DNA of 33,693 bases from IMG/VR virus record IMGVR_UViG_3300033141_001099. One strand, given 5' to 3'. A program made the translations under genes and the position numbers. The first letter of the stretch is position 1; each line of letters starts with the position of its first letter. This stretch comes from a virus. A model generated the notes under the pieces. It was not told the DNA's origin and did no database searches. It worked only from the letters and a program-made list of their open reading frames with translations. Shown here piece by piece: positions 1 through 33,693 of the stretch.

Positions 1-112
1 TAGCAATCCAGAAAGAGCGAAAGAACTTGCAGCAATCACTGATCCAATAGATTTTGCTTTTGCAGTTGCAGAAATGGGAACTAAATTGAAAACACATAAA
101 AAGAAAGCTCCA
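1..112. repeat. Left copy of an exact 112-bp direct repeat, identical to 33582-33693. Interpreted as circular-assembly overlap or terminal redundancy.
   Basis: Read directly: tagcaatccagaaagagcgaaagaacttgc...aaaaagaaagctcca occurs at both window ends. The repeat lies inside one continuous reading frame. Confidence 0.95.
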
Positions 113-253
113 AATGTTGATAAGAAAGTCACAGGTGGAGAAACCGTAAATATTGGCGGCTCTGAAAAAGAGTTAGGCAGACTCCGCAAGGAAGCTGAAA
201 AATCAGGCGACATGTCTAAAGTGTTAGCCTATAAAAAGAAAATAAAAGGATAA
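1..253 (+). CDS. Scaffolding-like protein, C-terminal part. The ORF enters from the window edge; the first full codon is at 2 and the stop TAA is at 251-253.
   Basis: The frame is continuous with 32956..33693 through the 112-bp overlap. It lies between portal and coat as in P22 (gene 8 position). Basic C-terminal tail ...GRLRKEAEKSGDMSKVLAYKKKIKG. Confidence 0.7.
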   Translation, partial: SNPERAKELAAITDPIDFAFAVAEMGTKLKTHKKKAPNVDKKVTGGETVNIGGSEKELGRLRKEAEKSGDMSKVLAYKKKIKG

Positions 254-256
254 ATC

Positions 257-1525
257 ATGGCAAATGGTTTCAGTAAGGAAGAAGTAGTAGCTTTTGAAGA
301 GTTATGTCAAGGCTTTGAGGACGCGTTAGTATTGTCAAGAAATGTGTCTAAGTACACAACTGATCAACAAACAATGGAGAGAGCAAACGATACAATTTGG
401 CGTCCTATGCCTTACATTATGCAATCTTATGATGGCTCAGATGCTTCATCTAACTTCGGAGATAACACACAATTAAGTGTTCCAGCCTCTATCGGTTTCC
501 AAAAACATTCAACAGCAATATTAACGGCTAAAGAATTAAGAGACCAATTACAAGAGGGTCGTTTAGGTTCGTCTGCTGCACAAAAACTAGCGAGTGATAT
601 TAATGTAGCACTTACTACAGTAGCAACAGAACAGGGAACAGTTGTAATAGCCAGACCAGCAGCAGCAGCAGGATATGATGATGTTGCAGAAGCAGATGCT
701 TCTTTCAATGAACTTGGTGTAACAATGGAAGATAGATATATGGCTCTATCATCAAGAGATTACAACGGAATGGCAAGCAATTTAGCAGCTAGAGAAACAA
801 TGAACACTAAGCCGATTAATGCTTACGAGCGCTCTTACGTTGGGACAGTTGCAGGTTTTACAACAAATAAACTTGATTACGCTGGAAGTTTAGCAGTAGC
901 GACAGCAACAACAGTAACAATGGCAGCAGCAGACCAATATTACACACCAGCAGCAACAATCACAGGCGCTAATGGTACAAACAATGTTGATAACAGATAC
1001 CAAACTATCTCTATTGCAGTTGGCGGAAACACTGTTAAAGTTGGAGACGCGTTCACAATAGCAGGTGTTAATTCTGTTCACCATATCACTAAAGAAGATA
1101 CAGGGCAGTTAAAAACATTCCGTATTATTGAAATTGTGACAGGTTCAGGTGGCACAGGTACTGTTAAAATTTCTCCTGCTATTATCTCAGCACAAGGTGC
1201 AACAGATGCAGAAAAACAATATCAAAATGTTACAGCAACTCCGGCAAATGGTGCAGCAATCGCATTCTTAAATATTGTTACTGCTAAAGTTAACCCTTTC
1301 TGGCACAAAGACGCTATTGAGATTTTACCGGGAAGATTGTCGATTGACCCAGAGGCAGGCGCTAAAGTAATAAGAGCTACTCTTGAAAACGGTATCGAAG
1401 TTGTAATGCAGAAACAATTTGACATTAATACTCAAAAAACTAAGTATCGTTGGGATGTATTGTTTGGAGTAGTTAACAAAGCACCTGAGATGTCAGGGAT
1501 TATGATTTTCGCACAAACTGTTTAA
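257..1525 (+). CDS. Major capsid (coat) protein, P22 gp5-like.
   Basis: 422 aa with RBS AAAGGA upstream. Segments NDTIWRPMP, AAQKLASDINVAL, VDNRYQTISIAVGG..VKVGDAFTIAGV and NPFWHKDAIEILP parallel my recollection of P22 coat (SNTIWMPV, AARKLANNVELKV, VDNRFATVTLS..KRGDKISFAGV, NVFWADDAIRIV). Synteny is portal-scaffold-coat. Confidence 0.85.
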   Translation: MANGFSKEEVVAFEELCQGFEDALVLSRNVSKYTTDQQTMERANDTIWRPMPYIMQSYDGSDASSNFGDNTQLSVPASIGFQKHSTAILTAKELRDQLQEGRLGSSAAQKLASDINVALTTVATEQGTVVIARPAAAAGYDDVAEADASFNELGVTMEDRYMALSSRDYNGMASNLAARETMNTKPINAYERSYVGTVAGFTTNKLDYAGSLAVATATTVTMAAADQYYTPAATITGANGTNNVDNRYQTISIAVGGNTVKVGDAFTIAGVNSVHHITKEDTGQLKTFRIIEIVTGSGGTGTVKISPAIISAQGATDAEKQYQNVTATPANGAAIAFLNIVTAKVNPFWHKDAIEILPGRLSIDPEAGAKVIRATLENGIEVVMQKQFDINTQKTKYRWDVLFGVVNKAPEMSGIMIFAQTV

Positions 1526-1529
1526 CATA

Positions 1530-1547
1530 GGAGGGGTTTCCCCCTTC
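1530..1547 (+). terminator. GC-rich hairpin directly after the coat gene (GGAGGGG-UUUC-CCCCUUC). Possible attenuator or RNA-stabilising stem; there is no U-tract.
   Basis: 7-bp stem (one G-U) with a 4-nt loop, read from the sequence. It stands out in AT-rich DNA and begins 5 nt after the stop at 1523-1525. Confidence 0.35.
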
Positions 1548-1563
1548 AATAAATAAAGGTAAA

Positions 1564-2343
1564 ATGATGGCAAATAAAATATTTCCAAACGGAACGAAAA
1601 CACTTGACGTAGTAGCAGGTAATAAAATATCTGCACTCTCTCCGGGAGTAAGAGCAAAAGTTTTTCAAAACACTAGTTCAGCAACTCAACCAGACGCATG
1701 GGAACTTCTTGCAACACTAGAAGCAAATGTGCAGTATGTTTCAGCTGCTTTTTCTGAAGCAACGGAAGTAAGAATTGACGCAGGCTCAGATTTTGTAACT
1801 TATGTAAACGGAACACTTACAAACGTTGGTGTATCAAATGGCGCTACAGTTGCAGCAGTAGAGTACAATGAAGGGTTTGTTCATAAAACTGTATTAACTC
1901 TAACGGCAACTCCAGTAACAATCACTGATGACGCTGGTGTTGCACAATATGGTGGAACTGCAAAACTTTATGATTTACCAGAAGGTGCAATTAGCTTTCT
2001 TGGTTGTGTTGTCGACGGTGACTTAACTTTAGGTGTATCAGGAACAATCATTGCAACATATGATGGTGACACTGCACTTGGTAGTATTACAGCTACAACA
2101 GGTGCAACACTAACTGGAACAGAAGCGGATATTATGGCATCAGTGCCAATTGCAACAGCGATTGCAGATGTTTCAGCAGTAGGAGCAGTATCGGCAGCAA
2201 CAACAATTGTTGACGGAACAGCAACAGCAAGTGATGTTTTCCTTAACTTTGTAATAGATGATGATGCGTCACACACATCAGGAACAGGTACTTTTACAGG
2301 TACAGTTACAATGTTATGGACAAATACAGGCGATATTGCATAA
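1564..2343 (+). CDS. Virion structural protein of unknown family, T/A/G-rich. Possible decoration or head-fibre protein.
   Basis: 259 aa, RBS AAAGG. It lies immediately after the coat gene and is bracketed by two similar GC hairpins. No family recognised. Confidence 0.5.
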   Translation: MMANKIFPNGTKTLDVVAGNKISALSPGVRAKVFQNTSSATQPDAWELLATLEANVQYVSAAFSEATEVRIDAGSDFVTYVNGTLTNVGVSNGATVAAVEYNEGFVHKTVLTLTATPVTITDDAGVAQYGGTAKLYDLPEGAISFLGCVVDGDLTLGVSGTIIATYDGDTALGSITATTGATLTGTEADIMASVPIATAIADVSAVGAVSAATTIVDGTATASDVFLNFVIDDDASHTSGTGTFTGTVTMLWTNTGDIA

Positions 2344-2356
2344 TAGTAATATCAAT

Positions 2357-2374
2357 GAGGGGATTCGTCCCCTT
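2357..2374 (+). terminator. GC-rich hairpin with a UUCG tetraloop after the 259-aa gene (GAGGGGA-UUCG-UCCCCUU). No U-tract.
   Basis: 7-bp stem (one G-U) read from the sequence. It resembles the hairpin at 1530-1547. Confidence 0.35.
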
Positions 2375-2428
2375 ATCATATGAGCATCTTTAGAGGTGTT
2401 GATTTGATAGCAGAAACAAGGATTTAAA

Positions 2429-2485
2429 ATGGCTTGTAGAAAAACTAAGACTAAGACTAAAAAATCATACGGGAAAAGGAAATAA
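2429..2485 (+). CDS. Polybasic micro-ORF, 18 aa: MACRKTKTKTKKSYGKRK.
   Basis: ATG preceded by AAGGA with a 6-nt spacer. Stop TAA lies 1 nt before the ATG of the next gene. Below the ORF-track length cut-off. Confidence 0.35.
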   Translation: MACRKTKTKTKKSYGKRK

Positions 2486-2486
2486 T

Positions 2487-2786
2487 ATGAGTGTAATGCT
2501 ATATACAGGTAATGGTATAACGAAACTTCACGGTGTTATGGTTGATTATATCGTTGTAGATGAAGATGATGTCGAAAGTCATTTAGAAGGCGGATATTAT
2601 AAAACACCTATTGAAGCCGATGAAGCTATAAATGGAGAAGATAATGTTAACATTGAAACAAAAGCTCCGACAAGAAAAGAGATGGAAGACAAAGCAAAAG
2701 AACTTGGGATTAAGTTTCCATCAAATATAAAAGATTCTACTCTTCTTGGTAAAATCAATGACAAGATAAAAGAAAACGAAGGATAA
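2487..2786 (+). CDS. Small head-module protein with a C-terminal HeH/Rho-N-like motif.
   Basis: 99 aa. The C-terminal TRKEMEDKAKELGIKFPSNIKDSTLLGKI resembles the helix-extension-helix motifs common in phage head-region proteins. Confidence 0.45.
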   Translation: MSVMLYTGNGITKLHGVMVDYIVVDEDDVESHLEGGYYKTPIEADEAINGEDNVNIETKAPTRKEMEDKAKELGIKFPSNIKDSTLLGKINDKIKENEG

Positions 2787-2789
2787 ATT

Positions 2790-3269
2790 ATGAGCTGGAC
2801 TAAAAAACAATTTTGTGAAGAAGCATTTGGAGAACTAGGTTACGCTAACTACGACTTCACGTTGTCGGACGACCAGCTTAAAATAGCATTGAGAAAACTT
2901 GATGCAATGATGGCTACTTGGAACTTCAAAGGAATAAGAGTTAGCTATCCTCTACCTGATAATCCAGACGATAGTTCATTAGACACAGCAACAGACGTTC
3001 CAGACTCAGCAAATGAAGCAATTTACGCTAATTTAGCAGTAAGACTTGCTCCGGCAATAGGAAAAACAGTCTCAAGAGAAACAAAAGTTACTGCAAAGCA
3101 AGCATATAATGTATTACTCGGGCTTCACACAGAGCCAAACAATATGCAGTTTAATAGACTTCCAGCAGGTCAAGGAAACAAAAGCTGGAGAAACACGGGC
3201 AGAACTTTCCTTCCACCAGCAGAAGATAAGCTCGATGTTGGTCAAGATGGAACACTGGACTTTGAATAA
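2790..3269 (+). CDS. Head-completion / tail-adaptor protein, P22 gp4-like.
   Basis: 159 aa. ELGYANYDFTLSDDQLKIALRKLDAMMATW, IYANLAVRLAPAI and LPAGQGNK parallel recalled P22 gp4 (KLGVASDATLTD..AVDDLEAMMAEW, VFHNLACRIAPDY, MPTGSGNS). Its position after coat matches. Confidence 0.75.
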   Translation: MSWTKKQFCEEAFGELGYANYDFTLSDDQLKIALRKLDAMMATWNFKGIRVSYPLPDNPDDSSLDTATDVPDSANEAIYANLAVRLAPAIGKTVSRETKVTAKQAYNVLLGLHTEPNNMQFNRLPAGQGNKSWRNTGRTFLPPAEDKLDVGQDGTLDFE

Positions 3270-3616
3270 TGAAAGTTAAAAAACTATTAAAAAAAAGTTA
3301 CTTCTGGGTCGAGGTCGTTAATATGCACTATTACTATTTTACCAACAGAGAAGATTATAGTAAAGCATTAAAACATTTTGGAGCAGAAAGAGATATAAGC
3401 ACAGACGGTGGTCGATGCAGTGTCGTTGAAAGTGACGGGCAATCGCTTATATTAATAGGAAGCTTTAGGGATAGAGATGCTGACATAGTACACGAGTGTG
3501 TTCACGCCTCATTGTTTACTTTTTACCTAATAGGACAGACACTTGACACAGACTGTGAGATACTCCCTTACTTAACAGATACGATTTTTAGTAAGTGTAA
3601 AGAAATAAAAGGCTAA
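3269..3616 (+). CDS. Small HExxH-motif protein, a putative minimal Zn-metallopeptidase fold. It is inserted between the gp4-like and gp10-like genes.
   Basis: 115 aa, TAATG start overlap. Motif DIVHECVHAS (HECVH). An alternative start at 3320 (MHYYYF) has the better SD (GAGG, 8-nt spacer). Confidence 0.45.
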   Translation: MKVKKLLKKSYFWVEVVNMHYYYFTNREDYSKALKHFGAERDISTDGGRCSVVESDGQSLILIGSFRDRDADIVHECVHASLFTFYLIGQTLDTDCEILPYLTDTIFSKCKEIKG

Positions 3617-3618
3617 CA

Positions 3619-5025
3619 ATGCAAATTAATGTCCTAAATGGTATTTATACCGACGATGCACCAGACTTTCGCACAGCATACCCACTAAACTTTATACCCG
3701 TACCAAAAGAACAAGGCATATCAAAAGGTTATTTAAGACCGGCAGATGGAATTGTAGAGTTTGGAGTAACTACCGAGGGAACAGACAGAGGCGGTATTAA
3801 TTGGGATGGTGCTTATTATAGAGTAATGGGCAGTAAACTAATAAAGATAGCCACAAACGGTACTTATATCGTTATCGGTGAAGTTGGAGATGATGGTAAA
3901 AACGTCACAATGGATTATTCTTTTGATAGATTAGCGATAGCAAGCAATGAGGATTTATTTTATTGGGATAACTCAACATTTGTGCAAGTAACAGACCCAG
4001 ACTTAGGAGAAGTTCTTGATGTTGTTTGGGTTGATGGCTATTTTATGACAACAGATGGAGAATTTCTAGTTGTTACAGAGTTGAGTGATCCGACTCAAGT
4101 TAATCCTTTAAAATATGGAAGCGCGGAAGCTTCACCAGATCCCGTTAATGGTTTATTGAAACTAAGAAACGAAATATATGCACTAAATAGATATTCAATT
4201 GAAGTATTTGCTAATATTGGAACAAGTGGATTCCCTTTCCAGAGAATAGCAAGTGCAATTATAGATAGAGGTTGTATAGGAACTCACGCAAGTGCTGTAT
4301 TTTTACAATCAATCGCTTTTCTTGGTGGTGGGCCTAATGAAGCTCCGGCTATATGGTTAGGAAATAACGCAACAACAGTTAAAATATCTACAAGAGAAGT
4401 TGACCAAGTCTTGTTAGAGTTCACAGAAGCGGAATTAAATCAAGTTATTGTCGAAGCTAAAGTTGATAAAGGACACGAACAATTATTGATTCACTTACCA
4501 ACTAAAACGCTTGTTTATTATGGCAATGCCAGTCAAGTTTTAGGAACACCGGTATGGAGCATTTTATCAAGCGGGTCAGATGGAGATTCTATCTATCGTG
4601 GTAAAAATTTAGTATTCGTATATGACAAATGGCACGTTGGAGACACTAATAGTTTCAAATACGGTTATTTAGATGATTCAATTTCTACTCATTACGGTGA
4701 TAAAGTATCGTGGGAATTCACAACAACAATTCTATATAATGAGAGCAGAGGTGCAATAATTCATCAAATGGAATTAGTCGCTTTAACTGGTCGAGTTGCA
4801 AATGGAATAACTCCAACAATTTCAACAAGTTATAGTTTAGATGGTTTAACATTCACTTCACAAGCTTCAATAAAAGCAGGTAATGAAAACGAGACACTAA
4901 AAAGATTAGTTTGGTTATTTCAAGGAAGTATGGCAAATATGAGGCTTCAGCGATTTAGTGGTGATAGTGATACTCACATATCAATAGCAAGACTAGAAGC
5001 AAGAATTGAGCCATTAAATGCCTAA
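3619..5025 (+). CDS. Tail hub / packaged-DNA stabilisation protein, P22 gp10-like.
   Basis: 468 aa (P22 gp10 is about 472 aa). YPLNFIPVPKEQGISKGYLRPADGI and HEQLLIHLPTKTLVYY...SIYRGKN parallel recalled gp10 (YLPVNMLATPKEILNSSGYLRSFPGI; SHELLIIHLPRHVLVYD...DVYRGVD). Confidence 0.75.
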   Translation: MQINVLNGIYTDDAPDFRTAYPLNFIPVPKEQGISKGYLRPADGIVEFGVTTEGTDRGGINWDGAYYRVMGSKLIKIATNGTYIVIGEVGDDGKNVTMDYSFDRLAIASNEDLFYWDNSTFVQVTDPDLGEVLDVVWVDGYFMTTDGEFLVVTELSDPTQVNPLKYGSAEASPDPVNGLLKLRNEIYALNRYSIEVFANIGTSGFPFQRIASAIIDRGCIGTHASAVFLQSIAFLGGGPNEAPAIWLGNNATTVKISTREVDQVLLEFTEAELNQVIVEAKVDKGHEQLLIHLPTKTLVYYGNASQVLGTPVWSILSSGSDGDSIYRGKNLVFVYDKWHVGDTNSFKYGYLDDSISTHYGDKVSWEFTTTILYNESRGAIIHQMELVALTGRVANGITPTISTSYSLDGLTFTSQASIKAGNENETLKRLVWLFQGSMANMRLQRFSGDSDTHISIARLEARIEPLNA

Positions 5026-5563
5026 ATTTGATAAGTTATTATTAACAAGAGCAGACTTAGCAAAGTTTCTTCCAGACCAAAGGTCGATTAAGGAGTTTGA
5101 ACGCTTGTTTGCTCAAGATGAAGACCTTAGTCTTATCGTAAGTAATATGATAATTGCGATTGAACTTAATGAAGATGGAACTTATATTATTCCAAGTGAT
5201 ACAAACTTTATTGATGGTTCAGACTCTGTTAATAATGCAATTCTTATTTTAGATCAAACAATATCGACAACTTTAATAATAAGTGTTAATATAAATTCAG
5301 CCTTAGACCCTGAGTCTCAATCTGTTTTAGTTGATGCTACTGGTGGAGACAGAGACATAACTTTGCCAGACCCTTCTTTATGTTTAGATAACAGCAGGTC
5401 TTACAGAATAGGAATAACAAAGATAGACACATCAGCAAATGTTGTCAATATTTTACCTTTCGACAGTGAGTTAGTTGTTGGAGAAACTAGTCAAGATTTG
5501 CTACTTGACGGAGAAGTATTAAATTTTATAACCAATGGCACAAATTGGTATTTGGAGAATTAA
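5018..5563 (+). CDS. Tail protein in the gp26 (needle/plug) position, with a divergent C-terminal part.
   Basis: 181 aa; its ATG overlaps the gp10-like stop. N-terminal LLLTRADLAKFLP weakly resembles the P22 gp26 N-terminus (ATRLDASILP). No obvious long coiled coil. Confidence 0.4.
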   Translation: MPKFDKLLLTRADLAKFLPDQRSIKEFERLFAQDEDLSLIVSNMIIAIELNEDGTYIIPSDTNFIDGSDSVNNAILILDQTISTTLIISVNINSALDPESQSVLVDATGGDRDITLPDPSLCLDNSRSYRIGITKIDTSANVVNILPFDSELVVGETSQDLLLDGEVLNFITNGTNWYLEN

Positions 5564-5564
5564 A

Positions 5565-6809
5565 ATGAGTAAGTTACGAAAAGGCAGCACAGTTGTAATT
5601 GACAAAGCAGGAAGATCGAATGTTATCGGAGTATTTGGAGAACAATGGGCAACAGATATAAAAAACGATATTTTAGCACAATTCTCTTACGGGAAAAGCA
5701 CATATGATTTAAAAGCTGATGAGGTGACGGCAACAGGAACAGTTACGATACAAGAAGACAATTTATTAACAGTATCAAGCGGTACAGATGCAGCAGGAGC
5801 AGCAGCAGTAGAAAGCTATAATTCCATACGCTACAGACCCGGACATACTGTAATTTCTCACTTCACTGCACTATTTACTGACCCAACAGCAGATAACACT
5901 CATCAATGGATAGGGATAGCAGACGGTGTGAATGGTTTTGGAATAGGTTTTATAGATGGTGAGTTTGCGATGATGCGAATGAGAGATAGTGTTCATACTC
6001 ACATTTTTGAAAATGACTTTAACGGTAATATTGATATAAGCACTGTTGATTTTACAAAACTCAATGTATTTAGAATAACATTTGGTTATCTAGGAGCAGC
6101 AACAATAACTTTTGAGATGATGAAGCCCGGGACTAATAACTTTGATACTATTCATACAATCTATTATCCTAATACAAACACTGAAACACATATCCAACTT
6201 CCTTATTTACCAATAAAAATGAGTGTGGAAAACACAGGGAATACAACAGATGTTCAAATTCGTTCTGGTAGTTGGCAAGGTGGAGTAATGGGTCTTTGTC
6301 AAACTTGCGGAAATAGAGGTTTTTCGTTTCCTTATACTCCAGGCTCAATAAACATAACAACAGGTGGAGCAGTTACAACAACTCCAGTAGTATTGGCGGG
6401 TTTCAAAAGTGTTACTACTTTCCAAGGATTTGCAAATAAGATACGAGCAGAATTAATAAAATTTAGTTTTATCCCTTTTGATGCAACAGCAGATACTATA
6501 GTTACAGTTCAGTTAGTGGGTCAAGCGACTGTTACTGGAGGAGCATATAATGATATTGATTCAGCTAATAGTGTTCTCCAAGTAAACGACACTCCAACAG
6601 GCTTCACAGGCGGAAGAGTTGGACTAACTTTATCAGTAGCAGCAATCACAGGACACGGTGTTACCCCTGCTCAAAGCACCCCAGCAGACCTAGATACAAA
6701 CGCGTTGCAGTTATTTTTAGATCCCGGTCAAGAATATGCAATAATCGCGTTCACACAAACAGGAACTGTTGACATAACTTGGGACGTTAATTGGAGAGAG
6801 TTGTTTTAA
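5565..6809 (+). CDS. Tail-associated protein of unknown family, a possible receptor-binding or distal tail protein.
   Basis: The track ORF starts at 5535. The ATG at 5565 is preferred because GGAGAA lies 5 nt upstream and it starts 1 nt after the previous stop at 5561-5563. About 414 aa. Confidence 0.5.
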   Translation: MSKLRKGSTVVIDKAGRSNVIGVFGEQWATDIKNDILAQFSYGKSTYDLKADEVTATGTVTIQEDNLLTVSSGTDAAGAAAVESYNSIRYRPGHTVISHFTALFTDPTADNTHQWIGIADGVNGFGIGFIDGEFAMMRMRDSVHTHIFENDFNGNIDISTVDFTKLNVFRITFGYLGAATITFEMMKPGTNNFDTIHTIYYPNTNTETHIQLPYLPIKMSVENTGNTTDVQIRSGSWQGGVMGLCQTCGNRGFSFPYTPGSINITTGGAVTTTPVVLAGFKSVTTFQGFANKIRAELIKFSFIPFDATADTIVTVQLVGQATVTGGAYNDIDSANSVLQVNDTPTGFTGGRVGLTLSVAAITGHGVTPAQSTPADLDTNALQLFLDPGQEYAIIAFTQTGTVDITWDVNWRELF

Positions 6810-6821
6810 ATGAAAAATTTA

Positions 6822-6830
6822 TGGTATAAT
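6822..6830 (+). promoter_or_regulatory. Extended -10 promoter element TGgTATAAT inside the late region.
   Basis: ttATGGTATAATtGTGAAAA at 6819-6839 is nearly identical to ttATGGTATAATaGTGAAAA at 30817-30837. Both lie in short intergenic gaps. Confidence 0.5.
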
Positions 6831-6882
6831 TGTGAAAAGCTGAGAAAATTTGCTGCCAGCGGCTCACTAATAGGGAGTTATT

Positions 6883-7332
6883 TTGGTTAGCATTGGAATC
6901 AGCGATAAAAATCTTCAAGACATTTACCAAGATTCTTACATTTCTAAAGTTTCCCACGATAACAAACCTTTCGAGTCAATAGACCACCCTTTAGTAAAAT
7001 ACATAACAGCATCAATTAATGGAAGATTTGCCGGAGCATTTATGATAATCCTCTTCAGTAAAACAGAAATTGAAATACACTCACTATTAAAAAAACAATT
7101 CATCAAGTATTCAAGACAGTTAGGAAAAGAAGTAATTGATTACATATTCTCATTTTATAACCCTCAGAGACTAACGGCACCAATTATTGATGGCTTAAAC
7201 ACTGCGAAAAACTATGTAGTTAAATTAGGGTTTACACTAGAAGGCATTAGAAGAGATGCTTGTTCAAAGGATAATAGAATGAAAGATATTTATATTTACG
7301 GTTTAACTCGTAGAGAATGGAGCATAAAATGA
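6883..7332 (+). CDS. GNAT-fold acetyltransferase-like protein, in the P22 gene-14 position.
   Basis: 149 aa, TTG start with GGGAG SD. The C-terminal KLGFTLEGIRRDA...KDIYIYGLTRREW is typical of RimJ/RimL-type GNAT proteins. It lies directly upstream of the ejection-protein genes. Confidence 0.6.
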   Translation: MVSIGISDKNLQDIYQDSYISKVSHDNKPFESIDHPLVKYITASINGRFAGAFMIILFSKTEIEIHSLLKKQFIKYSRQLGKEVIDYIFSFYNPQRLTAPIIDGLNTAKNYVVKLGFTLEGIRRDACSKDNRMKDIYIYGLTRREWSIK

Positions 7333-7952
7333 GTTTTATAGGAGACGCGATTGGCGATGTTGTAGGTGGCATAACAGGGGCTTCTCAAGCAGCAGATGCA
7401 GGAACAGCAGCAGCAGCAACTCAAGCAGCAAGCTCAGATGCAGCAATAGCAGAAAATCGCAGACAATTCGATGCAATGGTTGAGTTAATGTCTCCTTATG
7501 TAACAGCAGGAACAGGAGCAATATCAGCACAACAAGGGTTGATGGGATTGAGTGGACCAGAAGCACAAGCAGAGGCAATTGCAGCGCTACAAGCAGGACC
7601 AGAGTTTCAAGCATTAACACAAACAGGCGAAGAAGCATTATTGCAAAGTGCTTCAGCAACAGGTGGGCTAAGAGGTGGAAATACTGAAGCAGCACTAGCG
7701 CAGTTTCGCCCTCAAATGTTATCAAGTTTAATCAATCAAAAGCTTGGTCAATATGGTGGGCTTTCACAATTAGGACAAGCAAGTGCATCAGGACAAGCAG
7801 CGGCAGGGATGCAGTCGGCTTCAAATATTGGGAGTTTACTAGGTCAACAAGGCGCAGCAATAGCAGGCGGTCAGCTTGCCCAAGGCGGAGCGACACAACA
7901 GGCTTTTGGAGATATTCTAGGAATCGGTGGTGTCGCTACCGGTTTCTTTTAA
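7329..7952 (+). CDS. Ejection (internal virion) protein, gp7 position. A/G/Q-rich.
   Basis: The ATG at 7329 overlaps the upstream stop (ATGA) with GGAG upstream; the track start is 7317. About 207 aa (P22 gp7 is about 229 aa). Assigned by gene order 14-7-20-16. Confidence 0.55.
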   Translation: MSFIGDAIGDVVGGITGASQAADAGTAAAATQAASSDAAIAENRRQFDAMVELMSPYVTAGTGAISAQQGLMGLSGPEAQAEAIAALQAGPEFQALTQTGEEALLQSASATGGLRGGNTEAALAQFRPQMLSSLINQKLGQYGGLSQLGQASASGQAAAGMQSASNIGSLLGQQGAAIAGGQLAQGGATQQAFGDILGIGGVATGFF

Positions 7953-7961
7953 GGAGTTATT

Positions 7962-9164
7962 ATGCCAGGACCATTTGATTATTCAATTCAGCGTGTTGAC
8001 CCACTACAAAGAGCATTTCAAGGCTTACAGATAGGCGGAGCTATTAAGAAGCCAAGAGAAGCAGAAGAGACTCAACAAAAAGCCGAAGCACTTAAAAAAC
8101 AATATAGTTTTGATGTGCAAGAAGCCTTTAAAGACCCGACACCTCAAAAAATGGCGATGTTGATTGCTAAGCATCCCGGACAAAGAGAAGCTTTTAAGCA
8201 AGGTTGGGATGTATTAAACGAAGACCAAAAGAAAAATGAATTACAAACAACAGGGCAAGTTTATTCCGCTTTATTATCTAACAACACAGAAGTTGCAAAC
8301 AATATCATTAATGAGCAAATCACAGCCAGAAGTAACAGCGGTCAAGACACAAGTAAACTACAAAGCATTAAAGACTATATAGAGAGAGACCCTAAAGGTG
8401 CAACAGGGTATGCAGGTTTAGTCCTATCTTCACTTATGGGCGAAAAAGAATTTGCGAAGACTTTTAAAACATTGGGGGAAGAACGAAGAGCAGAGGAAAC
8501 AGCACCACAAAAAAGAAAAAAAGAAAATGCTGAAATCGCTAAACTTGCAGCGGAAACAGGCTTAAGTAAAGCAAAAACAAACAAAGTAATAATCGAAGGC
8601 AAAAACTTAGGAATCGAAGGAAAAAAAGCACTTGTAGAATTAGAGTATTTAAAATCTACAGGTGGCAAAGACCCTGAAAAAACTTTTAATCAAGAAGAGA
8701 AACTTAGAAAAGAATATTCTGCAAAAACTAAAAACTTCCACGAATCAAAAGTAGTTCTTGATAAAATAAGATCTTCTGTTGCAGATAGTTCTGGTGCAGG
8801 AGACTTAGCATTAGTTTTCTCTTTTATGAAAATGCTTGATCCCGGCTCTGTTGTAAGAGAATCGGAATTTGCATTAGCAAGTGACACAGCAGGTTTATTC
8901 GCAAGGTTAAAAAATACAGCAGAAAAAATACAAACAGGTCAATTTTTAACGCCAAGCCAAAGAGGAGATTTTGGAAGACTCGCAGAAAAATATATGAAAT
9001 CTTCAGGGCAACACGAAAAAAGAACAAGAAAATCGTTAGAAGCGGTAATAAAAAACTATTCTTTAAATCCTGATAATATCTTTGGGGTAGAAGAAGTTGC
9101 TGTTGTTACAGATGGTGATGTGGTAGTTGAAAAAAGTTACCTTAAATACGGGAAGACTAAATAA
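7962..9164 (+). CDS. Ejection protein, gp20 position.
   Basis: 400 aa, strong RBS AAGGAG. Assigned by synteny only; K/E-rich central region. Confidence 0.5.
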   Translation: MPGPFDYSIQRVDPLQRAFQGLQIGGAIKKPREAEETQQKAEALKKQYSFDVQEAFKDPTPQKMAMLIAKHPGQREAFKQGWDVLNEDQKKNELQTTGQVYSALLSNNTEVANNIINEQITARSNSGQDTSKLQSIKDYIERDPKGATGYAGLVLSSLMGEKEFAKTFKTLGEERRAEETAPQKRKKENAEIAKLAAETGLSKAKTNKVIIEGKNLGIEGKKALVELEYLKSTGGKDPEKTFNQEEKLRKEYSAKTKNFHESKVVLDKIRSSVADSSGAGDLALVFSFMKMLDPGSVVRESEFALASDTAGLFARLKNTAEKIQTGQFLTPSQRGDFGRLAEKYMKSSGQHEKRTRKSLEAVIKNYSLNPDNIFGVEEVAVVTDGDVVVEKSYLKYGKTK

Positions 9165-11137
9165 TGGATGAAGAAACATTAACAGCAATATATAACGCTT
9201 ATGAGTCAGGACAAATGTTACCTGAAGAAAAAGTTGAATATGAAAAAGATGTTAATGAAGGGGTAATAGGATTACCTCAAGGGAAGACTTTTTCAGTAAC
9301 CACTCAACAAGAAACTGTGACAGCACCACAGGAACTACCGCAAGGTGTGTTTGATGCTTATTTTGAAGGTAGAATGACACCAGAAGAAAGTCAAGAGTTT
9401 GAACAAGATGCAGGAGCGGGACTTTTTAAATTACCCGAAGGTGTAACCGTATCTTCTTTTGAAGCGAGTGGAGACTTATCAACTCCATTAAAAGGCTTTA
9501 AGCTTACTAAAGAGCCGACATTGGGTGAAAAGGCAATAGGTGTAGGAGAAACGGCTTTAACATTGGTTACAGGTGCGACAGGTGGACTAGTTGGGCAGAT
9601 AGGTGGAACACTAAAAGGTTTAGTGGAGCAGATTGTTAGTGGAAAGTTTGGAACACAAGAAGCAGGAGAAGCAGTTAAGCAAGCAGCACTAGAAGGCGCT
9701 CAAGCTTTAACGTATGAACCTACAACAGAAACAGGTCAAGAATATACTCAAGCGATAGCGGAAACTCTTGCACCGTTAGAAGCACTTGGACCATTAGGTG
9801 CAGAAATAGAAACAATCATTAGAGGAACAATGGCTGCAAAAACTGCTCCAAAAACAAGACCTGGTGTTAAAGCAGCGGAAGCGGTAAAAACAGCGGAAAG
9901 AGCAGGAATAATACCAATGACCACCGACGTTATCCCCCCAAAGACTTTTGTTGGAAAATTCGCTCAAGCAGTAGGCGAAAGAATACCTTTAGTTGGAACA
10001 GGTGAAGCAAGAGCAGCACAGCAAGTCCAAAGAGCTAATGCAATAAAAGGTTTCTTGTCGGAGCATGGAGCAGTTGGAACAGGTGCGGTTATTGATGATG
10101 TTATGTCTTCTCTTACAAAAGCAAGAGAAAATAAAATAAATAGGTTTTCTAAAATCAAAGGGGAAGTATTTGCAAAAATGCCTGATAGTAAAGTAAATAC
10201 TGACAGCACTTTAAACATAATAGATAGTGAGATATTGAGACTCAAACAGATGGGAACAAAAGGAGTTTCTCCGTTGATAGATGTCTTAAATGACTATAAG
10301 ACAGCATTTAAAGATAAAAATATTGCGAACATTGAGGCATTAAGAAAACAACTTGGGGATCAGCTAGATTCTACCGATATGGCATCAGTTAAAACAGAGT
10401 CTGGTAAATCAGCAAGAAAAATATATGGTGCATTAAATGAAGATATTGGAGACTTTGTAAAACTTAATGGAGAGCCAAAAGATTTTGCTAAATGGAAAAT
10501 AGCAAACAGAGAACTATCTGCAACATTCTCAGAGCTTGAAAATGGAACACTAAAGTCTGTTCTAAAAAGAGGAAACGCTACTCCTGAAGCTGTAAAAAGT
10601 TTACTATTTAGCCAAAAACCAAGTGATATAAAAACACTATATAGAAACTTAAATAGAGAGGGCAGAGCAAACGCTAGAACAGCGATATTGCATGAAGCAG
10701 TAGAAAAGGCTGGAGGAATAGAAAACTTCACACCAGAGCGATTTACTACACACTTAAAAAGACTTCAAAAGTCAACGGGTATTTTCTTCACAGGAGAAGA
10801 TAAAAAAGCTCTAAACGGTTTATCGAAAGCTCTACATATCACAAGAAGAGGTGGAATTGCAGGGGTTAAGCCTACAACAGGGGCGGAACTTACAACCATT
10901 GCAACTCCTACAGCGTTAACTTGGTTCTTAGGAAGCGACCCTATTACAGGTTTAGCAGCAACAGGTGGGGTTGGATTAATGGCAAAGATTTACGAATCGA
11001 AACCATTTAGAAACACACTGATAAAAATAGCAAACGCTCCAAAAGGTAAAGAATTACCTTTAATAACAAGCCTAATGGCGATAATCGAATCTCAAAAAGA
11101 AAACCAAAAAACAGAAAAACCAACACAAAGGAAATAA
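9164..11137 (+). CDS. Ejection protein, gp16 position.
   Basis: 657 aa, TAATG coupling to the upstream gene. Assigned by synteny and size (P22 gp16 is about 609 aa). Confidence 0.5.
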   Translation: MDEETLTAIYNAYESGQMLPEEKVEYEKDVNEGVIGLPQGKTFSVTTQQETVTAPQELPQGVFDAYFEGRMTPEESQEFEQDAGAGLFKLPEGVTVSSFEASGDLSTPLKGFKLTKEPTLGEKAIGVGETALTLVTGATGGLVGQIGGTLKGLVEQIVSGKFGTQEAGEAVKQAALEGAQALTYEPTTETGQEYTQAIAETLAPLEALGPLGAEIETIIRGTMAAKTAPKTRPGVKAAEAVKTAERAGIIPMTTDVIPPKTFVGKFAQAVGERIPLVGTGEARAAQQVQRANAIKGFLSEHGAVGTGAVIDDVMSSLTKARENKINRFSKIKGEVFAKMPDSKVNTDSTLNIIDSEILRLKQMGTKGVSPLIDVLNDYKTAFKDKNIANIEALRKQLGDQLDSTDMASVKTESGKSARKIYGALNEDIGDFVKLNGEPKDFAKWKIANRELSATFSELENGTLKSVLKRGNATPEAVKSLLFSQKPSDIKTLYRNLNREGRANARTAILHEAVEKAGGIENFTPERFTTHLKRLQKSTGIFFTGEDKKALNGLSKALHITRRGGIAGVKPTTGAELTTIATPTALTWFLGSDPITGLAATGGVGLMAKIYESKPFRNTLIKIANAPKGKELPLITSLMAIIESQKENQKTEKPTQRK

Positions 11138-11138
11138 A

Positions 11139-12872
11139 ATGGCAGAAATAAACAAGCTCTCAGCAACAGACACAGTCACAGGAGGCGATTTATTCGCAAT
11201 CTGGGCTACTGGAAACGGAGATACTAGGAAGTTAGCAGTATCAGCACTGTTGGAGTATATGCAAGCTAATATTGATATAATTAAGACATATGATGATTTT
11301 GCATCATTTCCTACAACAGGAGAGACAGAACACATTTACATAGCAGCCGACACAAACTTTATATATGCGTGGGATGGGAGCGCTTATGGTAAACTCGGCG
11401 TAGTCGTTTTAGATGATTTGGAAGACGTTGACACATCAGGCAAAGCTAACGGCGACTTCTTAACATATAATAGCACAAGTGGTTTATGGGAGGCAGTTCT
11501 AAGAGCAGATATTTTAAAAGCCTCATTAATCAGCGCAGATACAACAAACTTTGATAAAGTATTATCAGCGGCAGACGATACTGTACAAAAAGCACTCGAA
11601 ACATTAGATGAAATTGACAAATCTAGTGTTGGATTGGGCAATGTTGATAATACTTCAGATGTCAATAAGCCAGTAAGTACCGCACAACAAACAGCACTTG
11701 ATTTAAAAGCTAACTTAACAGGTGCAACTTTCACAGGAATGGTTGAATTAGCAAAAGGTGCAGATGTAGCAAGTGCCTCAGAGCTACCAATATTGTCAGA
11801 TGGGAACTCTTTTGATGTAACAGGCACAACACCGATTGCCTCAATAGCTACAACAGGAAATGTCGGCACGAGTATTAAATTACATTTTAACGAGATTTTA
11901 ATATTAACTCATCACGCAACAAATTTAATCATCCCCGGCGGTGCAAATTATACTACAGCAGCCGGAGACGAGTTTGAATTTGAAGAGTATGATTCTGGAG
12001 ATTTCAGATGTACTAGTTATGCTTTAGCTAGTGGAGAAGCAATTATAGGCGGAGCTAGTAGTGCAATAGACGTATCTGCCACAGCCCAAACAAAAATCGG
12101 AGATTTATCAATTGGAGAAAGCGTCGCAGTTGCTTCATGGTCATTCTCAGGCACAACAATAACAATAAACACATCAGCCATCCATAATCTAAGCGTAGGA
12201 CAGTTTTTTACGGTTGATGGCTTAATCGCAACAACTAATGCGCCTAATGGAAGATGGGAGGTTGCAACAGTTGCAGACACTGATACAATAACATTTGTGG
12301 CAACAGACACACCAACAGGAACACCAACAGTATCGAGCGCAACATTAAAACATGGAGATTTAAAAGCATTTGGGAAAATTTTAAATCCTGATCCATTATT
12401 GTTGGCAGAATTTGAAGTAACAGGCACAGCATTAACAAGCATTAATTTCAGCGGATTAGATATAAATACTCACAAAAGCTACAGAATAGAGATAGAATTG
12501 ATTAATCCTTTAGCATCTTCGCCAAATATTTATTTGTTCGTGAACGGAGATACGACGGTAACTAATTATGACTCGCAGCATACAATTTTTAGCACTTCTG
12601 CGTCTGCGTCTAGACCTAATAGTTCTTTATTAACGACAATGGTTGCAAGTCAATTAATGAAAACTATTTTAAATGTGTCAATAGTGGATGATGTTGCATC
12701 TTATATTGTTTCTTCACTATCGCCCACATCCTCAACAACTGTTAACAGCACTAGCGGAAGTGGAAGAAAAACTGCAACAGTTGCAAACATAACACAACTT
12801 ACTTTTACAGCATCTATATCTAATACTATTGGTATTGGCTCTAAAATTAGAATCTACAGAGGAGACACATAA
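11139..12872 (+). CDS. Tail fibre / receptor-binding protein.
   Basis: 577 aa. N-terminal INKLSATDTVTGGDLFAIWATGNGDTRKLAVSALLEYM and the motif GLGNVDNTSDVNKPVSTAQQTALDLKANL are both typical of phage tail-fibre proteins. Confidence 0.75.
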   Translation: MAEINKLSATDTVTGGDLFAIWATGNGDTRKLAVSALLEYMQANIDIIKTYDDFASFPTTGETEHIYIAADTNFIYAWDGSAYGKLGVVVLDDLEDVDTSGKANGDFLTYNSTSGLWEAVLRADILKASLISADTTNFDKVLSAADDTVQKALETLDEIDKSSVGLGNVDNTSDVNKPVSTAQQTALDLKANLTGATFTGMVELAKGADVASASELPILSDGNSFDVTGTTPIASIATTGNVGTSIKLHFNEILILTHHATNLIIPGGANYTTAAGDEFEFEEYDSGDFRCTSYALASGEAIIGGASSAIDVSATAQTKIGDLSIGESVAVASWSFSGTTITINTSAIHNLSVGQFFTVDGLIATTNAPNGRWEVATVADTDTITFVATDTPTGTPTVSSATLKHGDLKAFGKILNPDPLLLAEFEVTGTALTSINFSGLDINTHKSYRIEIELINPLASSPNIYLFVNGDTTVTNYDSQHTIFSTSASASRPNSSLLTTMVASQLMKTILNVSIVDDVASYIVSSLSPTSSTTVNSTSGSGRKTATVANITQLTFTASISNTIGIGSKIRIYRGDT

Positions 12873-13111
12873 TGATAAAAGTAACAACAAAAACAGGACA
12901 ACAATTAACAGATGAAGAAGTAAACCAAATAGTTAAAGATAATCGCATTGCAGAGATAGATGCCCGTTTAGATGAAATAGATAGGAAAAGCGTTCGTTCT
13001 ATGAGAAAGAAGAGTACCGGTAGGGATGCCCAAGCGGATAGAGATAAATTACTAGCTTTTGATGATGAAGCTGATACGCTTAGAGATGAACGTGATTTAT
13101 TAACAGCATAA
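12872..13111 (+). CDS. Hypothetical charged coiled-coil protein, possibly a fibre chaperone by position.
   Basis: 79 aa, TAATG overlap with the fibre gene. Confidence 0.5.
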   Translation: MIKVTTKTGQQLTDEEVNQIVKDNRIAEIDARLDEIDRKSVRSMRKKSTGRDAQADRDKLLAFDDEADTLRDERDLLTA

Positions 13112-13122
13112 AAGGGTTTAAA

Positions 13123-13608
13123 ATGCCAAACGGTGACGAATTAGAACAAGCTGAAGAATTAGGCAAGATTAAAGCAGAGGTACATACGCTTAATACCCTA
13201 GTCAAGGCACACTTCACAAAGTTTGATGCCTACATTGAAAAGAATCAACCTAAACCAATGGGTGTCGCAGGATATATAGGAATTGCTGTCTCAATAATGG
13301 GTATATTTACCTTATTGTTTGGAAGTGTAATGTATATAACTAATTCAGCAAATGCTCCAATTATTGCTCAAACAACACAAATGACACAAGCCCTCGCAAC
13401 TATACAAAGTAATAGTATGCAAAATAGCAATCAAAATCAACTTACCAGAATAGAAATGTCCGGCGTTAAAAAAAGTGTAAACAGCAATGAAGAAACATTA
13501 CAATGGATAATATTTCAAGAGAATTTACCCAAGCAAATAACCGAAACGCAAGGGCGAATAAATACACTAGAAATGCAAATAAACGAAATCAAAAACAAAG
13601 GAAAATGA
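13123..13608 (+). CDS. Single-pass membrane protein with coiled-coil flanks, a holin- or i-spanin-like candidate.
   Basis: 161 aa. One hydrophobic span (GVAGYIGIAVSIMGIFTLLFGSVMYI). Located at the head of the lysis cluster. Confidence 0.5.
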   Translation: MPNGDELEQAEELGKIKAEVHTLNTLVKAHFTKFDAYIEKNQPKPMGVAGYIGIAVSIMGIFTLLFGSVMYITNSANAPIIAQTTQMTQALATIQSNSMQNSNQNQLTRIEMSGVKKSVNSNEETLQWIIFQENLPKQITETQGRINTLEMQINEIKNKGK

Positions 13609-13609
13609 A

Positions 13610-13672
13610 ATGATTAAGCCAAAAAGCAAAAAAAGCAAAAAAAAAGTAATGCCAAAAAAAGCAAAAAAATAA
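13610..13672 (+). CDS. Polybasic micro-ORF, 20 aa: MIKPKSKKSKKKVMPKKAKK. It is built from A5-A9 homopolymer tracts.
   Basis: ATG lies 1 nt after the upstream stop. Its TAA overlaps the AAGGAA SD of the GTG-start gene at 13682. It could instead be non-coding A-tract spacer. Confidence 0.3.
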   Translation: MIKPKSKKSKKKVMPKKAKK

Positions 13673-13681
13673 GGAATATTT

Positions 13682-14065
13682 GTGAGTAAATTTAAAAGTC
13701 AATTAATTGTTAAAGTTCCGCTTGATGGTGGCGACAGAGAATTAATGGAAGACTTAGTGTATTTTTCTTCTTTAGTTGGTGAAGAAATAATATCTGAAAA
13801 AGGTATGTTTACAGACTATGGCTCTATCCCTAAGTTTTTACACAGCATTATGTCACCTACTGGTAAGCCTACTTATGCTTTTGTTACACACGATAATCTT
13901 TATAGAAGCGGAAAGTACCCTAAAAAAGTATGTGATGCTATTCTAGAAGAAGCCAATAGAGAATGTCTAGATGTTAGCTGGATTAAAAGAAAGTCTATTA
14001 CTGCTGGATTAAAGCTTGGTGGTTGGGTAGCTTGGAATAAATATCGTAAAAAGGATAAGAAGTGA
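13682..14065 (+). CDS. DUF1353-family protein.
   Basis: 127 aa, GTG start, SD AAGGAA. Motifs GMFTDYGSIP, THDNLY and CDAILEEA match the DUF1353 pattern (G..TDgaSiP ... HD.lY ... aD). Confidence 0.65.
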   Translation: MSKFKSQLIVKVPLDGGDRELMEDLVYFSSLVGEEIISEKGMFTDYGSIPKFLHSIMSPTGKPTYAFVTHDNLYRSGKYPKKVCDAILEEANRECLDVSWIKRKSITAGLKLGGWVAWNKYRKKDKK

Positions 14066-14202
14066 GAAAAGCGGAAATAACTTTAATTGGATTGCTAATT
14101 GCTCTTGTTTTAGCAATAAGAAATGTTTATATTGATGAAAAGTACGGCATTAATATACTAGACTTTGCAGATGACAATGATACTATAGTAAGGGAGAAGT
14201 AA
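14062..14202 (+). CDS. 46-aa single-TM peptide, a holin/pinholin-like candidate: MRKAEITLIGLLIALVLAIRNVYIDEKYGINILDFADDNDTIVREK.
   Basis: The GTG start overlaps the upstream stop (GTGA). The stop overlaps the endolysin start (TAATG). Not in the ORF track. Confidence 0.5.
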   Translation: MRKAEITLIGLLIALVLAIRNVYIDEKYGINILDFADDNDTIVREK

Positions 14203-14516
14203 TGTTAAGCATTAAATCAGGGCAAAGCGGAGCTAAAGTCAACGGGTTAAGAACAGAGGCACTACTAGCCCTTATTATCGCAAACGACATTCTATCAAGC
14301 TCAGGGTATGATTGTGTACTAACAGAAGCTACAGGCGGTAAACATAGCACAGGAAGCCTACACTATATCGGGAATGCAATTGACTTAAGAACTCGTCATA
14401 TTCCACCTAACGAACAAAAGACCATTAAAACTAAACTAAAAGAAGCATTAGGGGATCAATACGATGTAGTTTTAGAAAAAGACCATTATCATATTGAATT
14501 TCAGCCTAAAACATAG
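14202..14516 (+). CDS. Endolysin candidate: a small Zn peptidase of the M15 / Hedgehog-DD-peptidase fold.
   Basis: 104 aa. SLHYIGNAIDL gives H-x6-D and DHYHIEF gives the distal His motif, as in VanY / L-Ala-D-Glu peptidase-type lysins. Confidence 0.65.
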   Translation: MLSIKSGQSGAKVNGLRTEALLALIIANDILSSSGYDCVLTEATGGKHSTGSLHYIGNAIDLRTRHIPPNEQKTIKTKLKEALGDQYDVVLEKDHYHIEFQPKT

Positions 14517-14649
14517 GGATTTGAAGTAAAGAATCAATCCCACCATCCCAATATACAGTTAAACAAAACACAGCACCTGCAACAATAGCACCTGCTCCGG
14601 CAAGTAGCATATAACAATATTTTAAATCTTCTTCATCGCATTTCATCAT
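14506..14649 (-). CDS. 47-aa membrane peptide, the last gene of the leftward operon.
   Basis: AAAGGAAA SD before ATGATG. MMKCDEEDLKYCYMLLAGAGAIVAGAVFCLTVYWDGG... carries one TM span. Its 3' end converges on and overlaps the endolysin end by 11 nt. Confidence 0.4.
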   Translation of the reverse strand: MMKCDEEDLKYCYMLLAGAGAIVAGAVFCLTVYWDGGIDSLLQIPMF

Positions 14650-14670
14650 TTTCCTTTTCAGTATAGTTAT

Positions 14671-14898
14671 CTATACTATTTTTAGTTTTAGCATCTCTAT
14701 ATACTCGTCTTGGCTCTTTACCAGTTTTTCAAGAGTCTGTATTTTTGATTCATCTTGTTCAGTAATATTTTTTTGTAGTTCTATTATTTTTTCTAAACCT
14801 TTAACCATTTTTTCATATGTGACACTCTTCTTTTTCCTAATACTTAGTAGTTCGTCATTAAGCATAGACAACAATCCATCTTTAAGCACATCATCCAT
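14671..14898 (-). CDS. Hypothetical coiled-coil protein.
   Basis: 75 aa, SD AAAGGAGAG upstream. Confidence 0.6.
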   Translation of the reverse strand: MDDVLKDGLLSMLNDELLSIRKKKSVTYEKMVKGLEKIIELQKNITEQDESKIQTLEKLVKSQDEYIEMLKLKIV

Positions 14899-14923
14899 CT
14901 TCTCTCCTTTATATAGTAAAGAA

Positions 14924-15046
14924 CTATTTTTTAACTTCTTCTAGTTCATTTATGATTCTAGTAAGCTCATCTTTTTCAATTTTTAACATTCCGCAATTTG
15001 TGTATCTTTTTAAATACTCTGTTAAATCAGTTATCCAAACTTTCAT
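14924..15046 (-). CDS. Hypothetical 40-aa protein.
   Basis: ATGA overlap with the stop of 15043..15303. MKVWITDLTEYLKRYTNCGMLKIEKDELTRIINELEEVKK. Not in the track. Confidence 0.45.
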   Translation of the reverse strand: MKVWITDLTEYLKRYTNCGMLKIEKDELTRIINELEEVKK

Positions 15047-15303
15047 TTCTCGCTCCTCTTTTGTTGAAAATCTTTACAATAAAAATCATTTGGCTCACAA
15101 TCGTCTTCTACAAGTTTCCAAATATCACACCAAGATAAACTTTTACAATTCTCACAAGTCTTTGATTCAAAATGCTCCATAATAAAATCCGCAATTGCTT
15201 CATATCTTGATTCAGGCAAAGCCTTATATAGCCTGTCCGTTTCTTCGTCTGCATAGGTTTCCTCTAAATGATTCATTTTGTTAATGATATCTTCTTTTTT
15301 CAT
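15043..15303 (-). CDS. Hypothetical Cys-rich acidic protein.
   Basis: 86 aa; CENCKSLSWC...DDCEPNDFYC. Confidence 0.6.
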   Translation of the reverse strand: MKKEDIINKMNHLEETYADEETDRLYKALPESRYEAIADFIMEHFESKTCENCKSLSWCDIWKLVEDDCEPNDFYCKDFQQKRSEK

Positions 15304-15393
15304 CCCTCACTCCTCTGTGATCTAACATACTCTTGATGAACTTTTATTCTATATCTGTTCATCTTTTGGACTTTTTTAAGCCGACTTTGTTTT

Positions 15394-15753
15394 TTACGTT
15401 GTTGAGGTGTTATTTCTTGAAGCCTCTACTTGTTTGTTAAAAGATTTTTTCCAATAATCTCTATCTTTTTTGAGTTTTTCTATATACTCTTCAGCTTCTT
15501 TAAATCTGTTTCTAGTCAAAGCGTGTAAGTCTTTTTCTTTGGACAACTCTTCTTCTAATTCATCCACTCTTTCATCATAGTCATCTAAATCAGATTGCAT
15601 CATACATTCTCGTTCAATATCATTCTCGAAAATTTGCTTCATACTTCTAAATAATGAAGCTTTTTCTTTTTCTTCCATTAATCCATAGTCGTGTCTAAAC
15701 GTCATACACATTGCATTTATAATATCTGTTTTACTTCTACTCATCTCACTCAC
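15394..15753 (-). CDS. Hypothetical acidic coiled-coil protein.
   Basis: 119 aa; no family recognised. Confidence 0.6.
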   Translation of the reverse strand: MSEMSRSKTDIINAMCMTFRHDYGLMEEKEKASLFRSMKQIFENDIERECMMQSDLDDYDERVDELEEELSKEKDLHALTRNRFKEAEEYIEKLKKDRDYWKKSFNKQVEASRNNTSTT

Positions 15754-15780
15754 CTCTTTATCATTTAATAACTAATCTCT

Positions 15781-16320
15781 TTACTGACTAATTAATTTTT
15801 TAACTCTGCTATTCTCGATAGCACCTGAGTAACTTTGCGAATATTCCACCGCATTTTTAAACGCTCTCAACTGCTCTAAACTCGTTGCGTATAGATTTAT
15901 GTTACCAAATAGCTGTTTGTGGTCTGTATAGGGCTTAACTTGATTCAGAATCGCCATATCACTATCACTAATTCCTTTAAAAACAGTTCCAGCCATCTGG
16001 TCGTCAAAAGTTCTTCCGCTCATTTTTGCATCATCGAAAACTTTTTTATTGATCCCGTGGCACATTTCAATTAGCTCTTTAGCTTTAACTTCAACCAAAT
16101 CAACATTTGCAGGTTTAAATTGATCAACAACTTTCATAATAGCTTGAAGTCCGTTCCCATAGGTGTTTTCTCTCATAATAGCTTTGTAAAAGTCCACAAA
16201 ATCACAATCTTTGATCATCTCTGTTTCTTCTGCTACTGATTGATAGTTGAAGATGTTATCGTCAAGCTTGAGTCCTTTGACTAATGCTTTGATTAGTTCG
16301 TTTCTTGATAGACTATTCAT
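15781..16320 (-). CDS. Hypothetical protein.
   Basis: 179 aa. It lies downstream of the putative replication-organiser gene; no motif recognised. Confidence 0.6.
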   Translation of the reverse strand: MNSLSRNELIKALVKGLKLDDNIFNYQSVAEETEMIKDCDFVDFYKAIMRENTYGNGLQAIMKVVDQFKPANVDLVEVKAKELIEMCHGINKKVFDDAKMSGRTFDDQMAGTVFKGISDSDMAILNQVKPYTDHKQLFGNINLYATSLEQLRAFKNAVEYSQSYSGAIENSRVKKLISQ

Positions 16321-16514
16321 AGTTCGCCTCTTAGATTTTCTATGTCTTGAGCAATATCGTGCAATGAATCATCTTGATTTTTTATTTTTTTGAGCATTTC
16401 TTTCATTATCTTATCTGTTTCTTTTCTTTGAATGTCCGTCATTTCAACATCAAGTAGCTTGGCTCTTAGCTCGTACACTAAACCATTTAAACTCGTCATA
16501 TAATATTTACTCAT
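16317..16514 (-). CDS. Hypothetical small protein.
   Basis: 65 aa, with 4-nt overlaps on both sides. Confidence 0.55.
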   Translation of the reverse strand: MSKYYMTSLNGLVYELRAKLLDVEMTDIQRKETDKIMKEMLKKIKNQDDSLHDIAQDIENLRGEL

Positions 16515-17281
16515 CCCTCTATTACCTCCGCATCTTGTACAGTCTCGCTGTTTACATTTCGTAAGTCAAAGCCGTTTTCTCTTGCATCTAAAAAAGCATC
16601 TATGGCATTATCTGTTGTTTGTTTGTCTTGCTGTTTAAAGCTTTGAAGTGGTTGAGCTTGTGTCTTAGGCTCGACTAAACCTTTCCACCCATTCATAATT
16701 GCTTTGTCTACCATTTCTTGTTGTTGCTGTAGTGTATATTTAGTAAACATATTTAAAAGTTTTGTTATAGGCGAGATAGTTTTATATTTTTTATGGTCTA
16801 CCCATTCATTAAAAGCACCAATGTTAATATTACCATACTCTGCTAATTTTTCAACCGTTAAAACTTTTAGTGATTTGTTTTCTTTAGGAGTTCGTAACGA
16901 AGTCAGTATGATGTCGTTACACTCCTTATCACTATCTATTATCTCTATATCACTATCTTCTATCTTATTATCTGTGTTCATCAATTTATTCAAATCTGAT
17001 AATGAACTGCCAGTTTTAAGAACTTGCATTGATTTAACTTTTAGTAGTATTGCCTTTTGCCATATAAAAGAAATATCCTCATCTATGTCTTCTTTATAGC
17101 TTCTACTGTTTCGTTTTTCATCATATCCAAAAGTAAGGTAGATTTTATATTTAATAATTTTATGATTGTGAGTGCTAGTAATTTGAACACCACCTCCAGT
17201 AAAATCTTTTAATTCAAACTCTGATTTTGTTAAAATTGTATTATTAACTAGGTTTAAAAGTTGTTCATCGGAAAAACTCAT
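16511..17281 (-). CDS. Hypothetical protein, a possible replication initiator/organiser by position and internal repeats.
   Basis: 256 aa. The acidic DSDIEIIDSD segment coincides with DNA repeats at 16887-16958. The C-terminal ...QQQQEMVDKAIMNGWKGL is reminiscent of replication-organiser C-termini. Weak evidence. Confidence 0.3.
   Translation of the reverse strand: MSFSDEQLLNLVNNTILTKSEFELKDFTGGGVQITSTHNHKIIKYKIYLTFGYDEKRNSRSYKEDIDEDISFIWQKAILLKVKSMQVLKTGSSLSDLNKLMNTDNKIEDSDIEIIDSDKECNDIILTSLRTPKENKSLKVLTVEKLAEYGNINIGAFNEWVDHKKYKTISPITKLLNMFTKYTLQQQQEMVDKAIMNGWKGLVEPKTQAQPLQSFKQQDKQTTDNAIDAFLDARENGFDLRNVNSETVQDAEVIEG
16887..16958. repeat. Imperfect inverted repeat (GGAGTtcGTAACG / CGTTACACTCC) followed by two TATCACTATCT repeats 21 bp apart. 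Candidate origin-like cluster inside the 256-aa gene.
   Basis: Read from the sequence: inverted repeat at 16887-16925, direct repeats at 16927-16937 and 16948-16958. Confidence 0.3.
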
Positions 17282-17790
17282 TATTTTTCCTCTTCTTTAA
17301 ACTTTTCAACATTTTCAATCTCACTCTTTAGATGTTTTAATAAATATTCATCTGTGTACAAATTTATGTGAAAATCATAAAACATTGTTAAGTTATTTTT
17401 GCTGTTTATTAAAATAAATTCAGCATTATCGTAACAAGGGTTATATTCAATGTCTATTTGTTCTGAAAAATCAACCAAAACATTTTCGATAGGTTTGAGC
17501 TTTTGAATTAATTGTTTTTCATAGGCAATCAGATTTCCCATCTCTTCAGTATCTACAAAAATTTCAATTTTTTCGCAGGTTTTATATTTCCCTTTTAGGT
17601 GGGTTGCTATTCTGCTAGGCAGATTTGAAGATTGTCCCACATAAAGACATATATCTTCTTTATAAATAGCGTAAAGTCCTTGAACCTTATCTGCCTCGTA
17701 TGTTTCTTTATAGGATTTAAAGCAATCTGCTATTTGAAAATACAACTGCTTTTGTTCTTCTTTTTTTCCAAAAGATATTATGTTTGTCAT
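17281..17790 (-). CDS. GIY-YIG nuclease-domain protein, possibly a free-standing homing-endonuclease-like gene.
   Basis: 169 aa. GLYAIYKEDICLYVGQSSNLPSRIATHLKG ... YEKQLIQKLKPIENV fits GIY-(x)-YIG ... R ... E ... N. Confidence 0.7.
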   Translation of the reverse strand: MTNIISFGKKEEQKQLYFQIADCFKSYKETYEADKVQGLYAIYKEDICLYVGQSSNLPSRIATHLKGKYKTCEKIEIFVDTEEMGNLIAYEKQLIQKLKPIENVLVDFSEQIDIEYNPCYDNAEFILINSKNNLTMFYDFHINLYTDEYLLKHLKSEIENVEKFKEEEK

Positions 17791-17950
17791 TGTGTAACCT
17801 TTAAGTTACCGCTGTTTAATTTTAAGTGATGATTGTTTAATGTGGGAGTTTGCGGTCAGACTTCCCTCAAGCACTTAGTACGCAGCACCGTCTGACCAAA
17901 GAGGAGTGCTACTTACTAAAAGCTTATGTGGCGGTCTTTCTCCGCCTTGA
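17791..17950 (-). ncRNA. Structured 5' leader, about 155 nt, between a consensus promoter and the GIY-YIG gene.
   Basis: On the - strand: a GGCGG-AGAAAGA-CCGCC hairpin (17930-17946) at about +4; an 8-bp helix GGUCAGAC/GUCUGACC (17854-17861 / 17890-17897) enclosing 28 nt; and GUAAC-UUAAAG-GUUAC around the SD. Confidence 0.35.
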
Positions 17951-17956
17951 ACTGTT

Positions 17957-17985
17957 ATTATACCCCAACTAAATTAAAAAGTAAA
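17957..17985 (-). promoter_or_regulatory. Sigma70-type promoter: TTTACT, 17 nt, TATAAT.
   Basis: Reverse complement reads cccTTTACTttttaatttagttggggTATAATaacag. -35 at 17980-17985 and -10 at 17957-17962. Confidence 0.6.
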
Positions 17986-17988
17986 GGG
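17966..17988. repeat. Copy 1 of a 23-nt motif, caactaAattaaaaagtaaaggg.
   Basis: 22 of 23 positions identical to 18299-18321. It contains the -35 of the promoter above. Confidence 0.8.
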
Positions 17989-18043
17989 CAAATATGTTCC
18001 GTATAGGTCTAATGTATCAGATTAGACAATAATTATATCTAAA

Positions 18044-18214
18044 CTATTCTTTTTTTTCAATAGGAGTTAGAATAATCTTTGCGTTATAAGCAACATTATC
18101 TTCAACCATTGCAGTTAAAGGTATCTCTGGGAGTATTATTTCTTCAATTCCCGTTGAATCTGGCTTCCATACAAAAACAATGCTGTCTGTTTCTATGATT
18201 ATTTCGTTTTTCAA
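18044..18214 (-). CDS. Hypothetical 56-aa protein.
   Basis: TTG start with AAGGA 6 nt upstream. MKNEIIIETDSIVFVWKPDSTGIEEIILPEIPLTAMVEDNVAYNAKIILTPIEKKE. Not in the track. Confidence 0.45.
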   Translation of the reverse strand: MKNEIIIETDSIVFVWKPDSTGIEEIILPEIPLTAMVEDNVAYNAKIILTPIEKKE

Positions 18215-18244
18215 TTTTTATCCTTTTTGTTATTATAGCTTATT

Positions 18245-18283
18245 TAAAAAAGCAACCACCTCGTTAAGTTCAACGGGGCGGTT
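18245..18283 (-). terminator. Rho-independent terminator closing the ParB...HNH operon.
   Basis: The - strand reads AACCGCC-(16 nt)-GGUGGUU followed by GCUUUUUU. The stem has a G-U on the - strand, which would be an A-C mismatch on the + strand. Confidence 0.6.
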
Positions 18284-18298
18284 ATAATGTTTGTGTCT

Positions 18299-18321
18299 CA
18301 ACTAGATTAAAAAGTAAAGGG
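18299..18321. repeat. Copy 2 of the 23-nt motif, caactaGattaaaaagtaaaggg.
   Basis: It lies between the HNH-like stop and the terminator. Unlike copy 1, there is no properly spaced -10. Confidence 0.8.
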
Positions 18322-18336
18322 GTTTAGAATAAAGTG

Positions 18337-18729
18337 TTATTTCATCTCCTCAACCAATATAACAAGTTCACTTTCATCTTGATCTAAATGTTTCAAGTAA
18401 AAATTATAAATTCTATCAGCAAAAGCATTTTGAGCCTTAACCGGATAGACCTCTCTAAACTTCTTCGGTGTTCCGTGTGCTGATAACTCTTGTCCGTTTC
18501 TGTGACACTCATCACCACAAAGAGGGATTAATCTCTTGTGATTTTTTCTATCCGTGCTATACTCTTTAACGTGATGCCATTCAATACCGTTTTGTTTACC
18601 ACAAGCGAAACAAACAAAGTCTTGATTTTGCAACCATTCTAAATAATCTTTATCTTCTTTAGTTATCTTTTTTTTGTTTTTTTGGCTTGGCTTTGGTCTT
18701 AATCGGTTATGTTTTATTTTAGTTCGCAT
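18337..18729 (-). CDS. HNH/His-Me-finger nuclease-like protein (DUF968 / NinG-like).
   Basis: 130 aa. CFACGKQNGIEWHHVKEY...LIPLCGDECHRNG gives CxxC...HH...C..CH. It is adjacent to rusA, as in lambdoid nin regions. Confidence 0.55.
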   Translation of the reverse strand: MRTKIKHNRLRPKPSQKNKKKITKEDKDYLEWLQNQDFVCFACGKQNGIEWHHVKEYSTDRKNHKRLIPLCGDECHRNGQELSAHGTPKKFREVYPVKAQNAFADRIYNFYLKHLDQDESELVILVEEMK

Positions 18730-19097
18730 AAGTTCACATCAACTCTTGGATTTTCAGAGTATATTTTTTCAGCAATAACTTTACAAATCTGGCTATCATT
18801 ATGATAAAAAGTTCCCTCTAAACTATCTTTGACAGTTTTTATTAAATTGTCCGTATCTGGTTTTTTAATATGGTACTGCCCTATAAGTTCCCTCTGCTTC
18901 TTTTTTGATTCACTAGCAGGGATTTGCATAAAGAAAGTAACTTTGAGGCAAATAGCACCGTTAAAGTAAGCCTTACATTGTCTTTTTGCTAATAGGAGAA
19001 ACGTTTTTTTATAATTTGTGTATTCTGATGGGTTATATGTCCCTCTTTTGCTAAATCTTGGTCTTGGTGCAGGGAATGGTTTTAAATTAATTATCAT
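18714..19097 (-). CDS. rusA: RusA-family Holliday-junction resolvase.
   Basis: 127 aa. KKPDTDNLIKTVKDSLEGTFYHNDSQI matches the RusA core (kPDlDNl.K...Dal.g..y.DDsqi). Confidence 0.8.
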   Translation of the reverse strand: MIINLKPFPAPRPRFSKRGTYNPSEYTNYKKTFLLLAKRQCKAYFNGAICLKVTFFMQIPASESKKKQRELIGQYHIKKPDTDNLIKTVKDSLEGTFYHNDSQICKVIAEKIYSENPRVDVNLCELK

Positions 19098-19282
19098 TTC
19101 TCTAATACCTCGTAAGTATGTTCATCAATCACTCGCACCTTTCCACTCAATACAATCTGTTCTATAGCTTCTAATTGCTCTTTAGATAGTATCATCTGAT
19201 GACCTTTTATCGTGCCTTTTCTATCATCAATATTCGCAAAAACTGTATATCCGTAAATGTCGCTTGTTATTGCAGTTTTCAT
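19094..19282 (-). CDS. Hypothetical small protein.
   Basis: 62 aa, with 4-nt overlaps on both sides. Confidence 0.55.
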   Translation of the reverse strand: MKTAITSDIYGYTVFANIDDRKGTIKGHQMILSKEQLEAIEQIVLSGKVRVIDEHTYEVLEK

Positions 19283-19479
19283 CTTACATCCTTAACTTCT
19301 GGCATATAATAAGCCAAAGCTCCGCTATCATCAATAACTTTGCTTTCTATGGTATGCCCTGATGCTCTAAGCTCTGAAATTCTTGAACGCAATGAAGTTC
19401 CATATCTTTTCAAATCATCGAACATATTAACCAACTTGCCTGATTCTAAATCCGTAAGGATATTTTGTTTTTTACTCAT
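19279..19479 (-). CDS. Small winged-helix/HTH DNA-binding protein.
   Basis: 66 aa. LESGKLVNMFDDLKRYGTSLRSRISELRASGHTIES resembles the phage HTH family with the ...RLsaRI.eLR..G..I pattern. Confidence 0.5.
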   Translation of the reverse strand: MSKKQNILTDLESGKLVNMFDDLKRYGTSLRSRISELRASGHTIESKVIDDSGALAYYMPEVKDVR

Positions 19480-19781
19480 AATTGCACCCTCTTAAACACC
19501 AAATCTTTTTCAATCAAATCATCTCTAAGCTTTCTAAGAATTGCTAAAACCTCAACATTTCTTTTTTTGACTTGCGATCTGCAATTTTCTGTGTATTCTG
19601 CTTGAGCGATAATTAAGTCGTTTAGGTCAAAAGCCGGAGTTGCACACTTGTATCCTCTGTTGTCGATAACCATTATGTTTTTGATTGTAACAGTTTTGAA
19701 ATTGTTGGCTTTATTCTGAATAGCTAAGATGTTCTTTTCGCTGATTTTGTTATTTTGCATTATTGCTCTGTGAACTCTCAT
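19476..19781 (-). CDS. Hypothetical protein coupled to the PAPS-reductase-like gene.
   Basis: 101 aa, ATGA overlap at 19778-19781. Confidence 0.55.
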   Translation of the reverse strand: MRVHRAIMQNNKISEKNILAIQNKANNFKTVTIKNIMVIDNRGYKCATPAFDLNDLIIAQAEYTENCRSQVKKRNVEVLAILRKLRDDLIEKDLVFKRVQL

Positions 19782-20983
19782 TTTATACCTACCTCCTTTC
19801 TTTTTTTCATATCTTTAAACCTTTGGTATGCATCAGATTTTGGTTGTGATTGCCCTAGTCCTTTACACCAATAATCATTTCTTAGAATTGTTTTTGCCAT
19901 TCTTTTCCAAGATGGTGCCCACTGTGTTACCTCTAAGTCGTGTGGTGCTTCGTCTGGTATCTTCACATAGCCTCTATCTTGCCAAGACACTATAAACTTT
20001 TTAAAGCTTTTCACATAGTGATCAGATGTTTGTTTTGGCAAAGTGGATAATAGCATATTTGTAAAACTCTCCCAAGTATGCCCTTCTGGCTTAGATATTT
20101 TATTGTACCCTGTCATATTCCCCGTCTCTCTAATATATAATGCTCCACTATTGGCACCATTCACTCTATTGATTACTTTACCCCACGTTTCAGGCTCCAA
20201 GATATGATATAACCATAATCCTTGTCGCTGATCATCTCCATAAGGTTGGCATAATCGCTGCTGTGATAACTTTACTCCAGCCATATTCATTTTGTCGTAA
20301 ATTTCATTATGTTTTAAATTTGGGTATTTGCCGTGAAATCTCCATATATCCTCTGTTTTCCAATCATATATCGGGTAAGCATTAAATAGATTTTTTTCTT
20401 GTAAAGAAGTCCAATGTAAATCATCGTGCATTGAACCGTGTTTATACGCTGTAATTGCTCTATATCTGTGAAGACTTTCATCTGCTCTAATGCCGACAAG
20501 AGCAACTGTTTTTTTATCCCCACCATACCACTCTCCAAACAGAATCATAAACTCTTCAAACTCCATTTTATCAACGAAGAAAGGATAGTCTTCTGCAACT
20601 TTTGCCATTGGTGGTTTTTCTCTAACCCAAATATCTTTTTTTTCTTCATCCCAACAAGTCCATCTTGGTTCATAGTTAGTTAAAGCATTTCTTAACAGCA
20701 GAGGAACACAAACCCAGTGCAAATCAATAACATCTTGATACTCATCTATCATATACTCTATATGAGTGATAGTGTCTACATATTGAGCTTCCAAGTCAAT
20801 TATTAAATAGCCTACTTTTCTGTTGCGTTTTCTTGCTTCCTGTAATACTAAGTGAGACATAACAGAACTATCTTTACCTCCACTAAACGATATATAAATG
20901 TTTTCAAAGTCGTCAAATATCTTATTAACTCTTTTTAAAGAAGCCGATAAGACATTCTCTCTTTTATATTTTTTTACTCTCAT
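19778..20983 (-). CDS. PP-loop ATP-pyrophosphatase / PAPS-reductase-fold protein with a DUF3440-like C-terminal region (IbrA-type).
   Basis: 401 aa. N-terminal ISFSGGKDSSV (SGGxDS PP-loop). The C-terminal ...PSWKRMAKTILRNDYWCKGLG is typical of IbrA-like proteins. Confidence 0.85.
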   Translation of the reverse strand: MRVKKYKRENVLSASLKRVNKIFDDFENIYISFSGGKDSSVMSHLVLQEARKRNRKVGYLIIDLEAQYVDTITHIEYMIDEYQDVIDLHWVCVPLLLRNALTNYEPRWTCWDEEKKDIWVREKPPMAKVAEDYPFFVDKMEFEEFMILFGEWYGGDKKTVALVGIRADESLHRYRAITAYKHGSMHDDLHWTSLQEKNLFNAYPIYDWKTEDIWRFHGKYPNLKHNEIYDKMNMAGVKLSQQRLCQPYGDDQRQGLWLYHILEPETWGKVINRVNGANSGALYIRETGNMTGYNKISKPEGHTWESFTNMLLSTLPKQTSDHYVKSFKKFIVSWQDRGYVKIPDEAPHDLEVTQWAPSWKRMAKTILRNDYWCKGLGQSQPKSDAYQRFKDMKKRKEVGIK

Positions 20984-22158
20984 TAGTATAACTCCACTTG
21001 TCTATCAGGTTTTGCTATTTCCATCTTCAACATTTCTTTACCGTTTTCATCTAACCAAAGATTAAGATATTTTAATGCTAGTTCATCAGCTATATTTTGC
21101 TCTTCTTTTGTTAGTTTGAACCATCCGCCTGTGAACTTTGCAGGAATTCCTCTTGCATAACATACTGATGCTTGCCCAAGCCACGCAATACGATTAGATG
21201 CTTTGTTTGTTAAATAATGCTCACAAGAAAATTTCCATTCTTTCGTGACACCCTGAAGTGCTAATTCAAAATCGTGTGGACTTCGCAATAAATCTGCAAA
21301 CTCCTCTTCGCACTCTTCTTTAGACATTCCCTCTACATTTTGAGCAAAGAATCCATTCTGGTGACACTCCCACTTATCATAAGTGTGCATTATTCTGTCG
21401 TATGATGTATTAACTGTTGTTCTGAAGTTCAAAAACTCTCTTTCAAACTCTGTTACTTCATCGGTCAATGCCTCAAAATTACATACTTCACTTTCTCCTA
21501 CATCCCACGATTTGGAGAAATCATCGTCTTTGAATAAATCTTGCAGCCCTGTAATTTGACAAAGTCTTAAAACCTCATCATCATCCATTCCAAGCTCACG
21601 GCAAATTCTAGAATTTGACCAGTTTCTATTTTTCAATTCTACTACCATATCAGACATTGCATCAACTTTATGCTTACCTCTGGCTCTATTGTGTCTCACA
21701 GTAGATGCCATTCTGTCGGTCTTTGATTCTCTGTCTTCACTAAGAGCAACAATCGGCAGATACCCGTGAATCCTTGATTGAATATCTTTGCACTCTTTCC
21801 CAACTCTATGCCTGTGAAAACCGTCAATAACTTCATTTTCGTGTTGTTTGGAGTTAGCCCACGTAACAATCGGTTGAGTGAATCCATCACTTGCGATAGA
21901 AAGTCTTAGAAGTTCCATTTCAGGAGGTGCTACTGTGTTTGGATTGTAATCATTCGCTCCAACAGTATCGTTTTTTACCCATCTGATAAGATCAACAGGC
22001 TCTGATTTAAAAGGACTAATGTTATGAATTTCTTCTCTTATTGCATTTATAGCTTCTATTTTTTCGTCAAGTTCTAAGAAGCCTAACCTTTTGCAAATTA
22101 CTTTTATATCAATAATTGCCTGCTTTACCGCACCACTTTCTTTTTTTGTATTTTCCAT
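20983..22158 (-). CDS. ParB/sulfiredoxin-like nuclease-domain protein (IbrB-type) fused to an unassigned C-terminal domain of about 175 aa.
   Basis: 391 aa. ANDYNPNTVAPPEMELLRLSIASDGFTQPIV...VIDGFHRHRVGK is the ParB-N DGxHR motif. The stop overlaps the start of the PP-loop gene (TAATG). Confidence 0.8.
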   Translation of the reverse strand: MENTKKESGAVKQAIIDIKVICKRLGFLELDEKIEAINAIREEIHNISPFKSEPVDLIRWVKNDTVGANDYNPNTVAPPEMELLRLSIASDGFTQPIVTWANSKQHENEVIDGFHRHRVGKECKDIQSRIHGYLPIVALSEDRESKTDRMASTVRHNRARGKHKVDAMSDMVVELKNRNWSNSRICRELGMDDDEVLRLCQITGLQDLFKDDDFSKSWDVGESEVCNFEALTDEVTEFEREFLNFRTTVNTSYDRIMHTYDKWECHQNGFFAQNVEGMSKEECEEEFADLLRSPHDFELALQGVTKEWKFSCEHYLTNKASNRIAWLGQASVCYARGIPAKFTGGWFKLTKEEQNIADELALKYLNLWLDENGKEMLKMEIAKPDRQVELY

Positions 22159-22228
22159 AATTTCGTCTTCTGGATTATTAAATTTAAGGGAGAGTAAGAA
22201 AGTTCCAACCTTTCGCTCAAGAAGTCCT

Positions 22229-22275
22229 TAAAAAAGAGTAGGAGCGAGGCGGTTGGAAGACCTATCACTACTCTT
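22229..22275 (-). terminator. Promoter-proximal intrinsic terminator / attenuator in the leader of the ParB-PAPS operon.
   Basis: The - strand reads AAGAGUAG-(26 nt)-CUACUCUU followed by UUUU. It begins about 13 nt after the predicted transcription start site (TSS). Confidence 0.55.
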
Positions 22276-22294
22276 GTTTAAAAACTCAGTAACA

Positions 22295-22303
22295 ATTATA
22301 TCA
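22295..22303 (-). promoter_or_regulatory. Extended -10 promoter, TGaTATAAT.
   Basis: Reverse complement reads gagtttaTGATATAATtgttactg. No good -35, which is acceptable for extended -10 promoters. Confidence 0.5.
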
Positions 22304-22315
22304 TAAACTCTTTGT

Positions 22316-22428
22316 GAAGTGGTAGAATATTTATATAGTCGGCTTAATATAAAAAGCTACAATGTACTCATACGTTACATTTTAATGCGATGCCTTTCCA
22401 CACTACTCGCTTGTTCTTCTACCACTCC
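22316..22428 (-). ncRNA. Candidate structured element, about 113 nt. A 12-bp closing helix encloses three short hairpins.
   Basis: gaagtggtagaa (22316-22327) pairs with ttctaccactcc (22417-22428). The single irregular pair is G-U on the - strand and A-C on the +. Inner stems: 22330-36/22347-53, 22361-66/22376-81, 22387-90/22407-10. Confidence 0.3.
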
Positions 22429-22437
22429 ATCAAAAGT

Positions 22438-22548
22438 TTACCACCACTTATGATTACACCCTAGCTTTCTTCTCGGCTTTAATTCCACATAAAGAATAAA
22501 AGTTCCAACCAAACAAAACCCGATGATAAGATAATCAATCCAATTCAT
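22438..22548 (-). CDS. 36-aa membrane peptide: MNWIDYLIIGFCLVGTFILYVELKPRRKLGCNHKWW.
   Basis: GGGAGA SD 6 nt upstream, with one clear TM span. Not in the track. Confidence 0.5.
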   Translation of the reverse strand: MNWIDYLIIGFCLVGTFILYVELKPRRKLGCNHKWW

Positions 22549-22620
22549 TTTAATCTCCCGCACTTTTTACAAAACAATCTATTGTGCAAATCTCTTATCG
22601 TTTCTAGACAACCACAGTAA

Positions 22621-22914
22621 TTACATTTCACTTTGTATCCTTTTATTCCGTATTATAGCATCTTTAGCCTCCTCACAAGTCATGCAGTTACAATCATCTG
22701 GATGAAGTCTAAAAACTTCTTTTTTCATAGCTTCTAACATTCCCTCAAGTTTTGCAATTTCTATATCTTTTTTCAGCGGTTGCTTACAAGCCTGATTATC
22801 AAAATAGATAAATGCTTCTTTAGCTAAATCAAACGCACTTAGTTCTTGTCCTAAAAATTCAGAAATAAATATGTTAAATTCTATCTCTTTTTCTTTATTG
22901 GCCATTTTTCTCAT
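22621..22914 (-). CDS. Hypothetical protein with a CNCMTC motif.
   Basis: 97 aa. An alternative start at 22905 (MANKEKE) has AGGAG 9 nt upstream. Confidence 0.6.
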   Translation of the reverse strand: MRKMANKEKEIEFNIFISEFLGQELSAFDLAKEAFIYFDNQACKQPLKKDIEIAKLEGMLEAMKKEVFRLHPDDCNCMTCEEAKDAIIRNKRIQSEM

Positions 22915-23020
22915 CTCCTTTCTCCAACTCTTCCATCAACCTAACAACTTCTTTAGCCCAATACTCTTTTTTCTCAAGTGCTAACATTAGAGCATCTTGA
23001 GTTTTTTGTCTGTCGGTCAT
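22895..23020 (-). CDS. Possible 41-aa ORF: MTDRQKTQDALMLALEKKEYWAKEVVRLMEELEKGDEKNGQ.
   Basis: It starts 2 nt after the stop of 23023..23400 and fills an otherwise non-coding gap. There is no clear SD. Confidence 0.3.
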   Translation of the reverse strand: MTDRQKTQDALMLALEKKEYWAKEVVRLMEELEKGDEKNGQ

Positions 23021-23022
23021 AG

Positions 23023-23400
23023 CTACTGTGGTAAAATATTACCATTAACATCTGTCAACTGACCTTGAGCGTTTTTATACTCTTGAACTGGCTGTTGATA
23101 ACTCTGGGTTTGGTTGTAGCCCTGAGGGTGCTGTTGTTGCTGTTGATTTTGTTGAGGTGCTTGTTGCTGATAATTATTATTACCGCCTTGCTGATTGTTT
23201 TGGTTAGCATCATCAAAAACCCCGACCATCACCATATCTTTGCCTTGCTCTCTTGGAAATGCTGCAAAGTTGATTGTTGGATCAATTAATGCAAACTCTT
23301 TGCCATTTTTCTCTAAAATAACTCCGACATTTACCCATCTTGTTTTTTCTTGCCCGTCTTTTGTGTAGCTTCCGTTTGCTACTGCTAATTTTTTACTCAT
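23023..23400 (-). CDS. Protein with a small N-terminal globular part and a Q/N-rich low-complexity tail, possibly SSB-like.
   Basis: 125 aa. The tail NQNNQQGGNNNYQQQAPQQNQQQQQHPQGYNQTQSYQQ resembles an SSB disordered linker, but there is no acidic C-terminal tip. It lies near erf. Confidence 0.35.
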   Translation of the reverse strand: MSKKLAVANGSYTKDGQEKTRWVNVGVILEKNGKEFALIDPTINFAAFPREQGKDMVMVGVFDDANQNNQQGGNNNYQQQAPQQNQQQQQHPQGYNQTQSYQQPVQEYKNAQGQLTDVNGNILPQ

Positions 23401-23477
23401 TATTTCCGTCCTTTTCGATTCATTTTATAACTTCTACGTTTGAAAGGTTTTACACCTTTGAGCTTTTTAGTTTTCAT
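23400..23477 (-). CDS. Polybasic micro-ORF, 25 aa: MKTKKLKGVKPFKRRSYKMNRKGRK.
   Basis: Its ATG abuts the upstream stop (TAAATG) and its stop overlaps the next start (TAATG). There is no independent SD. Confidence 0.35.
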   Translation of the reverse strand: MKTKKLKGVKPFKRRSYKMNRKGRK

Positions 23478-23762
23478 TTAGTTTCTTACAAGTTTGCCAC
23501 GAGCGTCAATGTTGTTCCCGTATCTATTTTTAGCTTTTCTTGCTCTTGTCGTTGCTCTGTCAAATCTTCGAGCTTTTCTATGTTCTGGCTGTGAACCACG
23601 CTCTAGTCTCATAACTCTTTTTGAAGCAGAAGCATTTTGTAAGTCAACTAAATCAAAGACTTGCCCTCCTGCCTTAGAATTTCTATCTACAACCATACTT
23701 CCGCTTCCACCAAATGCAGCAGTAAGTCCTGCTAGCATCATTAATAAATTAAATTTTTTCAC
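23478..23762 (-). CDS. Secreted small basic protein with an N-terminal signal peptide.
   Basis: 94 aa. MKKFNLLMMLAGLTAAFGGSGS has the n/h/c regions of a Sec signal. The C-terminal half is R/K-rich. Confidence 0.6.
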   Translation of the reverse strand: MKKFNLLMMLAGLTAAFGGSGSMVVDRNSKAGGQVFDLVDLQNASASKRVMRLERGSQPEHRKARRFDRATTRARKAKNRYGNNIDARGKLVRN

Positions 23763-23774
23763 TTTATTTTCCTT

Positions 23775-24176
23775 TTATACATATCTTAAAATACTATCCA
23801 TATCTTGTTCAGGAATAATCTCCAAACAAATATTTATAGCACTACTAAAGAACTCTTGAAACTTATCCTCACTCATTGATGCGAAATTTATACTCTTTGG
23901 AATATACACCGCATCGCCTTTGTGAGTGACAATAGTCTCAAAATGTCCCGACTTAAGTTTAATAACCGATAGTAAATTATCTACTGTTTTGTATCGGTCA
24001 GTGTTGCTAACTACTCCTTTCAGCATCGAAAATAACCGCTTGTGATTTCCGACATTTCTATGACGTTTATACTCTACAAGAATCTCCTCGCCCTCTTTGA
24101 CTTTACTAAATGCCTCCACGCCCTCATCATCTATTGGAATAAAAGCGTTGTTAAGTCGTTTGAGTAAGAGTTTCAT
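23775..24176 (-). CDS. DUF1367-like phage protein.
   Basis: 133 aa. KRHRNVGNHKRLFSMLKGV fits the R.RN...H+.fFall pattern I associate with DUF1367. Confidence 0.45.
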   Translation of the reverse strand: MKLLLKRLNNAFIPIDDEGVEAFSKVKEGEEILVEYKRHRNVGNHKRLFSMLKGVVSNTDRYKTVDNLLSVIKLKSGHFETIVTHKGDAVYIPKSINFASMSEDKFQEFFSSAINICLEIIPEQDMDSILRYV

Positions 24177-24670
24177 TTTCTTTTCTTGTACACCGCGATA
24201 CTATCTTCTTTGTGTGTTACTTCTATTTTTGCACCATCTACATCAACACCAGATAAAATATCTTTTTTGATAGCTGTTTCATCGACTGTTGTTTTAAAAT
24301 ATCCCATATTTATTAGACTGTCGGTATCAGTAGTAATTATTAACTCTTCACTTGGTTTTGGTTGAGTGACTTTAACACTTGAAATTATATCACCATCTAG
24401 TTTATCAACCCCACATTCTGTTAGCCATTTAGATACACCACCTTTGATAACATCAATTTGACATTGAGTATCATCTTTTAAAAGTTTCATATCTTTTTCA
24501 GCTTGTTTGATACGCTCTATTTTAGCCTCTAAGTTGTCAAGAGTTAGCCCAACATAGTCTGTTAGACTTTGAGAGCTTGTAGCGTCTAGTTTGGCATCTA
24601 AAACAGCATTAATCTCTGATGGCTTTGCTATTTCTAAACTCGTTGTGTATTGTTTTGTCAATTTGCTCAC
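24173..24670 (-). CDS. Gp157-like protein, a recombination-module accessory.
   Basis: 165 aa. It has a coiled-coil N-terminal half and sits directly after erf. The family assignment comes from overall pattern only. Confidence 0.4.
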   Translation of the reverse strand: MSKLTKQYTTSLEIAKPSEINAVLDAKLDATSSQSLTDYVGLTLDNLEAKIERIKQAEKDMKLLKDDTQCQIDVIKGGVSKWLTECGVDKLDGDIISSVKVTQPKPSEELIITTDTDSLINMGYFKTTVDETAIKKDILSGVDVDGAKIEVTHKEDSIAVYKKRK

Positions 24671-25269
24671 GATTTAGCCTTTTTTTGTTTCTTTTGCAGA
24701 GTGTCGATTGCTCCAGCAAAATATGATTGAGCAAAATCTTCGTAACTTGTAGCACCATAATAATTTAAAAAATCTGTCAAGTCTGTTTCTGTTGATTCGA
24801 TTAAACCTTTTAACATCGTGATCTGTTTAGCATTTATTTTATTCGCGACTTCTTGGTTAATATCATCACCTGTTTGAAGCATTAAGATTTTAAGTAGTGC
24901 ATTTTTAACTGCGTATGTTAAAGCTTTGTTAGCACCCTTATCGCTATTATCTTCTGCGTGGGCTTCTGAGCGAATCACGATAGAGCTTCCATCATCAACA
25001 TCAATAAAAGTTACATCATATAGTGCTTCTACTCTAATTTTTGCTCCACCGTTTTTAGTAGTTCCAGGAACACACACCGCTTTTTCTACTTGATGTGGTA
25101 TGACGATAACTCCATCATCAACAAAGTGCTGTCTTACCACACTTAAGACTTTGTCGTGAGTAACAACCGAAAACTGATTATTCCCAAAACCTAACTTTCC
25201 ATCTTTTGTAACAAACTCCACTTTTTTCATTATGTTGTTTATCTTTTTATATATACCTTTTGTTTCCAT
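24667..25269 (-). CDS. erf: ERF-family single-strand annealing recombinase.
   Basis: The start at 25269 (METKGIYKK) is preferred over the track start at 25335, which overlaps the upstream gene. ...HAEDNSDKGANKALTYAVKNALLKILMLQTGDD parallels P22 Erf ...KKGMDAAQVTGATSSYARKYCLNGLFGIDD. Confidence 0.75.
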   Translation of the reverse strand: METKGIYKKINNIMKKVEFVTKDGKLGFGNNQFSVVTHDKVLSVVRQHFVDDGVIVIPHQVEKAVCVPGTTKNGGAKIRVEALYDVTFIDVDDGSSIVIRSEAHAEDNSDKGANKALTYAVKNALLKILMLQTGDDINQEVANKINAKQITMLKGLIESTETDLTDFLNYYGATSYEDFAQSYFAGAIDTLQKKQKKAKS

Positions 25270-25273
25270 TGTC

Positions 25274-25486
25274 TTAATCCCTTTCTCTTTTAAGTTCTCT
25301 TTCTGCATCCGCTTTGTCGCACATAGCATTTTCATACTCTTCTGTTATAGTTACACAATGCTCAAGACATTCAGAGCAAATATCACTATCTTCTAAAATA
25401 GCAGCATTGCAACAATTACTATTTTGGCTATCATCGCCATCTAAGTATTTATTTAACTGATTGTCTCTGTAATCATCTTCGCTCAT
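25274..25486 (-). CDS. Hypothetical acidic Cys-rich protein.
   Basis: 70 aa; NCCNAAILEDSDICSECLEHC. Confidence 0.55.
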   Translation of the reverse strand: MSEDDYRDNQLNKYLDGDDSQNSNCCNAAILEDSDICSECLEHCVTITEEYENAMCDKADAERELKRERD

Positions 25487-25653
25487 TTGTTTTCCTTTAT
25501 CCCATCAAAGTAACCCTCTATATAAGCCATATTTGCAGTATGTTTAACTCTGTAATCATCACTTACGCCCACAGTATTTTCTTTTAGTTTATCTTTGTTT
25601 TCTTCATACCATTTTTCAAACTGTTGATTTGCTGTAATATATTCTTTTTTCAT
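25483..25653 (-). CDS. Hypothetical 56-aa protein.
   Basis: SD AGGAAG and an ATGA overlap with the next gene. MKKEYITANQQFEKWYEENKDKLKENTVGVSDDYRVKHTANMAYIEGYFDGIKENK. Not in the track. Confidence 0.5.
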   Translation of the reverse strand: MKKEYITANQQFEKWYEENKDKLKENTVGVSDDYRVKHTANMAYIEGYFDGIKENK

Positions 25654-25673
25654 CTTCCTAACCTTTCTTTAAT

Positions 25674-25742
25674 TTAAGCAACTTCTCTAAACATATAGAG
25701 AGTTCCAAACAATAACAGCCCAACCAATGCCATAATAGACAT
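25674..25742 (-). CDS. Possible 22-aa hydrophobic peptide: MSIMALVGLLLFGTLYMFREVA.
   Basis: TAATG-coupled to a possible 20-aa ORF at 25742..25804 (MNKLLDKFENWCEKQAKRFF, SD AAGGA). Confidence 0.25.
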   Translation of the reverse strand: MSIMALVGLLLFGTLYMFREVA

Positions 25743-25820
25743 TAGAAAAACCTCTTAGCTTGTTTCTCGCACCAATTTTCAAACTTGTCAAGCAATTTAT
25801 TCATCCTATATCCTTTATTA

Positions 25821-26174
25821 TTAGAATGATGAATAGCCGAGAGAGTTAGTACTCTTCTTGCTAGCAGCATTATAAATAACTCTTAGAATCTTAACTACTT
25901 CAGATTCAACTTCAACCATCTCATAGTTTGGCGTTCCTCTATAGTTTCCGACTTCCTCTTGCTCGGTAGTTCTCTCTGTTGATATAAAAGCCTCTGTGAT
26001 GACTACTACATCGTGAAGCCTTTGATTCACTTCTTCTAGCTTGTTGTTAGCTGATTTTAAATCACTTTTCAAATCTCTGTTGGCATTATTAACTTTACTA
26101 AGATTTTTAATATCCTCTTCTAGTCTTGCTGTCTTGTTTTTTGCTTCCTCTAACTGTATTCTTAACGTTGCCAT
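25821..26174 (-). CDS. Hypothetical coiled-coil protein.
   Basis: The ATG at 26174 (MATLRIQLEE) with GGAG upstream is preferred to the TTG at 26183. Confidence 0.6.
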   Translation of the reverse strand: MATLRIQLEEAKNKTARLEEDIKNLSKVNNANRDLKSDLKSANNKLEEVNQRLHDVVVITEAFISTERTTEQEEVGNYRGTPNYEMVEVESEVVKILRVIYNAASKKSTNSLGYSSF

Positions 26175-26200
26175 TTTCTCCAACCTTTATATTTAGATAA

Positions 26201-26220
26201 CACAATTATAATATATTGTG
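26201..26220. promoter_or_regulatory. Palindrome CACAAT-TATAATAT-ATTGTG, containing TATAAT on both strands. It overlaps the RHH gene stop codon (26206-26208) and lies upstream of the next gene (start 26174).
   Basis: Read directly. The 6-bp arms are perfect reverse complements. Confidence 0.4.
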
Positions 26221-26370
26221 CTTTTTTTCTTGTTTTTCAACTTCTTTCATTATCGTATCTCTTAAAAACTCACTTTTCGTTTTACCAGATTTTGATACAA
26301 CCTCAATAATTCTGTTCTCTTCTGATTCTCTTGCTTGAAAACCGACCAACTTGTTTCTCTTTTCAGCCAT
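26206..26370 (-). CDS. Ribbon-helix-helix (Arc/Mnt/CopG-type) transcriptional regulator, the first gene of the leftward operon.
   Basis: 54 aa: MAEKRNKLVGFQARESEENRIIEVVSKSGKTKSEFLRDTIMKEVEKQEKKHNIL. It shows the beta-strand, helix, G.(s/t).SefiR helix pattern. SD AAAGGAA. Not in the track. Confidence 0.65.
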   Translation of the reverse strand: MAEKRNKLVGFQARESEENRIIEVVSKSGKTKSEFLRDTIMKEVEKQEKKHNIL

Positions 26371-26387
26371 TTTAATTCCTTTTAATT

Positions 26388-26474
26388 TTTAAAGATTAAG
26401 AATTGTAGCATTGTTAATCTTAAAAGAGCTTTAAAGAATGTTTAAAGAGTTATTAAGTTTTTAATTGGTATCAT
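26388..26474. promoter_or_regulatory. Divergent promoter/operator region.
   Basis: Contents: an inverted repeat AAGATTAA-14 nt-TTAATCTT (26392-26421) bracketing the leftward extended -10 TGcTACAAT (reverse complement of 26402-26410); phased repeats TTAAAAGA/TTTAAAGA/TTTAAAGA at 26420, 26430 and 26441, plus another copy at 26388; and the rightward TGgTATCAT (26466-26474). Confidence 0.5.
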
Positions 26475-26495
26475 TTTTACATCAAAGGAGTATTT

Positions 26496-27002
26496 GTGAA
26501 ATATTACAGAACAAAAAACGGTGTAGTTTCAAAGATTTATGGAAAACAAAGAGAGCGGTCAAGAGAGAAGAATTATCCGATGCCCTCTTACACTAACCAC
26601 GATTTAAGAGAATGGTTATTCGGTCAACAATTGTTTCACAGACTATATAGTGAGTGGAAAGAAAGTGGATACTTGAAAGAACTAGCTCCATCACTCGATA
26701 GGCGTAATGATTACAAGCCTTACACTTTTGATAATATTCGATTAACGACTTGGAAAGTAAATAAAGCCAAAGGCGAGAGCGATAGGAAAAATGGAATAAA
26801 TAATAAAGTTAACAAAGCAGTTTTACAGTTTACAAGAAAAGACAAGTTTATTGCAGAGTTTCACTCTTCAATGGAAGCACAAAGACAAACAGGAATTTAT
26901 AGCTCTAATATCGGTCATACTTGCAGGAATGAAAGAAAAACCGCTGGTGGATTTATATGGAGATTTAAAAAAGAAAAAATTGACATAGGTCAAATACATT
27001 AG
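26496..27002 (+). CDS. Homing-endonuclease-like protein: a His-Me-finger/HNH-like core plus a C-terminal NUMOD/IENR-type HTH.
   Basis: 168 aa, GTG start, SD AAGGAG. Motifs PSLDRRNDYKPYTFDNIRLTTWKVNKAKG and GIYSSNIGHTCRNERKTAGGFIWRF. Confidence 0.65.
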   Translation: MKYYRTKNGVVSKIYGKQRERSREKNYPMPSYTNHDLREWLFGQQLFHRLYSEWKESGYLKELAPSLDRRNDYKPYTFDNIRLTTWKVNKAKGESDRKNGINNKVNKAVLQFTRKDKFIAEFHSSMEAQRQTGIYSSNIGHTCRNERKTAGGFIWRFKKEKIDIGQIH

Positions 27003-27012
27003 CTTTTAAAAG

Positions 27013-27021
27013 TGCTACAAT
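27013..27021 (+). promoter_or_regulatory. Extended -10 promoter, TGcTACAAT.
   Basis: The same 9-mer as the leftward promoter at 26402-26410. It lies in the gap between the endonuclease gene and yopX. Confidence 0.45.
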
Positions 27022-27042
27022 TTTGGAAATAAAGGATTAATT

Positions 27043-27468
27043 ATGAATGAGTATGTAGTATTTTGGAGTTTTGATAGTGGTAAAACTTTAGAGCATATTG
27101 GTTACGAGAAGCTAGATGATGATGGAAATTATGTATTTAAAAGAATTAATACAGATACTAAAGAATTAAGAAAAGATTGGCATCTTGGTATGATTACTGA
27201 CAATCAAGGAAATGCTAAATTTTATAGATTCCCATTCATAGGCAAAACAGACATAGAGGGCGAAAAGATTTATGCTGATAGTTCTATTGTTGAGTTTGCT
27301 ACAAATGACTTAGGTTGGCAAAAGGGATATTTTACTTACAATGAAAATGGACTTAATTATCAATTCAATTCTAAAGATGGAGCATTGCTAACTGATTGGA
27401 TGGAAATTAGAAGCCTAAAAGTCATAGGCACTCTGCAAGAAAATCCTGAGTTGTTAGGAGAGAACTAA
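27043..27468 (+). CDS. YopX-family protein.
   Basis: 141 aa. The C-terminal KVIGTLQENPELL matches the YopX signature (IGNIhENPELL). Confidence 0.75.
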   Translation: MNEYVVFWSFDSGKTLEHIGYEKLDDDGNYVFKRINTDTKELRKDWHLGMITDNQGNAKFYRFPFIGKTDIEGEKIYADSSIVEFATNDLGWQKGYFTYNENGLNYQFNSKDGALLTDWMEIRSLKVIGTLQENPELLGEN

Positions 27469-27698
27469 TGAACGGAGTTAAGCTAATAATAGACGACAAA
27501 TTTATCGACTACAACGACAATATGCAACACGCTTTAGAAAACGATAACACAAACATATCGTTAAGCCATCACGAAAAAACAGGCTTTGGAGTGTCAGTCT
27601 TAGACAAAAAAACAAACATCATAAGATATTACAAGGTTGTTGATTCAGAGTTGGTTTTTGAAAGCGCAAATGATGTTATGACGGGGGAAGAGTTATGA
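27468..27698 (+). CDS. Hypothetical protein.
   Basis: 76 aa, TAATG coupling. Confidence 0.55.
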   Translation: MNGVKLIIDDKFIDYNDNMQHALENDNTNISLSHHEKTGFGVSVLDKKTNIIRYYKVVDSELVFESANDVMTGEEL

Positions 27699-27793
27699 AA
27701 AACAATCCAAGAGAAATATATATGAATACGTTTATATCAGTATTGGGAATAGTGCTATGTTCACTAAGCTTTTATTTTAAAAATCCTGATTAA
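27695..27793 (+). CDS. 32-aa TM peptide. An in-frame TAA separates it from a second TM-encoding segment at 27794-27907.
   Basis: ATGA overlap with the upstream stop. MKNNPREIYMNTFISVLGIVLCSLSFYFKNPD*LLLGFSPLFAMFPLIIGFTKFAEWVDKGKTDENNKPLP*. Confidence 0.4.
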   Translation: MKNNPREIYMNTFISVLGIVLCSLSFYFKNPD

Positions 27794-27884
27794 TTATTAT
27801 TGGGATTCTCTCCACTATTTGCAATGTTTCCGCTAATAATAGGATTTACTAAATTTGCAGAATGGGTAGATAAAGGAAAAACAG

Positions 27885-28007
27885 ATGAAAACAATAAACC
27901 GTTGCCCTAAGTGCAAAAGATCATACCCACTAAGAACTTTAAAATATCCTCACTGTAATGTCGGGTTGGAAAAGTCTTATGTTATCGCCATAAGAAATGC
28001 AGGTTAA
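27885..28007 (+). CDS. 40-aa zinc-ribbon-like peptide.
   Basis: SD AAGGA 7 nt upstream. MKTINRCPKCKRSYPLRTLKYPHCNVGLEKSYVIAIRNAG. Confidence 0.45.
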   Translation: MKTINRCPKCKRSYPLRTLKYPHCNVGLEKSYVIAIRNAG

Positions 28008-28016
28008 GGAGAGATT

Positions 28017-28187
28017 ATGAGTGATGAAGAAAGAGCAGAACACAGAGAAATGGAGACAGATAGTATGCCGGGAACAATGAAAACACAACCAATAGCAACA
28101 CCTAACCCAAAGCAGGTTAAAGAAACAAACAAAGCACACGTTAAATCAATGAGAGTTGTGAAGAGAGAGAGATCAAGCAGATGTTGA
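28017..28187 (+). CDS. Hypothetical 56-aa protein.
   Basis: Strong SD AAGGAGAG. MSDEERAEHREMETDSMPGTMKTQPIATPNPKQVKETNKAHVKSMRVVKRERSSRC. It supersedes the antisense track ORF 27939..28139. Confidence 0.55.
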   Translation: MSDEERAEHREMETDSMPGTMKTQPIATPNPKQVKETNKAHVKSMRVVKRERSSRC

Positions 28188-28197
28188 GGGATGGGAG

Positions 28198-28302
28198 ATG
28201 ATTAAAAAATACTGGAGAGAAAAGAAAAACGAAGCTGTTTCAACAGCGGTTATTATATTAGGTTCGGCAATTCTTTTTTTAATAAGGTGGATATGGGGAT
28301 GA
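28198..28302 (+). CDS. 34-aa TM peptide.
   Basis: SD GGGAG. MIKKYWREKKNEAVSTAVIILGSAILFLIRWIWG. Confidence 0.45.
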   Translation: MIKKYWREKKNEAVSTAVIILGSAILFLIRWIWG

Positions 28303-28367
28303 AGCCAATTTACGCTATAATGCCCAATGCAAGAGCCTCAATCTCTTGCTTCCATTGAGGGGATAAA

Positions 28368-28610
28368 ATGAAACTACTAATAATTCTAATCACTATATCA
28401 CTACAAGCACAGACGTTGTGCAAGATAGCAATAAATGACTACAACAAAAACTTCCCACTGCTGAAACAAAAGCAAAATATCAAAAGTACCTGTAATAAAA
28501 TAGATCACAACCTGGAAGTAATGCTAAAAGAATGTTCTATGCCATACGAGCAATACAAAAAGATAACATATATAAAAAATAACATAGCGATTCAGTGTGA
28601 GGTGGAATAG
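28368..28610 (+). CDS. Small secreted 4-Cys protein.
   Basis: 80 aa. It has a signal-like N-terminus, MKLLIILITISLQAQ. There is no lipobox. Confidence 0.55.
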   Translation: MKLLIILITISLQAQTLCKIAINDYNKNFPLLKQKQNIKSTCNKIDHNLEVMLKECSMPYEQYKKITYIKNNIAIQCEVE

Positions 28611-28829
28611 GTGGCAAATAAAAACTACATAGGACATGAATATTTTTGCGGTGTTTGTAAATCATTTTCAGTTGCAACAGATGAGTTGCTTGACTATGTT
28701 TATCTAAAACACGACAACGGCGAAGAGTTGGAAATTGTCACACTTGAATGTTTCACTTGTGGAAGCATGTCAATTCCAGAGGGAATGAATCAGATAGCTT
28801 GGCTTAAAGAAGGGATGGATTTAGAATAA
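28611..28829 (+). CDS. Zinc-ribbon protein.
   Basis: 72 aa, GTG start. CGVC ... CFTC. Confidence 0.5.
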   Translation: MANKNYIGHEYFCGVCKSFSVATDELLDYVYLKHDNGEELEIVTLECFTCGSMSIPEGMNQIAWLKEGMDLE

Positions 28830-29404
28830 TGGCTAAACTATCAGAAAGACAAAAAATTAATATGAAGGCGAAATGGGATACAGGGCAGTATACCAAAATA
28901 GCACTAGCAAAACTATACAAAGTGAGCGATGTAATGGTTGGGAAAATAGTCGGGAACGAAGATCCGAAGAACTCCCATATTGTCGAAGCTCAAGTCTATT
29001 TGGAAAATGTCAAAAAGTTAGACAAAAGTTCGACAGAAATACAAGCAATAAATCAAGCAGTAGAATATAGACTTAAAGTGCAACACTCTGATGACAATAA
29101 AAGAGTAAAAGTCTATGATATAACGGAGAAGATATTAGACAAAGTTTCAACAATGCTAGATAGTGGCAAGAAGCAAGTAGTTATGAAGGTGAAGGAATAC
29201 AGCAAAGATAACGGAAGTTCTGAAAGCCTTGATGTAGTAGACATTGATTTAGATACAAGTGATTTAAAAAATATGCAAGAGACAGTTGATAAAGCCAGCG
29301 TTACAAACAATACTAATCAAAGACACGCTAACAGCCAAATACAAATCAATAATCAAAATAACCAAGACAATAAAGCTCTAACAATAGAGGACTTATACAA
29401 TTAA
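28829..29404 (+). CDS. terS: Terminase small subunit, called from position plus an N-terminal HTH.
   Basis: 191 aa, TAATG-coupled on both sides. QYTKIALAKLYKVSDVMVGKIV is HTH-like. It lies immediately upstream of TerL. Confidence 0.6.
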   Translation: MAKLSERQKINMKAKWDTGQYTKIALAKLYKVSDVMVGKIVGNEDPKNSHIVEAQVYLENVKKLDKSSTEIQAINQAVEYRLKVQHSDDNKRVKVYDITEKILDKVSTMLDSGKKQVVMKVKEYSKDNGSSESLDVVDIDLDTSDLKNMQETVDKASVTNNTNQRHANSQIQINNQNNQDNKALTIEDLYN

Positions 29405-30798
29405 TGCCTTTAATGAATCCAGCACTCAGAGACTTTTGGGCAACGAAAAGCAGAAATAAAGTCCTTTATGGTGGTAGGTCCTCTTCAAAGTCACACGATG
29501 CATGTGGTAGGTTAGTCTTCATTACAAATCTATACAAGTTAAAAATCCTTTGTGTTAGACAATTCCAAAACAAGATCAGCGACAGTGTTTATACTTTAAT
29601 TAAAGATAAAATAGAAGCATTTGGAGTATCTGACAACTTCAACATTATAAACAACTCTATCAAAAATACAGTCACTTCAAGCGAATATCTTTTCTATGGG
29701 ATCAACAGAAACATTGATGAAATAAAATCAACAGAAAATGTAGATATTTTATACATAGAAGAAGCTCACAACCTAACCAAAGAGCAATGGGAGATACTGG
29801 AACCAACGATAAGAAAAGAGGGAAGTGAAGTTTGGATAATATTTAATCCAAGACTTATCACTGATTATGTTTACGAAAGATTTATTATAAACACCCCACC
29901 AAATACAATCATTAGGCATATAAATTACAATGAGAATCAATTTTTATCTAAAACAATGCGAGATATTATAGAACACGCAAAAAAAGAAGATGAAGAAGAG
30001 TATAGACATATTTACTTAGGAGAGCCAAAGCTTGATGATAACGAATCTATCATTAAAAGAGCTTGGGTAATGGCAGCAATTGACGCTCATAAAAAATTAA
30101 ACATTGAGCCAAAGGGTGTCAAGGTTATAGGATTTGATGTTGCAGATGATGGCGGAGATAGCAACTCAACTGTATCAAGATACGGATTGCTCACAACAGA
30201 GATAACAGAGTGGAGAGCAAAAGAGCATGAGCTTAACAAATCAGCAATCAGAGTGTTTAACCAGGCTAAAGCAATAAACGCTGAAATAATATATGATTCA
30301 ATCGGTGTTGGTGCTGGGGTAGGAAGTAAGGTCAAAGAACTCAACGATAATGGAATAGATAATATAAAGTTTCATAAATTTAACGCAGCGGATGGTGTGA
30401 GGTTTCCAGAGAAGTTTTATATGCCTAAGATTAAAAACAAAGACTTCTTCGCAAACTTAAAAGCCCAATCGTGGTGGACTATAGCTGATAGACTAAAAGC
30501 CACTTATAATGCAATTGAGAATAATGAACCGTTTGACGAAGATCAAATAATAGCAATAGATAGCAATGTAGATAATTTAGAGAAACTAATAACCGAACTA
30601 TCAATCCCTAGAAAAGATTATGATAACAATGGACGTGTAAAAGTTGAGAGTAAAAAAGATTTGAAGAAGCGTGGTATTTCTTCGCCAAACATAGCGGATG
30701 CTTTTATTATGTCATATGCTGATGTAAGAAGACACAAACGAAAAGAAATAGTAGTAGAACACGCAGGAAGTATACCAATGCCAAGTTTTGGGAGATGA
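29404..30798 (+). CDS. terL: Terminase large subunit (PBSX/Terminase_3-type).
   Basis: 464 aa. Walker-A-like YGGRSSSKSHD, then ILYIEEAH (Walker B) and a C-terminal nuclease-like region with GFDVADDGGDSN. Confidence 0.85.
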   Translation: MPLMNPALRDFWATKSRNKVLYGGRSSSKSHDACGRLVFITNLYKLKILCVRQFQNKISDSVYTLIKDKIEAFGVSDNFNIINNSIKNTVTSSEYLFYGINRNIDEIKSTENVDILYIEEAHNLTKEQWEILEPTIRKEGSEVWIIFNPRLITDYVYERFIINTPPNTIIRHINYNENQFLSKTMRDIIEHAKKEDEEEYRHIYLGEPKLDDNESIIKRAWVMAAIDAHKKLNIEPKGVKVIGFDVADDGGDSNSTVSRYGLLTTEITEWRAKEHELNKSAIRVFNQAKAINAEIIYDSIGVGAGVGSKVKELNDNGIDNIKFHKFNAADGVRFPEKFYMPKIKNKDFFANLKAQSWWTIADRLKATYNAIENNEPFDEDQIIAIDSNVDNLEKLITELSIPRKDYDNNGRVKVESKKDLKKRGISSPNIADAFIMSYADVRRHKRKEIVVEHAGSIPMPSFGR

Positions 30799-30819
30799 TT
30801 GTTAATCTTTGAATGATTA

Positions 30820-30828
30820 TGGTATAAT
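30820..30828 (+). promoter_or_regulatory. Extended -10 promoter TGgTATAAT upstream of the portal gene.
   Basis: See 6822-6830: the two share a 21-nt block, TTATGGTATAATnGTGAAAA. Confidence 0.5.
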
Positions 30829-30855
30829 AGTGAAAAATGTCCAAAGGCTTTAAAG

Positions 30856-32907
30856 ATGGCTCAAAAGAAAGATAAAGATTTAGAGGCAGTTCACGAGACA
30901 GCAATACAACGAATGAACAAAGTTCAATCTAATTCTTATGACGAGAGAAAACAATCTTTAGAGGACAGACGATTCGCTTCAATAGCCGGCGCACAATGGG
31001 AAGATGAACTAGGACAATTCTTCGAGAATAAGCCTAAACTAGAAATCAATAAAATCGCAATGCCTCTCCTTAAACTTAAAGCAGAATACAGAAAAAACAG
31101 ATTAACAGTTGACTTTGTTTCAAAAGATGGTTCAGACAGTGACGAACTCGCTGATATATTTGACGGGCTTTACAGAGCAGACGAACAAAACAGTGTGGCT
31201 CAAGAAGCTTATGATAACTCTTTCACTGAAGCAAGTGCCGGTGGTTTTGGTTCTTGGAGACTTAGAAACGATTATGAAGATGAATACGATGAAGAGAATG
31301 AATATCAACGCATCTTTATAGAACCAATAGTTGATGCAGATACTAGTGTTTACTGGGACCCTAATTCAATAAGATATGACAAGAGTGATGCTAATTGGTG
31401 TTTTGTACTACACGCAATTACTCCAGAGACATTCAAAGAAAGATATGGTGAAGAAGAATCTCCTACAAGTGTTGATAAAAACGTAGAGACTAATCAATTT
31501 GATTGGAACACAGACGATAAAATATATATCGCTGAGTATTATGTAAAAGAAATCAAAGAAGAAACTTTCGTATATTACAAACCTCTTGTTGGCGAAGAGT
31601 TAGAAAGATTTGAAAAAGAAGATTTAGAAGCTGAAGAAATTGCAGAACTAGAAGCAATTGGCTCAACTTTAGTAAAAGAACGAACCATTAAACGTAAAAA
31701 AGTCCATAAGTATATAATGAGTGGCGCTAAAGTCTTAGAAGACAAAGGAATAATCGCAGGTTCAGAAATTCCTATTGTCCCACTTTACTTTGAAAGATGG
31801 TACATTGACAACATAGAACGCTTTAGAGGGCTTGTAAGAACATCAAAAGATATGCAAAGACTTATGAACATACAATTCTCTAAACTTGCAGAGATAGCTT
31901 CACTTTCAGCAGTAGAGAAACCATACTTCTCGCCTGACCAAGTAGCAGGGCATCAAAACGCACACGCTAACGATAATATAAATAATGCACCTTATTTGCT
32001 TCTTAACCCTGTAGAGGACGAAGAGGGACGAATGATCCCAAGCGGACCAATTGGATATACAAAACCCCCAGCAGTTCCACCAGCACTTGCAGTATTAATC
32101 CAAACAGCAGATGTGAGCATCAAAGAGCTTTTAGGTAATCAAAACCAAGGCGAAAAGATAGTCGCTGGAACAAGCGGCAAAATGATGGGAATGGTGCAAG
32201 ACCAATTAGAGTTAACCACTTATATGATTATGTCTAATATGGAAAAGTCAATGAAAAGATGTGGTGAGATTTGGGCTTCAATGGCTCCAGAAGTTTACTT
32301 TGAAGATGATAGAAAATTAAAAACTATCGGAAAACAAGGTGAAATTAGCACCGTAACACTTGGCGAACTAAACGTAACTGATAACGGAGAGATTGTTTCT
32401 AAAGACTTAAGTGACGGGAAATTTGATGTAGTTGCAGAAAGTGGACCGGCATCAAGCACTAAGAAACGTTCATTAATAGAATCACTTACAGAGGTTATGA
32501 GAGTTACAACAGACCAAGATCTACAATCTCTTTACTCAACAGTAATTGCAATGAATATAGAGGGAGAGGGAATTGGATTCGTTAAAGATTATGCTCGTAA
32601 ACTTCTAGTTAAAAGAGGTGTTGTAGAGCCAACAGCAGAAGAAGCAGATGAAATGCAGAAGGCAGCGGAAAGTGCAGAACCTACAGCGGAAGAGAAATAT
32701 CTTGAGTCTGAGGCTCAAAACTCACTCGCAAAAGCACAGAAAGCTGAAGCGGACACGATTAAATCTTTGGCAAGTGCTGAGAAAACAAACGCTGAAACAG
32801 CACAGATTTATGCAGATATGAATGAACAGGAGCAAGAGTCATTTTTAAAACTCCTTGATAGAATGGGAGTAGACTCAACAGCGGTAACCGCAACCACCGC
32901 GCAATAA
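30856..32907 (+). CDS. Portal protein, P22 gp1-like.
   Basis: 683 aa. AGGFGSWRLRNDYEDE, IAEYYVKEIKEETFVYY and IKRKKVHKYIMSGAKVLEDKGIIAGSEIPIVPLY parallel recalled P22 gp1 ([66 protein letters not shown]). Confidence 0.9.
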   Translation: MAQKKDKDLEAVHETAIQRMNKVQSNSYDERKQSLEDRRFASIAGAQWEDELGQFFENKPKLEINKIAMPLLKLKAEYRKNRLTVDFVSKDGSDSDELADIFDGLYRADEQNSVAQEAYDNSFTEASAGGFGSWRLRNDYEDEYDEENEYQRIFIEPIVDADTSVYWDPNSIRYDKSDANWCFVLHAITPETFKERYGEEESPTSVDKNVETNQFDWNTDDKIYIAEYYVKEIKEETFVYYKPLVGEELERFEKEDLEAEEIAELEAIGSTLVKERTIKRKKVHKYIMSGAKVLEDKGIIAGSEIPIVPLYFERWYIDNIERFRGLVRTSKDMQRLMNIQFSKLAEIASLSAVEKPYFSPDQVAGHQNAHANDNINNAPYLLLNPVEDEEGRMIPSGPIGYTKPPAVPPALAVLIQTADVSIKELLGNQNQGEKIVAGTSGKMMGMVQDQLELTTYMIMSNMEKSMKRCGEIWASMAPEVYFEDDRKLKTIGKQGEISTVTLGELNVTDNGEIVSKDLSDGKFDVVAESGPASSTKKRSLIESLTEVMRVTTDQDLQSLYSTVIAMNIEGEGIGFVKDYARKLLVKRGVVEPTAEEADEMQKAAESAEPTAEEKYLESEAQNSLAKAQKAEADTIKSLASAEKTNAETAQIYADMNEQEQESFLKLLDRMGVDSTAVTATTAQ

Positions 32908-32932
32908 AGAAACGGGCAATAAAGAAACGGGC
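32903..32932. repeat. Perfect tandem duplication, 2 x 15 bp (AATAAAGAAACGGGC), spanning the portal stop codon.
   Basis: Read directly: unit 1 at 32903-32917, unit 2 at 32918-32932. Confidence 0.9.
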
Positions 32933-32955
32933 GAGTAAATTTTAAGGAAAACTTG

Positions 32956-33693
32956 ATGCAAGAGAATGAAACGGTAGTAGAACCAACAGAGACAAAAGAA
33001 CCTGAAACACCAGAGGTGGAACAACCAGAAGTGAACACAGAGGCAGAGGGAACAGAAACCGAAGCTAATGAAGAAACAACTGAAAGTGAAACTGAAGAAG
33101 ATGAAGAGATATTTGTAACAGTTGGCGATGAGGAAGCACCACCTCAAGAAGAAGAAACAAACGAGGCTCCTGAATGGGTTAAAGACGTTAGAAAGCAAAA
33201 CAGAGAACTACATAAAAAAGTTAAAGAGTTAGAAAGACAGAATGCAGTTGTTGAGGAAACAAAGCCGGCAACACTTTCAAAAAGACCAGTTCTTGAAGAT
33301 TTTGATTATGTAGAAGAAGATTTAAATGTCGCACTTGATAAGTGGTATGATGAAAAAGCAGAAGTAGACAAACAACAAAATGTTCTTAAAGAAGAAGAAC
33401 AAAAACAAGCAGATGCCTGGAAAAAAACATATGATGATTATAGTGAAGCTGTAAAGAACACTAAGATTAGAAACTATGCCCAAGCAGAAGATGTTGTTAA
33501 AGATACTTTATCTGTTGAACAACAAGCCATTATATTAAAGGGTGCAAAAAAGAACTCAGTTTTACTTGTCGCTGCCATTGGTAGCAATCCAGAAAGAGCG
33601 AAAGAACTTGCAGCAATCACTGATCCAATAGATTTTGCTTTTGCAGTTGCAGAAATGGGAACTAAATTGAAAACACATAAAAAGAAAGCTCCA
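32956..33693 (+). CDS. Scaffolding-like protein, N-terminal part. The ORF runs off the window end and continues at 113-253, for about 292 aa in total.
   Basis: SD AAGGA 7 nt upstream. It has a very acidic E/T-rich N-terminus, is open to the last base, and is in frame through the overlap. Not in the track because there is no stop within the window. Confidence 0.7.
   Translation, partial: MQENETVVEPTETKEPETPEVEQPEVNTEAEGTETEANEETTESETEEDEEIFVTVGDEEAPPQEEETNEAPEWVKDVRKQNRELHKKVKELERQNAVVEETKPATLSKRPVLEDFDYVEEDLNVALDKWYDEKAEVDKQQNVLKEEEQKQADAWKKTYDDYSEAVKNTKIRNYAQAEDVVKDTLSVEQQAIILKGAKKNSVLLVAAIGSNPERAKELAAITDPIDFAFAVAEMGTKLKTHKKKAP
33582..33693. repeat. Right copy of the 112-bp terminal direct repeat.
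   Basis: Identical to 1-112 by direct comparison. Confidence 0.95.

Follow-up and report, generated by a model that had tools for sequence, protein, structure and literature searches.

Introduction

The closest described counterparts of the gene pair reported here are IbrA/IbrB and YbdN/YbdM of E. coli. As in our cassette, the enzyme carries the same two Pfam domains (PAPS_reduct and DUF3440), its partner is ParB/Srx-like with a DGxHR-type motif, and the two genes are adjacent and co-transcribed. To our knowledge, the sole phenotype of E. coli IbrAB, from which the name is taken, is the activation of prophage eib genes, a function that also appears in annotation strings, and we know of no IbrA/IbrB-type pair in phages with a known chemistry or phenotype. 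Some chromosomal paralogues lack any connection to defence: ybdNM of E. coli lies in a regulated operon that adjoins a LysR regulator, and Listeria lmo1309/1310 are core genes. IbrA/IbrB-type pairs count among the most frequent two-gene modules of phages that still lack an explanation, and their public annotations vary from 'PAPS reductase AMG' to 'ParB partition protein' and 'co-activator of prophage gene expression'.

Related combinations are found in systems that act on DNA. DndB, a member of the ParB superfamily, pairs with DndC, a PP-loop ATP pyrophosphatase of the PAPS-reductase fold, so that the two types of protein are the same as in our cassette (PMC10853773). In the Dpd 7-deazaguanine system, the ParB-like domain of DpdB is found alongside a DNA-modifying enzyme (PMC12839542). 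The Vibrio crassostreae podovirus p0018 encodes, in an accessory region, a fusion of a PAPS-reductase domain with a Dam methylase. It is linked to an anti-Dnd phenotype that was mapped to two genes together, and no other counter-defence phenotype of such a domain is known from experiments (bioRxiv 10.1101/2021.05.05.442762). A preliminary description of the present locus had stated that no chemistry is demonstrated for phage versions, which holds for IbrA/IbrB pairs but has to be qualified by the p0018 fusion. In contrast to our cassette, p0018 has the Dam fusion, and neither a DUF3440 nor a ParB-like partner is described for it.

Here we describe an IbrA/IbrB-type cassette in a small tailed phage. 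The pair architecture itself is already known; the new element is a third, unannotated module domain without detectable fold relative, designated X.

A two-gene cassette

The analysed window is the complete genome (33.6 kb) of the 33,693-nt IMG/VR record IMGVR_UViG_3300033141_001099. The cassette and the genes downstream of it are arranged as follows.

20986..22158 (stop codon 20983-20985), minus strand: ParB-like::X fusion, 391 aa (ORF list, homologues, AlphaFold model)
20981..20985, minus strand: TAATG stop/start overlap coupling both genes (read from the sequence)
19781..20983 (stop codon 19778-19780), minus strand: IbrA-type protein, 401 aa (PF01507 and PF11922, phrog_2302)
19476-19781: 101-aa ORF, 4-nt overlap with the preceding gene
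19279-19479: HTH protein, 66 aa, 4-nt overlap (weak HTH_39 match, 0.003)
19094-19282: 62-aa ORF, 4-nt overlap
18714-19097: RusA, 4-nt overlap (confirmed, 3.5e-32)
18337-18729: HNH-like protein, 16-nt overlap (weak DUF968/RecA_dep_nuc match, ~0.006)

The TAATG overlap noted earlier was borne out: the minus-strand junction reads ...tatacTAATGagagta..., with TAA at 20985-20983 and ATG at 20983-20981, and the genes thus share 1 nt. The downstream chain of five genes with overlaps of 4-16 nt is likewise real, but the module comprises two genes and not seven. Counterparts of the 101-aa, HTH and 62-aa neighbours were found in none of 80 related loci and in neither of the closest relatives (L124 and L125), and these neighbours lie outside the cassette.

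The linkage of the two cassette genes is close to complete. IbrA follows ParB::X directly in 79 of 80 IMG/VR loci; in the last one, the contig ends within the locus. When 22 MAG loci were scanned, IbrA was present in all 20 that also hold ParB, and the records of isolated phages (224 with IbrA, 226 with the ParB-like protein) show an identical genus distribution. The cassette is carried by unrelated phage backbones with neither target genes nor leader conserved. ParB-like::X and IbrA form a mobile cassette of two genes. It is of the IbrB/IbrA (YbdM/YbdN) kind, in line with the preliminary assignment: the partners are adjacent, co-oriented, coupled and co-occurring across genomes. Unlike the E. 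coli pairs, this cassette is phage-borne and mobile, and its ParB-like protein bears the additional X domain. The order of the genes also differs, with the ParB-like gene followed by IbrA here, whereas IbrA precedes the ParB-like gene in AQ113, CHPC877 and CV-1-33, and the E. coli operon goes by the name ybdNM.

In this genome the cassette is surrounded by replication and recombination genes (Erf, Gam, NinB, RusA), and in other phages the same kind of module lies in comparable regions (RecT, YqaJ, DnaB). Modules of this type are often situated at the boundary of early and late genes, adjoining HNH and terminase genes. Several partners recur, namely SNF2 helicases (AQ113, CHPC877, FCV-1), a DEAD/ResIII helicase (Amjad_SA), ResIII/Helicase_C proteins (L124, L125), adjoining MazG nucleotide pyrophosphohydrolases (L006 and L096/L097) and, in some modules, an inserted cupin of the ectoine-synthase (EctC-like) type.

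The ParB-like protein and its X domain

More than 8000 full-length homologues of the 391-aa protein were found (372-410 aa, 55-84% identity), and its AlphaFold model (mean pLDDT 80) has two independent domains joined by a linker.

21529..22008, minus strand: ParB/Srx N-domain (residues ~51-160) and HTH (~161-210) (phrog_2159, Foldseek)
21400..21528, minus strand: disordered acidic linker, residues 211-253 (pLDDT, charge)
21034..21399, minus strand: X domain, all-alpha, residues ~254-375 (model, family HMM, module linkage)

The ParB/Srx N-domain contains the motifs NDYNPN and DGFHR, and N69-N74, D112-R116 and R155-H163 are invariant. Its assignment as a ParB/sulfiredoxin DGxHR core is supported by the match to phrog_2159 'ParB-like' (2.6e-66, residues 41-228) and by Foldseek, which retrieved N-domain plus HTH structures of Noc, ParB and KorB (E 2.5e-5 to 1e-3), but the Pfam ParB_N match (16.7 bits) stays below the cut-off of 26.3. 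This part of the protein also matches ParB-methyltransferase fusions (phrog_498). In these fusions and in DpdB a ParB-like domain is used together with a DNA-modifying enzyme; the partner here is instead a PP-loop protein, and not a methyltransferase or TGT. The linker has pLDDT <50 at residues 211-231 and 246-251 and a net charge of about -9. At this position other phages have a split gene.

The region downstream of the ParB-like part had been described as a single unassigned domain of residues 215-391. It is indeed separate and without family, but it is not one block, since the linker reaches to residue 253 and X ends near residue 375. Structure prediction gave a confident all-alpha domain (pLDDT 94.6, pTM 0.88) with no significant PDB match by fold (best E 2.2) or by sequence. 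No family in Pfam, PHROG or NCBIfam corresponds to X, and BFVD returned one match, which is unnamed. Four motifs stand out: H258-x4-W263-E264-C; S-C-E313-H-x-L-T-N; N322-R-I-A-W-L-G-Q329-A; and Q..A357...A361. The X family, as we define it, comprises all-alpha domains of ~120 aa that share the motifs H-x4-WE, (S)CE(H/Q)xLTN, NRxAWxGQA and Q..AN and are encoded within an IbrA/ParB-like module; the X of the window scores 159 bits against the family HMM.

The family has 593 cluster representatives, mostly standalone proteins, and X is usually encoded as a separate gene of 110-170 aa, which lay directly upstream of IbrA in all eight loci that were looked up. Nearly every inspected locus has X inside an IbrA/ParB-like module, the one exception being L119. 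X is thus a widespread autonomous component of this module. It accompanies the IbrA-type enzyme in thousands of uncultured phages, and metagenomes are rich in it. Cultured phages almost entirely lack it, with only about five isolates as carriers. The gene order is ParB - X - IbrA in Mwe-JY13 and Amjad_SA, and IbrA - cupin - ParB - (gp105) - X in Gaia and XCL1123. In AQ113, CHPC877, FCV-1 and CV-1-33 no X was detected. Long standalone X proteins (200-230 aa) carry an appended copy of the C-terminal tail of IbrA.

The IbrA-type protein

The 401-aa protein matches PF01507 PAPS_reduct (8.3e-13, 49.2 bits, cut-off 22.5), PF11922 DUF3440 (2.9e-37, 128.6 bits, cut-off 25) and phrog_2302 (2e-85), so that both domains named in the preliminary description are recovered above the Pfam cut-offs.

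20867..20884, minus strand: PP-loop SGGKDS, residues 34-39 (invariant residues)
19967..20278, minus strand: DUF3440 core, residues 236-339 (best Pfam stretch, 2.9e-37)
19805..20014, minus strand: basic C-terminal tail, residues ~324-393 (conservation, charge)

The PP-loop read earlier is intact: S34, G36, K37, D38 and S39 are invariant in 18 diverse IbrA sequences and in 95 sequences, and the GIRADES and PIYDW motifs are invariant alongside it. The tail has a net charge of about +9 and follows the pattern W..RGY..IPDE.P..L..APSWK...ND.WCKGLG. Of the conserved cysteines C92, C245 and C373, which are dispersed along the protein, C373 lies in the tail and is conserved at 96%. The basic tail (+9) is opposite in charge to X and the linker, both acidic (-7 and -9, respectively).

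IbrA resembles DndC, SspD and BrxP only in generic PP-loop/PAPS-reductase motifs, with scores far below the family thresholds. DndC was rejected as identity of the 401-aa protein, with TIGR03183, whose cut-off is 290.4 bits, scoring 27.2 bits over residues 159-227 only, the PADLOC DndC models giving 29-31 bits, and all DndC models together covering only residues ~159-234. We know of no DUF3440 in DndC. None of DndA/SspA cysteine desulfurase, DndD/E, SspB/C or DndFGH was found among the scanned ORFs of the 33.6-kb genome. BrxP of BREX type 4 was likewise rejected (PADLOC 21.4 bits, residues 13-48 only, no BREX genes present), as was a Dpd system, the neighbour being IbrA and no DpdA/TGT match occurring among the scanned ORFs. 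The p0018 protein was not recovered by tblastn with the IbrA of the window at E <= 1e-5. The earlier statement that the genome has no recognisable methyltransferase holds across all scanned ORFs of at least 140 aa.

Possible roles of the cassette

Our best explanation, which we hold tentatively and at slightly less than an even chance, is that the cassette as a whole is a DNA-modification module that aids the phage against host defences, with X docking to or activating IbrA. The ParB and HTH fold, the helicase, cupin and MazG partners and the one anti-Dnd precedent together form a context that fits a DNA-directed ATP-pyrophosphatase module of modification or counter-defence. The ParB/Srx N-domain and HTH would bind DNA, probably in a nucleotide-dependent manner as in ParB, Noc and KorB, and X, held on its flexible acidic linker, would dock to or activate IbrA, possibly at the conserved basic tail; this adaptor role is a guess. 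With its intact SGGKDS, IbrA may use ATP to adenylate a nucleic-acid group, which sulfur or an amine, for example, would then replace. The covalent DNA mark so formed, limited by sequence or context, might give the phage an advantage against host defences, among them Dnd/Ssp-type systems that sense modification.

The preliminary description had named the pair the best candidate for self-DNA modification or anti-restriction. Such a role is one that we infer rather than observe: the likeness to DndC and BrxP is generic, Dnd and Dpd partners are missing from the scanned ORFs, and the genome strongly avoids GGCC (O/E 0.07), CATG (0.12) and GATC (0.29). This avoidance indicates that the phage DNA is not broadly shielded from type II restriction and argues against blanket anti-restriction protection by the cassette. 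Across the X family E264 is the sole invariant residue and the cysteines are replaceable, so X need not be catalytic. The Chlorobiaceae phage CV-1-33 has a close IbrA relative (54% identity) without X, which would make X dispensable for core activity. It is doubtful that X is more than an adaptor, namely a new catalytic or substrate-delivering subunit which, with the ParB-like protein and IbrA (and optionally the EctC-like cupin, helicase or MazG), writes a covalent modification of phage DNA; such a pathway would be new to the literature and common among uncultured phages.

Other roles are possible, albeit with lower probability than the DNA-modification module. IbrA could be a nucleotide-dependent switch, with no DNA modification made, a proposal that we consider unlikely. 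It would suit the HTH in the ParB-like half, the regulated ybdNM operon beside its LysR regulator, the frequent location of the module where early and late genes meet, beside HNH and terminase genes, and the reported ATP-modulated transcriptional regulation by DndB, which is a ParB-superfamily protein and pairs with DndC (PMC10853773). However, a strictly conserved 400-aa PP-loop enzyme with invariant catalytic-type motifs would be an expensive switch, the cassette moves among unrelated backbones without conserved target genes or leader, and the repeated presence of helicase, cupin and MazG partners suggests an enzymatic function more than a regulatory one. Somewhat less probable again is a conflict effector that spares the phage's own DNA, the ParB/Srx part being an NTPase or nuclease and IbrA an adenylyltransferase acting on the nucleotide pool, tRNA, host defence proteins or competing phages. 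The HTH and the Noc/KorB-like fold of the model would point to DNA binding, helicases recur among the partners, neither toxin-like behaviour nor an immunity gene accompanies the module, and RNA or protein substrates are without evidence. What speaks for such an effector is that ParB/Srx-superfamily members in conflict systems have been proposed as NTPases or nucleases (PMC10853773), that MazG adjoins some modules while others contain the ectoine-synthase-type cupin, a small-molecule enzyme fold, and that the restriction-site avoidance leaves the phage's own DNA without broad protection.

The two roles implied by common annotations fare worse. A CysH-like PAPS reductase that raises sulfur assimilation in the host is a very improbable identity for the 401-aa protein, even if phrog_2302 is categorised as 'moron, auxiliary metabolic gene' and surveys of viral 'CysH' include a clade with DUF3440 (bioRxiv 10.1101/2021.01.05.425418): CysH models remain far below their cut-offs (TIGR00434 17.7 against 165.1; NF002537 20.4 against 154), the protein shares an intact PP-loop with relatives that use ATP, and it forms an obligate pair with a ParB-like DNA-binding protein within replication/recombination modules. 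A plasmid-like ParB partition system of an extrachromosomal prophage, as the ParB-like fold and annotations of the type 'ParB-like partition protein' would have it, is the least credible reading, given that no ParA-like ORF is present among the scanned ORFs, that the ParB_N score is below threshold (16.7 against 26.3), that X replaces the C-terminal dimerisation domain of partition ParBs and that the partner is always a PP-loop enzyme.

Recognition of X, together with the recurrent recruitment of helicases, ectoine-synthase-like cupins and MazG, gives the system a sharper and testable definition, and Mycobacterium phage Gaia, Pseudomonas phage Amjad_SA, XCL1123, Microcystis phage Mwe-JY13 and S. 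thermophilus phage CHPC877 offer cultivable models for its chemistry. If the product is a DNA modification, the cassette would represent a new branch of phage counter-defence biochemistry; if not, the very common 'AMG' and 'ParB' annotations still need correcting.

The upstream leader

22159..22437, minus strand: untranslated leader upstream of the cassette (inverted repeats I1, I3)

The cassette had been credited with its own promoter and attenuator, which our analysis did not support. A sigma-70 scan performed at chance level and gave no minus-strand site upstream of the cassette, and the 5' leader has no more than a modest folding advantage over shuffled sequences (z = -2.3). The closest relatives, L124 and L125, lack the leader, which is local to this phage and no conserved part of the module. 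As a separate observation, a TGATATAAT-like element was spotted by eye in the leader.

The gene pair and its family assignment

The cassette consists of two minus-strand genes:

20983-22158 (-), ParB-like protein, 391 aa, containing ANDYNPNTVAPPEMELL and VIDGFHRHRVGK
19778-20983 (-), PP-loop protein, 401 aa, containing ISFSGGKDSSV and ...NDYWCKGLG

The genes meet in a TAATG junction with a 1-nt overlap, and five more minus-strand ORFs are chained after the pair by overlaps of 4, 4, 4, 4 and 16 nt. The ORFs, their junction and the overlap chain were all exactly as given in the preliminary description.

The 401-aa protein matched PAPS_reduct (8.3e-13) and DUF3440 (2.9e-37), both exceeding the Pfam cut-offs, and phrog_2302 (2e-85). 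Matches to named enzymes were restricted to generic PP-loop or RxDES / PIYDW segments and fell far under the family cut-offs, with 27 bits against the DndC model (cut-off 290), 18-20 bits against CysH models (cut-offs 154-165), and likewise partial matches to CysD and BrxP. The PDB chains retrieved with an IbrA profile were all remote (CysD, CysH and FAD synthase; best 6e-6), and there is no solved IbrA-type structure. In alignments of 95 and 18 diverse homologues the SGGKDS loop, GIRxDES, YPIYDW..D.W and several Trp, Arg and Asn residues are invariant; C92, C245 and C373 are 88-96% conserved, but scattered. The 401-aa protein is an enzyme with an intact PP-loop.

The 391-aa protein scores under the Pfam ParB_N cut-off. 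It matched phrog_2159 'ParB-like' (2.6e-66, residues 41-228), and an AlphaFold2 model built from 59 aligned sequences (mean pLDDT 80) superposes over about 150 residues on the N-domain and HTH of KorB, Noc and ParB (E 2.5e-5 to 1e-3); these two results place the protein firmly in the ParB/Srx group. With a PAPS_reduct plus DUF3440 enzyme and a ParB/Srx-type partner, the pair therefore has the IbrB/IbrA architecture (E. coli YbdM/YbdN) proposed for it earlier. We refer to the IbrA and ParB-like genes, with or without the domain X described below, as the module.

A C-terminal domain without detectable fold relatives

All that follows the ParB-like part of the 391-aa protein had been taken for one unassigned fused domain. 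A C-terminal domain without a family was indeed found, at residues ~254-375 (X), but residues 211-253 form a disordered, acidic linker between ParB and X. The full-length model contains two independent domains (pTM 0.43). Full-length homologues are very numerous: more than 8000 proteins were scored, the best 120 were all 364-410 aa long with 55-84% identity and 90-100% query coverage, and the ParB::X fusion is a stable family and not an accident.

Searched exhaustively with HMMER, residues 225-391 gave 593 representatives of clusters at 50% identity, the majority standalone proteins of 110-170 aa; X is N-terminal in some proteins of 200-230 aa and C-terminal in one of 637 aa. Modelled alone with 64 diverse standalone homologues, X is all-alpha (pLDDT 94.6, pTM 0.88). 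Positions conserved throughout the family are H258, W263, E264, G269, W308, E313, L316, N322, A325, G328, Q329, A357 and A361; E264 is invariant, and the cysteines are replaceable.

Pfam, PHROGs and NCBIfam gave nothing consistent for the X of the window and 64 family members, and phmmer and profile searches of PDB sequences returned only chance-level matches (Sin3 PAH 0.012, FbpA 0.13). Foldseek found no significant match in the PDB (best E 2.2), the recurrent Erv/AhpD-like helical-bundle matches being insignificant, and BFVD yielded a single match, a viral protein of 116 aa without a name. A duplicated piece of IbrA as the origin of X was ruled out (hhalign probability 0.3%).

Genomic linkage of X to the module

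When standalone X genes were looked up in metagenomes, IbrA was directly downstream in 8/8. A ParB gene was visible in five of these eight look-ups, and two loci (L094, L095) do not extend far enough to reveal one. The following arrangements of standalone X were seen in these related loci:

L006, L009: ParB - X - IbrA
L002-L005: ParB - HNH - X - IbrA
L096/L097: X - IbrA - ParB - MazG
L008: X - IbrA - cupin - ParB

Among 80 IMG/VR loci gathered with a narrower X alignment, 79 showed the ParB::X fusion followed by IbrA, and the remaining locus stops at a contig edge. On MAG contigs IbrA adjoins X in 20 of 22 cases; one of the other two is truncated and one is locus L119, where a 286-aa X protein (2777-3634) without a Pfam match is encoded on a 22.6-kb contig and neither IbrA nor ParB lies within 7 kb of it. 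It is the one ORF with X for which neither gene was found close by, and with this exception the residence of X in the IbrA/ParB-like module is near-obligate.

Across 50,697 isolate phage records X was found only in Mwe-JY13 (Microcystis), Amjad_SA (Pseudomonas), XCL1123 (Pseudoalteromonas), and Gaia and Nebkiss (Mycobacterium), and is annotated in all of them as hypothetical or under a ParB label. Mwe-JY13, with 57-61% identity the closest relative in culture, has ParB, then X as a CDS of its own, then IbrA; the order is ParB - X - IbrA - helicase in Amjad_SA and IbrA - cupin - ParB - X in Gaia and XCL1123. A rule that X is always directly upstream of IbrA, which holds in 8/8 metagenomic look-ups, thus fails in Gaia and XCL1123, where X comes after ParB; X therefore resides in the module but need not adjoin IbrA.

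Long standalone X proteins of 200-230 aa (P0132, P0137, P0138, P0145, P0150 and others; L008 4001-4690) have the C-terminal tail of IbrA, ~70 aa, copied at their own C-terminus. The copy corresponds to IbrA residues ~324-393 without C373, the conserved cysteine of IbrA, and has the motif W..RGY..IPDE.P..L..APSWK..A.AIL.ND..L.SLGF. In the window X and the linker are acidic and the IbrA tail is strongly basic. The tail copy and the opposite charges hint at a relationship between X and IbrA.

The module is also a target of selfish insertions. The ParB::X fusion protein of L007 (gene at 188-2101) has ~260 aa inserted into its ParB domain, the HMM match being interrupted between residues 93 and 351 (HMM positions 55 to 51), and a NUMOD4/HNH_3 homing-endonuclease gene lies between ParB and X in L002 (4528-5001).

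Modules without X and accessory partners

Of the isolate phage records, 224 contain IbrA and 226 the ParB-like gene, the genus distributions of the two being identical. Isolates commonly have modules without X, among them CV-1-33, whose IbrA is 54% identical to that of the window. A relaxed search with the X HMM (--max) gave no match in the small ORFs that precede IbrA in AQ113, CHPC877, FCV-1 and CV-1-33, nor in the entire CV-1-33 genome, and at HMM sensitivity these four modules do lack X. X-bearing modules are found in near and distant IbrA lineages alike, which, together with the common X-less modules, makes X an old but dispensable accessory.

An SNF2-related helicase is encoded directly upstream of the X-less pair in three unrelated isolates, with 31-37% mutual identity, and is a possible alternative third component of X-less modules. 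In Amjad_SA a DEAD/ResIII helicase follows IbrA. An ectoine-synthase-family cupin (PF06339, 1e-32 to 9e-42) occurs between IbrA and the ParB-like gene, and is fused to ParB in gp104 of Mycobacterium phage Gaia. MazG-family genes lie immediately 3' of the module in independent contexts.

Accessory genes of related loci
SNF2-related helicases, ~400 aa: L010 1545-2714 (Lactobacillus phage AQ113); L013 1515-2750 (Streptococcus phage CHPC877); L012 2824-4035 (Flavobacterium phage FCV-1)
Ectoine-synthase-family cupin, PF06339: L008 5987-6376; L121 2736-3635; L123 3069-3461
MazG-family genes: L006 6608-6973; L096 2543-2851; L097 2634-2942

Boundaries of the cassette

The 101-aa, 66-aa and 62-aa proteins of the window recur in 0/80 related loci, and RusA and HNH in 2/80 each. 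The 101-aa neighbour had no match in Pfam or PHROG, and the 101-aa, HTH and 62-aa neighbours were rejected as parts of the module on their absence from the 80 loci. The closest ParB::X relatives (L124 and L125, 82% and 78% identity) are in other phage backbones, with DnaB and a ResIII/Helicase_C helicase upstream, Gp157 and RecT downstream, and no long leader. The unit is a mobile cassette of two genes. L125 also encodes a C5 DNA methyltransferase (462-1793) next to the ResIII helicase; a phage can therefore have both the cassette and a methyltransferase.

An own promoter and attenuator had been suggested for the operon. The 280-nt leader of the window does contain two overlapping inverted repeats (22203-22286, -), one with 19-nt arms, 84% complementary, and a minus-strand T-run after it, the other an 8-nt pair with one arm inside the loop of the 19-nt repeat. 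Upstream of both, at about 22293-22301, there is a TGATATAAT element. The fold z-score is only -2.3, sigma-70 and terminator scans were at chance with no minus-strand entry in the leader, and the leader does not travel with the cassette, being absent in the closest relatives. The repeats look like an attenuator, but are statistically unsupported and unconserved, and the suggestion was not upheld.

Possible function of the module

The IbrA/IbrB-type pair has been catalogued in phages before, in PHROG families, under a subsystem name in SEED and in annotated genomes of mycobacteriophages and of Flavobacterium and Streptococcus phages, and is in general known yet uncharacterised. Within the databases and literature searched, four features are undescribed: X as a family for which no fold relative could be detected, the near-obligate presence of X in the module, the abundance of the ParB::X fused clade in uncultured phages, and the set of accessory partners.

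The module combines a ParB/Noc-like N-domain and HTH, a PP-loop enzyme, tight genetic coupling, helicase partners and an autonomous third domain. We infer a mechanism in which the ParB-like part would target DNA, X would bridge to or activate IbrA, and IbrA would adenylate a group on DNA for substitution; the outcome may be a limited DNA mark, useful in conflicts with host defence. DndB/DndC is a precedent for the pair (PMC10853773), and a PAPS-domain/Dam fusion from a Vibrio podovirus conferred an anti-Dnd phenotype when transferred along with the gene beside it (bioRxiv 10.1101/2021.05.05.442762), work that is cited in a 2026 survey listing Aca-regulated phage PAPS reductases (PMC13551039).

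Several points speak against this mechanism. The likeness of the window's IbrA to DndC is generic only, no sulfur-relay partners were found in the window, and chromosomal paralogues without a defence link exist as ybdNM of E. coli (repressed by YbdO) and as core genes of Listeria. We know of no chemistry for any IbrA-type protein. The preliminary description had seen in the pair a DNA-modification or anti-restriction candidate, and a candidate it remains. Palindrome counts in the whole window, compared with a maximal-order Markov expectation, showed strong avoidance of GGCC (2 observed vs 27 expected), CATG (12 vs 98) and GATC (33 vs 113), and several 6-mer palindromes were absent (median O/E of 6-mers 0.54). 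These counts suggest that the phage relies on restriction-site avoidance and indicate continuing exposure to type II restriction, and therefore no blanket protection of phage DNA.

A rival to the limited DNA mark is a pair acting in regulation, the role implied by the name-giving E. coli phenotype. Another is an effector whose targets are nucleotides or host molecules. IbrA as a CysH-like metabolic gene is poorly supported, given the low CysH scores, and so is a partition system. A toxin-antitoxin reading, whose sole basis was guilt by association in TASmania, was rejected.

Genome setting

The first and last 112 bases of the window (1-112 and 33582-33693) are identical, which makes the window a complete genome of ~33.6 kb, assembled as a circle. 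It is that of a P22-like podovirus, with genes for portal, large terminase, major head, Hc3, gp7, tail accessory factor and DNA-transfer proteins. A megablast of its 17-23 kb region against isolated phages matched nothing. The pair lies in a leftward early module with Erf, Gam-like, NinB, a 125-aa protein, the cassette, small ORFs, RusA, HNH-like, GIY-YIG and O-like genes, and replication/recombination regions are the location of the module.

The 125-aa protein (23023-23400, -), between NinB and the cassette, occupies the expected SSB position; its N-terminus matches phrog_37570 (unknown function) and its C-terminal tail is long and Q/N-rich. Two early-region proteins are candidate homing or structure-specific nucleases, one with a GIY-YIG domain (17281-17790, -; 1.6e-7) and one endonuclease VII/HNH-like (26496-27002, +; phrog_1035, 6.8e-13).
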